From NCBI GenBank assembly GCA_965204375.1, contig OZ241986.1, positions 5,952,001 through 6,016,000 on the forward strand: a stretch of 64,000 nucleotides of DNA, read 5' to 3'. A model generated the notes under the pieces. It saw only the letters and a program-made list of their open reading frames with translations. It searched no databases and was not told the DNA's origin. Both the position numbers and the translations under genes were made by a program. The DNA is from Candidatus Latescibacterota bacterium (GTDB lineage Bacteria > Latescibacterota > UBA2968). This document shows, in pieces, positions 1-64,000 of the stretch. Position 1 is the stretch's first letter. The number at the start of each line of letters is the position of its first letter.

Positions 1-81
1 GATACGCCGAAATTTTACAATATATATTGCCTAATCCGAATTTTAAGTCTTTGTAAAGGTTCAAAATACAGGAGATTTCCC

Positions 82-1278
82 ATGCTCATGCGTTCCTTCC
101 TTGCGATGCTTTCACTGTCTGTGTTGGTGGCCGGTTCTGCTCTTGCACAGGGAGTGAGCCCCGAATCAGCGGAAAAGTACAATTCCGGACAGGAGTTATA
201 CAAAAAAAGACAGTATCAAAAAGCACTCGTAGCCTTTGAGGAAGCTGTAAAAATTGATGCCAAAAACGCGCAGGCATATCGCGCGATAGGCACGACATAT
301 CGAAAGCTTCGCAATTACACAAAGGCCATTGAAGCTTATCAAATGGCGACTTCGATTAAGTCGGATTACGCAGCCGCTTATTTTGAGATGGGCGAATTGC
401 AATTGCAGACCAAAGACTATACAGGTGCCCAGGCAAGTATGAAAAAGGTGCTGGCGATTGATCCCAATTTTGCCGACGGCAAAGCACGGGAAAGGTTAAA
501 GGTGGCTTATCTTCAAGAAGGCACTACATTGTTCAGGCGGCGCAATTACAAGGCAGCCGCGGCTCAGTATGAAAGTGCCACGCAAGTTGATCCTTCGGAT
601 GCGACCGTATTTTACAATTTGGGCCTGGCACATAGAAGTGCTCGCAGTGTAAATGCCGCGCGCGAAGCACTTGAAACAGCCATTGAACTGAATCCGAACT
701 ATGGCAAAGCTCATCGCGGTTTGGGCGATCTCTTCAGGGCGACCGGAAAAAATAGTAGCGCAGCAAGCGCGTACTTAAAGGCGATTCAAGCCGATGCCAA
801 AGATACGAGGTCTCGTTTGCACCTGGCAGCAGTCTATCAGGCGATGAAGCAAAATAGCAAAGCGATTTCCGTGCTTTCAAAAGCGGCACAGGTTGACCCC
901 AAAAATGCAGATGTTCACACAGCACTTGGCAAAGCCTATGCAGATGGCAGACAGTACACAAATGCTGTCGCTTCCTACAAAAGGGCGTTGGGGATTAAGA
1001 ATACTCCCGAGGCAAACTATCGGATAGCTGAACCCTATTTTGGACTCAAGCAATACCAAAATGCGATCAGGCACGCCAATAAAGCCGTGTCTTCGTCTAA
1101 ATGGAGAGTGCCCGCCAATGTCATTCTGGGTGATTGTTATCGAGAGCTTGGCCAAAAAGAAAGAGCGATTTCGCACTACAAAAAAGGGGTCTCTAATCGC
1201 CAATACAAGAAATATTGCGAAGACCAGATCGATCGCATCCTCAATCCAATGGGCGGTGGAGAAGAAGAGGCACAGTAA
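82..1278 (+). CDS. Secreted/periplasmic TPR-repeat protein
   Basis: Signal peptide (…GSALA-Q), ~10 TPR units (e.g. AYRAIGTTYRKLRNYTKAIEAYQMA), RBS AGGAG upstream. Confidence 0.9.
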   Translation: MLMRSFLAMLSLSVLVAGSALAQGVSPESAEKYNSGQELYKKRQYQKALVAFEEAVKIDAKNAQAYRAIGTTYRKLRNYTKAIEAYQMATSIKSDYAAAYFEMGELQLQTKDYTGAQASMKKVLAIDPNFADGKARERLKVAYLQEGTTLFRRRNYKAAAAQYESATQVDPSDATVFYNLGLAHRSARSVNAAREALETAIELNPNYGKAHRGLGDLFRATGKNSSAASAYLKAIQADAKDTRSRLHLAAVYQAMKQNSKAISVLSKAAQVDPKNADVHTALGKAYADGRQYTNAVASYKRALGIKNTPEANYRIAEPYFGLKQYQNAIRHANKAVSSSKWRVPANVILGDCYRELGQKERAISHYKKGVSNRQYKKYCEDQIDRILNPMGGGEEEAQ

Positions 1279-1305
1279 GTAGCGCGGTGATTTTTGATAA
1301 AAATA

Positions 1306-1335
1306 AAAAGGGACTCTTTGTGAGTCCCTTTTTTT
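1306..1335 (+). terminator. Rho-independent terminator
   Basis: AAAAGGGACTC-TTTGT-GAGTCCCTTTTTTT hairpin plus T run after the TPR gene. Confidence 0.8.
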
Positions 1336-1354
1336 GTAGGAGATACCTCCTTTT

Positions 1355-2506
1355 GTGAAAAAAGATACTTTTTTGTATATCAATGCCTTTTTAATGGATT
1401 GTTGTTTTGCCATTGTGGGCGTTTGCGTGCCATTGCACGCCCTGCATTTTGGTGCGACTTATGACGATCTCGGGCACATCAATGCCTGGGGGGCATTGGC
1501 TTATACTCTGACCAGTCTCGTGTCGGGACGTCTTGCAGATCGCCTGGGTTATCGTCTGGTTATGACTATTGGGTGTATTTTTCTCGCGCTGGCATTTGTG
1601 GGATATATCGGTGTCAATCGCATCTGGCATTTTGTTCTGCTTTCTGTGCTTACCGCTGTTGCTATTGCACATTATTGGCCTCCGATGCAAGCCTATCTTG
1701 GACGTGGGAAATCGCGAGACAGGCTGTTACCCGCGTTGGGGCGATTCAATGTGGCGTGGACATTGGGAGTGTGTATTGGTCCGGCCGCAGGTGGTGAGTT
1801 GTTTGAATTCCACCCTTTTAGCGGATTTATTCTGGGCGGCTTTTTGGTCGTTCTGCTATTTGTCGGTCTGCTCGTTGTCCCGATTTTGGAATCGGAGTCT
1901 GATGTTGCGGATAGACGGACGGTTGCCGCAACGTCGGGATATTTTTTTCCGCTCGCTTTGCTGGCTAATTTTGCAACGTTTTTTGCGATTGGGCTTATAC
2001 GTGCGCTATTTCCAAAACTGGCGACAGACCTCGACATTTCACCGAGTTTGCTGGGGTATTTGCTCGCGCTGATCGCTGTGACCCAACTTGCGGTTTTTTA
2101 TTTTATGTCGCGGACAAATCGATGGCAATTTCGCCTTTCACCCATTATTTTTGCTCAGCTTTTGGCCGCTTTTGGTCTCGGTTTGATCGGGATAGGTACA
2201 AAGCCGATTGTTTTTGCCTGTGGTTTTTTGCTGTTGGGTGTGCTGATTGGGGTGACGTTTACAGCGAGTATTTTTTACAGTTTATACGCCGAGGGGCCAG
2301 GTGGCCGTCGCACGGGTATTCACGAAGCGATTGTGGGGAGTGGATTTTTATTTGGTCCGCTTCTCGGCGGCCTTGTTGCAGAGCATTTCAATGCGCGATT
2401 GCCCTATTTGATGGGTAGTATGGTTATTCTGATGACGATTGGTATTCAGTTGTTTATCCACAAAATGAATGCTCCCCTGGAGGATGAATTTGAAAAAGCG
2501 TTTTAG
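1355..2506 (+). CDS. MFS transporter
   Basis: ~12 hydrophobic segments, MFS motif A GRLADRLGYR; GTG start after AGGAG. Confidence 0.85.
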   Translation: MKKDTFLYINAFLMDCCFAIVGVCVPLHALHFGATYDDLGHINAWGALAYTLTSLVSGRLADRLGYRLVMTIGCIFLALAFVGYIGVNRIWHFVLLSVLTAVAIAHYWPPMQAYLGRGKSRDRLLPALGRFNVAWTLGVCIGPAAGGELFEFHPFSGFILGGFLVVLLFVGLLVVPILESESDVADRRTVAATSGYFFPLALLANFATFFAIGLIRALFPKLATDLDISPSLLGYLLALIAVTQLAVFYFMSRTNRWQFRLSPIIFAQLLAAFGLGLIGIGTKPIVFACGFLLLGVLIGVTFTASIFYSLYAEGPGGRRTGIHEAIVGSGFLFGPLLGGLVAEHFNARLPYLMGSMVILMTIGIQLFIHKMNAPLEDEFEKAF

Positions 2507-3134
2507 TAAAGCCGAGAAAGCCGAAAAAATTGCCGAGATTTTGAACGAGTTGTATCCCGATCCCGAAGGATCGCTGAGACACGGGAGTGCCTATACCTTG
2601 CTGGTCGCCGTGTTGTTGTCGGCACAGTGTACCGATGTGCGGGTCAATCAGGTGACGCCCGTTCTGTTTGCAAGGGCAGATACGCCAGAGAAAATGATTG
2701 CGCTGTCGGTTGAAGAAATCGAAGGCATTATCCGTCCGTGTGGGTTGGCGCCTCGCAAAGCGCAGGCGATTTTCGATTTGTCCCGTATTTTGCTGGATGA
2801 ACACGATGGCGAGGTGCCCCAATCTTATGAGGGTTTGGAAGCATTGCCCGGCGTGGGACACAAGACGGCGTCGGTGGTGATGGCTCAGGCTTTTGGCGTG
2901 CCAGCATTTCCCGTGGATACGCATATTCACCGTCTCGCCTATCGATGGGGATTGTCCAATGGCAAAAATGTGGTGCAGACCGAGCGCGATTTGAAACGCA
3001 TTTTCCCCGCGGAAATTTGGAATAAGTTGCATTTGCAGATTATTTTTTTTGGACGAGAATATTGCCCTGCGAGAGGGCATGACCCCCATCAATGCCGCAT
3101 TTGTAGTGTGTATGGACGCAGGAGTTTGCTTTGA
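2490..3134 (+). CDS. nth: Endonuclease III
   Basis: LLVAVLLSAQCTD, HhH LPGVGHKTA, VDTH, C-terminal Cys cluster; start probably TTG 2490 after GGAGG (ORF track 2469). Confidence 0.93.
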   Translation: MKKRFSKAEKAEKIAEILNELYPDPEGSLRHGSAYTLLVAVLLSAQCTDVRVNQVTPVLFARADTPEKMIALSVEEIEGIIRPCGLAPRKAQAIFDLSRILLDEHDGEVPQSYEGLEALPGVGHKTASVVMAQAFGVPAFPVDTHIHRLAYRWGLSNGKNVVQTERDLKRIFPAEIWNKLHLQIIFFGREYCPARGHDPHQCRICSVYGRRSLL

Positions 3135-3150
3135 AAGATTGGAGGTGGAA

Positions 3151-4290
3151 GTGAAGATTCGAGCGATTGCGATTTCGGTTTTTGAGTTGCCTGCCAATAC
3201 GGGTCGATTTCGGATGGAACAAACCGGTCAGGGTGCCCGCAAGCGATGGGCAAAGCGGGGTACGGGTAAGTCGGCAGAGCATATACACGTTTTGCATGTG
3301 AAGACCGACGAAGACATCGAAGGGGTATGTACGGTGGGGGATGCGCGGTACACGACGATGCGCTCTGAAGATCTGGAGCAATTGCGGTTGCTGGCGATTG
3401 GCGAAGATCCATTTGATCGGGAGCGGCTCGCGCAAAAATTACACAAAGCGACACGCGGCATGTTCACGCGACCCGGATGGTTTGGTGCTTTTGACAATTG
3501 TTTGTGGGATATTGCTGGGAAGGTTGCGGGGCTGCCCATTCACGGTCTGATTGGTCGGGCGCGGTCTCGTTGTGCGGCTTATTACAATTTTAGAAGTGGC
3601 TCAAAAGAAGAGGCTGTAGCCGATGCAACAAAGGCAGTGGAACGGGGTTTTTTAGCTGTAAAAGATCACTTTGGGGGTACGGCAGATGAAAATATCGCGT
3701 GTTTTCACGCTGTGCGCGATGCGGTGGGAGGTGATGTCGATATTTTGCACGATGCCGCGGGATGTGATTATACGTTGCAAGATGCAATTCGGGTGGGTAA
3801 GACTCTAGAGGCGTTGCGGTTTGGATGGTTTGAAGAGCCTTTGGCAGATCGAGATCAAAAGAACTTGCAGCGTTTGTGCGATGCGCTGGATATTCCCATT
3901 TTGGCGCCTGAGACTTTGATGCACGATGTAGATTTGAGCGCGCAATGGATTATTTCCGGGGCAACGGATGCCCTGCGCGCCAATGCGCGGCTGGGGACAA
4001 CTCCGACGTTGAAGTTGGCACATTTGGCGGAGATGCACGGTGCAAATATTGAATTTAATGGACCGGGTGGGTTATTTGGGCTGGTGCATGCACATCTGGT
4101 TTGTGCCATATCGAATACGAGTTATTATGAGTTTTTCCCCGGAGGCTCCCGGGATGTGCGCGGTCGTGAGATTGGGTTGCTCAATCCACCATTGCCCGAG
4201 AATGGTCATATTACACCGCCCAATAGTCCCGGATGGGGTGCCGAATGGGATTGGGAATTTTTTGAGAAGAAGCGGATTGGGGAGTTGTGA
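3151..4290 (+). CDS. Mandelate racemase/muconate lactonizing (enolase superfamily) enzyme
   Basis: DNCLWDIAGK, KDH, WFEEP motifs; GTG at 3151 after GGAGG. Confidence 0.85.
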   Translation: MKIRAIAISVFELPANTGRFRMEQTGQGARKRWAKRGTGKSAEHIHVLHVKTDEDIEGVCTVGDARYTTMRSEDLEQLRLLAIGEDPFDRERLAQKLHKATRGMFTRPGWFGAFDNCLWDIAGKVAGLPIHGLIGRARSRCAAYYNFRSGSKEEAVADATKAVERGFLAVKDHFGGTADENIACFHAVRDAVGGDVDILHDAAGCDYTLQDAIRVGKTLEALRFGWFEEPLADRDQKNLQRLCDALDIPILAPETLMHDVDLSAQWIISGATDALRANARLGTTPTLKLAHLAEMHGANIEFNGPGGLFGLVHAHLVCAISNTSYYEFFPGGSRDVRGREIGLLNPPLPENGHITPPNSPGWGAEWDWEFFEKKRIGEL

Positions 4291-4368
4291 TCCGCAGATG
4301 GACGCAGATGAATGCAGATAAAAAAGAGGGGCTGGGAGTTGGTTGGGTGGACTGACAACTGACAACTA
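4291..4368. repeat. Degenerate intergenic repeats (3x ~10-bp GCAGAT unit; 7-bp ACTGACA tandem)
   Basis: CGCAGATG-GACGCAGATG-AATGCAGATA, then ACTGACAACTGACAACT; the right part has an inverted homologue at 14760-14815. Confidence 0.6.
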
Positions 4369-4380
4369 AAAGGAGATTTT

Positions 4381-5625
4381 ATGGCTTCTGATAAACCAAA
4401 TATTGTTCTGATTTTGTCCGATGATTTGGGATATGAATGCCTGGGGTGTTATGGGGGTGAATCGTATCAAACTCCTGTGCTGGATGGGTTGAGCAAGGAG
4501 GGAATGCGTTTTGACCATGCGTATGTCCTGCCGTTGTGTACGCCGACGCGGTTACAGTTGATGACGGGTAAATACAATTTTCGCAACTGGAGAGCCTTTG
4601 GCGTGATGGACCTCCAGGAGCGCACTTTTGGGCATTTGATGAAGGAGGCTGGGTACAAAACGTGTATTTCGGGTAAATGGCAAATGTATAGCTATAATCC
4701 GCCGGATTTTGAGCCTGAGTGGCGCGGTAAGGGGCAATTGGCGGAAGATTCGGGTTTTGACGAGTATTGTTTGTGGCATACGGAACATACCGAGGATAAG
4801 GGGTCGCGGTATGCCGATCCGGTGATTCAGCAAAATGGAGCGTATTTGGAGGATACAGAGGGCAAGTACGGTCCGGATATTTTTACGGCTTATATTTGTG
4901 ATTATATCGAGCGACACAAGGATGAGCCGTTTTTTGTTTATTATCCCATGGCGCTGACACACGGCCCGTTTGAACCCACGCCCCATAGTGAAATATGGTC
5001 GGAAAACCGACACGATAGCGATGTGAAGTATTTTAAAGATATGGTTGAGTATATGGATGTGGTGATTGGGCGGATTGTGGATAAATTGGATGAACTCGGT
5101 TTGAGAGAGAATACCTTGCTTTTGTTTATTGGCGATAATGGTTCGCCCCGTCAGGTGACTTCTATTATTAATGGCCGCGAGTTCCAGGGAGGAAAGGGTC
5201 TTTCGACTGATGCGGGTACGCGGGTGCCATTTGTCGCGAGTTGGCCGGGTACGATTCCACCGGGGTCTGTGTGTGATGATTTGATCGATTGTAGCGATTT
5301 TGTGCCGTTGATGATGGATATGGCTGGCACGCCTTTGCCCGAGGACGATGTGTTTGATGGGGTGTCATTTTTGCCGCAGTTAAAGGGCGAGGCGGGAACG
5401 CCGCGCGAGTGGATTTTTGCCCATCACGATCCCCTGCCCGGATGGGGTAAGGAGGGGTACTATTTAAAGCGATGGGCACAGGATAAACGCTGGAAGCTCT
5501 ACGATACGGGCGATTTGTACGATGTTGCAGCAGATGAGTTGGAAGAACATCCAATTGTCGATGGAGGCGCAGAAGCAGAGGTAGCGCGACAAAAATTACA
5601 GCCTGTGCTGGATCGGATGAAGTAA
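4381..5625 (+). CDS. Arylsulfatase-family sulfatase (Cys type)
   Basis: KPNIVLILSDDLG, CTPTR formylglycine motif, GKW, GDNG. Confidence 0.92.
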   Translation: MASDKPNIVLILSDDLGYECLGCYGGESYQTPVLDGLSKEGMRFDHAYVLPLCTPTRLQLMTGKYNFRNWRAFGVMDLQERTFGHLMKEAGYKTCISGKWQMYSYNPPDFEPEWRGKGQLAEDSGFDEYCLWHTEHTEDKGSRYADPVIQQNGAYLEDTEGKYGPDIFTAYICDYIERHKDEPFFVYYPMALTHGPFEPTPHSEIWSENRHDSDVKYFKDMVEYMDVVIGRIVDKLDELGLRENTLLLFIGDNGSPRQVTSIINGREFQGGKGLSTDAGTRVPFVASWPGTIPPGSVCDDLIDCSDFVPLMMDMAGTPLPEDDVFDGVSFLPQLKGEAGTPREWIFAHHDPLPGWGKEGYYLKRWAQDKRWKLYDTGDLYDVAADELEEHPIVDGGAEAEVARQKLQPVLDRMK

Positions 5626-5653
5626 GCGCGTTTGTTTCGCCGATATTTCCGAC

Positions 5654-5687
5654 TTGACACATTTTGTGTACAGCGATAAAATTACAC
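5654..5687 (+). promoter_or_regulatory. Sigma70-type promoter of the ATPase-helicase operon with overlapping inverted repeats
   Basis: TTGACA(5654)-N17-TAAAAT(5677); ACACA-TTT-TGTGT and GTGTA…TACAC dyads overlap it. Confidence 0.75.
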
Positions 5688-5729
5688 GCGATCGGAAATC
5701 ACTTACATCCAAAACAGAAGGTAATCAAA

Positions 5730-6587
5730 ATGGTAGATCGAGAAGAATTTCTCGAGCAAATGCAAGAGAAATTGACAGACGTGGTCAGGCCCTATCAACA
5801 GCAGCAAAACCGCCGTCAGCGAATGGCCGATTTTGTGAAACAGTGCATCCGCAGTGCCGGGCGAAATGACTTTTTTCAACTCGACGAATTGCTCAAGTCC
5901 AAAATGGCGCGGGATGTGGAAGAAGAAGTGGGACTAAAGGACGGTGCAGAGTTTTTAGATCAATTGCGTACTTATGCGGATGAACAGGTGGAGCGATACC
6001 GAATCCAATTTATAGAAGATCTGACGACATTGGCGCGTGAAGCGGAACTTCCAATAGAGGTCGATTTTCCGCGTATTGAGGTGCTCAAAGGCATAGAGGG
6101 AGATGTTGACTTTGCACAGCGGAAAACTGTGATCAATAAAAAAATCCTGAAATCCGTTGATCCAAAGCGCATCATTACTGCTCTCCGCAGGGTAAAGCAG
6201 CAACTCTATGACCGCCCTTATGATCCACAGGTGTTTATTGATGAGTTGTATAACGCATACATGGAAATTCTAAAAAAAGAGGCGCAAGAAATAGGCCACC
6301 CGGTCCCCATGCAGCAGTTGTACCTGGAATATGTGCTATCTCTTCAGAGCCGGACATTTTTTCAGGACATGGATAAGGGAAAATTTCGAGGGTATAGTCT
6401 GGATCAATTTGCGGTTGATTTATGGCGTTATTTTCAAGCCGGTATTGGGGGCACTTCAGATGGCTATGCCGTGCAGCTAAGACCGGGGCGGAACAATGCG
6501 CTATGGCTTATTGACAGCGATGGAGAGCGGCGACAGATTACGCGCATTTCTTTTTTGAACAAGCGCGAGAAAGGGCCTGAAAAATGA
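5730..6587 (+). CDS. Hypothetical protein, first gene of the candidate defence operon
   Basis: ATG 5730 after GAAGGT; helical N-terminus, no recognised motif; its stop overlaps the next start (ATGA). Confidence 0.8.
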   Translation: MVDREEFLEQMQEKLTDVVRPYQQQQNRRQRMADFVKQCIRSAGRNDFFQLDELLKSKMARDVEEEVGLKDGAEFLDQLRTYADEQVERYRIQFIEDLTTLAREAELPIEVDFPRIEVLKGIEGDVDFAQRKTVINKKILKSVDPKRIITALRRVKQQLYDRPYDPQVFIDELYNAYMEILKKEAQEIGHPVPMQQLYLEYVLSLQSRTFFQDMDKGKFRGYSLDQFAVDLWRYFQAGIGGTSDGYAVQLRPGRNNALWLIDSDGERRQITRISFLNKREKGPEK

Positions 6588-7879
6588 CACTGCAAGCTCT
6601 GGAGCAACTCAAACCCTTTGAGGCGCGGGCCATTATTGAAGATCTCCGCAAAGGCAGCGTGCCGATTGATTACGTGCCCTTTTTTAGTGTGGGGCGTCAG
6701 AACTGGTTAAAATTTATCGAAGAAGACCTGGATAACTACATCGCCGAAGGGGGCGCGAAGGTTCGCTTTATCAACGGAGACTACGGCGATGGCAAAACGC
6801 ATTTTATGTCGGTTATCAGGCACCTCGCGCTTGAAAAAAAGTTCGCCGTGTCTTTTGTGGTGCTCACGCGCGAAGTGCCCATACACAAATTTGAGATTGT
6901 CTATCAAACCATCGCGCGCCAGCTCTGCGGTTCTTTTGAAGGCGTAGGTATCCGCCAATTCGTGGATGATTGGGTCGAAAATCTGAAAGCCGATCTGACA
7001 GATGATGCACCTCTCGAAGAACAACTCTTCTCTGTGGGGGAAAGCCTGCGTGCGCTTTCTGGGATGGATCTCAATTTTGCCAATGCGCTGATCGGGTTGG
7101 CAGACAATCGCCTCAGACCGCTCGAAGCAGGTGAAGACGAAGAGGCGCGTGCATATCAGCGGGAAATTCTCTACCAGTGGTTTGAAGGCGTGCGGGTGAG
7201 CAAGCGAGAACTCAAACCGTTCCAGATTTTTGAAGCCCTCGATAAGACCAACAGCAAGCGATTTCTGACCTCGCTCATTGTCTTTTTGCGGCATCTCAAC
7301 TACAAGGGCCTCGTGCTGTTGATGGACGAATTGGAAACCGTAATCGCCCAATCGACAACCATTCGCAATGCGTCTTATGAAAATGTCCGCTTGCTGATCG
7401 ACAATGCCGAGCAAGCGTCTTATTTGCACATTTTTATGTCCATTATTCCCGATGTGACGCTCTCGGAAAAGGGATTTAAGTCCTACGACGCGCTGTGGAG
7501 TCGCGTGCGTTCTATTGGCGAAAACAAACGGCTGAATTACCGCAGCGTGTTGGTTGATCTTCACAGAACGCCTTTGGAAACCAGCGAACTGGTCAATCTG
7601 GGGCTTTGCCTGAAACGCATTCACGAACTGTCCTACCGATGGGATGCCCAGGAACAGGTCGGCGAAGATTTGTTAAACAAAATGTGTGTCGCTCAAAAGC
7701 GCATGGGGCTTTTAAGCGAGGTCCGGCTCTATATCAAGCAAGTCATTCGCATACTCGACATGGCCGAGCAAGGTGTGCCGCCAGACGAAGATATGGATAT
7801 GGCCGAGCAACTCGTGGTCAGCCAGCGAGAAATGGAGCAAGAAAAAGTTGAACAACTTCAACCGACGTGGGATGCCTGA
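6584..7879 (+). CDS. DUF2791/BrxD-like P-loop ATPase (copy 1)
   Basis: N-terminal 'IIEDLRKGSVP…VGR', Walker A GDYGDGKT, Walker B VLLMDE, 'SYDALWSR' family motif. Confidence 0.85.
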   Translation: MTLQALEQLKPFEARAIIEDLRKGSVPIDYVPFFSVGRQNWLKFIEEDLDNYIAEGGAKVRFINGDYGDGKTHFMSVIRHLALEKKFAVSFVVLTREVPIHKFEIVYQTIARQLCGSFEGVGIRQFVDDWVENLKADLTDDAPLEEQLFSVGESLRALSGMDLNFANALIGLADNRLRPLEAGEDEEARAYQREILYQWFEGVRVSKRELKPFQIFEALDKTNSKRFLTSLIVFLRHLNYKGLVLLMDELETVIAQSTTIRNASYENVRLLIDNAEQASYLHIFMSIIPDVTLSEKGFKSYDALWSRVRSIGENKRLNYRSVLVDLHRTPLETSELVNLGLCLKRIHELSYRWDAQEQVGEDLLNKMCVAQKRMGLLSEVRLYIKQVIRILDMAEQGVPPDEDMDMAEQLVVSQREMEQEKVEQLQPTWDA

Positions 7880-9096
7880 TGACCTCTCTCCAAACGCGAT
7901 CCAATGAAACGGCATTCCACCTTCGGCGTGCCATAGAACGCCTGCGAGAAGGACTTTTTGATCCTGTTGCGGTTCGTCTGCTCACAGCCCGCGAAAGCCA
8001 TCTAAAAAAAATCATTGACCGCGATTTTCAACAACTCGGCCAGAATAAGCCAACCCATCTGTGCATCTGTGGGGCTTATGGGCAGGGCAAATCGCACAGT
8101 TTGAATTACATCCACGATCTGGCCCTGCGCGAAAATTTTGTAACCACCTTCATCAATTTAGATCCTCGAGAGATTCCCTTTCACGATATGCGACGGGTCT
8201 ATCAAGCACTCATTGCCCATCTAAAATTTCCAGATGTGGACACCGCATTGGCAGCGCGATGGCGCGCCTGGGCAAGTGACCTATCACGCGAAGACTTTGA
8301 GGACCGAGTCGCGCCGCTTTTGCAGCGGGAAATGCCGCACCTGTTCCGATCTGTCCTGACCGCGATGGCTCAAAAAACAATCTCCCTTTCAAAGCGACAG
8401 CGCGGCACTAAAAAACACGCGGCATACCGCCCGCGCGAATTTCCCTACCTGCTTTCCCGCGCACTTTCAGGTGATGTGGTGCCAGTCTATCGCTTGCGCC
8501 ACGCGCTCAAATACCGACAGGTTGATTTTTACAATGATACATCGCTCACCTGTAAAGGTGCAGAACCCTACCTGCAAGTAATTCGCGGATTGGGGCGGCT
8601 TTTTCAATTGATGGGCTACCGCGGATGGGTGTTGCTGTTTGATGAGGGAGAATCGATCTCTCAAGTGCGCGTGACCAGCCGCAGTCGCAGTTATCAGAAT
8701 TTGGATCAGATGCTTTTCTCCGCCGTTCCATCCGCATCTATTTATCCGGTTTTTGCTTTTACAGACGACTTTTTTCAAAAAGTGGATGAAGAAGAATACG
8801 ACCGGGTGCGAATCCGCAATGAAGAGGAAATTCCGTATTTTGAGAAAGATTACGCCAGTGCATGGACAGATATGAAACGCTATCTACTTCACGATTTGTC
8901 TGCAAAAGAGTGGCACGCGTTGATCGAGAAGTTGATGCACTTACATGCTAAAGCCTATCAATGGCAGCCACTCAAGGCCGCTGTGCGGCGCGAAATGACC
9001 CGGCGATTATCTCGCATGCAAGGGCAGGAGACGCGCTATCGACTCAAAGGTCTGGTCGATGAATTAGACCTCGCCCATCAAGCTCAAATTTCGTAA
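7879..9096 (+). CDS. DUF2791/BrxD-like P-loop ATPase (copy 2)
   Basis: 'AIERLREG', Walker A GAYGQGKS, Walker B VLLFDE; TGATG coupling to the upstream gene. Confidence 0.82.
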   Translation: MTSLQTRSNETAFHLRRAIERLREGLFDPVAVRLLTARESHLKKIIDRDFQQLGQNKPTHLCICGAYGQGKSHSLNYIHDLALRENFVTTFINLDPREIPFHDMRRVYQALIAHLKFPDVDTALAARWRAWASDLSREDFEDRVAPLLQREMPHLFRSVLTAMAQKTISLSKRQRGTKKHAAYRPREFPYLLSRALSGDVVPVYRLRHALKYRQVDFYNDTSLTCKGAEPYLQVIRGLGRLFQLMGYRGWVLLFDEGESISQVRVTSRSRSYQNLDQMLFSAVPSASIYPVFAFTDDFFQKVDEEEYDRVRIRNEEEIPYFEKDYASAWTDMKRYLLHDLSAKEWHALIEKLMHLHAKAYQWQPLKAAVRREMTRRLSRMQGQETRYRLKGLVDELDLAHQAQIS

Positions 9097-9101
9097 CCTC
9101 C

Positions 9102-12100
9102 ATGTCTGAATCCATCTCTCCACTGCGCCAATTGCCCAATGCCTATCGCGCATTTTACGGCTCTTTTCCCTATCTCTATCCCTTTCAAAAGCAAAGTATT
9201 GAACCGATCTTACAAGGCAAAGACCTGATCTTGCAATCGGCGACCGGCTCTGGCAAAACCGAAGCCGTGCTGGCGCCGTGCATTGAGCGCATTATCCAGT
9301 CGGGGCGGCAACACACCGCGCTTTATGTGGTTCCCACACGGGCCTTGGCCGTAGATTTAGAACGCCGTCTCACACCTGTATTGAAGGATAGACTCGGCCT
9401 GCAAATGGGGATACGCACGGGCGATTTCAAACGGGCGGGCGGGGCACTGCCCGATCTGTTATTGACGACGCCCGAATCTTTTGACGTGCTCTTGGGCAGT
9501 TCAAATGCGGATTTGAAATATTTTGTCCAGCGCATTCGCACGGTCATTATCGATGAAGCACATCCCCTCATTCACCAGTATCGCGGGCGGCAATTGGCCT
9601 ATTTGCTCACGCGCTTGCAACGCCGCATCGCCGCTCCCGTGCAAAAGATCGCCCTTTCCGCCACGCTCGCTGATGTCGAGGAGGTTGCCCGTTTTTTTGG
9701 CTTTCGACCCGATACCGTCTTTCTGACTGAATCTGTCCAACGCGATATCGTCCCCCATATTGTCCATCTCAAAAACGACGCAGTCGAACTCGTAGCACTC
9801 TTAAACGATCTCTACGAAACCTACGAGTATCGCAAAATTTTGTTGTTTGCCAACAGCCGAGGATGTTGTGATCGGCTGTTTTCTCTTTTGTCGCGTCAAG
9901 GCGCGTTTCAAGGTGTTACCGACCTCCACTACTCCAACCTGAAGGCCAGCACGCGTCGCGCCGTAGAATACCGATTTCGCCGCCGCGAACACGCCCTTTG
10001 CATTGCCACGAGCACACTCGAACTCGGCATTGATATCGGCGATGTGGATAGCGTTTTGCTCTACGAACCGCCGGATGCCACATCGGCTTTTCTCCAGCGC
10101 ATTGGTCGCTCCAACAGGCGGGAGGGGCGCACGCACTTTTGGGGGATATGCCGAGGCGCAGATGCACAGACGCAATTGCTCAGATTTTTGGGCATGCTGA
10201 ACATGGCGCGCCGCGGCCATATTGAAACACCACAACCCAAAACCCTGCCCAGCGTTCTCGTCCAGCAAATGCTCTCCTGCTTGTACGAAAAGAAAACCAT
10301 CACGCAGTCTGCTCTTTGCGATTTGTTTCCCGATCAGCGGGACATGATCGCCCATTTGTTTGAGGCGATGGCGCGGCAACAGTGGTTGCGAAAAGATCGC
10401 GTCACGGGTCTTTTTAAGGGGGGACGACGCTATCGCGATTATTTTTTAGAACGGCGTATTTGGAGCAATTTCCCCGAGACCGAAGAGGATTATGTGCTGG
10501 AATTTGCGGGCGAAGCCATTGCAGATTTGCCCAAATTCATCGTTCGACAATTGGAACTCGATGACCGCGTGCAACTGACGGGCAAGCGATTGCGCGTTTT
10601 GAATATTGAAACGGGTGAACGCAAAAGAGTGATTGCCCAACCGACAGATCGAATAGACGAGAAAGAGCTTTTCTGGCTGGGTGCGGGATTTCGGGTGTCT
10701 TATGAAGTCGCACAATCGGTTCGAGATATTCTTCATAAGGATACCGAAAAAAGCGCGTTGGGCCTGTTTTCTCGCACGCGAAAATTGCTCAACGATGCAG
10801 CGAGAAGTCTGAAGCGCACGGTTGTTTTGCACAATAGCATTGAAGTTGAACGCAGTTTGGGCGGCCTGTATCGCTATCGCACCTATCTCGGTTCTGTGGG
10901 CAATCTCGTGTTACAGTGGATCATTGAACGCGAGTATGGCGATCTGGAAGATTTTACGGTGACTTCAGATAGTATCGGTATAGACTGTTCTCATTGGGTC
11001 AATTTTCAAGCACTCCCTCTCCCGCAAGATCGCGAAGACTTTGCCCACTGGGTGAAAGAACACCTGGAATCCCTGTACAGCCTGTTTCCTCTCAATGCCT
11101 TTTGTGAGGTATTGCCCCGCGCCCTGTTGGTCGAAGAAATCGCGGATTTTCTTTTTGATCCGCGCGTTGCCAAAACCTTCCAGCACTATCTAAAACGTCC
11201 TTCGGAAATCGCGTCTGGTGATCCCGCTCTGCTCGCGGAAACTATTTACGAGATCGAATCTCACGCGGTTTTTCTCGATACCAAAATACAAACAGATCTG
11301 CTCACCTGGGAAAGACAGCGGTGGCACGCGGACCGACACACAGCATCCGACATGCACTATCGCCCGAGGTCGCTTACGGGCACGATGGTGGGCGCGTATT
11401 TTTTGCACCATCAATGTGAACGCTGGTTGGCCCTCAATTTTGTACCCGCTGAACAAACCCAATGGCGAGATAGCGATACAGACTTGAACGCGCTTCGGAT
11501 GGAACGGGGAAATCTGCACGAAAAACAGGTGCTGAATCGCATTCGGGAGGTCAATGTTTTGCACGAAGTGGCGGCGTTTGACCACATGGGTAGGCGACTT
11601 TCCCTGAAATCGCGATTTGAAACCACCCTCGCGCTGTTAAGAGACACAGACGCAATTTCCGATCAATCGACATTTTTGTTTCAAGCCGTCCTGATCCAGC
11701 CATCTGTTTTGGGGCAACAAGACCACTGGATGAGCCATGTAAATGGCATCGGCATTCCCGATCTCATCCGCATTTCAAAAGCAGACCGCGGCGTTGTGTT
11801 GCAAGTGGGCGACATCAAGAACAGCCGCAGGCCCTACGAGACACAGAAGTGGCAGGTTGCATTTTACGCCTATATACTCGACCGCGTGATCGCGCAACAC
11901 GAGTTGCCCATGCGCGTGGCGTCTTCGGGGTTTCTGATGCTGCGTTCCAAAGGGGTAGACGGATCACCCGAACCACATGTTTTTGATCTCGAACCCTACC
12001 TGACGGCCCTTCAGATGATGTTTCGAAATATGAACAGCGTATTGCAACGCGCCCCAGCCCGCGCGCGTTATCACCTCCAAACCCACTGTACGACGTGCCC

Positions 12101-14768
12101 CAATTTTGAGGCGTGTTATCGGGATGCACTTCAAGAGGATATTCAGCTTGTGCCGCATTTGAGCGCGGGTGCGCTGCAAAAGTTTCGCCAATGCGATCTC
12201 AAAACCATCGCATCTGCCCATGCGTGGTTTGAATCTGTTTCCGTTTCAGGGGACGATCTTTTCAGCCCACACCAGAAAACACAACTTTCGGGCCAACTCG
12301 CCGCGCTACAAGCAAATAAAATCGGTCTGAAGGACGAACAAACGCGGTCTTATCCGAGTAATTTATCCACAGCCATTTTCATACACATCGCAGAAGACCC
12401 CGTTTCGGGACACCCACGCGCGATAGGTTGGCGCGCCCTGCAGGGGAAAACGGTGGTCGAGAGCCAGATCCTCGAGGTCGCATCAGAGGGCGAGTTGCCA
12501 GAGGCGTTGCGGGATTTCACGGCGCGTTTTTTGTCCGTCTGGAATCGAGGTATCAAAGACGGACGAGGGCCACATGTTTTCCACTTTGGAACGCGCTGCT
12601 GGCAGACTTTTGAGGATTGGTGCGAGGGATCAGAAGATCTGTCTTTTTTGTTTTTGCCCCATCGCAACCACCGCACAGATTTGCAAAAGCTGATTGCTTC
12701 GCAATTCGATTTTCCCATGCCGGGCAATCCCACGCTTTTCGCACTCAACCGCCTGTTGGGTCTCAATGCCGAACTCAATGAGCCGCAAAGTCTGTTTCAT
12801 TTTGATGATGGCGAAGGGATACAAGAAGAAAAAATGGTCGAATATCTCAACACCGTATTGCGCTTGCAAATATCGCTGTGGCAATGGGTGTCTTCGCACT
12901 TGACGAGCGCGTGGGAAAAGGGCGAATGGGATCCCGCGATGGATGATATGCAGAGCACACAAACGGCCTATTTGAATTTTCTGTCCGAGGAGCGGCGGCT
13001 CCGCGAAGAAGATGTGCTCGCCGTACAAGCCCTTCCCCTGTCTGAGCGCGTGGAACGCTTTCGCGCCCTGGGCCCCATCCGTTTTCAAAAAACGACGCTC
13101 GACGACGAAGGCCGTTTTCTCTATGAATTTCAGATTGTACCAGAAACCGGCCTCTCAAAATTCCGCGCAGGCGATTTTCTCAAACTCGCGCCCATTGGCC
13201 TGTCAGATGTGCAAAACGGTTTGCCCGTCATCCTTACAGATCACAGCTCAGAGCACTTGTCGGTGCAATCTCGGCAGGGGCGATTGGCCTTAAATCCGAG
13301 GCTTATGTATTCTCTGGAAGAGGATTTGACCGATTGGAATGGCCCCCGGTTGGTTCACGCTGTTCAGACCGTTTTTTCGGAAGACCGCGTGCATCCCCTG
13401 TCACAACTTCTGTCCGGCAACTGGCAGGCGGCGCGAGAACCCGATGCGTTGAGATGGGTGCAAAATTGGATGCGCGGATTTGGCGCGATAGCAGGACTCA
13501 ATGAGACGCAACAACAGGCACTATCATTGCCTTTTACACATCGCTTGAGCCTGATTGAAGGGCCGCCTGGAACGGGCAAAACGCACTTGTTGGGTTGGAT
13601 ACTCATTGCATTGATCCTGCATGCTCAAGAAGAGAGCAGGCCGTTGCGGATTGCCGTCAGCGCGTTGACGCATCAGGCCATTGACCAGGTGCTCGCCAAA
13701 GTGGTCGCGCTCGTGGAAGAACACGGCTTGCAAGGCTTTCCCGCACGATGCTTCAAATTGGGACGGTGGGATTTGACAGAGCACGGGGTAGAACCTTTAG
13801 AGGATGTAGAAACACTCGCAGAGTCTTCTTATGCGATTTTGGGTGCCACGGGATTTGGCCTCTATCAGCTTTTTGAAGGTCACAAGGGAACTTTCCCACA
13901 GGTGTTTGATTGGGTTGTATTCGATGAGGCATCCCAGATGCTCATTCCCCAGGCCCTGTTGAGCTTGCTCTATGGCAAGGGGAATTTCCTCTTTGCCGGA
14001 GACACCAAACAATTGCCACCCATTGTCCTGTCAGATCGCAAGGAGGAAAATGGCACACACCATTCCGCGCTGTCTTATCTGCTCAGTCAATACGACTCTG
14101 CCCACCGCGTCCGCCTGGATCGCACGTATCGAATGAACGAAGACCTGTGCTCTTTTCCCAGTCACATGTGGTATGATGGCGAACTTCGCGCAGACGCTGG
14201 CAATGCGCTAAACCGCCTCGCGCTGCAATACACCGACCACCGCGACCTGTTAGATCGCGTTCTCGACCCGGCAAAACCGGTCGTACTCCTCATCGTAGAT
14301 CACCGCGGTCACCACCAGAAATCCGATGAAGAAATCGAGATCACAACCCAACTCGCCCATCGGTTGATCGCCGAACACGGTTTGGATGCCGATCAAATCG
14401 CCCTGATTTCTCCCCACCGCGCACAAAATAACGCCACCGCTGACAGCCTTGCAAAGCGACTGGGCGATGCCAATGCCAAATTGCCCTTGATCGATACGGT
14501 AGAACGCGTTCAGGGCGCGGAACGCGATGTCATTTTGTATGCTTTCACCACATCTGATCCCGACTATGTCACCAGTCCATTTTTGAACAATCCCAATCGC
14601 TTTAATGTGGCGATCACACGCGCCAGACAAAAGTTGATTGTGGTGGGCAGTCAGGCATTTTTCTCTGCCATTCCACAATCAGAGGACGCATTAAAAGCCA
14701 ACCGATGTTTCAAGGCGTTTTACGAATTTTGTCGAGAACGAGAGAGTTTGTTTTTTTGGAGTGGTTAG
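9102..14768 (+). CDS. 1888-aa fusion: Lhr-like DEAH SF2 helicase + Fe-S PD-(D/E)xK (RecB/Cas4/TM0106-like) nuclease + degenerate RNase H-like domain + Dna2/UPF1-like SF1 helicase
   Basis: SATGSGKT, DEAH, SAT, TLELGIDIG, QRIGRS; HQCER…IPDL…DIK…QVAFY…CTTCPNFEAC; GPPGTGKT, DEASQ, GDTKQLPP, YRMN, QGAERD, NVAITRAR. Confidence 0.88.
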   Translation: MSESISPLRQLPNAYRAFYGSFPYLYPFQKQSIEPILQGKDLILQSATGSGKTEAVLAPCIERIIQSGRQHTALYVVPTRALAVDLERRLTPVLKDRLGLQMGIRTGDFKRAGGALPDLLLTTPESFDVLLGSSNADLKYFVQRIRTVIIDEAHPLIHQYRGRQLAYLLTRLQRRIAAPVQKIALSATLADVEEVARFFGFRPDTVFLTESVQRDIVPHIVHLKNDAVELVALLNDLYETYEYRKILLFANSRGCCDRLFSLLSRQGAFQGVTDLHYSNLKASTRRAVEYRFRRREHALCIATSTLELGIDIGDVDSVLLYEPPDATSAFLQRIGRSNRREGRTHFWGICRGADAQTQLLRFLGMLNMARRGHIETPQPKTLPSVLVQQMLSCLYEKKTITQSALCDLFPDQRDMIAHLFEAMARQQWLRKDRVTGLFKGGRRYRDYFLERRIWSNFPETEEDYVLEFAGEAIADLPKFIVRQLELDDRVQLTGKRLRVLNIETGERKRVIAQPTDRIDEKELFWLGAGFRVSYEVAQSVRDILHKDTEKSALGLFSRTRKLLNDAARSLKRTVVLHNSIEVERSLGGLYRYRTYLGSVGNLVLQWIIEREYGDLEDFTVTSDSIGIDCSHWVNFQALPLPQDREDFAHWVKEHLESLYSLFPLNAFCEVLPRALLVEEIADFLFDPRVAKTFQHYLKRPSEIASGDPALLAETIYEIESHAVFLDTKIQTDLLTWERQRWHADRHTASDMHYRPRSLTGTMVGAYFLHHQCERWLALNFVPAEQTQWRDSDTDLNALRMERGNLHEKQVLNRIREVNVLHEVAAFDHMGRRLSLKSRFETTLALLRDTDAISDQSTFLFQAVLIQPSVLGQQDHWMSHVNGIGIPDLIRISKADRGVVLQVGDIKNSRRPYETQKWQVAFYAYILDRVIAQHELPMRVASSGFLMLRSKGVDGSPEPHVFDLEPYLTALQMMFRNMNSVLQRAPARARYHLQTHCTTCPNFEACYRDALQEDIQLVPHLSAGALQKFRQCDLKTIASAHAWFESVSVSGDDLFSPHQKTQLSGQLAALQANKIGLKDEQTRSYPSNLSTAIFIHIAEDPVSGHPRAIGWRALQGKTVVESQILEVASEGELPEALRDFTARFLSVWNRGIKDGRGPHVFHFGTRCWQTFEDWCEGSEDLSFLFLPHRNHRTDLQKLIASQFDFPMPGNPTLFALNRLLGLNAELNEPQSLFHFDDGEGIQEEKMVEYLNTVLRLQISLWQWVSSHLTSAWEKGEWDPAMDDMQSTQTAYLNFLSEERRLREEDVLAVQALPLSERVERFRALGPIRFQKTTLDDEGRFLYEFQIVPETGLSKFRAGDFLKLAPIGLSDVQNGLPVILTDHSSEHLSVQSRQGRLALNPRLMYSLEEDLTDWNGPRLVHAVQTVFSEDRVHPLSQLLSGNWQAAREPDALRWVQNWMRGFGAIAGLNETQQQALSLPFTHRLSLIEGPPGTGKTHLLGWILIALILHAQEESRPLRIAVSALTHQAIDQVLAKVVALVEEHGLQGFPARCFKLGRWDLTEHGVEPLEDVETLAESSYAILGATGFGLYQLFEGHKGTFPQVFDWVVFDEASQMLIPQALLSLLYGKGNFLFAGDTKQLPPIVLSDRKEENGTHHSALSYLLSQYDSAHRVRLDRTYRMNEDLCSFPSHMWYDGELRADAGNALNRLALQYTDHRDLLDRVLDPAKPVVLLIVDHRGHHQKSDEEIEITTQLAHRLIAEHGLDADQIALISPHRAQNNATADSLAKRLGDANAKLPLIDTVERVQGAERDVILYAFTTSDPDYVTSPFLNNPNRFNVAITRARQKLIVVGSQAFFSAIPQSEDALKANRCFKAFYEFCRERESLFFWSG

Positions 14769-14815
14769 TGGTTAGTCCGCCCAACTCCCAGTCTCAAGTA
14801 TTCAGCCCCTTCTTT
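14760..14815. repeat. Intergenic repeat, inverted homologue of 4326-4368
   Basis: AGTGGTTAGTGGTTAGTCCGCCCAACTCCCAG…CAGCCCCT versus the reverse complement of 4326-4368, AGTTGTCAGTTGTCAGTCCACCCAACCAACTCCCAGCCCCT. Confidence 0.55.
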
Positions 14816-14951
14816 GCCTTTCTTTATGTCTTCGTGTCTTTGTGTGAAGCCCTCGCACCCCGCACTTCCCCTGCACATTTTGTTCTCTCCGAACTACCTA
14901 TTGTGAATAGATCGTTCAACACATGTCCGCTTTGATATGATGTAAATTTTT

Positions 14952-14998
14952 TTAAAACAATGAGTTATTGTTTTAAGTAGTTCTGGCACGTTCCTTGC
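14952..14998 (+). promoter_or_regulatory. Sigma54 (-24/-12) promoter of comM with upstream palindrome/IHF-like site
   Basis: TGGCACG-TTCC-TTGC at 14984-14998; TTAAAACAAT-GAGTT-ATTGTTTTAA at 14952-14976. Confidence 0.75.
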
Positions 14999-15048
14999 CT
15001 GATTCTATTGCTTCTTTCAGCAGGTTCCTTTCAGGCAAGGAGGTTTTG

Positions 15049-16587
15049 ATGACTTCGCGTGTGTTGAGTTGTGCAACGCTGGGTATTGATGCGTATATCG
15101 TGCATATTGAGGCGGATATTTCGCGTCGGCTTCCCGCATTTTCAGTGGTGGGACTGCCCGATAGTACGGTGAAGGAGAGTCGGGATCGGGTGATGGCTGC
15201 GATTAAAAATGCCGGGCGAACATTTCCAACCAATCGGATTACGGTGAATTTGGCACCGGCAGATATCCGAAAGGAAGGCTCGGCATTTGATTTGCCGATT
15301 GCCATAGGTATTATTGCCGCGATGGGCGATTCAATTTCCCCCGAGAAACTGTCGCAATATCTCATTTTGGGTGAGTTGGCTTTAGATGGCACGGTGCGGC
15401 CCGTGCGCGGGGCGCTGTCAATGGCTGTGGAAGCCAAAAAGGCTGGCTTAAAAGGGTTGCTCGTCCCTGTGGAGAATGCTCAAGAGGCGGCGATTACAGG
15501 CGGGGTAGATGTTTTGCCGGTGTGCGATTTGAGTGAGGCACTGGATTTTTTCGAGGGGTATTGCGATATCATGCCCTTTGAAATCAATAGCAAGGCGATT
15601 TTTCGGCAGGCGCGGATGCATCGGGTGGATTTTAAGGATGTGCGCGGGCAAGAGCATGCAAAGCGTGCGCTGGAGGTGGCGGCGGCAGGCGCGCATAACG
15701 CGATTCTCATGGGGCCTCCCGGATCGGGTAAGACGATGCTTGCCAGGAGATTGCCGACCATTTTACCCGATCTGACGCTGGACGAGGCTCTGCAGACGAC
15801 AAAAATTCACTCGGTGGCGGGGTTGTTGCCGCCCGATACGGCACTGGTGGCGATAAGGCCCTTTCGCTCGCCACATCACACGATTTCAGATGCGGGGTTG
15901 ATCGGTGGCGGTCCCTATCCCCGGCCGGGAGAAGTGTCGCTGGCACATCACGGGGTGCTGTTTTTGGATGAGCTTCCCGAGTTCAAGAAACAGGTTTTGG
16001 AATCTCTCCGACAACCCATTGAGGATAGTTTTGTGACGATTGCACGCGCGGCGATGTCGCTTTCGTATCCCGCGCGGTTTATGCTCGTTTGTGCTATGAA
16101 TCCGTGCCCATGCGGGTATTTGGGCGATCCACACCACGAGTGTATTTGCTCGCCACCGGTGATCCAGCGCTATGTCAATCGGATCTCGGGACCGTTGATG
16201 GATCGCATTGATATTCACGTAGAAGCTCCGGCTGTGCAGTATGAAGAACTGGCCAATGAACCCGCTGGCGAGTCTTCAGCAGAGGTTCGCAAGCGCGTGC
16301 AAGACGCGCGGCATATACAATTGGAACGTTTTGCGGATTATAGAGATTTGTTTAGCAACGCGCATATGGGGTCGCGAGAGATTCGGATGTTTTGCAAAAT
16401 TGATGATAGGAGCGAGGAGTTGTTGCGGATGGCGATTACGCGATTGGGACTGTCGGCACGGGCGTATGATCGAATCCTGAAGGCGAGCCGCACGATAGCA
16501 GACCTGGAGGGCGAAGAGGATATCCAATCGCGCCATGTTGCCGAGGCAATTCAATACCGAAGTCTGGATAGACGATTGTGGGAGTAA
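15049..16587 (+). CDS. comM: ComM/YifB Mg-chelatase-like AAA+ ATPase
   Basis: VGLPD…VKESRDRV, ITVNLAPAD, GPPGSGKT, PFRSPHH, NPCPCG, LSARAYDR; ATG 15049 after AGGAGG. Confidence 0.95.
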   Translation: MTSRVLSCATLGIDAYIVHIEADISRRLPAFSVVGLPDSTVKESRDRVMAAIKNAGRTFPTNRITVNLAPADIRKEGSAFDLPIAIGIIAAMGDSISPEKLSQYLILGELALDGTVRPVRGALSMAVEAKKAGLKGLLVPVENAQEAAITGGVDVLPVCDLSEALDFFEGYCDIMPFEINSKAIFRQARMHRVDFKDVRGQEHAKRALEVAAAGAHNAILMGPPGSGKTMLARRLPTILPDLTLDEALQTTKIHSVAGLLPPDTALVAIRPFRSPHHTISDAGLIGGGPYPRPGEVSLAHHGVLFLDELPEFKKQVLESLRQPIEDSFVTIARAAMSLSYPARFMLVCAMNPCPCGYLGDPHHECICSPPVIQRYVNRISGPLMDRIDIHVEAPAVQYEELANEPAGESSAEVRKRVQDARHIQLERFADYRDLFSNAHMGSREIRMFCKIDDRSEELLRMAITRLGLSARAYDRILKASRTIADLEGEEDIQSRHVAEAIQYRSLDRRLWE

Positions 16588-16656
16588 TATTGCGATTGTA
16601 AAACGATGTCCATGACGGTATATTATGACATCAGGAGTATCGAAAAGGGGAAAACC

Positions 16657-16842
16657 ATGCAGATTCCAACACCAGGTGAAAAGCTGGCAGAGTATGACGC
16701 CCGCTTGTCCCGCATTGAAGGCATTGTTGAGCAAATGAACGTCCGCTTGACAGGGCTTGAAAGCGGTATCCGTTGGGTTATCGGAATCCAGATTACTACC
16801 TTGCTCAGTCTCGGAACGCTCATTCTGTTCAAACTTGGCTAA
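16657..16842 (+). CDS. Small coiled-coil protein with C-terminal TM helix (DUF1640/hemolysin XhlA-like)
   Basis: Heptads RLSRIEGIVEQMNVRLTGLE then WVIGIQITTLLSLG; AGGGG RBS; possible TTGTAA-N17-TATATT promoter at 16596-16624. Confidence 0.6.
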   Translation: MQIPTPGEKLAEYDARLSRIEGIVEQMNVRLTGLESGIRWVIGIQITTLLSLGTLILFKLG

Positions 16843-16879
16843 TAAACTCATCTTGAGCAATGACAAACGAATCGTAAAA

Positions 16880-16916
16880 CAAAAAGCGGAGCTTTGAAAG
16901 ATGCTCCGCTTTTTTG
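16880..16916. terminator. Bidirectional terminator
   Basis: AAAAAAGCGGAGC-TTTGAAAGAT-GCTCCGCTTTTTT between convergent small genes. Confidence 0.85.
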
Positions 16917-16946
16917 TATTCTACTCAATCTATTTGAGTTTTACCA

Positions 16947-17174
16947 TTAACCTCCCGACGCCATGAGAGCCTTTTCCGCTACTTCTGGCAAGTCAATAGG
17001 TACAAAGATGGACGATGGATAAAGGTAGCCATCAAGCTCTGATTTGTCTTCATCAATAATACGGGACAGGCCCTTGCTTTCTGCATCTGCATCTGGCAAT
17101 TTGCGATAGGCTTTGCCCACAATTAGACTTGCGGGATTACTTTCATTGCTGATACAAATTACAAAATCATTCAT
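16947..17174 (-). CDS. Small conserved hypothetical protein (75 aa)
   Basis: FVICISNE..PASL..GKAY…IIDED…YLYP…FVPIDLP pattern recalls a widespread small-protein family; AAGGG RBS. Confidence 0.7.
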   Translation of the reverse strand: MNDFVICISNESNPASLIVGKAYRKLPDADAESKGLSRIIDEDKSELDGYLYPSSIFVPIDLPEVAEKALMASGG

Positions 17175-17258
17175 TGAATTACCCTTTTAATTTTTCAAAA
17201 ATAGCGTGATTTTATAACAGAAACAAGTAGAATGTGTAACAAAGAACAAGGTCAATGC

Positions 17259-19433
17259 ATGAAACGCGACGCGAAAAAAATAGTAATACCAGGTTTAAAG
17301 GGCGAGGTGTGTATTCGGCGGATGGCACATGGGTTTCCTCATATCTCGGCGCGGGATGAAGGGGATCGGTATTACGGTCTGGGTTATGCACATGGTCGAG
17401 ATCGGCAGATGCATATGTGGTTGCTCAAGCTCATTGGACGCGGGAATGCGTCGGCATATTTGAAAGCGGATGAGAATTTGATTGAGGCAGATCGGTTTAT
17501 GCGCTGGCTCAATATAGCGGGTGATGCGGATCGGGAAGCACGACATTTGTCATCTGATGTGCAAGCGGTTCTGGATGCGTATTGCAAGGGGGTGAATCAG
17601 GCGGTTCGCGCAACGGGAACACCTTTTGAGTTTAAGCTGATGGGATATCGACCGGATGATTGGACGCCAGCAGATGCACTGCTGATGGTCAAGTTGATCG
17701 GGTTTGTGGGGCTTTCGCAAATGCAGGGCGATATGGAGAAGTTGATTGTTCAGTTGATTCAAAAGGGTCTGGATGCGGAGCGGTTGAAGGAACTTTTTCC
17801 GGCGATTCGAGATGATGTATCAGAAGAGTACATCGATCTAATAAAGAAGGTGCGTCTGGTGCGTCCGATGGTTCCAGCATCTGTTGTGTGGCGCGATTTG
17901 TTGCCCGATTTTTCCGCGAGCAATAATTGGGCTGTGCGTCCGTCAAAGACGGCATCTGGATGGGCGATGTTGTGTGGGGATCCGCATCTGCAATTGCAAT
18001 TGTCTTCGGTGTGGTATCTGGCGGTTTTGTCTGGCGATCAGGACTATTTGATGGGTGCGACTCTGCCGGGATTGCCGGTTGTGGCTATGGGACGATCACC
18101 CCACTTGTCGTGGGCAGCGACCTATGGTACTGCCGATGTGTGTGATTATTTTGTGGAGGAGGTGAGGGATGGGAAGTACAGGTGTGGGGATAAATGGATG
18201 CCTCTGCGCGTTCGGGAAGAGGTTATCCGGGCGAAAAAACGGGATCCGATAGGGGTGCACGTTTGCGAAACGGATCGCGGTTTGTTGGAGGGTGAAGTCA
18301 ATGAGGATGGGTTTTACCTGTGTTATGCGTGGACGGGTAAGCAGCAAAAAGGGACGGGTGCGGATTCGCTGGATTGTGTTTTGCGGATTACGAGATCAAA
18401 AGGCGTTGAAGAGGCGCGGGATTATTTTGAGGGGTTGACGTTTGGTCCGTTTAATTGGGTGTTCGCAGATCGGGCGGGGAATATTGGCTATCAACTCGGG
18501 GGGCTGGTGCCCAAACAACCCGAAGGCTCATCGGGTTTGCTTCCGTATTTGGGTTGGGATGAGAGACAGAATTGGGATGGGATGGTCGATCCAAAATTGT
18601 ATCCGCGCGCGGTCAATCCCGAATGTGATTTTATTGTGACGGCAAACCAGGATCTCAATTTTATGGGGCAGACTGAGCCGATGAAATTGTCGATTTCGTC
18701 TTATCGCGCGGATCGAATTTGCGAGATGTTGCGGGAAAGGGATGACTTAACAGTAGAAGATATGAAGCGGATTCACTACGATGTTTACGCAATTCAGGCC
18801 AGGGAGTTTATGGCGGTTATACGCCCGTTATTACCCGAATCGGAAAATGGGGAGATATTGCGGGATTGGGATTTGTGTTATGGTGCGGATTCTCTGGGGG
18901 CGACGCTTTTTGAGCGCGTTTATCGCGAACTCGTTTTGCTCGTTTTTGGGGATTGTGGTTTGGGGCGCGAGATGATAGTTCATCTGCTGGATGGTACGAC
19001 GCTGTTCAGTGTTCTGCATGGATATTTTGATCGCATTCTTTTGAGCGAGGCGTCGGTTTGGTTTGGAGATCAGTCGCGGGAAGACCTGTATCGAACGGCG
19101 ATTGAGCGCGGGTTGAGGGAAAAAGCCGTGCCGCACGGCGAGGTGAGTAGGGTTTATATTGAGCATCTGTTTTTTAGGGGGAAGTTGCCGCGGTTTTTGG
19201 GTTTTGATTATTCGCTTGCAAATACTGGGAGTCGGTCAACAGTTTCTCAGGCTGGCTTGTTCAAAGGCGGCGCGCTTGCACCTACTTTTCGAATGATTTG
19301 CGATTTTGGAGAGGATGTGTTGCACGCAAATGTTGCAGGGGGGGCTTCTGATCGCCGTTTTTCCAAGTTCTATACGTCGGGATTGGTTGCGTGGGAGCGG
19401 GGGGATTACGAGGTTTTAGATCCCGGGAGCTGA
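17259..19433 (+). CDS. Penicillin acylase family Ntn hydrolase
   Basis: GFPHI, YGLGYAHGRDR, catalytic ASNNW, DPHL, TANQ. Confidence 0.9.
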   Translation: MKRDAKKIVIPGLKGEVCIRRMAHGFPHISARDEGDRYYGLGYAHGRDRQMHMWLLKLIGRGNASAYLKADENLIEADRFMRWLNIAGDADREARHLSSDVQAVLDAYCKGVNQAVRATGTPFEFKLMGYRPDDWTPADALLMVKLIGFVGLSQMQGDMEKLIVQLIQKGLDAERLKELFPAIRDDVSEEYIDLIKKVRLVRPMVPASVVWRDLLPDFSASNNWAVRPSKTASGWAMLCGDPHLQLQLSSVWYLAVLSGDQDYLMGATLPGLPVVAMGRSPHLSWAATYGTADVCDYFVEEVRDGKYRCGDKWMPLRVREEVIRAKKRDPIGVHVCETDRGLLEGEVNEDGFYLCYAWTGKQQKGTGADSLDCVLRITRSKGVEEARDYFEGLTFGPFNWVFADRAGNIGYQLGGLVPKQPEGSSGLLPYLGWDERQNWDGMVDPKLYPRAVNPECDFIVTANQDLNFMGQTEPMKLSISSYRADRICEMLRERDDLTVEDMKRIHYDVYAIQAREFMAVIRPLLPESENGEILRDWDLCYGADSLGATLFERVYRELVLLVFGDCGLGREMIVHLLDGTTLFSVLHGYFDRILLSEASVWFGDQSREDLYRTAIERGLREKAVPHGEVSRVYIEHLFFRGKLPRFLGFDYSLANTGSRSTVSQAGLFKGGALAPTFRMICDFGEDVLHANVAGGASDRRFSKFYTSGLVAWERGDYEVLDPGS

Positions 19434-19435
19434 TT

Positions 19436-20812
19436 CTAACCTCTGGCCGCTCTGTTAATGCCTTTGATTTTTTGATTTGCTTTGGCGCGCTGGTCAATTT
19501 CTTCGGGGGTGACGATGTTGTGGAGGTCGGCGCGAAGGTCGGAGAGGATGTCGGCACAGGTGGGGTCGTCGGCGCAATTCTCGGTTTCATCGGGGTCGTT
19601 GGCGACGTTGAATAATTGGTCGGGGAGACCGACGTAGTGGATGTATTTCCAGTCGCCTTTTTTGATCATGAAGCCGCCGTTTAGCGTGCCCTGGGCGTGG
19701 TATTCGCTGAAGATGGGGCGGTCGGGGAAGGAATGACCGTGGATGGCGGGGAGGAGGCTGCTGCCGGGCAATGGCGCGGGGTCCTGTTCGGCGAGGTCCA
19801 GAAGGGTGGGGAGGATGTCGATGAGGTTGGCTCCTGCGGCGATGCGCTGGTTGCCCTCGGCGTTTGGGTGGCGAATGATCATGGGGACGCGTACAGAGTG
19901 TTCGTAAAAGCATTGTTTTTGCCATATACCGTGGTGTCCACCCATTTCGCCGTGGTCGCTGACGTAGATGACGACGGTGTTGTCGCGCAAGGGGGAGTTA
20001 TCGACTATGTCGAGCAGGCGACCGATGAGGTCGTCCGTGAAAGAGATGAGGCCGTAGTAAGCAGCGGTTGCCGTGGTGGAGATGGCGTCGGGCAAGGGTT
20101 CTTCGTTGCGTAGCCAGTGGCGGAGTTGCTGGATGGAAGGGTGCTGGGTGTCGCAGGGTTCGGTTCTCGTTTGTGGCAAGATGACGCGGTCGGGATAGTA
20201 GCGGTCGAAGTATTCCCGCGGGCACAGGAGCGGAAAGTGGGGGTTCATGAAGCCGGTGTAGAGGAAGAAGGGACGGTCGGCGTATTGCGCGCGGGATTTG
20301 AGGAAGCGTTCGGAGAGGTCAGTAGCTGTGCTGTCGTAGTCGTTTTGCCAGTTTTCCCCGGGGCCGCATTCGGTGACGTGGCTGTTGCTGCCGCGCCGGT
20401 TGTCGGGTGTGCGCGAGGGGGCACTCATACTCCAGTGTTTCCATTTTTCGGCGTCGTCCATGAGGCGCACGCCAAAGCCGTGCAGGCGTTCGGGGCCTAT
20501 GAAGTGGGTGCGGCCGCAGACCGCGGTTTCATAGCCAGCGGCTTCGAGATAGCTGCCCATTGTGGGGATTGTTCCCGCGAGGGGTGATCCGTTATCATAG
20601 GTGCCGATCTGGTGGACGTATTGTCCGGTCATAAAGGACATGCGTGCCGGTACGCATATCGGGCAGGCGGTATAGGCGTTGTCAAAGGTGGTGCCTTCGG
20701 ATGCGAGGCGATCCAGGTGTGGCGTTTCGATATGGGGGTGACCGTAACAGCCGGTGACTGCGGGGTCGTGTTCGTCGCTCATGATGAGCAGGATGTTGGG
20801 GCGCTGGTTCAT
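19436..20812 (-). CDS. Sulfatase (choline-sulfatase-like)
   Basis: RPNILLIMSDEH, CVPAR, SDHGEM. Confidence 0.9.
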   Translation of the reverse strand: MNQRPNILLIMSDEHDPAVTGCYGHPHIETPHLDRLASEGTTFDNAYTACPICVPARMSFMTGQYVHQIGTYDNGSPLAGTIPTMGSYLEAAGYETAVCGRTHFIGPERLHGFGVRLMDDAEKWKHWSMSAPSRTPDNRRGSNSHVTECGPGENWQNDYDSTATDLSERFLKSRAQYADRPFFLYTGFMNPHFPLLCPREYFDRYYPDRVILPQTRTEPCDTQHPSIQQLRHWLRNEEPLPDAISTTATAAYYGLISFTDDLIGRLLDIVDNSPLRDNTVVIYVSDHGEMGGHHGIWQKQCFYEHSVRVPMIIRHPNAEGNQRIAAGANLIDILPTLLDLAEQDPAPLPGSSLLPAIHGHSFPDRPIFSEYHAQGTLNGGFMIKKGDWKYIHYVGLPDQLFNVANDPDETENCADDPTCADILSDLRADLHNIVTPEEIDQRAKANQKIKGINRAARG

Positions 20813-20813
20813 G

Positions 20814-22244
20814 CTAATATCTTCCTATGCGTTTGGGACCGGGGTCGGCGCATATCACGGTGTGGTCAAAGTTTTGTTTGATGAGCTGGTATTTCAAATC
20901 TGTGTGGGATGGGTCTTCCCAGAGGTTGTGAAATTCATCGGGGTCTTCCCATAGATCGTAGAATTCGCCATAGTTTTCGTTGTGATAGACGACGAGTTTG
21001 TAGCGGTTGTTGCGCAACATGGTCGCCCAACAGGGTTTGTGTTTTTCAGAGGCGTGTGGGGCGAATTTATCGACGACGTCGTAGTATTCACAGCGGACAA
21101 ATTCGTGGTGCGCGTGCCCGGGATCTTCGCCCGTGAGAATGGGGATGAGGGATTTGCCGTGTGTCCATTCGAGAGAGATGCCGGCGAGGTCGGCAAGGGT
21201 GGGTGCTATGTCTAAGAGCGCGGTGAGGCCATCTGCGCGGTGGCCCTGGAGAAAGGTACCGGGCCACGAGATGATGAGAGGAACCCGCACGAGGGCTTCG
21301 TAGAAGCGGCAGCCTTTGCCGGTGAGGCCGTGATCGCCGAGCATTTCGCCGTGGTCGCTCGTGAAGATGACGACGGTATTTTCGCGTTGACCCGTGCGCT
21401 CGAGTGCATCGAGCATGCGACCGACGTTTTCGTCGATGAGGGCGATCATGCCGTAGTATGACGCTTTGTTGTGCTGTTCGCGGTCGCCGGGTGGGTTGCC
21501 TTCCTTGTCAGCAAAAAAGCGTTTGAGTCGCGTTTGTGTTTGCAGGTCGTTTTCGCAAAATAGCGGCGGTGGCAGGTCAGCGGGATTGTATTTGTGTGTG
21601 TCGGGGGCGTCAAAAGGTCCGTGCGGGTCAAAGGGGTTGACGCTCATGAGCCAGGGGCCGTCGTGGGGGGATTCGATAAATTCAATGGCGCGGTCCGCAC
21701 ACCAGGTGGTCTGGTGGTGTTGGGGATTCATGTCGGGACGATAGTTGCCGTATGTGCCGTCTTTTTTTGTTTGAAAGACGTCGCCGAGGTCTATGCCCTG
21801 TTCGGTGATCCAGTCGGTGTACTGGTTGCCAATTCCGATGCCTTGATTGTGTGAGTGGCTATACCAGAATTTGCGATATCCATCGTCAACGCGTTGTTCT
21901 TCGCCGTTCCAGGCAGAGGCGAGGTGGAGTTTGCCCGATAAGCCGCAATCGTATCCGACATCTGCGAGACGTTTGGTGATGAGTTGCACGCGTTCATTTG
22001 TCGGGAAATAGGCATTGCCATTGCGATTGCCGTGTACGGTGCTGGGATAAAGCCCGGTGAGAAAGCTGGAGCGACTGGGCGTGCATATCGCGCTCTGGCA
22101 GTGGGCATGTGTGAATGCGACGCCCTCGGCGCAGAGGCGGTCGAGGTTGGGTGTCTGGATGTGTTCATTGCCGAGGGCGTGGATGGTGTCGTAGCGTTGT
22201 TGATCGGTGCAGATCCAGAGGATGTTGGGGCGTTTTGATGTCAA
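20814..22244 (-). CDS. Sulfatase
   Basis: RPNILWICTDQQR, CTPSR, GKLH, SDHGEM; TTG start 22244 after GAGGAG. Confidence 0.9.
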   Translation of the reverse strand: MTSKRPNILWICTDQQRYDTIHALGNEHIQTPNLDRLCAEGVAFTHAHCQSAICTPSRSSFLTGLYPSTVHGNRNGNAYFPTNERVQLITKRLADVGYDCGLSGKLHLASAWNGEEQRVDDGYRKFWYSHSHNQGIGIGNQYTDWITEQGIDLGDVFQTKKDGTYGNYRPDMNPQHHQTTWCADRAIEFIESPHDGPWLMSVNPFDPHGPFDAPDTHKYNPADLPPPLFCENDLQTQTRLKRFFADKEGNPPGDREQHNKASYYGMIALIDENVGRMLDALERTGQRENTVVIFTSDHGEMLGDHGLTGKGCRFYEALVRVPLIISWPGTFLQGHRADGLTALLDIAPTLADLAGISLEWTHGKSLIPILTGEDPGHAHHEFVRCEYYDVVDKFAPHASEKHKPCWATMLRNNRYKLVVYHNENYGEFYDLWEDPDEFHNLWEDPSHTDLKYQLIKQNFDHTVICADPGPKRIGRY

Positions 22245-22255
22245 TGGTGGTCTCC

Positions 22256-23677
22256 TCAATCGCGCGCGCCTCTGATAACGCGGCCATTTTCGATCCAGTG
22301 ATCGCGGTAAAAGGTAATGGGTTCAAAGGTGTCGTTTAATGCGTCCATGCGCGCCCGAATCTGGTCGCGGTAATGCTGGATTGTTCTGGCATGGTCAGGG
22401 TGGCTGGCGAGATTGTGCAATTGCAGAGGGTCTTCGCGGTGATTGTAGAGGGATTCTCCATGTTTTTCAATGGCATAGGTATATTGTTTGTCGCGCAAAG
22501 CGCGCCATTCAAAGCCATCGTCCCAATCGACACTGGGACCCATGCCCTGCAAAAATGCAGCTTCGGGTTCTTTTCCCGGCTGACCAAATGCGCAATGCGA
22601 AAGGTCAAATCCATCGATACCATCGGGGATATCGACGTCTATAAGTGAGAGTAGCGTGGGCATGATATCGGGCGTGTTGAGGCAGGCATCGCTTTCAGAG
22701 TTGGGTGCGATGCGGTTGGGCCAGCGCATGAGAAAGGGGACGCGAGCAGCTTCTTCATAGTAGATGTTTTTCTGAACGCGACCGTGTGCGCCAAACATTT
22801 CGCCGTGGTCTGATGTGAAGACGACAAGGGTGTCGTGCGCGAGGTTGAATCTGTCTATCGCGTCTAATATTCGGCCCACGTTCCAGTCGAGGTTGGCAGT
22901 CATAGCGGCATAGATTCGCTGCCATTCAACGAGGTTGGGTTTGACGGATTTCATCCACCAATCGCGGTCGAACCATGCGTGCCAGTATTCTCCTGATCCG
23001 TCCCGGTAATTTGGCGGCAGGTCAAAGGCCATGTCTTTGAAGTGCATACCCCATTCTTCGGGGATGTTGTCCCAGTTCCAGGGCTGATGAGGTGTGCCAT
23101 AAGAGACGAAGAGGGCGAAAGGTTCTGGATTTTCGCTCGCGTTTTCGAGATAGGAGATGGCGAGGTCGGTCATGGCATCGGGTTCATAGGCCTGGATGTC
23201 GATGCGTTCAAATTTGTCTTCGTAATAAAATCCCTTGTAATAGCTGTGGTTGAAGTTGTAGGCTGCCCAATAGTGGTCAAATCCCAGTCGGTGCGGGCCT
23301 GGGGGCACGAATTGATTGGCGGGATTCTTGTGAAAATCTCCGGCCTGTTTATAGACCTTGCCTTCGGTTGCGTAAATGTGCCATTTGCCGATGTAGGCAC
23401 AGTTTATGCCGTTCCGCGTCAATGTGCCGGCAAGCGTTGGCAGGTCGGTGCGGGCGCTCAATTCGTTCATGACGTAGCCATTGGTGGTGGGATAACAGCC
23501 CGTAAAGAGGGATGCACGATGCGGGCTGCACACGGGATAGACCGAGGTGGCATTGACAAAGTTGATGCCTTCAGATGATAGGCGGTCGATATTGGGGGTG
23601 CGGGCGCGGTTGTCGCCCATATAGCCACAGGATTGCGGGCGGAGTTGATCGGCGAAGATGTAGAGAAGGTTAGGCAC
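22256..23677 (-). CDS. Sulfatase
   Basis: PNLLYIFADQLR, CSPHR, GKWH, SDHGEM. Confidence 0.9.
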   Translation of the reverse strand: MPNLLYIFADQLRPQSCGYMGDNRARTPNIDRLSSEGINFVNATSVYPVCSPHRASLFTGCYPTTNGYVMNELSARTDLPTLAGTLTRNGINCAYIGKWHIYATEGKVYKQAGDFHKNPANQFVPPGPHRLGFDHYWAAYNFNHSYYKGFYYEDKFERIDIQAYEPDAMTDLAISYLENASENPEPFALFVSYGTPHQPWNWDNIPEEWGMHFKDMAFDLPPNYRDGSGEYWHAWFDRDWWMKSVKPNLVEWQRIYAAMTANLDWNVGRILDAIDRFNLAHDTLVVFTSDHGEMFGAHGRVQKNIYYEEAARVPFLMRWPNRIAPNSESDACLNTPDIMPTLLSLIDVDIPDGIDGFDLSHCAFGQPGKEPEAAFLQGMGPSVDWDDGFEWRALRDKQYTYAIEKHGESLYNHREDPLQLHNLASHPDHARTIQHYRDQIRARMDALNDTFEPITFYRDHWIENGRVIRGARD

Positions 23678-23680
23678 AGA

Positions 23681-24517
23681 TTACGCGCTTTCGTGTTCTG
23701 CTCGCATTGCGTTAAAGAAGCGCACATCAATGCGCGCCAGGTCAATTACGGTTTCTACTGGCTCGCCGCTGTATTCGCTGTGGAAACTTACGGGACCTTC
23801 AAAGTTTAATCGATCCAGTGTTTTTACGACTGCGGGCCAATCGCCAAACCCCTGTCCCAGTCGCATTGTCCCACCAGAGGGTGTACCCTGTACAGTTCGT
23901 CCCAGAGGTCGCTGGCGAATGAGGTCTTTAAATGCCAGGACTGAGAGGTACTCGCGCACGATATCCAATGCCATTTCTATGGGTTCGCCGCATATCGACA
24001 GGTGTCCTGGGTCGGAAAATACGCCGATGTGTTCGGGGTTGAATCCCCTGACCACGTTCATGACGGCACACGAATTTAATCCCATTGATTTGCCCGAATG
24101 GTTGTGTACTACGGTTTTTACGCCGTATTTTTTCGATAATTTCTCAAAGTCTTCCATCCAGCCCCGGATTTCATCCAGTTGATCCCAATAGTGTTTGGCA
24201 TCCGACCAGTGCCAGTAGCCCAGTTTTACATGCGCCACGCCGGCTTCGCCCAGCGCGCCGTAATAACGCTCGGCGTAATCGATGTCCGGGCGACTAAAAT
24301 CGCCGGGGGCTGTTACGAGTGGAATGCACAGGCCCGCGGCTTCAAACTGTTTGGCGGCTTTGGGCAGTGCTTTGTCGATATTGTCAGGATTTACCGGATA
24401 TCCCTCTCGCACACACAAATCCGCACCCTGCACGCCCACGGATTGGAGGGATTCGATGATTTCGGGGATGTCCATACCTTCGAGGTGTTTTGTGAACATG
24501 ATGTACGTGAGCTTCAT
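23681..24517 (-). CDS. Sugar phosphate isomerase/epimerase (xylose isomerase-like TIM barrel)
   Basis: HNHSG, DPGH, FKD, HSEY metal-ligand pattern; ATG 24517 after AAAGGA. Confidence 0.8.
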   Translation of the reverse strand: MKLTYIMFTKHLEGMDIPEIIESLQSVGVQGADLCVREGYPVNPDNIDKALPKAAKQFEAAGLCIPLVTAPGDFSRPDIDYAERYYGALGEAGVAHVKLGYWHWSDAKHYWDQLDEIRGWMEDFEKLSKKYGVKTVVHNHSGKSMGLNSCAVMNVVRGFNPEHIGVFSDPGHLSICGEPIEMALDIVREYLSVLAFKDLIRQRPLGRTVQGTPSGGTMRLGQGFGDWPAVVKTLDRLNFEGPVSFHSEYSGEPVETVIDLARIDVRFFNAMRAEHESA

Positions 24518-24611
24518 TTTTTTTCCTTTCTCTGGTGTCGTTTGTATTTGTGAGCACTTCAGGATACGCAATTGTGTGTCGAAAATCAATGATGAGTTGA
24601 AAGCGCAAATC

Positions 24612-24666
24612 TTGACATGCTGTGAAAAATGTATATATTGTCGTCAAATTGTTGTGAAAAATGACG
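24612..24666 (+). promoter_or_regulatory. Promoter/operator of the AAA gene
   Basis: TTGACA-N16-TATATT; TGTGAAAAATG repeated at 24621 and 24653; CGTCA…TGACG dyad. Confidence 0.5.
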
Positions 24667-24679
24667 GCAAGGTAGTCAA

Positions 24680-25831
24680 ATGACAATTCCACGTATTTTT
24701 GAAGCACCCAAAAAAAGCTTTTTTCTTTTGGGTCCGCGCGGCGTTGGAAAAAGTACGTATTTGCGAATCGCTTTTCCCAATGCTCACGTCATCAATTTGC
24801 TCGCCGAAGATATTTACCAGCGTCTGCTTGCAAATCCGGGCCTCCTGTCTGCAGAACTTCGGGCTGTGTCTGGCGACCGCTGGGTGGTTTTGGACGAAAT
24901 ACAGAGGTTGCCAGCGTTGCTCAATGAAGTACACCGTTTTATTGAGGAAAAGGGGCTGCACTTTGTGTTAGGCGGATCGAGTGCGAGAAAACTCAAACGG
25001 GCAGGTGTTAATCTGCTTGCTGGTCGTGCCCTGTATCGCGCAATGCATCCCTTTATTCCCGAAGAATTGGGGGAACAATTCGCACTCGACGATGCTTTGC
25101 AACACGGTTTGCTACCCATTGTATGGGATTCAGAGGACAGAGCAGAGACGCTGACTGCCTATACGCAAATGTATCTCAAAGAAGAGATTCAAGCTGAGGC
25201 TCTGGTGCGCAACCTTCCGGGATTCGCGCGTTTTCTGCCGATTGCAGCGCTTTTTCACGGGCAAACCCTGAATGTGGCCAATATTGCCAGAGATGCCCAG
25301 GTTGCACGCACGACTGTGATGGGTTATCTGGATATTCTGGAGGAAACGCTTCTCTGCTTTCAACTTCCGGCTTATGAAACCAGATTGCGCGTGCGCGAAC
25401 GCAAATTGCCCAAATGGTACTGGTGTGATCCCGGTATTGTGCGTGCTATGAAAAAGGTCACGACGTCCCCAACGCCTGAGGAACGCGGTGCTCTGTTCGA
25501 AGGGCTGATTGCACAGTTGATTCGATCCTACAAAGACTATCGCAATTTGTGTGACGAATACTTCTACTGGGCAACAGCTGCACAGACTCAAACAGAAGTC
25601 GATTTCCTGCTCAAACGCGCGGAAGAATTTGTCGCAATTGAGGTCAAGTCTGGTGGCACATTTTCAGAAGCTTGGTGCAAGGGATTGAGAGCGTTGTCCG
25701 GCCTGAAGGGTTTGTGCAGACGCATTGTCGTCTATCCCGAAGGACCTGAATTACAAACTGCAGACGGTATTGAGATTCTTCCATTTTCACAGTTCTCCAA
25801 CCTGCTGGCCGCCGATGCGCTGTGGCCCTGA
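24680..25831 (+). CDS. AAA_14 ATPase with C-terminal DUF4143 (PD-(D/E)xK-like) domain
   Basis: GPRGVGKS, LDEIQ, GSS, LAGRA, K.YWCDPG, GALFE, EVDFLL…IEVKS. Confidence 0.88.
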   Translation: MTIPRIFEAPKKSFFLLGPRGVGKSTYLRIAFPNAHVINLLAEDIYQRLLANPGLLSAELRAVSGDRWVVLDEIQRLPALLNEVHRFIEEKGLHFVLGGSSARKLKRAGVNLLAGRALYRAMHPFIPEELGEQFALDDALQHGLLPIVWDSEDRAETLTAYTQMYLKEEIQAEALVRNLPGFARFLPIAALFHGQTLNVANIARDAQVARTTVMGYLDILEETLLCFQLPAYETRLRVRERKLPKWYWCDPGIVRAMKKVTTSPTPEERGALFEGLIAQLIRSYKDYRNLCDEYFYWATAAQTQTEVDFLLKRAEEFVAIEVKSGGTFSEAWCKGLRALSGLKGLCRRIVVYPEGPELQTADGIEILPFSQFSNLLAADALWP

Positions 25832-25853
25832 TCGCTTAAATGAAAAATAAGCC

Positions 25854-28800
25854 ATGAAGCTCAGTCGCTTTGCCATTTTTAAACCTATCAGCACGATTAT
25901 GATCGCACTTAGTCTCGTGGTGATGGGTTTTATTTCACTGTTCAAGTTGCCGCTTGAATATTTGCCCAGTGTGACGTTTCCGGTCCTTTTTGTGTCTATC
26001 CGGTATCCTTCTTCGTCTCCCGAGGAAATTGAACGGTTTATCACGCGACCAGTTGAAGAGATATTGGGCACTATGCCCGGCATTGAAAATATGGGATCCA
26101 CATCCAATGAGTCTTCTTCGACCATTCGCCTGGAATTTGCAATGGATGCGGATATGGATCTCGTCGGTATTCATTTGCGCGATAGGCTCGATCAGGTTCG
26201 CGCCGACCTGCCCGAAGATGTGGATTATATTGGTATTAAAAGTTTTGATACCGAGGATATTCCTGCTCTCGAATATACTGTTTCGTGGCTCGGTGAAGAT
26301 CCCGAAGATCTCTTCGTGGTTTATAACCAGCGCCTGTTGCCGCGATTGCAGCGGCTCGATGGCGTGGCAAGTGTTGAATTGAGGGGTTTACAGCAAAAGG
26401 ATCTCCTCGTCGAGGTCGATCAGAGGGCTATGACAGCGCACAAATTAGATTTTCGCACGATAAATCGCGCGCTTCGCAGAAATAATATCAATATCTCGGC
26501 GGGTTATGTCACCGATGGCGACAGGCGATTTGCTGTGCGAAGTGTGGGCGAGTTTGAGACCGTTGACCAGATTCGCAATTTGCCCGTTCGCCGAAATCTG
26601 ACGCTGTCCGATGTAGCATCGGTTACTTACGATTATCCCCCCGCTCGTCGATTTGATCGCCTCGATGGCATACCGTCTCTTTATCTTTCTGTGCATAAAT
26701 CTTCAACGGCAAATATGGTCGATGTTTGCAAGCGCGCCCGCGAAGAACTCGCCCGCATCAACGAAGAGGTTGGCAAAGATAAATTTCGAATGCTTCTGGT
26801 GCGAGATCAGTCAACGGATGTTATTGCCAGCATAACCAGCCTCAGTCAATCGGCGATTATGGGCGGTCTCTTAGCCGTTATTGCCATTTTTATTTTTTTA
26901 CGCAACTTCCGCAGTACGCTCATCATTGGCTCCGCCATTCCAATTAGTGCGCTCACGGTGTTTCTCATCATGTATTTTTTGCGGCAATCGGGCACTGATA
27001 TCACCTTGAACTTGATTTCGATGATGGGACTGATGGTCGCTATTGGGATGCTCGTGGATCCCGCTGTTGTGGCTCTGGAGAATATTTTCCGCAAATGTTT
27101 TGATGAGGGTCAGAGTGCAACACAGGCAGCGCTTGAGGGCAGTGAGGAAATTGGTCTTCCGGTTCTGGCTGCTACGCTTACGACGGTGTGTGTATTTGTT
27201 CCGGTCATTTTTGTGACTGATTCGGGCACTTCGCTCTTTATGCGGCAGTTCTCCGTGACAGTTGTCGTGTCTGTTATTGCATCGTTTTGTGTCGCACTTT
27301 CCCTGATTCCGTTGGCAGCATCTCGTGCCTTTAATAAAGGCGGTCAAACGCTTGATCGCGTTCTCAAAAGCATTTTTGTACTCGCAGCAAGTGTCGGGGT
27401 GGGGGCGTATATGTATTATACGGATTTTAGTAAGATTGATTACGCCGGTCTGTGGGACGCATTTGCGAGTACCATCGCTGGCTTGCCTTTATTTGCCAAA
27501 ATTGGTTTTCCCGCAGCAATGGCACTGACGATTTTTTTGTATTTTCGTTACCGCGGCATTGGTGCCAGAGCCTTCTACGCGCGGGTGGTCGCCAATACTC
27601 TGCACTATCGCTGGGCAACGCTGTCCGTTGCGTGCGTTCTTCTCTTTTTGGGCAATCACATCTACGGCAAAATAGAACAAGCCCCCTTCCGCTATCAACC
27701 CACCCGCGCGATCAGGCTGACAGTGGAGATGCCCCGCACGTACGATTTGGAGCAGGCGAGTAATACGTTCAAAATAGCTGAAGATATGCTCATTCCTATG
27801 AAAGAGGAACTCGACATAGAGGCTATTGCGACGAAGTTCAATACGGGTAATCGCCAGGGAAAGAGAAATGCACTTTTGACCATTTATCTCACGTCTGCAG
27901 AAGAGAGTAAGTTGACGACAGACGAAGTTCAGCACAGGGTCATCGCGCTTCTTCCGAAGGATATTCCCGGTGTGCGTTTCAGACCTCGCGGGGGCAAGTC
28001 AGGCGGGACTGCGGGGGTGGGTGTTGAACTCAAAGGACGCAAGCAGGAAATTCTGGAGGTTCTGGCAGAGGATATTGAAATGAGTATGCAGGGGATGCCC
28101 GGCGTTCACGAGATTGAAACCAGCCTGGAGACGGGTATGGAAGAGATTCGCGTGGTTGTAAATCGCGAACGGGCACAGCGGTATGGCATTTCTCCGCGCG
28201 ATATTGCTACGAATATCGCTTCGGCACTCGGGTCGCGCGGGGCTTCTCACTTCAAGACACCCGATGGTGAAATCGATATTACCGTTCAACTCCGCGAAGA
28301 AGATCGCGCTAATCTCGAGCAGCTCAAAACAACGGAGTTTGAAAGCGATAAGGGCGGGATGGTCACTTTCTCGAGTTTGGCGGATTTCAATCTCATACAG
28401 GGACCCAATGCCATTTCCCGCGAAGATCGCATGCCCACGCTAACTGTTTTTGCCAGTACAGAGCAAAAAGCAGTGTTCAGCGTGGGACAGATTATGAAAG
28501 CTCGCATGGAAGATGTGCCTCTGCCTGAGGGATATACGTATCAGATGGACCGCCGCTTCAAGTCTATGGATGCAAAACGAGATCAGGATTTTGAGACGAT
28601 GATTTTCGCGCTGATTCTCATTTATATTATCATGGCTTCGCTCTTTGAATCCTATGTCCATCCGCTTACCATTATGTTCTGCATTTTCTTTGCTTTCATC
28701 GGCGTCGCACTCGGTCTCTACACTTTTAAGATCGCTATGGATAGCAATGCGAAGTACGGCCTTCTGGTGCTTTTTGGCATTGTGGTGAATAATGGTATTG

Positions 28801-29138
28801 TTCTGGTCGATCACATCAACAGATACCGAAAACAGGGACTTGTTCGCCGCGATGCCATTATTCGCGGAGGGCAAGATCGCCTGCGTCCGATTATGATGAC
28901 CGCCACAACCACCATTATTGGCCTGATGCCGCTGGTTATTCCGATGCTTTTTGGCCATGCCGAAGGTACAGCCCGCCGCTGGGGTCCCATTGGTCTGGTA
29001 GTAGTATCGGGGTTGTCCATTTCAACAATTCTGACGCTTGTTCTCCTGCCCACGATGTATTCCCTGATGGATGATCTCTCCCAATTTGCCAGGCGCGTTG
29101 TCGCAGTGGGATCGCGGATGAAACGGATTGAGGGATGA
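25854..29138 (+). CDS. RND efflux transporter permease (AcrB/AcrD/AcrF family)
   Basis: P.EIE..ITRP.EE, GMLVD..VV.LENI, LFESY.HP, GIVVNNGIVLVD, RLRPIMMT. Confidence 0.92.
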   Translation: MKLSRFAIFKPISTIMIALSLVVMGFISLFKLPLEYLPSVTFPVLFVSIRYPSSSPEEIERFITRPVEEILGTMPGIENMGSTSNESSSTIRLEFAMDADMDLVGIHLRDRLDQVRADLPEDVDYIGIKSFDTEDIPALEYTVSWLGEDPEDLFVVYNQRLLPRLQRLDGVASVELRGLQQKDLLVEVDQRAMTAHKLDFRTINRALRRNNINISAGYVTDGDRRFAVRSVGEFETVDQIRNLPVRRNLTLSDVASVTYDYPPARRFDRLDGIPSLYLSVHKSSTANMVDVCKRAREELARINEEVGKDKFRMLLVRDQSTDVIASITSLSQSAIMGGLLAVIAIFIFLRNFRSTLIIGSAIPISALTVFLIMYFLRQSGTDITLNLISMMGLMVAIGMLVDPAVVALENIFRKCFDEGQSATQAALEGSEEIGLPVLAATLTTVCVFVPVIFVTDSGTSLFMRQFSVTVVVSVIASFCVALSLIPLAASRAFNKGGQTLDRVLKSIFVLAASVGVGAYMYYTDFSKIDYAGLWDAFASTIAGLPLFAKIGFPAAMALTIFLYFRYRGIGARAFYARVVANTLHYRWATLSVACVLLFLGNHIYGKIEQAPFRYQPTRAIRLTVEMPRTYDLEQASNTFKIAEDMLIPMKEELDIEAIATKFNTGNRQGKRNALLTIYLTSAEESKLTTDEVQHRVIALLPKDIPGVRFRPRGGKSGGTAGVGVELKGRKQEILEVLAEDIEMSMQGMPGVHEIETSLETGMEEIRVVVNRERAQRYGISPRDIATNIASALGSRGASHFKTPDGEIDITVQLREEDRANLEQLKTTEFESDKGGMVTFSSLADFNLIQGPNAISREDRMPTLTVFASTEQKAVFSVGQIMKARMEDVPLPEGYTYQMDRRFKSMDAKRDQDFETMIFALILIYIIMASLFESYVHPLTIMFCIFFAFIGVALGLYTFKIAMDSNAKYGLLVLFGIVVNNGIVLVDHINRYRKQGLVRRDAIIRGGQDRLRPIMMTATTTIIGLMPLVIPMLFGHAEGTARRWGPIGLVVVSGLSISTILTLVLLPTMYSLMDDLSQFARRVVAVGSRMKRIEG

Positions 29139-29150
29139 CGCGGATTAAAA
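29110..29150. repeat. Left arm of palindromic GGAT-unit repeat element
   Basis: GATCGCGGAT-GAAACGGAT-TGAGGGAT-GACGCGGAT-TAAAA, overlapping the last RND codons; homologous to 35034-35073. Confidence 0.7.
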
Positions 29151-29181
29151 AACTGTTTTGTCTAATAAATTCGATGATGAT

Positions 29182-29511
29182 TCACAGCCCAATCTCCTCC
29201 TTGATCAGGGACCACGCCTTTCCTTTGCCAGCGTCCAATTCCCGTTCCGCCTCAGCAATGTCTTCTATGACTTCCGGCTCTAAATTGAGCAAAGCAGTTT
29301 CACGCCATTCAGCGAGAAAAGTCGAAAGCACTGCGGCATCTTTTTTCTTTTTTGATATCTGTGTTACCAGCGAGAGCAATTGCGCGAAAAACTCGACGAG
29401 TTCCTCGGTTTCCAACCACTTGAGCCAATCAAAGGATTTGGAAGTCGCAATAGATTTGACGAGTAATTGGTCATCCAAGAGGCGTCCAACGACAAGTTTG
29501 GGCTTTTTCAT
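29182..29511 (-). CDS. Putative antitoxin-like small protein
   Basis: GGAG RBS; C-terminus EWRETA…EVIEDIAEAERELDAGKG.AW..IKEE resembles RelB/Phd-type toxin-binding tails. Confidence 0.6.
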   Translation of the reverse strand: MKKPKLVVGRLLDDQLLVKSIATSKSFDWLKWLETEELVEFFAQLLSLVTQISKKKKDAAVLSTFLAEWRETALLNLEPEVIEDIAEAERELDAGKGKAWSLIKEEIGL

Positions 29512-29560
29512 CTAAAACTCCGTGTAGCAGGGATATTGAGTTTCTGCAAATTATACACTG

Positions 29561-29881
29561 TCAAATTAAAGCCACATCGATAGTTTTCTCTTTTTTGTGG
29601 CTTAATTTTGGACGTACTCGGATTTCAATATGGTGATCCAGTTTTCCCAATAGCGAGAACAGGCAGTCGATGGTAAAACCCTTTAATCGACCGTTTCTCA
29701 GTTCCGCCATTTTGGATCGACTTATCCCCAAAAAATCCGCAGCTTTCTTTTGGCTCATTCTCTGATCGGCAATCAAGCGGTTGATCTTATATGCCAGCTT
29801 CGCTTTTGCCAATCTTTCATCGGAGGAAGGAAGCCCCAGATCCTTAAAAACGTTTCCCGAACTGCGGGTATAGTCTGCCAT
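29561..29881 (-). CDS. HigA-like XRE-family HTH antitoxin
   Basis: SSGNVFKDLGLP, HTH SQKKAADFLGISRSKMAEL..G, FTIDCL. Confidence 0.88.
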   Translation of the reverse strand: MADYTRSSGNVFKDLGLPSSDERLAKAKLAYKINRLIADQRMSQKKAADFLGISRSKMAELRNGRLKGFTIDCLFSLLGKLDHHIEIRVRPKLSHKKEKTIDVALI

Positions 29882-29884
29882 GAT

Positions 29885-30250
29885 TTATTCTCCTTGTGCC
29901 AACTCTTGCGCTCTCTTTAATCTACTTCTGATGAGAGCGATTTCTCGTCTCGGTGTTCCGATGCCTCTTTTGGATTTCTTTTGAAAAGCGTGTAGCACAT
30001 AGATTACATCACCGATTTTGGTGGTGTACACCGCGCGATAGGTATTGCTTGCGTAATTACTTCGGATTTCCAGGACGCCCGAAAATCCTTTTAAAGGTCC
30101 GGCTTTCGGGTGTTTATCCCCAATTTGTGCGATATAGAGCGCATACCCCATTTCATCTTGAACATCTGCGGGAAATTTCTTCAGATCCTCGTGTGATGAA
30201 CGAATCCAAACTACAGATCTTATCCCGCGTTCTTGTCCGATCTCTCTCAT
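29885..30250 (-). CDS. RelE/ParE-family (HigB/Gp49-like) toxin
   Basis: DLKKFP..VQ..MGYAL, GVLEIR…TYRAVY…IYVLHAFQKKS; toxin-first order; start 30250 or 30289. Confidence 0.88.
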   Translation of the reverse strand: MREIGQERGIRSVVWIRSSHEDLKKFPADVQDEMGYALYIAQIGDKHPKAGPLKGFSGVLEIRSNYASNTYRAVYTTKIGDVIYVLHAFQKKSKRGIGTPRREIALIRSRLKRAQELAQGE

Positions 30251-30358
30251 CCCGAATCCTGTGCTTAACCCCTTTTTATTTTCATTCAAGTTGTGGCTTG
30301 GCGATAGATAATAAAAAATACAAAAAACGCTTAGCTACCCAAAAAGAAAACTCCACAG

Positions 30359-33300
30359 TTATAGTTGAATTTTTATTTCCTTCAGTTTCTGTTTCTGTTC
30401 CGATGGAATGTCTTGTTTTAGAAGCTTATCGATGAGTTCCTGTCCTGAAGCAACCCATGTATAGTTCGTGCATTCCCATAAATAAATCAACAACTTTGCT
30501 AACGCTTCAGGATGACGCTGTGATAGATCGCTTTTATTGAGTCTATCTATCTCCCAATAATTCTCCAATTGGACCTTTTGCATCTGGACTGCTAAATCAA
30601 CGGTTTCGGGAAATACCGCTGTTAAGTGCGGTAGCCAGTTAAGCATGGATACGATCTCACCAGACTCAAGAGCCGCTGGCACACCTTGTAAACGGTTTTT
30701 CCAATATTGCTTGAGCCAACGTTGCCACAATTCCTGTTGTGCGGCTTCATCCAGGTTCTGCAAACAGCGACTCAGGTTGAATACAAATTCCTGTCTGGCC
30801 TCAGGACTGTCCAATTGAAAAAGTGCGAGAATCCATTTATCAAAAGGGTCATCAACGAAATATACAAGCATTTCGGTGTAGTAATTGATAAACTGATCGC
30901 GCTGATCAGCGAGATCGCTGTCAACCAGCTCAACCGCCTTGAGGAAAAGATCAGCCATGACATCAGCTACAGCCGAATTGAGATGTCCCCCAGTGAGGAA
31001 GCCGTCCCATGCTGCTTGGAAATCACTATTTCCCGGATCAAAAAGCGGGAGCAAATTTTCCCGTGTCCATGCTTCATCAACATCCAGCAGGAAGGCAAAT
31101 CGGCCTGCGAGAATTGTCCGTCCACGTCTGCCGGGTAGCTTTTGGTCCTGTATGATGCCCGACAGTACCTGGTGATACTCATCACTGAGAGCCGTTGGCA
31201 CGGGGTCTTGCTGCTGTCGCCAGAGTACAAACCCCGATAGCCAAAAATTGATCAAGGTCTCCACCGGCGAGGTCTGATCAAGATGATGCCACAAATTCGA
31301 AGCAATTTTATTGGCCTGTGGGAGTAAGTTCAAGGCATAGGAAGTACCGCCATTCTTTACCAGCGCGTACAGTGCATCAGCGACCGCATTGTGATGTTCC
31401 GGATACAAAGTGCTCTTGCCGAGCCAGCGGAGCACCTTACTGTGCTTGTCTTCATCCAACTTCATCTCTGACCAGGATCTTATCAAGATTGACCAGAGAT
31501 CAACATTCCACTTTCCATCCCTGGCCAATGCGTCGGCCAATTCAATCCCCCAATCAAAATTTTGTTTTATTTCTTCTGCAACAACAACCAGGAGTCCTCT
31601 ACGGCTGGGACCATCCCATTTCTCACCTTGGAATGACAACAAATTGTCAAGCCAATCAACAGGCGGTTTTGCCAGTAATTCTTCAACAGTCCAGGGACTT
31701 TCTAAGGATACTGGGCCTGACTCAAACCAGTGTGTAAGGTCTGGATGTTCGCTTGGCTCGAACGAGTAATTTTCTAATACCTCATCCAGGGCCTGCTTGG
31801 CCAGGGGACAGTTAGGGTCTAATTTATGGAGCCAGTCAAACCAATCGAAATGATTACAGGCGGTGCGCCTTTCCCTTTCGGGGTCCTCATCGTTCCACCA
31901 GCGATATGTCCGCACATCTTTAATGAGGGCTTCTCGATGTTCCGAGCCAGCCTCGGGATAGACTCTCTTTACTGCTACGAATATTTCGTGGTGAACACAC
32001 CAATCGTGTAGCCCTATATGTGTTAGCAACCAATCAATTTTGTCGTCTGCTGTCAGGTCTTCGCGTTTGGATACCCCATGCACCGCCAACCGGCGTAGCA
32101 GTGGTGCATCTGAATCCACAAGTCGGTCGCACCACTGCGCCGCAGTTTCTGCTTGATTCGAGGCCAACCATTCGAGGCAGTCGCGGGCTATATCAATCAA
32201 CAGGTCAATCGGTTTAGGATAATTGTCCTGGTCGTGCGGCTCAATGGCCGAGCGTCTATGGCTCGCACGTTCATAATCGCGGTTTGCCTTTTGCCAGGCG
32301 TGCGATGTGAGGTACTGTTCTTTTAGACGCCTGATAACCAGATCAAGTAAAGGTTCGGCTATTTGAGATAATTTTGGCTTCAGACCGCCCTCCCACAGTC
32401 TTTCTAAGTAGAAGTGGTCTATCAGCAGCAATTCCACATCGACAGAAGAACTCTCATTATCTTCATCATCATCAGGCCAGATGAAGTCTTTCTTGATTAT
32501 TAGGCGGCTGCTCGCCATTGCATCGAAAACCTGCAACAGACTGTCTAACATTCCCTGCTTAATACAATGTTCTCCCAGCCATAACAGATGATCGGTGCTT
32601 ACATCATCATGAACGGTAGCAAGAAAAAGTGAAATCCAGCGGGATGAAATGTCCTTATCCAGCGGAGTTTCCTCCCTCCCAATAGTCCAACCCAGAGCAT
32701 CCCAGAAATGCGGATTCAGACGCATATTGTGCTTACCAATCAGCAGGAATAACTTATCCGCCTGATCGCATGCGAAGTTCTCTGCCAACCACCGGGACAA
32801 GTCTCGATCTCTATCGTTGAGAGTGCCATCCTCAAACAGCGCATTTAAAATCTCGCGCTTATCAAGCCAATCAATCCATTTCGGATCTGATGCCGCTTTT
32901 GTGAAGAATCGGGTCCTTGTAGCATCCCCAAGTGCATCCTCAATGAGATCTGCGGTTTCTTCGTCAAGAGGTGGTGTTTTTTCCGCGATTGCGGTAATCT
33001 CGCGGTGCCAGCCAAGGACATCGCGTCTGACATATTCGGCCATACGGCGGACGCCCTCGTATAGTGCGCTATAATCGTGATTGTCTGATTGTGGATAGCT
33101 GATAGGTTCGATCCCGAGTACGTCCCAACGGTCTGCGTTATCGATCTTGTCACCGATTAAAGCAAAACGCCGGTCAATTTCGCCTACTGGAAGGGCACGC
33201 GCCAGATAATTCATAATGGTATCATCGTGGCTATAGCCTACAAAAAGAACTGTGAAAGAAGAGAATAAATCGCCAAGAAAACGCCGTGCCCATCCCTCAG

Positions 33301-33820
33301 TCAGATAGGCACGACCAAAATCTGCGTCCGTAATCACCATCTCATCAGAATGACTGACTGCGCCGTGTACGTGGACGATGCCGTTGAACTGATGCCCCAG
33401 GGGCAATGCGGGTGACCGAAATACCTCGGGCTGGCTATCGTTGAAAACACCTTCTGCCGCTTGCTCGAACAAAAGGTCGAAATTCGTAGTAACGATGCGA
33501 ACTTGCCCGGTATTGGAATAGAGCCGTAGAAGATTCCGGTGCAGATCAGTAGCTTTCAGACCTGGTGGTGATAGCTCTTTTACGGCGCGGACGTGGACAT
33601 TTACTCCATCATGTTGCAATCGTCCAAGGAAACGATCTATCTGCTCTCCGTCCTGCAAAGTTTTGTCGGTTCCTTTCGCGATTCTATTCGCTAAGTCTTC
33701 GAAATTCGGAAGGCAAGCAGGCTCACCCATCGAAACGCCAGCCCCAGCGAAAACCACCAGTTCACCGTCGCGCAAGGCATTTAACAGTGGTTTGGGAAAG
33801 TCAATATTTGCAATTTTCAT
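30359..33820 (-). CDS. SIR2-domain NADase with long C-terminal (DUF4020-like) region, Dsr1-like defence sirtuin
   Basis: VVFAGAGVS, TTNFD, HVHG, DFGRAYL, FVGYSHDD; ~900-aa helical C-terminus. Confidence 0.82.
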   Translation of the reverse strand: MKIANIDFPKPLLNALRDGELVVFAGAGVSMGEPACLPNFEDLANRIAKGTDKTLQDGEQIDRFLGRLQHDGVNVHVRAVKELSPPGLKATDLHRNLLRLYSNTGQVRIVTTNFDLLFEQAAEGVFNDSQPEVFRSPALPLGHQFNGIVHVHGAVSHSDEMVITDADFGRAYLTEGWARRFLGDLFSSFTVLFVGYSHDDTIMNYLARALPVGEIDRRFALIGDKIDNADRWDVLGIEPISYPQSDNHDYSALYEGVRRMAEYVRRDVLGWHREITAIAEKTPPLDEETADLIEDALGDATRTRFFTKAASDPKWIDWLDKREILNALFEDGTLNDRDRDLSRWLAENFACDQADKLFLLIGKHNMRLNPHFWDALGWTIGREETPLDKDISSRWISLFLATVHDDVSTDHLLWLGEHCIKQGMLDSLLQVFDAMASSRLIIKKDFIWPDDDEDNESSSVDVELLLIDHFYLERLWEGGLKPKLSQIAEPLLDLVIRRLKEQYLTSHAWQKANRDYERASHRRSAIEPHDQDNYPKPIDLLIDIARDCLEWLASNQAETAAQWCDRLVDSDAPLLRRLAVHGVSKREDLTADDKIDWLLTHIGLHDWCVHHEIFVAVKRVYPEAGSEHREALIKDVRTYRWWNDEDPERERRTACNHFDWFDWLHKLDPNCPLAKQALDEVLENYSFEPSEHPDLTHWFESGPVSLESPWTVEELLAKPPVDWLDNLLSFQGEKWDGPSRRGLLVVVAEEIKQNFDWGIELADALARDGKWNVDLWSILIRSWSEMKLDEDKHSKVLRWLGKSTLYPEHHNAVADALYALVKNGGTSYALNLLPQANKIASNLWHHLDQTSPVETLINFWLSGFVLWRQQQDPVPTALSDEYHQVLSGIIQDQKLPGRRGRTILAGRFAFLLDVDEAWTRENLLPLFDPGNSDFQAAWDGFLTGGHLNSAVADVMADLFLKAVELVDSDLADQRDQFINYYTEMLVYFVDDPFDKWILALFQLDSPEARQEFVFNLSRCLQNLDEAAQQELWQRWLKQYWKNRLQGVPAALESGEIVSMLNWLPHLTAVFPETVDLAVQMQKVQLENYWEIDRLNKSDLSQRHPEALAKLLIYLWECTNYTWVASGQELIDKLLKQDIPSEQKQKLKEIKIQL

Positions 33821-33854
33821 GTCGGTAGTATCCGTATAAGTGTAAAAGGGCGAA

Positions 33855-33965
33855 ACGGATTAAAACCTCATTCTCCGCATACTTTCCAACCTCCTCATAA
33901 TCTCCAACCCCTAATCCGCGTAATCTGCGTAATCTACTAAATCCGCGATCCAGACAGTTTCCACC
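33855..33965. repeat. Right part of palindromic GGAT-unit repeat element
   Basis: CGGATTAAAACCTCATTCTCCGCA…AATCCGCGTAATC…ATCCGCGATCCAGACAGTTTCCACC, direct homologue of 35065-35158. Confidence 0.75.
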
Positions 33966-34036
33966 GCCGCAATTTCTGCCGCCGTCAGTCAGTACAATGC
34001 ACTTTGATCTATCTCCCCTTCCTACTCGCTGGTGTC
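33959..34036 (-). pseudogene. Remnant of the C-terminus of a type IIG (Eco57I-like) R-M enzyme
   Basis: Translates DTSE*EGEIDQSALY*LTAAEIAAVE, matching the typical 'DTS.LE.EID.LVY.LYGLT.EEI..VE' tail, with two nonsense codons. Confidence 0.6.
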
Positions 34037-34038
34037 CG

Positions 34039-35016
34039 TCACCCTTGCGTCAGCATCGCCGCGATGTCTTCTGGCAACTTCACAGCATATATCCGCTCAA
34101 ATTCCGCCACATTATTATGTAATTCACGAAATATCGAAATAATATCTACGCCCATGTATTTGGCAATGGTCAGGTCTGATCTGGCGTTATTCCAATTTCT
34201 CAAGTGTAACGAAGTTACCCCGCGAATGTTATAAATTTTGGCATTATTCGGTTCCAACTCAATCACCTTGTTATAGTCTTTAATGGCACGGTCATAATCG
34301 CCTTTTCCGTAGTAAACAATACCGCGCATTTGATATGCTTCGGCAAAATCTGGTTTCAATTCTATGGCCTTGCTGTAGTCCCTGATAGCGCGGTCAAGCT
34401 CGCCTTCTCCGTGATAAGCTCTGCCGCGATTGTAATAGGCAACGGGATAGCGCGGGTTGCGTTTAATTACATGTGAGTAGGCTTCTATCGCCTTGTCGAT
34501 TTGTCCTATCATCATCAGGAAGTTACCCTGTTGAAATATCCATTCAGGTAATGCTTCTTGATGAGCACTATCAAATGCCTGAGTTTGCATTTCGCCAACG
34601 ACTTTTCGGATACCATCCACCACATTTTGCCAGCCTTTGCTCTCAGGTTGCCATTCGTTAATGGATTTGCCTTTGTCGGGGAGAGCCTCAATGGCTCCGA
34701 GTTGATGCTTTTGCCAATCGCAATCCTCAAGGATAATGGGGATGACTTTTTTATCGACATCTAATGCTTCGCCCAATTCCTTATTGCAGTTTTCAGAGGC
34801 AAGACTCGAAGCGGAGACGAGGTAGAGCAGAATGTCCGAATCGGCAAGGTTGTTGGAAATATCCTCATACCACTTGTCACCGGGGAGGATTTCGTTATCG
34901 TGCCAAATCTTTATCATATCTTGTTTTTTCATTACATCAAGGCGCATTATTAATTCATTCTTTGCTGCTTTATCCTTATGCGAATAGGTAATGAATATCT
35001 TGAGTGGTTTGCTCAT
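34039..35016 (-). CDS. TIR domain + TPR repeat protein
   Basis: IFITYSHKD, IWHD.EILPG, S..SENCNKE (putative catalytic Glu), VIPIIL; 4-5 TPRs (AYYNRGRAY…); ATG 35016 after AGGAG. Confidence 0.88.
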   Translation of the reverse strand: MSKPLKIFITYSHKDKAAKNELIMRLDVMKKQDMIKIWHDNEILPGDKWYEDISNNLADSDILLYLVSASSLASENCNKELGEALDVDKKVIPIILEDCDWQKHQLGAIEALPDKGKSINEWQPESKGWQNVVDGIRKVVGEMQTQAFDSAHQEALPEWIFQQGNFLMMIGQIDKAIEAYSHVIKRNPRYPVAYYNRGRAYHGEGELDRAIRDYSKAIELKPDFAEAYQMRGIVYYGKGDYDRAIKDYNKVIELEPNNAKIYNIRGVTSLHLRNWNNARSDLTIAKYMGVDIISIFRELHNNVAEFERIYAVKLPEDIAAMLTQG

Positions 35017-35033
35017 TCTCTTTTCTCCTTTTT

Positions 35034-35158
35034 GATCGCGGATTAGCGCGGATGAAAGGATTTCACGGATCACAACCTCATTCTCCGCACTATTTCCAAT
35101 TCCTAATCCGCGTCTTCCGCGTAATCTGCTTCATCCGCGATCCAGACCAGTTTCCACC
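35034..35158. repeat. Intact ~110-bp palindromic (REP/MITE-like) element
   Basis: Terminal inverted 10-mers GATCGCGGAT (35034) and ATCCGCGATC (35133-35142) with internal GGAT/ATCC units. Confidence 0.75.
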
Positions 35159-35321
35159 TCACCAACATAATATACCCACATTCCGAAAGAGTAGCCTTGC
35201 CTTTTTCAAATTCCGTCTTATTTTGCATAAAGCCTTAAGTGCGGAATAAAAAAGAAACGTTTGCCATTATAAATCACTTTATCGATGCTGATATCGATAT
35301 TCATATTTCGGAGGGAAGAAG

Positions 35322-36536
35322 ATGAATCCACTTGAAGTACGTTTGAACCAATTAGAGATGCGCGTAACGCGCTACCGCAATTTCAATATCTTGTTGTGTC
35401 TACTGCTGGTGGCAAGTGTCACGGTTGCTGCAACGGATGGTATATCGCCATTTCAGGCGAAATCAGCGCTTAATCCCATCCCAATGCCCAAAGGCAACGT
35501 CGGAGTTCCCGATTTACCAAAAGAAGATATACCTGCTGCGAGGTATCCAGATGCACATAGAGCGGGCAAAGTGGCGGCACAGACGTACGATGTGATTCGT
35601 ACAAAGGAATTGCAGATTGTAAACGATGCAGGAGAGAGGGTTATTCATATGATGGGTTCCATCGCCCCTGGTATTAGTTGGGTCAGGTTCGAGGATGCTG
35701 TTATCAGGGTTGAAGGTTTAATCTCTGTCGAAGGTTCAATCTCTGTCACTGATGATTCAGTTCCATCAAAAAAATTGGTTTACATTGGCTCGTCAGCCTC
35801 AAGCGGCGATGGATTGGTATTGATCAATTCAAAAGAAGAAAAGAACCTGATTGAACTGGGATCAAATTTTGAGACTGGAGATGGTCTCATCAATATCAGA
35901 AACAGAAATGAAGAGAGTTTGATTAGTTTGAATACGAGCGAGAGGTCTGGCTGGATAAGAATAGACAAAACTGGAAAGGAAAATTTGGCGTATCTGGGTG
36001 CAAGTACTTTGGGTAATGGACTTTTGAGTTTGAGTAACAAATCGGGAAAAGATATGGTGTCTATGTTTGCAGAGGATATGTCTGGTCATCTACAACTGTG
36101 GAATAACAACGACAAGACGATTGCTTATTTGGGGACATATTCTGACTATTTGGGGACACATTCTGATGGAAGCGGGGTCTTGGAAATCTTCTCCAAAACA
36201 GGTACAGAACTTATTACTGCAGGTTCAAACACAGCCGATAATGGATTGATCAGGGTAAGTAATAGCTATGGCACTCTCGGTGTTTGGATCGTTGGCGCAA
36301 ACGAACAGGGATACGTTGGAATACAGGATAACCGGGATCGACTTATTGCAGAACTTACAGCGACAGCAGGCGGCAATGGGCTTGTTCGTACATTATCCCC
36401 AGAGGGTATCACGACCTGGTCAAGCAATTCTGTTCAAGTCAACACGGGTTCATCCTTAAGGGGTGATATGGACAATGATGGCGATATTGATGGCGACGAT
36501 TTTCTCATCTTCTCTGAAAACTTCGGCAAAAGGTAA
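35322..36536 (+). CDS. Membrane-anchored beta-repeat protein with C-terminal dockerin/EF-hand-like module
   Basis: Short coiled coil + TM, ~10 repeats of 'G.G.L.I.N..G..L..L', GDMDNDGDIDGDDFLIFSENFG. Confidence 0.75.
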   Translation: MNPLEVRLNQLEMRVTRYRNFNILLCLLLVASVTVAATDGISPFQAKSALNPIPMPKGNVGVPDLPKEDIPAARYPDAHRAGKVAAQTYDVIRTKELQIVNDAGERVIHMMGSIAPGISWVRFEDAVIRVEGLISVEGSISVTDDSVPSKKLVYIGSSASSGDGLVLINSKEEKNLIELGSNFETGDGLINIRNRNEESLISLNTSERSGWIRIDKTGKENLAYLGASTLGNGLLSLSNKSGKDMVSMFAEDMSGHLQLWNNNDKTIAYLGTYSDYLGTHSDGSGVLEIFSKTGTELITAGSNTADNGLIRVSNSYGTLGVWIVGANEQGYVGIQDNRDRLIAELTATAGGNGLVRTLSPEGITTWSSNSVQVNTGSSLRGDMDNDGDIDGDDFLIFSENFGKR

Positions 36537-36539
36537 TGG

Positions 36540-39425
36540 GTGATGGTTTCCTTTTTGAAGCGATTAGGTGTCTCTGCGCTCGTTCTGATTTTTTATAATA
36601 CTGTGGTTTTTGGAGCACCTCCAGTTGAGTACGAAAAGGTAGATCATCCCCCGAAGTTGGAAGGCGTGCTGGCTCGGATTCAAAAGAACTGGGTGGCGCA
36701 AAAACGGGCGTTGGCCAAGGCGACGGCACGACAATATGGTGCAGCAGCTATTGAAGGCGAAAATATTATTGTAGTATTGGAGCCGCGCCCTGGGAGGCTT
36801 GCGGAAAGTATTGATTTTGGGGCGTTGTCCAGTTTGGGCGTCAGGGTTGTTGCTCAATCGCGGCATTTGGTTGAGGTGTCTGCGCCCATAGCCGCGCTTG
36901 AAAAGTTGACACAGGTGGATGGCGTACAATTTGTGCGATTGCCCATAGAGCCAAAACCGCTCGTTGTCAGCGAGGGCGTGGAGCGCATCAAAGCACAGGT
37001 TTATTCGCGCAGTGGTTTTACCGGGCGCGACGTAAAAGTCGGAGTCATTGACATCGGGTTTGTCGGAGTGCCATCCCTGCAAAATCGAGGCGAATTGCCG
37101 CCCAATCTGTCTTACCGAGATTTTACAGGAGAAGGGATTTTTCAACAAGGTCGTCTTTCTGAAAGCGCAAAGGTGCATGGGGCGGCTTGTGCTGAAATTG
37201 TTCACGACATCGCTCCGGATGCTGAAATTTATCTTTATAAAGTAAGCGGTATGGTTAGTTTGGAAAACGCTAAGGATGCGGCAATTCAGGAGGGCGTTGA
37301 CATTGTCACGGTATCTTTGGGATGGGATTTCGCCAGAGGTTTTGGCGATGGAACAGGTATTGCGTGTGAAATTGTAGATGATGCTTTTCAGAATAATGTT
37401 TTGTGGGTGAATGCAGCGGGAAACGAGGCCCAAAGCAAGATCTCTGCACTGTTAAGTGACCCGGATGATGATGGATTTCATAACTTTGATGGAGACAATG
37501 AAATCGTCAACTTAAAAAATGTCCAAGTAGGAGAAAGAGTAAGCGCAGTGTTGACCTGGAATGAATGGCCTCTCACGTCTCACGACTACGATCTTTTGCT
37601 CGTAAAAATCAGGGTAGATGGCAGTACCGAGGTTGTTGCGCGTGCAGATACCAAACAACATCAGTCACAGCCTTTCGAAGGTCTTGTTTATACGATTCAA
37701 GAATCGGGAACCTATGGTTTGGCAATTTGGAGAGCACCGGACGCCAAAGTTACTCTTTTTAAATTGTTCAGTACAACCCATGCGCTCGACGGACCTGTAT
37801 CCATTGCAGGGTCATTGACGATACCGGGGGATGCGCGTGGTGCGCTGACTGTGGGAGCATTGCATCATTGGCAATGGACGACAGGGCCTATTGCGGAGTA
37901 CAGTTCTCAAGGGCCTACGTTTGATGGGCGAATTAAACCGGATTTGGTTGCACCTGCTGGCGTTAGTACCATAAGCTATAGCCCCGAGCTATACTTTGGA
38001 ACATCAGCGGCGACGCCCCATGTCGCCGGGGCGGCAGCACTCTTAAAATCTGCGGATCCCGTTCACTATAATGCGCGAAATTTGTATGACGCGCTGGTGC
38101 AATCTGTGGTTGATATGGGGGTTGCTGGACGGGATAATGTCTATGGCTATGGGAGGTTGGAGTTGTCTCTGCTTCCAGTGGGTACGCCCATCATGAATAT
38201 TTCGCGCACTGCGCTCGATTTTGGTGCGGTCTTATTGGGGTCATCCCAAACTCTTAACCTTGGAATTGTCAACACGGGTCAGGCGTCATTGGTTATTACA
38301 AATATCCTGTTGCCGTCCAGTGATTACAGCCTTTCTCAATCTTTTCATACCGTTGCACCGGGTCGTAGCAAACAGATTTCTGTCACTTTTGCTCCCCAAA
38401 GTGTGGGCGATAAATCTGGCAACATGACCATTTTGAGCAATTTACCGCAGGCCACTGTGACATTACGAGCACAAGGCGTTCGACAACCTGTTGTTCCCGT
38501 TCCGCAAATATCGATCAATGCTTCTCAGCGCGATTTTGGTAGTGTTGAAGTCGGTAGTTCAAAGTCCATGACTGTGACTGTTACAAATTTTGGAGATGCT
38601 TCCCTGTCAATTACAGATATTACTGTTAGTGATGCACAGGTGAGTGTTACGCCCAAACAATTTGTGATTCCCGCAAAGCAAAACGGCTTTTTTACGCTTC
38701 GGTTTGAGCCTAACAGAGCTGGAGATTTATCAGCGCGTGTGACCATTTATAGTAACGATTCCAAAACGCCTGCTGTCGGTTTCCCGGTTGTTGGAAAGGG
38801 GCTTCAATCTCAAACGACTTCCTTTACATTATCTCTTGTAACAAATGCGTCTGAAAATCAGGGTGTGTATGTCACGCCTTCGGATGGTATGATTGCTGTC
38901 GAAATTCACGGACAGCAGGTTGTGGATGCAATTGGGTTTCGCGCTTTGTTTGATTTTGATGCACCATTGTTGGCTTACGAGGGTTTTGATATTGGAGATG
39001 GTATTCCAAATGGACACTCGCCAGGGCCTTATTATCCTCCCAATCCTTCTTCTGTTGAAGTGATGGCAGCGTCATTTGGTGAGAAAATTGCACAGGAGTC
39101 AGTGAGGCTTGGCACGATACGTTTTCGCGTTTCGGATACGTTTCAGACGGGGCAAATACGACTGCGATATGCACGTATTCGACGGTCTGGACAATTTGAA
39201 GCCTTTGCCAATCCTGTGGTCTTAAGGTTTTCGCAACAGGGGACACTGAGGGCAGACTTTGATGGCGATGGTACAGTAGGGATAAGTGATTTTCTCCTCT
39301 TCACATCTCATTTTGGTTACGCAGTTGGTCACGCAAACTACGATGCACGATATGATCTGGATGGTGATGGACAGATTGGTATTGGAGATTTTTTGATCTT
39401 TACCCAGGAGTTTGGGCAGTCTTAA
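36540..39425 (+). CDS. Secreted S8 subtilase with two Ig-like (ASH/choice-of-anchor D) domains, cohesin-like and dockerin-like modules
   Basis: Triad VIDIG / HGAAC / GTSAATP, AAGN, KPDLVAP; two 'DFG.V..G' Ig units; ADFDGDGTVGISDF…YDLDGDGQIGIGDF. Confidence 0.88.
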   Translation: MMVSFLKRLGVSALVLIFYNTVVFGAPPVEYEKVDHPPKLEGVLARIQKNWVAQKRALAKATARQYGAAAIEGENIIVVLEPRPGRLAESIDFGALSSLGVRVVAQSRHLVEVSAPIAALEKLTQVDGVQFVRLPIEPKPLVVSEGVERIKAQVYSRSGFTGRDVKVGVIDIGFVGVPSLQNRGELPPNLSYRDFTGEGIFQQGRLSESAKVHGAACAEIVHDIAPDAEIYLYKVSGMVSLENAKDAAIQEGVDIVTVSLGWDFARGFGDGTGIACEIVDDAFQNNVLWVNAAGNEAQSKISALLSDPDDDGFHNFDGDNEIVNLKNVQVGERVSAVLTWNEWPLTSHDYDLLLVKIRVDGSTEVVARADTKQHQSQPFEGLVYTIQESGTYGLAIWRAPDAKVTLFKLFSTTHALDGPVSIAGSLTIPGDARGALTVGALHHWQWTTGPIAEYSSQGPTFDGRIKPDLVAPAGVSTISYSPELYFGTSAATPHVAGAAALLKSADPVHYNARNLYDALVQSVVDMGVAGRDNVYGYGRLELSLLPVGTPIMNISRTALDFGAVLLGSSQTLNLGIVNTGQASLVITNILLPSSDYSLSQSFHTVAPGRSKQISVTFAPQSVGDKSGNMTILSNLPQATVTLRAQGVRQPVVPVPQISINASQRDFGSVEVGSSKSMTVTVTNFGDASLSITDITVSDAQVSVTPKQFVIPAKQNGFFTLRFEPNRAGDLSARVTIYSNDSKTPAVGFPVVGKGLQSQTTSFTLSLVTNASENQGVYVTPSDGMIAVEIHGQQVVDAIGFRALFDFDAPLLAYEGFDIGDGIPNGHSPGPYYPPNPSSVEVMAASFGEKIAQESVRLGTIRFRVSDTFQTGQIRLRYARIRRSGQFEAFANPVVLRFSQQGTLRADFDGDGTVGISDFLLFTSHFGYAVGHANYDARYDLDGDGQIGIGDFLIFTQEFGQS

Positions 39426-39431
39426 AAAAGG

Positions 39432-41402
39432 TTGAATTTGAAAAGTACGATTCTATCAAAAGTGACGCGGCGGTCGCTTGTAATCGGTCTGATCATGGCG
39501 GCGTGGGTCAATTTTTGGCCTGTGTACGCGAGTCTGGTGCTGCATTCCACGCGTGCTGATCACGCGCATTTGTCCGTGGCTCTGCTCATCCCGTATTTGT
39601 TTTTGCTGGTGGGCAATCTGTTTCTGGGGCGGCGTGGTTTGTCGCCATCTGAATTGTTGGTCGTGTGTTGTATAGGCATAGTGGCTGCGTGTATGCAAGG
39701 GGAGTGGTTGTCGAATTATTTTCTCGAAGCGCTTACTATGCCGCACTATTTTGCGTCGGCAGAGAACCGATGGGGCGAATTGTTGTTGCCGCATTTGCCG
39801 GGGTGGGCTGTGGTAAATGACCGCGAGGCTGTGACGCATTTTTACGAGGGATTGCCGCCTGGGGAGGGGTTTCCATGGCGTTTGTGGATTGCCCCACTGT
39901 TCTGGTGGGGCACTTTTTTGGGTGCTATACTGGGTGTTAATCTCTGCTTGAGCGTGATTTTGCGAAAGCAGTGGGTGGCGCACGAGCGGCTGGCATTTCC
40001 CGTGGCGCGCGCGCTTTTGGAACTGACGGGTGTGTCTGGAACGCGCGGCACACTTTCATCTCTGGTGCGGTCGCGTTTTTTTCTGGTGGGGTTTGCGATC
40101 ACCTTTCTGCTTATTTGCTGGTTTATGCTCACCTGGTTTTATGTGGCTGTGCCGCCGCCGCCCATTTTGAGTGGGAATTTTGCGTCTAAATTGTTGCCTC
40201 TTGCGCGGGGTTTTCCGCCTTTTCAGTTTCGGTTCAGTATTTTGACACTGGTGTTTGGCTATTTCACAAATCTGGAAGTGCTGTTTTCAATCTGGTTTTT
40301 TCATGTGCTGGCTATTGTGCAGGCGGGGGTGTTTAATCGCTTTGGTCTGGAAGTGGGGAGTGTGGATCCGTGGGGGTCTTTTCACGCGGCGGTGGGGTGG
40401 CAGAGTTTTGGGGGGATGATCGTTTTTGTCGGCTGGGGTCTGTGGATTGCGCGGTCGCATTTGCGGGATGTTTTTCGCAAAGCGTTCTGGGGTGATGATC
40501 GCGTGGATGATACCGGGGAGTTGATGTCGTATCGGACCTCTGTATGGATGATGCTGGGCTGCTCTGCATATCTTCTGTTGTGGTTGAAGAGCGCGGGTAT
40601 GGCCTGGGGACCCATTTTGGCATTTTATTTTGCTACGCTGGTCTTGTATTTGGGATTGGCGCGGATTATGGTGGAGAGCGGGCTTATTTTTTTGCGCGGG
40701 CCGATCACGGCGCAGGCTTTTACCTGGCATTTGTTCGGCGTTTTGGGCATGGGTCCGGGTAGTGCGGTGATTTTGACGCTGACCAATGCGTTTGCATGCG
40801 ATGCCAAGACGTTTGCGATGACGCCTATGGCGCATGTGCCGAGGTTGGGGATGGCGATAAATAGCAGGTTGCGCAAAGTGCTCGCGCCGGGCGTGATGTT
40901 GGGGGCGTTGATTGGGACTGTGACGGCGGTGGGGTTTATTTTGTATTATGGCTATTATGTGATGGGGAGTTACAATTTTGGAACTGTGAGTTTTCGGGGC
41001 ATTGGGGCGCTGAATCTGGCGGGGTTTAACCAACTCGCCGTGGGGCGCATTCAAGCCGGGACAATGGGCACGAGTTGGGATCGCATCGGTTTTTTGGGGA
41101 TTGGTGCCGCATTTACGGGATTGTTGTTTTTCTTGCGGTATCGGTTTCCGGGGTTTCCGCTTCATCCGATTGGGTTTACAATTTCGGCTTCTGCACCGCT
41201 TCGCAATACGACGCTGACGATTTTTATGGTTTGGGCTTTGAAGACGATTGTGTTGCGCCTTGGCGGCTTGGAGCGCTATCGCAGGTTGACACCGCTTTTT
41301 CTGGGGATGATGGTCGCTTATATGGCTGGTACGGCAATCGGTGTTGTTGTGGATTGGATCTGGTTCCACGGGCAGGGGCATATGATCCATGTTGCGTGGT
41401 GA
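39432..41402 (+). CDS. Polytopic membrane protein, DUF6785/DUF6784-like (OPT-related putative transporter)
   Basis: LRKQW..HERLAFP, GELMSYR, FPLHPIGF, GG…YR…PLFLG; many TM helices. Confidence 0.75.
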   Translation: MNLKSTILSKVTRRSLVIGLIMAAWVNFWPVYASLVLHSTRADHAHLSVALLIPYLFLLVGNLFLGRRGLSPSELLVVCCIGIVAACMQGEWLSNYFLEALTMPHYFASAENRWGELLLPHLPGWAVVNDREAVTHFYEGLPPGEGFPWRLWIAPLFWWGTFLGAILGVNLCLSVILRKQWVAHERLAFPVARALLELTGVSGTRGTLSSLVRSRFFLVGFAITFLLICWFMLTWFYVAVPPPPILSGNFASKLLPLARGFPPFQFRFSILTLVFGYFTNLEVLFSIWFFHVLAIVQAGVFNRFGLEVGSVDPWGSFHAAVGWQSFGGMIVFVGWGLWIARSHLRDVFRKAFWGDDRVDDTGELMSYRTSVWMMLGCSAYLLLWLKSAGMAWGPILAFYFATLVLYLGLARIMVESGLIFLRGPITAQAFTWHLFGVLGMGPGSAVILTLTNAFACDAKTFAMTPMAHVPRLGMAINSRLRKVLAPGVMLGALIGTVTAVGFILYYGYYVMGSYNFGTVSFRGIGALNLAGFNQLAVGRIQAGTMGTSWDRIGFLGIGAAFTGLLFFLRYRFPGFPLHPIGFTISASAPLRNTTLTIFMVWALKTIVLRLGGLERYRRLTPLFLGMMVAYMAGTAIGVVVDWIWFHGQGHMIHVAW

Positions 41403-41405
41403 GTG

Positions 41406-41478
41406 GACGAATAGACGAATAGACGAATAGACGAATAGACGGAGCGGGGTACAACTGGTTCAGGCCAGTTCATCAACG
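41406..41478. repeat. (GACGAATA)x4 tandem plus dispersed hairpin module
   Basis: 8-bp tandem, then ACGGAGCGGGGTACAACTGG-TTCA-GGCCAGTTCATCAACG; second copy at 53771-53880. Confidence 0.75.
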
Positions 41479-42437
41479 CACGGGGTTGTGATTAACCGAT
41501 ACAGATTGGGGATTGTCTCCCGGTGGTCGCCCTGGATATAATAGCTTTCTCCGCCGTCGCGCACGGTGCGGACGAGGATGGTTTTGAAGGGGCGGTAGTA
41601 GTAGCGGGGGTCGGTTTTGGGAGCTTCGGTGTCGAGGTCGTCGCCGAGGGGGATGAGGTCGAAGACTGCTGTGGTAAATCTGGCGATGCTGCGGTCTTCC
41701 TGGCGGGCGACATTGCGGGCCATGGCGAGGGCTTTGAGATAGACTTCAGGTCCCATGATGGCCGTGCCGATGTTGAGGAGGACGCCGCCTTCGAGGTGGG
41801 AGATGGATTCTGTGAAAATTAAGAAGTCGGTGTAGGTGCTCGCGCCAATCGCTGCACCGTCGCAGTTGGGGTGTTCGTGGACGATGTCATAACCGATGCT
41901 GACGTGTGTGGTGATGGGGATATCGAGTCGGACAGCAGCGGCAAAAATACTGATGTCTTTGTGTGGGTAATTGCTTTCGAGGATGTTGCGCCCAACGGCT
42001 TCGCCCAGTCCAATGCTTTTTTGCGCCGCTGTTTGGGCAATGAGGTTGAGGTCGCCTGTTTCTGTCCACAGTCCAAATTCTCCGGTGCGGATATATTTGC
42101 CCACGCTTTCGGTGGTTGCGCCGATGCGGGCAAATTCGTAGTCGTGAATGGCACAGGCGCCATTGCCCGCAATATGGGTGATGAGGCCGCGTTCCATCAG
42201 GTCGATGAGATAGCGCGCGGCACCGGCGCGAATGACGTGTGCGCCGATCATGAATATGACCGCACAATTGTTTTGTCTGGCGCGTACTATTCGATCTGCG
42301 ACAATGGGAAGGTTGGGGTTGTCAAAGGGAGGTATTGGCGCGTTGAGGTCGGGAATTTGGTCGATAGAGAGGTCGTGTTCCCGCTGGTTGAGGGGGCGGA
42401 GTTTGAGTTTGGAGCGGTCGAAGGTTTTGTAAGGCAT
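41460..42437 (-). CDS. Conserved protein with deoxyhypusine-synthase-like fold (GSU2086-like)
   Basis: GAHVI, NGA.AIHD.E, IGYDI.H.HP..DG, N.G.A..GPEV.LKAL. Confidence 0.65.
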   Translation of the reverse strand: MPYKTFDRSKLKLRPLNQREHDLSIDQIPDLNAPIPPFDNPNLPIVADRIVRARQNNCAVIFMIGAHVIRAGAARYLIDLMERGLITHIAGNGACAIHDYEFARIGATTESVGKYIRTGEFGLWTETGDLNLIAQTAAQKSIGLGEAVGRNILESNYPHKDISIFAAAVRLDIPITTHVSIGYDIVHEHPNCDGAAIGASTYTDFLIFTESISHLEGGVLLNIGTAIMGPEVYLKALAMARNVARQEDRSIARFTTAVFDLIPLGDDLDTEAPKTDPRYYYRPFKTILVRTVRDGGESYYIQGDHRETIPNLYRLITTPCVDELA

Positions 42438-42447
42438 GTTCGCGGTT

Positions 42448-43170
42448 CTAAATGTATTGATATGCTTTCATGGCGGGATGTAAGAACTCAAAATCATGGA
42501 CGCCATCATCGGTTTTCCACCTGCCTACGGAATCGGAGCGTACGATTACTTTGCCCAATGGAAATCCGAGGAATTTCTCTACCCGCGCAAATGTCTCATC
42601 TTGATTTAATATCGCATCTTCAAATCGCACGGTGATGCAGTGTTTGGGCACGGGCGTGGATTTCATGATTTCATACTGATACAACCAGGAAATTGCCCGC
42701 CGTTCGCGTATGTCATCTGTGTGCGGATATTGAATATCGAAGTCGCGCAAATCATCTGTTTTGTGTCCACTCAAAATACAATCGCGCGGGTCGCGTACCC
42801 AGTGAATGTATTTTGCATCGGGAAACATGCGTACAATCCACGGATAGACCAGTGTGGTTTCGGGTAATTTCCATCCGTAGTTCTCGTACCGATTTCTGGG
42901 GGGAAGCACGTCTTGCAAATAGGTTTCGACGAGGTGGATGAATTTGGGATCAATGTCCATGGTATGCAAGGCATCAAAATCCCACGATAGGTCGCCATTC
43001 CATTTCACGTATTTTGCCATTACGCGGCACGCATCGTACAGCGCCTGGGGGGGCATTTTATCGCCCGATGCATTGATCAAGCGCCCCATGTACATACCGC
43101 TGGCATAGAGCGTGTGGGAGATCAACCGCGTGCCCGAATGCCCACGTCCGATAACTGTGACTAACGACAA
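42448..43170 (-). CDS. Sulfotransferase
   Basis: PAPS loop GRGHSGT, GWKLP, VRDPRD, VRFED, VGRWK. Confidence 0.85.
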   Translation of the reverse strand: MSLVTVIGRGHSGTRLISHTLYASGMYMGRLINASGDKMPPQALYDACRVMAKYVKWNGDLSWDFDALHTMDIDPKFIHLVETYLQDVLPPRNRYENYGWKLPETTLVYPWIVRMFPDAKYIHWVRDPRDCILSGHKTDDLRDFDIQYPHTDDIRERRAISWLYQYEIMKSTPVPKHCITVRFEDAILNQDETFARVEKFLGFPLGKVIVRSDSVGRWKTDDGVHDFEFLHPAMKAYQYI

Positions 43171-43182
43171 GGTTCTTTCTCC

Positions 43183-43980
43183 TTATAGTTTTTGTTCAAA
43201 CTCGTTTTTTATGCGAATTTTGTCGGCTGCATTTCCAAAGCCCAGGCTGAACCATCCTTCGTAGCCCATGGCATTTAAGCGTTTGAAGAGTGCGCCAAAA
43301 TCGATGGTTCCTTCCCCGGGTACCAGGTGTATTTCATAATCGCCATTGTTGTCATTTACGCGTACCTGGCCGATGTTATCTACGCCAAAGGTATCGAGAA
43401 ATCCATCCCAACCCTCGGGCACGAGATGTCCGTGCGCGACGTTGAAAGCCCACTTGAAGTGATCGGATTGAATAGCATCAAAAAACCATTGCGTTTCTTC
43501 GACATTGTGCGGCAAATAGTGAATTTCGGCGTGTTTGGGTTCCAGGTTGTGATTTTCAAAATAGATCGCTACGTCGGTTTTTTCCGCCCGATGTACCAGT
43601 CGTTTCATGCGTTCTATGGCAGCATCTCGGCGCGAGGCTATATCGCCAAAGTGATAGCCCCCATGGCCGACGATCCAGCCGCATCCCAACTGGACCGCCA
43701 GATCAAAATTGGCGTTTACATAGACATCGACGGCCTCGGATAAAATTGGGACATATTCGGCATTGTTAATGGCGGAGGAGGGATGGATGCCGATTTGCAC
43801 TGCGTGTTTTTCACACAGGTCTCGAATGTGTTTTATGCGTGTATTGTCAAAAGAGGCGAGATTATTTGGGGGCATATCGGCCTGAAAGTCGATATAGCGA
43901 AATCCATTTTCCGCACCCCATACAATGCCTTCTTCAAGGGGTGTATTTTTGTCCATGTTGTAGCCAAATCGTCCGCTCAC
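43183..43980 (-). CDS. Sugar phosphate isomerase/epimerase (TIM barrel)
   Basis: H.GY, ENH, DN.G…H..PGEG.IDF; GTG 43980 after GGAGG. Confidence 0.82.
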   Translation of the reverse strand: MSGRFGYNMDKNTPLEEGIVWGAENGFRYIDFQADMPPNNLASFDNTRIKHIRDLCEKHAVQIGIHPSSAINNAEYVPILSEAVDVYVNANFDLAVQLGCGWIVGHGGYHFGDIASRRDAAIERMKRLVHRAEKTDVAIYFENHNLEPKHAEIHYLPHNVEETQWFFDAIQSDHFKWAFNVAHGHLVPEGWDGFLDTFGVDNIGQVRVNDNNGDYEIHLVPGEGTIDFGALFKRLNAMGYEGWFSLGFGNAADKIRIKNEFEQKL

Positions 43981-44005
43981 TATTGCCTCCATTATCAAAA
44001 AATCA

Positions 44006-45205
44006 TTATCCAATCAGTGCCTGGTACACCAGTGTCTTAAATTCAGCGCGAATGCGGTAGTAATTTGCGGGCATAAATTGCGTGAGCAATAGCCCGACGA
44101 GTTCTTCTTCATAATCGATCCAGAACGCAGTTGTTGCCGCGCCACCCCAGCGAAATGTTCCCACACTGCCGGGACCGCCAGCGGCTGCATCGAGCAAAAT
44201 TGCGCCTCCCAATCCAAAACCTTCACCCGATAAATTTGCCAGTCCCAAAGAAATGGGCATCAATTCGTCGGGCAAGTGGTTCATTGTCATCAATTCGACG
44301 GTTTTGCGCCCCAGCAACCGCACGCCTTGAAACGCGCCCCCATTGAGCATCATGTGGCAGAAGCGGATGTAATCAGAGGCTGTGGAGACCAATCCGCCCC
44401 CCCCAGAATAGAATTTTTGCGGACTGGAAAATTTGCTGGTCGTCGGGTCATCAATTACTCGAATCCCACCTTCTTGTGCCGGGCCGTAATTTGTTGCAAA
44501 CCGATGTCCCTGTCCCTCGCGTACCCAAAATTCCGTGTCTTCCATGCCCAGGGGATCTAAAATTCGCTCTCTGAAAAACGCATCGAGAGACATGCCGGAG
44601 ATAACTTCGACAAAGTGCCCGAGTACATCGGTCGATACGCTGTAGCGCCAGGCTGTACCCGGTTGATTCGCCAGGGGTAGCGTTGCCAGTGTTTGTACCA
44701 TTTCTTTTGTCGAATGGTCTGGCCGATTAATTTTTGCCTGATTATACATTTGTTCGACGGGCGAATTGCCCATAAAGCCATAAGTCAGCCCCGATGTGTG
44801 GGTCATCAAATGGCGAATCGTGATTTCTCGCTCCAGGTCCTCTGGCGGAGCGTCTGTACCGGCGAAGACTTGTACATCTTTTAATTCTGGAATAAAATCC
44901 GATACGGGGTCATCCAGTTGAAAAAGCCCCTCTTCAAAGAGCATCATGGCCGCGACAGTTGTGATGGGTTTGGTCATTGAATAAATCCGAAAGATCGTAT
45001 CGCGCGTTGTGGGTACTTTTTTGTCTTGCGTGCCAAAACATGAAAAATGCGCGATTTTGCCCTGCCGACAAACCATCGTTATAATGCTGACGAGTTTGTC
45101 TTCGTCGATATAGCGTTGCATCACGCGATTGATGCGGTGCAAGCGCGTAGCTGATAGTCCCACATCTTCTGGTGCAACAATGGGAAGTCCTGGATCACTG
45201 TTCAA
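44006..45205 (-). CDS. Serine hydrolase, beta-lactamase class C/esterase family
   Basis: SMTK, LMTHTSG, PG..WRYS, GGGL.ST, WGGA. Confidence 0.9.
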   Translation of the reverse strand: MNSDPGLPIVAPEDVGLSATRLHRINRVMQRYIDEDKLVSIITMVCRQGKIAHFSCFGTQDKKVPTTRDTIFRIYSMTKPITTVAAMMLFEEGLFQLDDPVSDFIPELKDVQVFAGTDAPPEDLEREITIRHLMTHTSGLTYGFMGNSPVEQMYNQAKINRPDHSTKEMVQTLATLPLANQPGTAWRYSVSTDVLGHFVEVISGMSLDAFFRERILDPLGMEDTEFWVREGQGHRFATNYGPAQEGGIRVIDDPTTSKFSSPQKFYSGGGGLVSTASDYIRFCHMMLNGGAFQGVRLLGRKTVELMTMNHLPDELMPISLGLANLSGEGFGLGGAILLDAAAGGPGSVGTFRWGGAATTAFWIDYEEELVGLLLTQFMPANYYRIRAEFKTLVYQALIG

Positions 45206-45233
45206 AATTCGCTCCTTTCGGCAGAAGTATTTT

Positions 45234-46394
45234 TTAAGACGCTGTTCCGTTTAGTCCGGTCACGAGATCCGGCGGTATGGACGCTACGTGAATCTGGGGC
45301 TGTCCGCTCAGGTCGGAGGTGAATACCAGCCACCGCATATCCGGAGAGGCATAGGCGTGCGGATGCGCTTTTTTGACGAGAATTGAGGTGCGGGCGTCGC
45401 ATACGACCGCATTTTTTCCCGTCTGGATGGATCCCAGTATGAGCTTGCCGGATCCCTGCCAGTCATCGGCAAAAAAATACCGGCCGCACGGAGATGTCCC
45501 CAGGTGATTAAAACGGTACCCGCGCGAGACGACCCGGGGCGGTCCTCCGGCTTTTACTCCCAGCAGATTGCCCTTTTCGGGGGTGTAGTCGCCTTCTGCA
45601 AAATACCATTCTTCGGGGCTGTGTAGCCCCCGGGCGTTTGGGGCACGGACCGTGAGCAATATCTCGTTGGTTCCTGCAATCCACGCCTCGTGTCCCACGA
45701 TGCTGGGCGTATAAGGTTCCCCCACCTGCAACCGCGTCACCTTTCCGCTCGGGATATCCAGGAGAAATTCTGTGGCACCCTGCTCCCCGAAAATTATCGC
45801 CCTGGTACCGTCGGGCAACACCTTGCACCCCCGGTTGTGCTGTACCATAATTTGCTTGCCCCAGGTAGGCTCGAACTGAGTGTGTGGGTTACAAATATCC
45901 GGATCGGTGTGGATGAGATCCCGCGTGCCGGTCTTCAAATCCAGCAGTTCGATCCCGAACATCTGGGGTTCCAGGCTGAGGGTTACGCCGTAGGCATAGT
46001 AGCGCTCGTCGGGAGATACTGTGTCCATCCCCCGGTGCTGAAAATCTTCGGGAAATTCGAAGATCACCTCCCGTTCGCCCGTGGCCAGATCCACCCGCCG
46101 CAGTTCCAGGCATTTTCCCTCCTGTACGTGGCGGTAGTAAAAGATCCCGGTGTGGCTCATTCCCGGCGCTCGCAGCCCCTGTCCTATAACCTCACTCTTC
46201 CAGGTCCCGAATTCACAGGTCACATATTCATTATAATTCGGGCCGGGTTTCGGATTTTGCCGTTCGTACACAAAAACCCGGGAGTCCGCCGAACAATAGG
46301 GCTGTTCGCAGTAAATATTGGATTTTTCGAGTGGGTCGTCGGTGATCTGATAGACGACAGCGCCGTTTGCCTCTTCTTCAAGTGTTTTAGCCAT
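45234..46394 (-). CDS. Oligogalacturonate lyase-like beta-propeller protein
   Basis: YCEQPY, HTQFEP, GHEAW, HPHAY.SPD.RW..FTSD..G..Q. Confidence 0.7.
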   Translation of the reverse strand: MAKTLEEEANGAVVYQITDDPLEKSNIYCEQPYCSADSRVFVYERQNPKPGPNYNEYVTCEFGTWKSEVIGQGLRAPGMSHTGIFYYRHVQEGKCLELRRVDLATGEREVIFEFPEDFQHRGMDTVSPDERYYAYGVTLSLEPQMFGIELLDLKTGTRDLIHTDPDICNPHTQFEPTWGKQIMVQHNRGCKVLPDGTRAIIFGEQGATEFLLDIPSGKVTRLQVGEPYTPSIVGHEAWIAGTNEILLTVRAPNARGLHSPEEWYFAEGDYTPEKGNLLGVKAGGPPRVVSRGYRFNHLGTSPCGRYFFADDWQGSGKLILGSIQTGKNAVVCDARTSILVKKAHPHAYASPDMRWLVFTSDLSGQPQIHVASIPPDLVTGLNGTAS

Positions 46395-46444
46395 AGCTGG
46401 TCTCCTTTTCTATTGCCCTTCTGGTCCTGGCGGCCAACGTCCTG

Positions 46445-47596
46445 TTATGGCTCAATCAGATTGTCGTTAATATAGTCCCAGTTGAAATCAAATCCCAGAC
46501 CTGGTAGCTGGGGTAGGATGACATTGCCGTCATCATCCAGGGGATCTACAATGGAATTCAAATAGGGGGGTGGGGTTTCGTAGTCGAAGTCGGGGCGCAA
46601 GAGGCCGCGTTCGTAGTATTCACAGGTTGCTTCTGTTGTTGCGCCCAGGATTTGGCAGTTTGCCCATCCGCCATAGTGCATTTCGCACTGAATGCCGAAG
46701 GCCTGTGCCACATTCACCATTTTGTAGGATCCCGTGATGCCGCCATAGTTGTGATCGATGCGCAGCATGTCAGATGCGCCCTGGAGTACCCATTCGGCGC
46801 GTGTGAAGACGCCGCCGGGAATGTGTTCTGGCGAGAGAATGGCGATGTCCAGTTCGCGGGTCAATCGTCGGTATGCTTCTGTTCGCGTTTCTACCATGGG
46901 GTGTTCGAGCCAGTAGTAGTTCAGTTTTTCCAGTTGGCGGCCGACCCACAAAGATTGCTCCAGGGTATATACGCCGAAGGGATCAAGCATTAAGACCATG
47001 TCGTCGCCAACCGCTTCGCGCACGGCTTTGCATACTTCTATGTCTTCTTTGGGGAATCCGGGTACCTGTGGGGCAGGTTCCCAGGTGTGTGGGTTCCAGC
47101 AGATGTACGCGTGAACTTTGTAGGCTTTGTATCCCTGTTTTTTGCACTCAAGAGCATGTTCGGCATAATCTTCTGGTTTGCCGATGTTTGGATACGTGCT
47201 GGCATAAGCTTTTACTTTGTCGCGGGCACCGCCGAGGATTTTGTGAACGGGCAGGTCAACCATTCTGCCGAGCAGATCCCAAAGGGCGCAATCGACTGCG
47301 CCCATAACATGTTCGGGCAATGAATGACCGAAGGTGACGAGTTGGTCCATCCAGTTCCAGATGGTTTCACGGGATAGGGGATCTTCGCCGATTAACATGC
47401 GCTTGATCGGGCCTTCGAGGTATCGCCGGTCGCCACCGACCATATATCCTTCGAGGCCTTCATCTGTTACGATTTTGAAGATTGAGCTTGCCGACTCTTT
47501 TTGCTTTTCTCCCCAGACGCCGTAGCCCCACTTACTCGGTCGAGACCTGCCGCCTGGCGTGCGGAATGTAATCACTTCGATGTCTGTAATTTTCAT
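46445..47596 (-). CDS. Mandelate racemase/muconate lactonizing family enzyme
   Basis: VDCALWDL.G, YKVH, LMLDP, WLEHP, YYERG. Confidence 0.88.
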   Translation of the reverse strand: MKITDIEVITFRTPGGRSRPSKWGYGVWGEKQKESASSIFKIVTDEGLEGYMVGGDRRYLEGPIKRMLIGEDPLSRETIWNWMDQLVTFGHSLPEHVMGAVDCALWDLLGRMVDLPVHKILGGARDKVKAYASTYPNIGKPEDYAEHALECKKQGYKAYKVHAYICWNPHTWEPAPQVPGFPKEDIEVCKAVREAVGDDMVLMLDPFGVYTLEQSLWVGRQLEKLNYYWLEHPMVETRTEAYRRLTRELDIAILSPEHIPGGVFTRAEWVLQGASDMLRIDHNYGGITGSYKMVNVAQAFGIQCEMHYGGWANCQILGATTEATCEYYERGLLRPDFDYETPPPYLNSIVDPLDDDGNVILPQLPGLGFDFNWDYINDNLIEP

Positions 47597-47747
47597 GGGG
47601 TCCTCAATTCAAAAGACGGAAAGGAATACAGATTACTCACGATGTTTCAAATTAGCTTCTTATACTGAAAAATCAAGGGTAGATTAACCCGTTTTAGATG
47701 TTGTTACGATTAATTGACACCGTCATAGGTAGCAACCACTTTGAAGC

Positions 47748-47778
47748 TTGACAATGTTTTTTTTTCAAGTCATACTTG
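47748..47778 (+). promoter_or_regulatory. Sigma70-type promoter of the tRNA-side islet with T9 spacer tract
   Basis: TTGACA-N17(ATG-T9-CAAGT)-CATACT; CAAGT-CAT-ACTTG dyad over the -10. Confidence 0.6.
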
Positions 47779-48059
47779 GAATTAAGTTTATGCTTATTAT
47801 GAAGTTATTCAGACACTCAACAACATTCTGATACCCACTGGAAAAAGCGGTGCAGTGCTTATTCAGGCATCAGGTTGTAGAGATCAATGGTAAGAAAACT
47901 ACAGGCAAGCAAGACTTCTTTAGAGTCTTTATGAAAAGAAATGAGCAGTTTCTAAATGATAGAGGTAATAACAGGGGGTCTTGTACCTGCCGCCTTTCAC
48001 GCCAATGAAGGAGCTACAGGTGCGCGGAAAGTTTATCTTGAACAGATGGGCCTTAGACA

Positions 48060-48554
48060 TTGTTATTCATTATCAGAGACCCGTTCAGTGCTCATATTGA
48101 ACTGTATTGGGGAATCATTGGGCTGGTTGCCCAGTACCTTGATAAATCTGTAGAGGCATTGACGGCAGTAGTCCACGCCCACGAACTCGGACATGCGTAT
48201 ACGCATTTGGGTGCAGATATTGATGGACATCGGTGGGCTTCCCTTGATTTCTACAACAGTGATCATCCTCTAAAGGAAGGGCTTTCACAATATTACACGG
48301 ACTTGATTTGTCGCAGCCATAGCGAGAAGGTTCCCCAAGTTTACGAGACGTATGAAGCCCTTCTGGAACGTCAGCCGGAAGCTTATCGGACACACGTTCC
48401 CTGGACTGAGAAGTGTTCTCCTGAGGAAGTTCGATTTGCGCTGATCGAAATTCGGCGACACGGCCCCGGACATCTAAACACATTTGAGGAAGCCCTTGAT
48501 GAAGCCCATCACCGACTTCAGCAACGGACAGGAGTGGGCATTACTGCAAGTTAG
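48060..48554 (+). pseudogene. HExxH zinc metallopeptidase-like gene, 5' part disrupted
   Basis: VHAHELGHAYTH…KEGLSQY; in-frame TAG at 48054, no RBS, broken frames back to ~47790. Confidence 0.6.
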
Positions 48555-48566
48555 GAAATCTGAATT

Positions 48567-50111
48567 ATGGATATATTCTGGAATTCTGGAGAAAGAGAGA
48601 AAGTCCAGGGATTGGACTTCCTGAATGTCCGAAGCATTGACCAGGCGATGGAAAAACAGTGGGTTGCTGGCATCACGACGATTTCACCCCGAACTCGATA
48701 TCTTTCCTTGCTACCCTGGGCGTTATCATTATACTATGAAAGAGAATTAAAAGCCCAAACGAGTGTTCAGTACGACTATCAGCATTTGCGTCATTTTTTG
48801 AGCCGCTTAGAAGTCATCATCCTCGCGGCTTCTTCTCTTACAAAACCTGGTGAAAGTATTCCCAAAACCACGAGTATCTTAGGTCGAGACACACACAAAA
48901 ACTTACTCTTGCAGTTACAAGATTCGGGATATGTAGAATTGGAACCGAATGGCGGTGGGGCGATTGCTCGGACATATGTCAGGCCCTGTCAGGGGTTTGA
49001 TATCTTGGAGAGCGGTGCCCCTATCAAATTGCTTGAGCGAGGACGAAAGCTATATGATGCAAAGCAGCGATTGCTGGTAGGATGTCCTTTTATTGACAAT
49101 CTCTTCACCGGAGGGAAAGTCACAGCCGAAGATATTCTCACTTGGCGAGATCATTTTTCTATCACGGGATTGCTATCGGCTGCTGGGACCGAAGAAAAGA
49201 ATTTGCTCGTATCGTTTTTTTTAACCTCCCAGAATCCACAAAATGAGCCTCATTACCAACGGTTCCGTGGCACATTAAAATGGATCCTGATGCGGGCTAG
49301 AGAGAACCCTTCATCTCCTGGGGATCTGATTGCTGAGGAATATAGTCAGTGTCTTGGAAATGGCTCAAATGCGAATTTAGAAGCAGTTCGGGTTGCTTGG
49401 GTGAATTACGAACTGCGTCGCCGAGGGCATTGGGGGCTTGAATTACTTCTCTCAGCCTTCAGTAACACACTCAAAACGCTTGTCACTGCCAATCTGGATG
49501 AGATTATCAGTGAGTGGATAGATGAAGATGAAATCCCGGAATATCTGCGTAGTGCCATAGCAATCCATAATACACCTTGGGAATTGTCTTGGAAGGAATT
49601 TCTTGCATCAATTCCTGAAAATCTGTTGCTACATAAAACGCCATCAACTGGTGAGTCCAGGAACTCCCGCCCACATATACAAGCCTTTTTAGGATTCTTG
49701 CTGGTTGTGTCTTGCTGGTGCCATTCACAACCTTGGCGTGAGAATAAATTGCTTCGGACTTTCGAGAAAGGACCTCTGGATTTCGCATTTGAAATTCTGG
49801 ATCAGGCTGGGGGGAAGTCTATTGTTGAGGTTCTGTCTCAGCTTGTAGGTGATTGCGCCGTTACACCTCATCTGCAAACGACATGGCGTAAGATGGGCAA
49901 TGGGCAGAAATGCTCACTCAGATTTTTTTGGGACGGAGAAGCCTTCAGATCAACGGGAACCATCACCATGCCTGGATTTAGCGGCGAAAGATTAGGCAAT
50001 GTAATGCGTATGCTGGCAGACTTAGGTCTGCTCACTTCCCCGCAGAAAGGGAAGTATACCACTACAGAAGCAGGCCAAGCTGTGCTTGCTGAATTGGAAA
50101 AGATAGGATGA
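48567..50111 (+). CDS. Hypothetical protein, DUF6361-like N-terminus
   Basis: GLDFLNVR…AGITTISPRTRYLSLLPW resembles the 'D.LG…PG.ST…R.RY' motif; C-terminal winged-helix-like LADLGLL…TEAG; ATGA overlap with next gene. Confidence 0.7.
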   Translation: MDIFWNSGEREKVQGLDFLNVRSIDQAMEKQWVAGITTISPRTRYLSLLPWALSLYYERELKAQTSVQYDYQHLRHFLSRLEVIILAASSLTKPGESIPKTTSILGRDTHKNLLLQLQDSGYVELEPNGGGAIARTYVRPCQGFDILESGAPIKLLERGRKLYDAKQRLLVGCPFIDNLFTGGKVTAEDILTWRDHFSITGLLSAAGTEEKNLLVSFFLTSQNPQNEPHYQRFRGTLKWILMRARENPSSPGDLIAEEYSQCLGNGSNANLEAVRVAWVNYELRRRGHWGLELLLSAFSNTLKTLVTANLDEIISEWIDEDEIPEYLRSAIAIHNTPWELSWKEFLASIPENLLLHKTPSTGESRNSRPHIQAFLGFLLVVSCWCHSQPWRENKLLRTFEKGPLDFAFEILDQAGGKSIVEVLSQLVGDCAVTPHLQTTWRKMGNGQKCSLRFFWDGEAFRSTGTITMPGFSGERLGNVMRMLADLGLLTSPQKGKYTTTEAGQAVLAELEKIG

Positions 50112-52789
50112 GAACGGATTTAATTGGCAAAATGCGACACTTGAAGGATTTGGAGAATGCGATTGTGCTCACTCACAACATCGATTGCGTCTTCCTGGAG
50201 TCTATCCTTCTGCCAACGTTGAGGCGGGCTGGTAACCCCATGCTTACCGTATTTGCTGAGAGCACCTGTGCGATCGATACGTTTCAACGTCAGAGTCTCT
50301 ATCTTTCCGGACTGGGACGCAGGTATCGTATGGTCTCCGTCAACCTTCCCCATCCCTTTCGATTTCATCCCAAAGCTGTGTTACTTGCCGCACGGCAACG
50401 TGCCCACCTGTTTATTGGAAGCGGAAACATAGGTTTTGGGGGATGGCGAGAGAATGGAGAGATTTGGGTAGAATATGTGCTGGATGAAAAAGATCAACAA
50501 GCAGCACCCGCTTTTGCCTTCTTTCGGGATTACTTGAAACAGATATTGAGGATTGTCCCCTTTACAGAGACCATAGAGCATGAAATTGCAGATGCCTTTT
50601 CGCAGGAGCGAAAGCAGTGGGTCTCTTATTTGGCAGAAAGTGGTGGGCTGATTGGTCGAGCAGGAAGTGGCCCGAGCCTGATAGACTGTTTGGACGATGT
50701 AATTTCGAGTGAACCTGTTGATCGACTCTGGATCTGTGCTCCTTATTATGATATTCGGGCAGAAGCCCTGAACGCTTTAAAAGAAAAGTTCGAGGCAAAA
50801 GAGACTCGGGTACTCTTGCAGGAGAAAGAAACCAATTTTACTTCCGAAGCTGCGGAAGCACAGACAAAGGATGTTCGGCTTAAATCCGTGAACTACAATG
50901 GAAATGATGGTAAAACCAGATTCTTGCATGCCAAATTCTATGGTCTTGAAAGAAAAAGGCGAGTTACGGTTCTTCTTGGAAGCGCCAACTGTTCGAATGC
51001 GGCTTGGATGATTCCTGGCAATCGGGGAAACGCGGAACTGGTGGCGATTAAGGAGATGAGCAAGAAAGAGTTCGAGCAACATATTCTGCAGGAACTCCAT
51101 ATAGCAGACGAACCACCAGAGCTTCAATCTCACCAAGAGCGGGATGATGTGTCTGAACCGGAAACGTATGCGTTGCGAGCCTTGGCCGCGAGTTTTGACA
51201 GATTTGAAGGTATCAATGTGCGGTTTCAGAAAGATGTAAATATTGAAATTTCTAGATGTTTGATCGACAACCAACCCGTTGAATTCAAGATCGAGAACGA
51301 AAGTGAACTCACAGCGAATCCTCTTCCTCAGACCATACCTGGTAAGGGCAACCGGGTTTTGCAGTTGGAAGGAGAGGGCTCACTAGGGAAGATCTGCTCG
51401 AATCCCATCTGGATAGATCAGGAATTTGAACTGTGCACGACCTCTAAAGAACGCACACTGGTTGAGACCATACAACAGAATGTAAAGCAGGATACCTGGG
51501 GTCTGCCGGCTTTCAATGAAATCTTAAGATTGCTACAAGATCACCTGGACTATTTAACAACACATAAGACATCGAGGGGTGGACAGAACGGGCGTAGCGG
51601 TTCTGAGAGAGTCATTCGATTCACACGCGAGGATGTATTTGCCGATGGTTTCGGACTCCTCTCGCAAACGTCAACTGTTTCTGATATTGCTATTCAGAAT
51701 CAAGTAGAAGGATTGAAGGACTTGCTACTCAGATATTTTGGTGTCGAATGGATTCAAGAAGAAGATCCATCGGAAGAGGAAACGATGGATCCTCAAGAAG
51801 CGGAAGATGATTCAATCAGTCCAGACGAACTGGAATCACGAAAGCTGGAGCGATCCCTTGCTGGACCATCTCCAAAAGACTCTCATCCTGATAATGACCC
51901 GGTGAAGCAAAAGAAAAACCGTCAAAGAACCCTCCAGTTTTTTGAGTCGATCATCAATACCATTTCTGATGAGAATTATTTGCTGCAAAGATCACCAGAT
52001 CTGATTGCTAAAGATTTAGCGATCATAGCTATACTAATGACTTCTGCAATAAATGAAGAAGCACCGGGTTTGGGAATAAACTGGCTCACTGAAGATGAAT
52101 ACTTCGAATTCACTCGCCGGGTTTGGAATGTATTTTTTTTCAAGATTATACAGTCTGAAACGGATTCTTCAGGACAATACCACGGTTATCTTGACAGACG
52201 TTATCAGGAATCCGAAGATCCACACGCTTTCAGCCGGTCTTTTGCCTCTACCGATTTTGCCGCTGCCATTGCTGTGTGGGTGTTGGCAAATTTGAAAGAC
52301 AAGCCTTCTCCGCGAGAAGCACAATTAGCTCTGATACAAATTTCTGCAGTTGCTCATTTTCCCTGGCTGTGGCGCGCAGATGCTTTTTCTGATCTAGCCC
52401 CTATAATTAAACGTCTTTTAGTCCATACCAAAGTTCTGCCATTAGAAAAACAGGAAGATTTCGGACGCTATCTCACAAAATGGCGTGAATTTATCCAGGT
52501 TGGAAATGCAATCGGTGTCTTTCAGGAAATATTCGAGGATTTTGAACCCGAAAATGTAAAGGACATACTTGAGCGGAGTGAAATACAGAAGGGAGAGCTT
52601 CTTTGGCAGGGAGGATCAGGTCTTTGTGTTGCCCAGAAAGATTGCCTAAGGTTACCTAAAAAAAAGATTGATGTTCTGAGTTTACAGAGTCATGGTAGCA
52701 GTCCGAAGAAGACTTTCTATGCTGACTACCTGATTCCAGTCGGAGCACTTTGGGTCTTTTTAAGTTGCCAACTCTTAATGAGTTTCTGA
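50108..52789 (+). CDS. Phospholipase D-family nuclease-like protein (two HxK motifs) with long C-terminal extension
   Basis: FHPK…IGSGN…N.E and LHAK…GSANCS…N.E; ICAPYY; acidic low-complexity segment; 3' end probably truncated. Confidence 0.78.
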   Translation: MRTDLIGKMRHLKDLENAIVLTHNIDCVFLESILLPTLRRAGNPMLTVFAESTCAIDTFQRQSLYLSGLGRRYRMVSVNLPHPFRFHPKAVLLAARQRAHLFIGSGNIGFGGWRENGEIWVEYVLDEKDQQAAPAFAFFRDYLKQILRIVPFTETIEHEIADAFSQERKQWVSYLAESGGLIGRAGSGPSLIDCLDDVISSEPVDRLWICAPYYDIRAEALNALKEKFEAKETRVLLQEKETNFTSEAAEAQTKDVRLKSVNYNGNDGKTRFLHAKFYGLERKRRVTVLLGSANCSNAAWMIPGNRGNAELVAIKEMSKKEFEQHILQELHIADEPPELQSHQERDDVSEPETYALRALAASFDRFEGINVRFQKDVNIEISRCLIDNQPVEFKIENESELTANPLPQTIPGKGNRVLQLEGEGSLGKICSNPIWIDQEFELCTTSKERTLVETIQQNVKQDTWGLPAFNEILRLLQDHLDYLTTHKTSRGGQNGRSGSERVIRFTREDVFADGFGLLSQTSTVSDIAIQNQVEGLKDLLLRYFGVEWIQEEDPSEEETMDPQEAEDDSISPDELESRKLERSLAGPSPKDSHPDNDPVKQKKNRQRTLQFFESIINTISDENYLLQRSPDLIAKDLAIIAILMTSAINEEAPGLGINWLTEDEYFEFTRRVWNVFFFKIIQSETDSSGQYHGYLDRRYQESEDPHAFSRSFASTDFAAAIAVWVLANLKDKPSPREAQLALIQISAVAHFPWLWRADAFSDLAPIIKRLLVHTKVLPLEKQEDFGRYLTKWREFIQVGNAIGVFQEIFEDFEPENVKDILERSEIQKGELLWQGGSGLCVAQKDCLRLPKKKIDVLSLQSHGSSPKKTFYADYLIPVGALWVFLSCQLLMSF

Positions 52790-52839
52790 AGATATTTCAC
52801 CTTCTCCTCTGGCAATCCTACTACGTTGAGCATTTTCAT
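52726..52839 (-). pseudogene. Truncated small gene (antitoxin-like) overlapping the PLD 3' end
   Basis: GGGAGG RBS, ATG 52839, MKMLNVVGLPEEKVKYLQKLIKSW…; TTGACA-N16-TAAATT promoter at 52949-52922. Confidence 0.45.
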
Positions 52840-52975
52840 ATTGACCTCCCAACTTCCAGTAAATGACCATCTCTGGGTTAGCCATATCTCAAGTGGTATG
52901 GTGGTGTTAGACAACTAACTGAATTTACGGTAATTCAATCCGTTGTCAATTTGTAATATGTTGGAGAGAAGCGAA

Positions 52976-53017
52976 ACAAAAAGGGGCTACGCATCAATTT
53001 ACGTAACCCCTTTTTGT
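52976..53017 (-). terminator. Hairpin terminator downstream of tRNA-Val
   Basis: ACAAAAAGGGGCTACG-N10-CGTAACCCCTTTTTGT. Confidence 0.75.
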
Positions 53018-53023
53018 GTTTGA

Positions 53024-53100
53024 TGGTGGGCGATACTGGATTCGAACCAGTGACCTCCTGCTTGTAAGGCAGGCGCTCTAACCAGCTGAGCTAACCGCCC
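53024..53100 (-). tRNA. tRNA-Val (anticodon TAC)
   Basis: GGGCGGTTAGCTCAGCTGGTTAGAGCGCCTGCCT-TAC-AAGCAGGAGGTCACTGGTTCGAATCCAGTATCGCCCACCA; cloverleaf with encoded CCA. Confidence 0.97.
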
Positions 53101-53114
53101 GGATAATGTTAAAT

Positions 53115-53369
53115 CTATCTCACATCGGTTGATGGCTCATCTTCTTTTTTGTAGCTGAGCAGGGCTATTGGGATCAATACGCAATAACCGAGTACGAGTA
53201 GCAGCGGGGCAAGCGTGAGCGACATAAAGCCATCGACTGGCGGTAGGGAGAGAAAAACATAGCCCAGTGCAATGGCGATAAGCCCAAGCCCAAAAAGCCA
53301 CATATTTCGTTCTGAATAGGGCAACTTTGGCCGGGGTTTGGGACGTTGTCGCGCTCGGCGAGGAGGCAT
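53115..53369 (-). CDS. Small 2-TM membrane protein (DUF3098-like)
   Basis: N..LFGLGL..I.LGY, SLTLAP.LLV.GY; ATG 53369. Confidence 0.7.
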   Translation of the reverse strand: MPPRRARQRPKPRPKLPYSERNMWLFGLGLIAIALGYVFLSLPPVDGFMSLTLAPLLLVLGYCVLIPIALLSYKKEDEPSTDVR

Positions 53370-53379
53370 AATAGAATTC

Positions 53380-53727
53380 CTATCGACGTTCTGTAATGCG
53401 GGCAGCACGACCGCGTAGATCGCGCAGGTAATAAATTTTTGATCGCCGCACTTTACCGCGACGCAGTACTTCAATTTTGGCTATGCGAGGCGTGTGCAGT
53501 GGAAAGATGCGCTCTACCCCAACGCCACCCGTGCTAATTTTGCGAACTGTAAATGTCGCGTGAATACCCGGTCCTCGGCGCTGGATGACCACACCCTCAA
53601 AGAGCTGGATGCGTTCTTTTTCTCCTTCTACCACGCGGACATGCACGCGCACGGTATCGCCAGCTTCAAACTCGGGCACATCATCGCGCAGTTGTGCTTC
53701 AGAAACAGATTTCAAAATGGCATCCAT
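53380..53727 (-). CDS. rplS: 50S ribosomal protein L19
   Basis: [37 protein letters not shown]. Confidence 0.98.
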
Positions 53728-53770
53728 GATTTACATACTCCTGAAAAAAATTAAAGTTCAATGCGAATCA

Positions 53771-53880
53771 ACGGAACGGGGTACAACTGGCCGCCTCTCA
53801 GGCCAGTTCATCAACGAATCGAAGCTCGTAGTGATTTTGGGTAGTGAGGCGGGGTTCGTCTATTCGTCTATTCGTCTATT
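53771..53880. repeat. Second copy of hairpin module plus inverted 8-bp tandem
   Basis: ACGGAACGGGGTACAACTGGCC…GGCCAGTTCATCAACG and (TTCGTCTA)x3 overlapping the trmD stop. Confidence 0.75.
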
Positions 53881-54544
53881 CCAACAGGTCGGGGCGTCGC
53901 TCAAGCGTGCGTTGTCGCGCGTTGTCTCGCCGCCATTGGGCGACTTTTTTGTGATCTCCACTGAGCAATGCCTCCGGCACGGTCAAGCCTTCAAATTCTC
54001 GGGGTCGCGTGTACCACGCACAATCCAACAGGCCATTTTGAAACGAATCTTCAAGTGCTGACTCGGCATTGCCAATGGCACCGGGAATCAACCGGATCAA
54101 CGCATCGATCAAAATGAGGGCGGGCAATTCGCCGCCGCTGAGGACATAATCACCAATCGAGATTTCATCATCGACATAGTTTTCGCGGACGCGCTCATCA
54201 ATGCCGCGATAGTGTCCGCACAACAGTACCAGATGATCCGATAAAGACAATTCATTGGCCACAGATTGCGTGAATTGCCTTCCTTGAGGCGTGAGAAAAA
54301 TCACGCGGCCACCTGTGGGGAGTGCTTCTATCGCGCGTGCAATGGGTTCGGGTTTGAAGATCATCCCCGCGCCGCCGCCGTAAGGCGTATCGTCGATTGT
54401 TTTGTGCTTGTCGTCTGCGTGGTCTCGAAGGTCGTGCGCCAAAACGTCGATCAATCCCGCATCAATGGCGCGTCGCGGGATACTGTATTTCAGCGCATCC
54501 CGAATCAAATCGGGAAAAATTGTGATCACGTCTATTCGCATCAC
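53876..54544 (-). CDS. trmD: tRNA (guanine-N1)-methyltransferase
   Basis: DDTPYGGGAGM, LCGHYRGIDER, ISIGDYVLSGGE, YTRP. Confidence 0.97.
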   Translation of the reverse strand: MMRIDVITIFPDLIRDALKYSIPRRAIDAGLIDVLAHDLRDHADDKHKTIDDTPYGGGAGMIFKPEPIARAIEALPTGGRVIFLTPQGRQFTQSVANELSLSDHLVLLCGHYRGIDERVRENYVDDEISIGDYVLSGGELPALILIDALIRLIPGAIGNAESALEDSFQNGLLDCAWYTRPREFEGLTVPEALLSGDHKKVAQWRRDNARQRTLERRPDLLE

Positions 54545-54555
54545 AGATGATCGTC

Positions 54556-55062
54556 CTACAAAAGCCCTTCGATTTCCTGCACGATAATTTTGCCGGCTTT
54601 TTGATCCACGTGGACAATCTCGCGCACGGCCGGGATCAATACGTCTTCGCCGTTGCGATCCACCACATACACGTCGTTGGCCGGATACGACAGGACTTCT
54701 ACGACATGTCCCACCATGGTGCCCGATGCTGTTTCAACTGGCAATCCCTCGAGTTCAAAAACGTAAAACGAATTGTCGGGCAAGGGATGCACGGCATCGC
54801 GAGCCACCAGAATAAAGTGCTCGCGCAATCGCCCCACATGTTCAGGGGTGTCAATGTCTTGAAATTTGATTGCCAGGCGAGAACCATAAGCGCGTACATA
54901 AGCCACGTTTAATGCAGAGTATGTGCCATCGGGTGCTTCAACGCGCACAGAATCCAAATCGTCAAATCGTTGTGGAAAATCGGTCAGCGGTAGCAAAAAA
55001 GCTTCACCCCGAATGCCTCGGGGTTTCATAATTTTGCCAACCGCGACAAAATCCGACTCCAA
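54556..55062 (-). CDS. rimM: 16S rRNA processing protein RimM
   Basis: VGKI.KP.GIRGE, ANDVYVV, LIPAV; position between rpsP and trmD. Confidence 0.95.
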   Translation of the reverse strand: MESDFVAVGKIMKPRGIRGEAFLLPLTDFPQRFDDLDSVRVEAPDGTYSALNVAYVRAYGSRLAIKFQDIDTPEHVGRLREHFILVARDAVHPLPDNSFYVFELEGLPVETASGTMVGHVVEVLSYPANDVYVVDRNGEDVLIPAVREIVHVDQKAGKIIVQEIEGLL

Positions 55063-55065
55063 GAC

Positions 55066-55368
55066 TCATTCCTCAGATGGGGCGTCTGACTCTGCATCCT
55101 CAGGTTGTGCGTCCTGATCCTGAGTCTCTGCGAGCAGACCCTTTTGGCGAAATAAGCTACGCACTGTATCGGAGGGCTGTGCGCCCACGCCCAACCAATA
55201 CCTTATGCGGTCTTCTTTCAATTCGATGATCTGGGGATCTTTTGTCGGATTATAATGCCCCAAGACCTCGATGAACCGACCGTCGCGAGGTGAGGAGGCA
55301 TCGGCTGCTACTACGCGGTAGAACGGCGCTTTTTTGGCGCCCATACGACGTAAGCGAAGTCGAACCAA
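55066..55368 (-). CDS. rpsP: 30S ribosomal protein S16
   Basis: [31 protein letters not shown]. Confidence 0.98.
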
Positions 55369-55384
55369 ATCAAACTCCTTTGTG

Positions 55385-56710
55385 TTATCCGAACATCGGA
55401 ATTGCCATTTTGCCCTGTTTTTCCATACGGGACATGCGTTTCATCATTTTTTGCATCATGTTGAATTGCTTGAGCAATTTGTTGACATCTTGAATACTGC
55501 GCCCGCTGCCATTTGCAATGCGTTTGCGCCTGCTGCCATTAATAATATGCGGTTTGTCGCGTTCTGCTGGGGTCATTGAATAGATGATTGCCTCAATATG
55601 CGTGAAGGTCTTTTCATCCACCTGCAAGTCCGGCATGGACTTGCTTACACCGGGGATCATTTTCATCAGTTGATCTAAGGGTCCCATCTGCCTGATTTGC
55701 GCCATTTGCTCGAGAAAGTCGTCAAATGTGAACGATGCCGAGCGAAGTTTTTGCTCGACTTTTTTGGCCTGTTCAGCGTCAATGGTCTCCTGTGCTTTTT
55801 CCACCAGTGTAACCACATCGCCCATGCCCAAAATGCGAGAGGCCATTCGGTCGGGATGAAATACTTCCAGACCATCGACTTTTTCGCTGACGCCGATGTA
55901 TTTAATCGGGACGCCCGCAACCTCGCGGATGGATAAAGCTGCGCCGCCGCGGGTGTCGCTGTCCATGCGCGTGAGTACTACACCTGAGAATTTGAGTTTT
56001 TCGTAAAAGGCAGAAGCCGACGATACGGCATCTTGCCCGGTCATGGCGTCGCACACAAACAGAATTTCTGAGGGCGATACGGCTTCGCGGATGCGAAATA
56101 CTTCATCCATGCGCTCGTCATCAACGTGTAGCCGACCCGCTGTATCGAGTATCACGACATCGCGATTTTCATTTTTCGCCCGATCCATCGCTTGCGTGCA
56201 AATATCGACCGGATCGGTGCCTTCTGGCGCCCGGTGTACGGGCACGCCCACTTGCTCGGCGAGCACGCAAAGTTGATCAATTGCTGCGGGACGATAAATA
56301 TCAGCCGCCACGAGCAAGGGTTTTTTGTTTTCCGATGCCAATAATCGGGCCAATTTTGCTGAGGCTGTCGTTTTACCCGATCCTTGAAGCCCGACCATCA
56401 TGATTGCTGAGGGCGGCGATTCCGCAAATTGCAATGCGGCATTTTGATTGCCCATCAACGCGATCAATTCGTCGTGGACAACTTTTACAACTTGCTGCCC
56501 GGGTGTGATGCTTTTGAGCACTTCCTGCCCTATGGCGCGTTCTTTGACCCGCGCAATAAACGAGCGGGCAACTTTGTAGTTGACATCTGCCTCGAGCAAT
56601 GCCCGGCGCACCTCTCGCATGGCGTCGTCGATGTTCGATTCGCTCAATCGACCGCGGCTGCGAAGTTGCTTAAATACGCCATTGAGGCGCTCTGTCAACA
56701 TTTCAAACAT
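55385..56710 (-). CDS. ffh: Signal recognition particle protein
   Basis: [38 protein letters not shown]. Confidence 0.98.
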
Positions 56711-56796
56711 GAAAAACCCTTAAAAATAGCGGAGCAAGACGGAGAAATATAGAAGATTCGCCGATTTTATGCAAGAAATAAGCTGTCGAAAAATCC

Positions 56797-57453
56797 CTAT
56801 CCCAGTGCCGCCTGGCGAATGGCCTGTACGTTTTTTGCAATGGCCCCGTCGCGAAATACCGCCGAACCCGCTACGAGCACTTGCACGCCTGCTTCGACTA
56901 CCTGACGCGCGTTTTCCACGCCAATGCCACCGTCAATTTCTATTTCGATGTCCAATTCCTGCCGCACAATTTCGGCTTTTAATGCCCGCACCCGATCGAG
57001 AGACGCCAGCATAAAGGACTGGCCACCAAAGCCCGGTTCGACCGACATAATGAGTGCGAGGTCCAATTTGGGTAATAGTGGAAATAATGTCTCGATCTCC
57101 GTGCCAGGGCGCAGGGTAGCACCGGCTTTCATGTTGGCTTTTCGGATGCGATCCAACAGTGCGGGCACATCTTCTTCGATTTCGACATGGACGGTCAAAA
57201 TGTCTGTGCCTGCATCGGCAAAATCTTGCAGATATTTACCGGGTTCAGAGATCATGAGATGCACGTCCAGCACCAGATCTGTTGTTTTGCGAATGGCTTC
57301 AACGACCAGCGCACCAAATGTGATATTAGGCACAAAATGCCCGTCCATAATGTCCAGATGGATATATTCTGCACCGGACTCTTCGACCAGGCGCACCTGA
57401 TTTTCGAGTGTGCGGAAATCGGCAGAGAGAAATGATGGGGCGATTTTTACCAT
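56797..57453 (-). CDS. rpe: Ribulose-phosphate 3-epimerase
   Basis: IAPSFLSADF, HLDIMDGHFVPNITFG, MSVEPGFGGQ, DGG. Confidence 0.97.
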   Translation of the reverse strand: MVKIAPSFLSADFRTLENQVRLVEESGAEYIHLDIMDGHFVPNITFGALVVEAIRKTTDLVLDVHLMISEPGKYLQDFADAGTDILTVHVEIEEDVPALLDRIRKANMKAGATLRPGTEIETLFPLLPKLDLALIMSVEPGFGGQSFMLASLDRVRALKAEIVRQELDIEIEIDGGIGVENARQVVEAGVQVLVAGSAVFRDGAIAKNVQAIRQAALG

Positions 57454-57475
57454 TTTAACCTCAAATAAGACTTTT

Positions 57476-58216
57476 TCACAGTTTGCTCACAATCAATAGG
57501 ACAGGAGACCCGCGTTTTATTGGCGTGCCCGATTCTGGCTCCTGGCGGATTACGATGTCGGGTTCATAAGCGGTGCTAAATTCGTATCGGATATTATTGG
57601 GCTGCAGACCGAGCGACGATAATAGACGCCGGGCTTCGTCCAATTTTAGCTCGGTAACCCGGGGCATATTGACAAAGGCGCGAGGAGGACCCGTGCTTAC
57701 AATCAGTTCGACCTGTGTCCCCTGGGCGACTTTCTCGCCAGCTTTGGGTTTGTGGTCGATAATAGTGCCCTCTTTTATTTCTGACGATGATATTTCGGTG
57801 ACTTTACCGACGGTCAAGTCCGCCTGTGCAATCCACAACTGAGCCTGTCGCAAAGGGCGGTTGCGAAGATCGGGTACGGCGTGGAGACGCTGTCCCAAAC
57901 TCAGCGCAATATAGACCGTGCGGTTGGGTTTTACGTGCGAGAGGGCAGACGGATTTTGCCATACGATTTGTCCTGCAGGCACAGAAGTATCCCATCGCGG
58001 TTCTCGCTCTTTCATGCGCAGGCCCTTGTCTTGTAATTGCGCCTGCGCCTGTGCAGGGGTAAGTCCGATGAGATCGGGGACAGTGACTTCTACGCCTTGC
58101 CGCACATAGATCGGCATTGCAAGTTGATCGATTACAATCAATCCGATTATTGCCGTAAATATGGCACACGCACCAAAAAGAGCGATTTCGCGCAAAATTT
58201 TCAAGGCCAAATTCAT
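57476..58216 (-). CDS. PASTA-domain membrane protein (3 PASTA repeats)
   Basis: N-terminal TM; VPDLIG, VPDLRN, MPRVTE repeats each with Q.P..G. Confidence 0.88.
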   Translation of the reverse strand: MNLALKILREIALFGACAIFTAIIGLIVIDQLAMPIYVRQGVEVTVPDLIGLTPAQAQAQLQDKGLRMKEREPRWDTSVPAGQIVWQNPSALSHVKPNRTVYIALSLGQRLHAVPDLRNRPLRQAQLWIAQADLTVGKVTEISSSEIKEGTIIDHKPKAGEKVAQGTQVELIVSTGPPRAFVNMPRVTELKLDEARRLLSSLGLQPNNIRYEFSTAYEPDIVIRQEPESGTPIKRGSPVLLIVSKL

Positions 58217-58275
58217 GATCTCAAAATAGCCGAAGGCCCAAATCCTGTCAAGCGCGGATGCCTTATTACAAGGGG

Positions 58276-59115
58276 TTAATACTCATAGGTCACTGAAGCG
58301 CGATGCGTGATTCCCAGTACTGTATGCCATACTCCGGCATAGTCAATCGCAAAGTCACTTTTTTTAAGGCCAAATCCCGCGCTCAGTCTTTCCGGTCGGC
58401 CGCCTGCTCCTGTGCGTAGTACCAGTTGGGGATGGATATGATACATGATCCCAATGCCCGCACCTGTAGGAAAATTCGCTTCTTTCTGTATATCTGCTAC
58501 CAATACGACTTGAGGCATGATAGCAATACCCATTCCCACGGTGCCACTCTGTCCCAAAAGCGAGGTGTGTCTGCCACCTGCATTCCAGATTGCTGCGCCC
58601 AGAAAGACGCCTTCGCGTATCTGCAATTTTATGCCCGCATCGAATACCAACCAGTGTTGTGTGGGGATTCCCGCTGTGCTGAGTTGTAAGGCGCGTATGC
58701 CGAGTCCCAGGCTCAGTTTTTGGAAGACGCGCAGTCCATAAACGAGACCAAATACCTGCTCTTTGTATAGCGCAAATCCAAATCCCGTATATCTCGCGCC
58801 CAGGCCATGACGTCCAATCCGCAGGCCAGCACTGAACGCATGGGTTGCCAGTTCGGCTATTCCAAAGGGTCGGTCATACATGCCAAATAAGCTCATTCGC
58901 TTGCCCCATGTCAGTGCTGCGGGATTCCAAAATGCGCCTGAGGCACCGGCTGCCAGTGCCACGCCTGCATCGCCAGTACCTGCGGTATGGGCGCCAATGG
59001 GATGAAATTCAAAGGCTGCGTGAGTAGATGAAGGGAGGAGTGCGAAAAGTGTAAATACAATCCACTTTGCTTGCGGAATGCGGAAAAGCGAGCTGAGACG
59101 CAATTGATCTGGCAT
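58276..59115 (-). CDS. PorV/FadL-like outer-membrane beta-barrel protein
   Basis: Signal peptide, GA…G.G…A.FWNPAAL, alternating beta strands, terminal aromatic residue; start uncertain. Confidence 0.65.
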   Translation of the reverse strand: MPDQLRLSSLFRIPQAKWIVFTLFALLPSSTHAAFEFHPIGAHTAGTGDAGVALAAGASGAFWNPAALTWGKRMSLFGMYDRPFGIAELATHAFSAGLRIGRHGLGARYTGFGFALYKEQVFGLVYGLRVFQKLSLGLGIRALQLSTAGIPTQHWLVFDAGIKLQIREGVFLGAAIWNAGGRHTSLLGQSGTVGMGIAIMPQVVLVADIQKEANFPTGAGIGIMYHIHPQLVLRTGAGGRPERLSAGFGLKKSDFAIDYAGVWHTVLGITHRASVTYEY

Positions 59116-59415
59116 AGGAGACCACGTATGGGATGGGTTAGGGATGTGTGTTTTGACAGTCTTTCTGCAAATGGCATACCAGATACTCACCTTCTTTTTA
59201 ACCTGTTGATATTACACGCCGAAATCTGTTTATTGTCGGTTAGAATAGACGGGTAAATGTCGGCTACTATGCGACAGAGTATTTTAATCGGTCGCTCGTT
59301 ATTAGACAAAAAACGCTCTCAATGGGGTGAGATAATCGCGGTTGCTTTATGAGAAAAAAGAACCGATATTTTAACCGTTCGATTTCTACAAATCTTCACC
59401 TGGAGAGAGAAGGTT

Positions 59416-60153
59416 ATGGCTTATTTTACCGACGAAGAGAAATTGCATTTCAAAGAACAGGGGTATGTTGTCAAACGCGATGTCGTGCCGATGCATTTGA
59501 TCGATAAGGCGGTGGATGTGGTATGGGAGGAGATTGAGGCAGATCGCGATGATCCCAAAACGTGGATCAATGCAGGACCGAAGGGAAATTTGAAATGCAG
59601 CAATCATCCCGATGTGCGGGCGACGTTGACGGAGACGCCGATTCAGGATATGTGCGAGGAGATGGTGGGTAAAGGGACCCTGGCTGTGTCGAATTACACG
59701 TTTGCCAAGATGATTTATCCCGAAGGGCACGACAATTGGACGCCGGCCAGGCATATGCATCTGGATGGCTATACGTGTGAAGGCGTGGTGGATACCTTTG
59801 CGATCGCGGTGACGGTGAATATCAATCACGTTAAGCCGCGCTCGGGTGGGTTTTCGATATGGCCCGGCGCGCACAAGCGGGCTTATGAATATTTTAAGAC
59901 GCACAGTTTGGTGAATGGGTTAGATGCGTTTCGCAATGCGCAGGGGGAGTATTACGGCCTTCCCACGCCGGTTGATGTTACGGGGCCGCCGGGCACGGTG
60001 ACGTTCTGGCATCATCTGATGTTGCACAGCCCGGGGGTAAATTGCGGGCGGGATATTCGCATGGCGTTTGTGAGTCGTTTTCGGCGGAGGGATAATAACG
60101 ATATGCGCTTTGAGACGCCGGATGATATGTGGGCGTATTGGGATGGACTGTAG
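59416..60153 (+). CDS. Phytanoyl-CoA dioxygenase family (2OG-Fe(II)) protein
   Basis: F.EQGYVV, HLD, WPGAH, G..TFWH…H…N…R. Confidence 0.85.
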   Translation: MAYFTDEEKLHFKEQGYVVKRDVVPMHLIDKAVDVVWEEIEADRDDPKTWINAGPKGNLKCSNHPDVRATLTETPIQDMCEEMVGKGTLAVSNYTFAKMIYPEGHDNWTPARHMHLDGYTCEGVVDTFAIAVTVNINHVKPRSGGFSIWPGAHKRAYEYFKTHSLVNGLDAFRNAQGEYYGLPTPVDVTGPPGTVTFWHHLMLHSPGVNCGRDIRMAFVSRFRRRDNNDMRFETPDDMWAYWDGL

Positions 60154-60185
60154 GCGGATTCCGCGTTGGAATACAAAAGGATAGG

Positions 60186-63100
60186 ATGGCGAGTAAAAAC
60201 CAACAAATAAAAAAACGCGGACCGCGCAGAAAGCGGCCAAGTCTGATGTCAGCAGTGTGGTCGCTGCTGCCCGCGTGTATGCTCAAAGACGGCATGGAGA
60301 TTGCGCGGCAGTTGCGGCAAATACAGCGGCAAAAGCGGCGCGATACGGTGCGGTTGAAGAATCTGAAGGTGCAGGCAGAGCGGTCGGCTGCGTTGCGTAA
60401 AGACCGGGGAGATAATCCGCTGTACTTGACGTATCCAGAAGCGTTGCCGATTGTGGCGCGGAAGGATGAGATTGTTCGGGCGATTCGAGAACATCCCGTG
60501 GTGATTGTGGCGGGTGAGACGGGTTCGGGGAAGACGACGCAGTTGCCCAAGATGTGTTTGGAGGCCGGTCGCGGTGTGGCGGCGAAAATTGCGTGTACCC
60601 AACCCCGGCGCGTGGCGGCGCTATCGGTGTCGCGGCGTATTGCAGAGGAGTTAAATGTCGCGTGGGGTGCCGAGGTGGGGTGCAAAATTCGGTTTAAGGA
60701 TGAGACTGCGCCCGAGACGCGGATCAAGATGATGACGGATGGGATGTTGCTCGCGGAGATTCAGGGCGATCCGAATTTGTATGAGTACGATACGGTTATT
60801 ATTGATGAGGCGCACGAGCGCAGTTTGAATATCGATTTTTTGCTGGGGTATTTGCGTCTGTTGCAAAAGCGACGCCCCGAGTTGCGGATTGTGATTACAT
60901 CGGCGACGATTGATACGGAGGCGTTTTCAAAGGCGTTTGACGATGCGCCGATTATTGAGGTGTCCGGGCGGATGTATCCTGTGGATGTGCAATACTTGCC
61001 TATAGAAGATCTCGCTGGGGAGACGTATATCGATGCGGCGGTGACCGCAGTGGATATGGTGGTTGATGCGGGACGAGGCGATATTCTGGTTTTTATGCCT
61101 ACGGAGAAGGATATCCACGAGACGCGCAGGCGTTTGGAGGGGCGACAACTTCGCTTTACAGAGGTTTTGCCGCTGTTTGGGCGGTTGACAGCGGGCGATC
61201 AGCAGAAGGTGTTTTACAAGCAGAGGTATCGGCGCATTGTGGTGGCGACGAATATTGCGGAGACGTCGATTACGATTCCGGGTATTCGATATGTGATCGA
61301 TACGGGGCTGGCGCGAATCAGCCGGCACAATCCGCGCAATCAGACGCATCGGCTACCGGTGGAGGAGATTTCTCAAAGCAGTGCCAGGCAGCGGGCAGGG
61401 CGGTGTGGGCGCGTGCAAAATGGGGTGTGTATTCGTCTGTACGATGAGAAGAGTTTTCTCGCGCGACCAGAGTACACGCAGCCCGAGATTCAGCGGTCGG
61501 ATTTGGCTGAGGTCATTTTGCGGATGATTGCGCTGCGGCTGGGCGATGTCGAGACGTTTCCATTTATTGATCCCCCCCGTTCTCAGGCGATTCAGGGGGG
61601 ATTTAATGTGTTGAGGGCGCTGGACGCGATTGATGATCACAAGCGTCTGACACCGTTGGGGCGCGATATGGCGCGTTTGCCACTCGCGCCGACGGTATCG
61701 CGGATGATTTTGCAAGCTCGGAAAGAACGCGCTTTGCGCGAGGTGCTGGTTATTGCGTCGGCAATCAGCATTCAAGATCCGCGCGTTCGGCCGCTCGAGC
61801 AAGAGAAGGCGGCAGACCAGGAGCACAAGCGATTTGTAGATGGAGAATCGGATTTTGTAGCGTTGCTGAATATCTGGAAGACGTATCACGATACGTTTGA
61901 GAAATTGAGAACTCAGAGCCAGATGCGGAGATTTTGCAAGCAGCATTTTTTATCTTTTAATCGCATGCGCGAATGGCGCGATATTTATATGCAGATTCGA
62001 CATACTCTGCGTGAGATGGGCAGTTTTCGGATGAACCGGGACGATGCGGGATACCACGCGATTCATCGGTCGGTGGTGAGTGGGTTGTTGGGCAATGTGG
62101 CACAGAAGAAGGAAGACAATATGTATCGCGCAGCGCGTGGGCGCGATGTGATGTTGTTCCCGGGGTCTGGCCTGTTTCAACGGAGAGAGGGCAGAGAGGA
62201 AGATAAAAAGAGTACGCCCGGTTGGGTGGTGGCTGCGGAGGTGGTGGAGACGTCGCGTTTGTTTGCGCGCACTGTGGCTCGCATACAGCCGTCGTGGCTG
62301 GTGGAGTTGGGCGGACATCTGTGCCGGGCATCTTATAAGGAGCCGTTTTACAGCAGGCGGTCGGGGCGGGTGCTGGCGACCGAGACATTGACGCTGCACG
62401 GTTTGCAGGTGGGGCAAAAGCGCGTGGGGTATGGCGGTATAGATGCCAGTGCTGCGACGGAGATTTTTATCCGCGAGGCTCTGGTGAATGATGAGGTGGC
62501 GTTGCCTTATGAATTTGTGGCTCAGAATCGGGATTTGCGCGCGCGCGTGGAAACATGGCAGATGCAACAGCGTTTGATGCAATTTCTGGATCTGGACGAG
62601 GCTGCGTATCGGTTTTATGCCGAGCGATTGGAGAATATATCTTCCACGCACGATTTGAATCGCCTGATTAAGAGAAAGGGTGCGGATTTTTTGCTGATGT
62701 CCGAGAAGCATCTGGCGGGTGAGCAGGTGGATTTTGATCGGGATGCGTTTCCCAATTTTTTGGAGGTGGATGGCGAAGAGGTGCCGCTTTCTTATGCGTA
62801 TCGGCCCGGACAGGATCGGGATGGCGTGACGTTGCAATTGCCGTACAAGCTGGTGCATTTTGTACAGCCGGAGGTGCTGGACTGGCTGGTGCCGGGATTG
62901 TTGGAAGAAAAGATCACATATATGTTGCGCGGGCTTCCAAAAAGTATTCGCAAGCGGTTTGTGCCCGTGCCGGACAAGGCGCGAGAGATTGCCGCGGCGT
63001 TGCAGCCAACGCACGGTGCGTTTTTGGATTCGCTATCTGCCCATATTCTGGGTACATACGGTATTGAGATTTCTCAAAGCGATTGGAATGTGCGCGATTT

Positions 63101-64000
63101 GCCCGAGCATTTGCAGATGCGCGTGGAAGTTCGGGATGAGAAAGAAAAGGCGGTTGTGGCAGCGCGGGATTTGCGCGTGTTGCGCGAGCAGTTAGATGCG
63201 CGCGAAGAAGATGTGCAGTCCGATGCATGGTTGCGGGCGCAGAAGCAGGTGGCGTGCCGGGATGTGACGGGGCAGACGCTGGGTGAATTGCCCGAGCGCG
63301 TAGAGGTGATGCAAGCCGGTGGGATGCCGGTGTTTGGCTATGTGGGGTTGAAGCGCGAGGGGGATCGCGTGGATGTGTGTTTGTTTAAGCGCGCGGATAA
63401 GGCGGAACGCGAGACCCGGGCGGGTTGGATGCGGTTGTGCGAGCGCGAAATGCGGGATGAGATGCGGGCGTTGAAGCGGTCTTTGGGCGATTTGGCACAA
63501 TTTGAGGGGGGGCGCGAGGCTTTGCGCGAGGGCGCGTACGCAAATTTAATGGCGCATCTGTTCACGCGGGATGCGGCGTTTCCCATAACGCGCCAGCGCT
63601 TTGAAGCGCGTGTTCAACAGGCGCGGTTGTATTTGCAGCATCTGGCACCGCAATTGATTCAGGCGATGGAATCGCTGTTTGAAACGCATCGAGAAATTCG
63701 CCTGTTGCGCGGTGGATATCCCGAGGTGGAGGCCGATCTCGCGCGTTTGATGCCGCCGGATTTTTTGCGACAAACGCCGTATGATCAGGTGTTGCATTTG
63801 AGTCGGTTTTTGAAGGCGATTGTGATACGGGCCGAACGCGCGATGCTCGATCCGATGAAGGACCGACAAAAGGCCGAGCAGGTTCAACCCTTTCAAGATG
63901 CGGTGGATGAATTGATGGATTCGGAATTGACGGGTGCAAAGCGCGCTGCCGTGCAGGCGCTGCGGTGGATGGTCGAGGAGTTTCGGGTGTCGGTTTTTGC
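60186..64000 (+). CDS. hrpA: ATP-dependent RNA helicase HrpA (runs off the window end)
   Basis: Absent from the ORF track (no stop in window); frame from ATG 60186 reads GETGSGKTTQLPK, TQPRR, DEAHERS, SATID, ATNIAETS, QRAGRCGR, and ends near WMVEEFRVSVF. Confidence 0.95.
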   Translation, partial: MASKNQQIKKRGPRRKRPSLMSAVWSLLPACMLKDGMEIARQLRQIQRQKRRDTVRLKNLKVQAERSAALRKDRGDNPLYLTYPEALPIVARKDEIVRAIREHPVVIVAGETGSGKTTQLPKMCLEAGRGVAAKIACTQPRRVAALSVSRRIAEELNVAWGAEVGCKIRFKDETAPETRIKMMTDGMLLAEIQGDPNLYEYDTVIIDEAHERSLNIDFLLGYLRLLQKRRPELRIVITSATIDTEAFSKAFDDAPIIEVSGRMYPVDVQYLPIEDLAGETYIDAAVTAVDMVVDAGRGDILVFMPTEKDIHETRRRLEGRQLRFTEVLPLFGRLTAGDQQKVFYKQRYRRIVVATNIAETSITIPGIRYVIDTGLARISRHNPRNQTHRLPVEEISQSSARQRAGRCGRVQNGVCIRLYDEKSFLARPEYTQPEIQRSDLAEVILRMIALRLGDVETFPFIDPPRSQAIQGGFNVLRALDAIDDHKRLTPLGRDMARLPLAPTVSRMILQARKERALREVLVIASAISIQDPRVRPLEQEKAADQEHKRFVDGESDFVALLNIWKTYHDTFEKLRTQSQMRRFCKQHFLSFNRMREWRDIYMQIRHTLREMGSFRMNRDDAGYHAIHRSVVSGLLGNVAQKKEDNMYRAARGRDVMLFPGSGLFQRREGREEDKKSTPGWVVAAEVVETSRLFARTVARIQPSWLVELGGHLCRASYKEPFYSRRSGRVLATETLTLHGLQVGQKRVGYGGIDASAATEIFIREALVNDEVALPYEFVAQNRDLRARVETWQMQQRLMQFLDLDEAAYRFYAERLENISSTHDLNRLIKRKGADFLLMSEKHLAGEQVDFDRDAFPNFLEVDGEEVPLSYAYRPGQDRDGVTLQLPYKLVHFVQPEVLDWLVPGLLEEKITYMLRGLPKSIRKRFVPVPDKAREIAAALQPTHGAFLDSLSAHILGTYGIEISQSDWNVRDLPEHLQMRVEVRDEKEKAVVAARDLRVLREQLDAREEDVQSDAWLRAQKQVACRDVTGQTLGELPERVEVMQAGGMPVFGYVGLKREGDRVDVCLFKRADKAERETRAGWMRLCEREMRDEMRALKRSLGDLAQFEGGREALREGAYANLMAHLFTRDAAFPITRQRFEARVQQARLYLQHLAPQLIQAMESLFETHREIRLLRGGYPEVEADLARLMPPDFLRQTPYDQVLHLSRFLKAIVIRAERAMLDPMKDRQKAEQVQPFQDAVDELMDSELTGAKRAAVQALRWMVEEFRVSVF

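Follow-up and report, generated by a model that had tools for sequence, protein, structure and literature searches.

Within a 64-kb window (the whole stretch of 64,000 nucleotides of Latescibacterota DNA that was analysed) four genes, g1 to g4, probably form an undescribed defence cassette related to Shango and type 2 BREX, in which a pair of ATPases would control a two-motor helicase-nuclease. New are the clean 9.25-kb insertion that carries these genes, the conservation of their synteny in two phyla and the distant g1 relatives whose cassettes bear an SNF2 helicase instead. A literature search found no description of the four-gene cassette, and there was no complete match in PADLOC-DB 2.0, NCBIfam 20 or Pfam, in agreement with a preliminary description that had placed it outside the named types.

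The ORF listing showed that the block at 5730-14768, about 9 kb long, contains four tightly coupled genes transcribed in the same direction: the ATGA at 6584-6587 is common to g1 and g2; g2 and g3 overlap by TGATG if g3 starts at the ATG at 7879, the alternative start being a GTG at 7867; and g3 and g4 are separated by 5 bp only (9097-9101). The three junctions are exactly those noted before. The first ORF may be read from a TTG at 5664, but the g1 start is most likely the ATG at 5730, which is preceded by AAGG. The promoter claimed upstream of the block was found as a near-consensus sigma-70-like site; promoter-like sites are not in excess in the region (7 versus 8.7 in shuffled sequences), so it is the position and quality of this site that support it. 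The flanking genes are, as stated earlier, a sulfatase gene upstream and comM downstream. The described departure from the strand composition of the neighbours is seen as a drop in GC skew: the flanks have 0.25-0.31, the block about -0.15 to 0.1. No TerB, methylase, PglX, PglZ or BrxC was found in the block by ORF listing, Pfam, PADLOC and NCBIfam, and the absence previously claimed for the first four is thus upheld by domain models.

Table 1. Features of the cassette and of its insertion site (positions in the window).
Feature	Position	Strand	Basis or details
Inserted segment, ~9.25 kb, whole cassette and nothing else	5625..14870	+	Empty sites in the genus
Predicted sigma-70-like promoter, TTGACA-17-TAAAAT	5654..5682	+	11/12 consensus positions; predicted from consensus match alone
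Left copy of 10-bp direct repeat CACATTTTGT, at insert boundary, overlapping the -35 region	5658..5667	+	64-kb repeat count
g1, 285 aa, no known family	5730..6587	+	Helical hairpin, small alpha/beta domain, winged-helix-like C-terminal domain
g2, BrxD/SngB-like ORC/Cdc6-type AAA+ ATPase A, 431 aa	6584..7879	+	Walker A GDGKT, Walker B DELE
g3, BrxD-like ATPase B, 405 aa from ATG 7879	7879..9096	+	Walker A GQGKS, Walker B FDEGE
g4, 1888-aa helicase-nuclease-helicase fusion	9102..14768	+	Pfam, PADLOC, NCBIfam and fold matches
g4 residues 22-694, BrxHI/SngC-type (Lhr-like) SF2 helicase	9165..11183	+	Motif I GSGKT, DEAH
g4 residues about 755-1010, Cas4/Dna2-type PD-(D/E)XK nuclease	11364..12131	+	Four cysteines, C...CX2CX5C
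g4 residues about 1073-1269, central alpha/beta domain	12318..12908	+	Model strands 384-436, 466-472
g4 residues 1326-1851, beta-barrel and Upf1/Dna2-like SF1 helicase	13077..14654	+	GPPGTGKT, DEASQ, VAITRAR
Right copy of 10-bp direct repeat CACATTTTGT	14874..14883	+	64-kb repeat count

Within the genus the cassette is present in 5 of 21 genomes, and phylum-wide in 22 of 168. Eleven other genomes of the genus have the exact empty site, in which the end of the sulfatase gene (window 3000-5624, positions 1-2625 of the query) and comM (window 14872 onward, query 11873 onward) lie 10-36 bp apart; three empty sites were aligned. Metagenome runs X5 and X19 yielded contigs joining 5624 directly to 14898/14901, and the same runs carry both occupied and empty alleles. 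The repeat CACATTTTGT occurs three times in the 64 kb (0.27 expected), two of the copies being on the + strand, one at each junction. A single copy is found at the empty sites L079-L081, and in L001 and L004 the repeat is again present at both ends of the cassette. The clean presence/absence polymorphism, together with the conserved synteny described below, strongly supports the accessory nature of the cassette, which these comparisons show to be an optional insert. Its location between the sulfatase gene and comM does not count against a defence function, since this is simply the insertion site in the genus. An integrase- or transposase-borne element was rejected: the 9.25-kb insert contains no such gene. 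The genus comprises sponge- and coral-associated Latescibacterota.

No Pfam, PADLOC or NCBIfam family matched g1, and all of its 551 homologues (390 representative clusters) are annotated "hypothetical", as are the only clusters returned by the ESM Atlas. The AF2 model of g1 (pLDDT 95.5), used as a whole, gave nothing at E <= 1e-3 in a Foldseek search of the PDB, and generic helical hairpins filled the list in a wide VIA fold search. Residues 164-281 superimposed on the ORC1 winged helix 8s0e_A with Z 6.7 (rmsd 3.5, 80 aligned) and on the winged helices of TubR (Z 5.3) and ESCRT-II (Z 4.7), values of about 5-6.7 being middling and rated as common by the tool; a match of this quality counts against the defence reading. 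TerB was not matched by g1 in Pfam or PADLOC, and hhalign of the g1 profile with an annotated SngA-type TerB protein gave a probability of 0.5%, indicating that g1 and SngA are unrelated. Complex prediction for g1 and g2 scored 0.00 in two runs performed without controls, and so speaks neither for nor against a complex. The identity of g1 and g2 between phyla, 56-69%, is unusually high for defence genes and also counts against a defence function.

Both g2 and g3 passed the gathering threshold of PF10923 (22.2 bits), with 186.7 bits (E 9e-55) and 86.4 bits (E 2.5e-24), respectively. Genome-wide, PF10923 is found in these two proteins only, and the genome therefore contains no BrxC. In PADLOC the matches of both were limited to the BrxD and SngB models (g2: BrxD E 1.7e-42, SngB E 6.3e-33; g3: SngB E 1.8e-11), and the BrxD model outscored SngB in each case. 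Neither reached the cut-off of the BrxD equivalog NF033438 (350 bits), the scores being 142.9 bits for g2 and 66.8 bits for g3. The two ATPases are anciently diverged paralogues with 23% identity, and Walker A and B are kept in 51 g2 and 41 g3 sequences. Among the closest plasmid relatives of g2 is a canonical Shango on a Bradyrhizobium plasmid (27% identity); the plasmid relatives are all under 30% identity and correspond to Shango or BrxD, and no relative of g2 was found in 50,697 phage records. This phage and plasmid distribution counts against the defence reading.

Pfam assigned DEAD/Helicase_C to the N-terminus of g4 and AAA_11/AAA_12 (E 9e-23 and 8.8e-30) to its C-terminus. The N-terminal module matched the PADLOC BrxHI model with E 3.4e-87, covering positions 22-688 of 698, and the SngC model with E 6e-72, positions 22-709 of 720 being matched by residues 22-686, after which about 1200 residues follow; it also matched the NCBIfam ligase-associated Lhr-type DEXH helicase (E 1e-59). 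In PADLOC the C-terminal helicase matched DpdJ (E 2.7e-48) and MkoA (E 3.3e-45), HamB models matched the g4 helicase core (E 1.6e-16), and fold matches for the barrel were Ighmbp2 (4b3f), Upf1 and ZNFX1. The nuclease region scored 21.9 bits with PF12705 (E 1.9e-4), slightly below the cut-off of 22, and 18.5 bits with NCBIfam Cas4 (E 1.4e-3, cut-off 65). C83, C307, C310, C316 and D198 are invariant in 21 g4 sequences, (D/E)IK and QxxxY nearly so, and fold matches were Dna2, Cas4, MGME1, Exo5, RecE and AdnAB. By its motifs the predicted nuclease thus belongs to the Cas4/RecB family, with a putative iron-sulfur cluster. The best fold match of the g4 middle was Dna2 (5ean_A, E 4.6e-5, 763 alignment columns, with a TM of 0.16 for this multi-domain model); with phmmer this region had no hit at E <= 1 among PDB chains. 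The central domain, weakly matching exonuclease I (2qxf, E 1.8e-3, prob 0.92), is possibly RNase H-like. Active-site motifs are retained in all three catalytic modules. The anatomy first described, a family-less first gene, a doubled BrxD-like ATPase and a Lhr/BrxHI-like helicase with its own nuclease-helicase, was therefore recovered.

The four-gene synteny was found in Latescibacterota and Desulfobacterota, so that the homologues are syntenic across two phyla. In 61 related loci, g1 and g2 are adjacent wherever the contig permits; g4 directly follows g3 in 32 and, in one more, comes after an inserted 7-kb defence islet. Four of the five genomes with a non-adjacent g4 carry a 48-66% identical g4 elsewhere. 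Distant g1 relatives are followed by the ATPase pair; the next gene encodes a ZorD/DpdE-like SNF2 helicase in G053 and G038 and a plain BrxHI-like helicase in G103 and L012. The genomic position of the cassette varies from lineage to lineage. Enrichment in defence genes, by which the preliminary description would have judged the locus, proved modest: of the 130 genes immediately next to the cassette in other genomes, 4 matched specific PADLOC models at E <= 1e-8 (SoFic twice, PDC-S01 twice), and the majority of neighbours have metabolic or housekeeping roles, surroundings which count against defence. Other neighbours were PIN (five), BrnT (two), HicB, DruA, IS66 and an integrase. Inside the operon of L016 are BrnT, NTase/HEPN, an Eco57I-type methylase, GmrSD and RelA/SpoT, and in L061 a umuD/imuB-like gene follows the cassette. 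Generic PADLOC matches were excluded as defence neighbours: mad2 on rRNA/tRNA methyltransferases, mad3 on an ABC ATPase, SspA/DndA on a cysteine desulfurase beside fdhD and PDC-M43B on a histidine kinase.

According to PMC10250203, Shango consists of SngA, a TerB-domain protein, the ATPase SngB and the DEAD/DEAH helicase SngC. The cassette resembles it as a stand-alone, methylase-free operon with a small first gene, a BrxD-type ATPase and a BrxHI/SngC-type helicase. It differs in that g1 is not a TerB protein, in that two paralogues replace the single SngB, and in that g4 extends the ~700 aa of SngC by a Cas4/Dna2-type nuclease and an SF1 helicase. BrxD and BrxHI of type 2 BREX (Pgl) are the models that score highest, the former for g2 and g3 and the latter for the N-terminus of g4. 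BrxD is classed in PMC12839542 as an ORC/Cdc6 AAA+ protein and proposed to load or activate BrxHI, the same loader logic as proposed here for the cassette. However, PglX, PglZ, BrxC and PglW are absent from the inserted segment (for PglX and PglW, this segment is the scope), the cassette has in addition g1, a doubled ATPase and a fused nuclease-helicase, and g2 lies far under the BrxD equivalog cut-off. A sister cassette of the same phylum (G053, G056, G059, G038) has the same gene order, with a g1 homologue (E 1e-15 to 1e-16 by profile) and a BrxD-like pair of which the second is active. Its first ATPase lacks Walker A and B (GSKA, DN), both of which are intact here, and its motor is a ZorD/DpdE-like SNF2 protein instead of the Lhr-like and Dna2-like motors of g4.

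Bacterial end-resection machines (AddAB, AdnAB, RecBCD) combine two motors and a nuclease. The predicted order of g4, an iron-sulfur PD-(D/E)XK nuclease upstream of an SF1B helicase in a single chain, resembles Dna2 (5ean_A), and AdnAB was a fold match (7sjr_A). The likeness is one of working rather than of membership, the g4 middle having matched no PDB chain at the sequence level. In g4, moreover, the same chain supplies the other motor, an Lhr-like SF2 helicase, and the enzyme is linked to ATPases of its own. Hachiman HamAB, as presented in PMC12278908, likewise joins a helicase sensor to a nuclease effector without DNA modification, but only the helicase core is common, the cassette has no HamA and its helicase belongs to another clade. 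In the phylogeny given there, SngC, BrxHI, DruE and DpdJ fall into one SF2 clade "defined by antiphage immune functions".

Judged from its sequence, the cassette is most likely a self-contained, horizontally mobile unit that would guard the cell against DNA of phages or plasmids and do so without DNA modification. The g1 protein, with its winged-helix-like domain and long helical hairpin, may form a hetero-oligomer with g2 and g3. This complex would sense a feature of invader DNA (a free end, a replication intermediate or a protein-DNA complex) and, with ATP, load or license g4, which would translocate by two motors, presumably of opposite polarity. By family, Lhr-like SF2 motors move 3'-5' and Dna2/Upf1-like SF1B motors 5'-3'. 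The iron-sulfur Cas4/Dna2-type nuclease would then cut the displaced strands, comparably to DNA degradation by RecBCD or AddAB. While the anatomy given in the preliminary description stood, its anti-phage or anti-plasmid function is one that we infer, because the ATPases and the g4 N-terminal module match the BrxD, SngB, BrxHI and SngC models; because patchy presence, empty sites, coexisting alleles, foreign GC skew and end repeats mark an accessory element; because g1 and g2 stay adjacent and g4 follows g3 or is encoded elsewhere in the genome; because the same g1 and ATPase pair occurs with swapped helicases, a modularity typical of defence; because the catalytic motifs of g2, g3 and g4 are intact; and because defence, toxin-antitoxin or mobile genes are found among the neighbours.

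In other settings Lhr and Dna2 act in repair, which counts against the defence reading. The ATPases could instead serve accessory repair or recombination in genome maintenance, by loading an Lhr and Dna2-like enzyme for end resection where forks are broken or stalled. The Lhr-type family match of the g4 N-terminus, the Dna2 fold of its middle, the high conservation between phyla, the mostly housekeeping neighbours with the umuD/imuB-like gene of L061, and the lack of a methylase or other self-marker agree with this. We nevertheless consider a repair function unlikely: the cassette is patchy in genus and phylum, its empty sites are precise and a single community has both alleles; it changes position with lineage; its ATPases match only defence-system models in PADLOC; its relatives swap the helicase for an SNF2 protein; and the Electrothrix operon has received defence and toxin-antitoxin genes.

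No self/non-self discriminator is evident in the cassette, a further point against the defence reading. This would suit abortive infection, in which the triggered nuclease would turn on the host chromosome, in addition to or in place of invader DNA, and the infected cell dies; a parallel is Hachiman after sensing of DNA damage, whose helicase-nuclease logic, according to PMC12278908, is similar, and the HamB match points the same way. Beyond the helicase core, however, g4 is not a HamA or HamB homologue, the sequence offers nothing to tell this outcome from direct degradation of invader DNA, and we regard it as rather improbable. That the four genes are a remnant or split part of type 2 BREX or Shango, with the remaining genes elsewhere, could explain the best PADLOC matches and the single PglZ-domain ORF of the genome. 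That ORF lies about 114 kb from the cassette, outside the window; together with the missing BrxC, the low equivalog score of g2, the unrelatedness of g1 to SngA/TerB and the insertion of exactly these four genes, conserved across two phyla, this makes a remnant very improbable.

Shango, reportedly described by Millman in 2022, is protective, and the BrxD-BrxHI pair belongs to the protective type 2 BREX. The cassette presents the same ATPase-helicase pairing with an effector that can be read from sequence, a predicted iron-sulfur nuclease between two motors, and adds a new conserved partner protein, g1. That a single conserved trio is paired with varying helicases suggests that the ATPases act as a transferable loader or sensor, and the role of BrxD-type ATPases thereby becomes directly testable; the clean presence/absence polymorphism provides natural isogenic-like comparisons within the genus. 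More tentatively, g1, g2 and g3 might be a bacterial immune counterpart of the origin-recognition/helicase-loading complex, in which a heteromeric ORC/Cdc6-type AAA+ pair and a separate winged-helix subunit would recognize invader DNA and license interchangeable motor-effectors, in this cassette a bipolar helicase-nuclease (Lhr and Dna2-like) and in the sister cassettes one of SNF2-Mrr type. If true, the trio would be a portable "loader module" and, for prokaryotic immunity, a new class of sensor.

Parts of the cassette were also present, as assembled contigs, in three metatranscriptome libraries. These were not counted as proof of transcription because the contigs may contain DNA, and the uncovered parts in X19 and X20 are uninformative. 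In X5 the depth of the cassette was similar to that in the paired DNA run. In X19 a 2.1-kb contig over g1-g2, from a 91%-identical strain, had a depth of 39, compared with 5-9 in the flanks.

The four genes of the cassette are tightly coupled (Table). g1 and g2 overlap by ATGA, g2 and g3 overlap by TGATG, given a g3 start at ATG 7879, and g3 and g4 are separated by 5 bp. Judged from the sequence, the most likely start of g1 is ATG 5730, with AAGG upstream. A TTGACA-17-TAAAAT promoter-like site was the sole 11/12 match in the region; the total number of promoter-like sites in the region was not above that in shuffled sequences. GC skew was 0.25-0.31 in the flanks, as against about -0.15 to 0.1 within the block.

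Table. Features of the cassette and its flanks (positions in the window)
Feature	Position	Strand	Remark
Enolase-superfamily gene and sulfatase			upstream flank
Intergenic repeat	4286-4383		between enolase-like gene and sulfatase
Insert	~5625-14870		bounds from an alignment of both junctions with three empty sites
Promoter-like site	5654-5682
Direct repeat CACATTTTGT, 10 bp	5658-5667 and 14874-14883		both ends of insert
g1 ORF	5664/5730-6587	+	ORF scan
g2 ORF	6584-7879	+	ORF scan
g3 ORF	7867/7879-9096	+	ORF scan
g4 ORF	9102-14768	+	ORF scan
comM and penicillin amidase			downstream flank
Intergenic repeat	16643-16845		downstream of comM

A 14.2-kb query spanning the locus recovered all 21 genomes of the genus. 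The cassette was carried by five of them (the source genome G000, G088, G089, G081 and G074). Eleven had an empty site (G072, G073, G076, G077, G078, G079, G080, G083, G085, G086 and G090), with a gap of 10-36 bp between the sulfatase end and comM. This gap was ~525 bp in G084 and ~185 bp in G091; G075, G082 and G087 were divergent or fragmented at the locus. The direct repeat CACATTTTGT, present once at empty sites, occurs three times in the window (0.27 copies expected), and was likewise found at both ends of two related loci, L001 and L004. No recombinase genes were found within the insert. Across the phylum, g1 relatives were detected in 22 of 168 genomes.

Contigs from runs X5 (coral) and X19 (sponge) connected position 5624 to 14898/14901 through a stretch of 36-39 letters identical to the empty-site sequence. 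The cassette was present on further contigs from X5 and from the paired DNA run X4; occupied and empty alleles therefore share one community. In the X19 metatranscriptome a 2.1-kb contig, from a strain 91% identical, covered g1-g2 (window 5524-7659); its word depth was 39, versus 5-9 in the flanking sequence and 0-10 over g3-g4. This depth is a weak hint of cassette transcription, which contigs cannot confirm.

The largest product, g4, is 1888 aa long. Its residues 22-694 span almost all of the PADLOC BrxHI model (E 3.4e-87) and also match SngC (6e-72) and Lhr-type DEXH helicases, and residues 1466-1851 correspond to an AAA_11/AAA_12 SF1 helicase in Pfam, a part which also matches the DpdJ, MkoA and 'PLuB' helicase models. 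In an alignment of the middle region from 21 orthologues, C83, C307, C310, C316 and D198 were invariant and (D/E)IK and QxxxY nearly so, a pattern which we take to be the signature of Cas4/RecB/Dna2-type iron-sulfur nucleases. Pfam PDDEXK_1 scored 21.9 bits on this region, against a cut-off of 22, and the Cas4 model gave E 1.4e-3.

Residues 690-1450 were modelled with AlphaFold (pLDDT 80) for a fold search. The top match was Dna2 (5ean_A, E 4.6e-5, 763 columns), followed for the nuclease part by Cas4, MGME1, Exo5, RecE and AdnAB. The barrel ahead of the SF1 motor matched Ighmbp2/Upf1/ZNFX1, and the central domain gave a weak match to exonuclease I. The helicase matches, nuclease motifs and modelled fold therefore identify g4 as a predicted Dna2-like nuclease-helicase fused onto a BrxHI-like SF2 helicase. 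Divergence is much faster in the g4 middle (27-43% identity across phyla) than in g1 and g2 (56-69%).

Both ATPases, g2 (431 aa) and g3 (405-409 aa), matched Pfam BrxC_BrxD (E 9e-55 and 2.5e-24, respectively), and the only PADLOC models they matched were BrxD and SngB. Their scores against the NCBIfam BrxD equivalog (142.9 and 66.8 bits) were far below its cut-off of 350 bits. The two proteins share 23% identity across their full length, and Walker A and B motifs are kept in 51 g2 and 41 g3 sequences.

No family match was obtained for g1 (285 aa) in Pfam, PADLOC or NCBIfam, and no Pfam match was consistent across 73 members of its family. All 551 close homologues are unnamed; a profile search with the family reached 390 representative clusters. 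In the fold predicted from the 73-row alignment (pLDDT 95.5), residues 2-104 form a long helical hairpin and residues 164-281 a C-terminal domain, along with a small alpha/beta domain. The C-terminal domain superposed best on an ORC1 winged helix (8s0e_A, Z 6.7, rmsd 3.5, 80 aligned), with many further ORC1/Cdc6-complex entries at Z 5-6.3; TubR scored 5.3 and ESCRT-II 4.7. Foldseek alone returned nothing significant for the g1 model. With Z values this middling, a winged-helix C-terminal domain is a lead to follow and should not be read as a result. An annotated SngA-type TerB protein proved unrelated to g1.

Related loci, 61 in number, occur in Latescibacterota and in many Desulfobacterota (Electrothrix, Desulfobacter, Syntrophobacteraceae, Desulfatiglandales). 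By tblastn, g2 directly follows g1 in 59 of the 61, the contig ending first in the other two, and g4 directly follows g3 in 32, of which 23 have an intact g4 ORF of at least 1889 aa. Eight loci lack g4 for at least 1.9 kb downstream, g3 is missing from two (L022 and L033), and contig ends cut 18. The L012 helicase consists of the BrxHI-like part only (725 aa). Among five genomes with an unlinked trio (g1-g2-g3), four encode g4 elsewhere, at 48-66% identity; the fifth is a 2.2-Mb MAG. G168, the genome of locus L021, has two full-length g4 orthologues (C2:3281-9253 and C1:397160-403195, both 53% identical), one of them ~50 kb from the trio. L060:10001-19115 is a decaying copy, in which a frameshift splits g1 and g4 lies in four tblastn pieces.

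Other Latescibacterota have more remote relatives of g1 (E 1e-15 to 1e-23), with gene order preserved. In G053, G056, G059 and G038 a g1-like protein (266-270 aa) is followed by BrxD-like proteins of 322-327 aa and 418-422 aa, the latter with GAGKS and DEIE, and by a ~715-aa ZorD/DpdE-like SNF2 helicase. The shorter BrxD-like protein of the G053 copy (L074) has degenerate Walker motifs (GSKA; DN), while the longer one retains them. G103 encodes BrxD-like proteins of 590 and 445 aa and a 745-aa BrxHI-like helicase. The same order thus occurs with either kind of helicase, which marks the trio as the conserved core and the motor as exchangeable.

At the level of sequence, these comparisons establish the cassette as a conserved, horizontally mobile four-gene unit with catalytic motifs intact. 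It shares an ATPase-helicase pair with Shango, described as TerB, ATPase and helicase giving 10-100-fold protection (PMC10250203), and with type 2 BREX, to which the BrxD-BrxHI dyad is specific according to the passages seen of PMC12839542. To this pair the cassette adds a partner protein that is new and a Dna2-like nuclease-helicase that is built in. The same passages class BrxD as an ORC/Cdc6 AAA+ protein and suggest helicase loading; the passages searched hold no mention of the present cassette, Shango, Dna2 or Cas4. An excerpt of PMC12278908 places SngC, BrxHI, DruE and DpdJ in one immune SF2 clade. No published description of the four-gene cassette was found in the literature searched, subscription journals and supplements being outside its coverage. 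The G000 genome has no BrxC, because PF10923 matches g2 and g3 only. Plasmid relatives of g2 were all below 30% identity, those inspected being Shango or annotated BrxD, and none were found in phages.

We infer that the cassette is a modification-independent defence system, in which g1-g2-g3 would serve as a DNA sensor that loads or licenses g4; g4 would then degrade DNA processively with its two motors. The main rival reading is that the cassette is an accessory repair machine. Up to two ORFs per side were surveyed at all of the related loci except L004 and L016 (59 of 61), giving 144 ORFs; 130, from 53 loci, were scanned after 14 scanned separately were dropped. In Pfam, metabolic and housekeeping genes predominate, and the site differs in every lineage; other neighbours were PIN (five), BrnT (two), HicB, UPF0175, Fic (two), DruA, AAA_14/DUF4143 (two) and IS66. 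Specific PADLOC matches (E ≤ 1e-8) were found for 4 of the 130 (SoFic and PDC-S01, two each); those of nine others look generic. The defence-island association of the cassette is thus real but modest.

In locus L016 (Electrothrix) a 7-kb insert separates g3 from g4. This small defence islet (L016:10218-17421) carries genes for a BrnT toxin, for an NTase/HEPN pair and for an Eco57I-type methylase, together with one GmrSD-like and one RelA/SpoT-domain gene. An islet of ~7 kb between g3 and g4 was also noted in L013 and L015, and in these cable-bacterium relatives the operon seems to be a landing site for defence genes.

The L009 trio lies on a very short (3.9 kb), low-coverage contig binned as Promethearchaeota. 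Its 54-65% identity to the window copy resembles that of Desulfobacterota copies, and a binning error is more likely than an archaeal copy.

The sole PglZ-domain ORF of the G000 genome (535 aa, E 1.3e-16) stands alone at C1:6071826-6072401, ~114 kb away and ~56 kb beyond the window end. The two intergenic repeats flanking the locus (Table) recur dozens of times across G000 and related genomes (73-96% identity) and look like dispersed, REP- or MITE-like elements.
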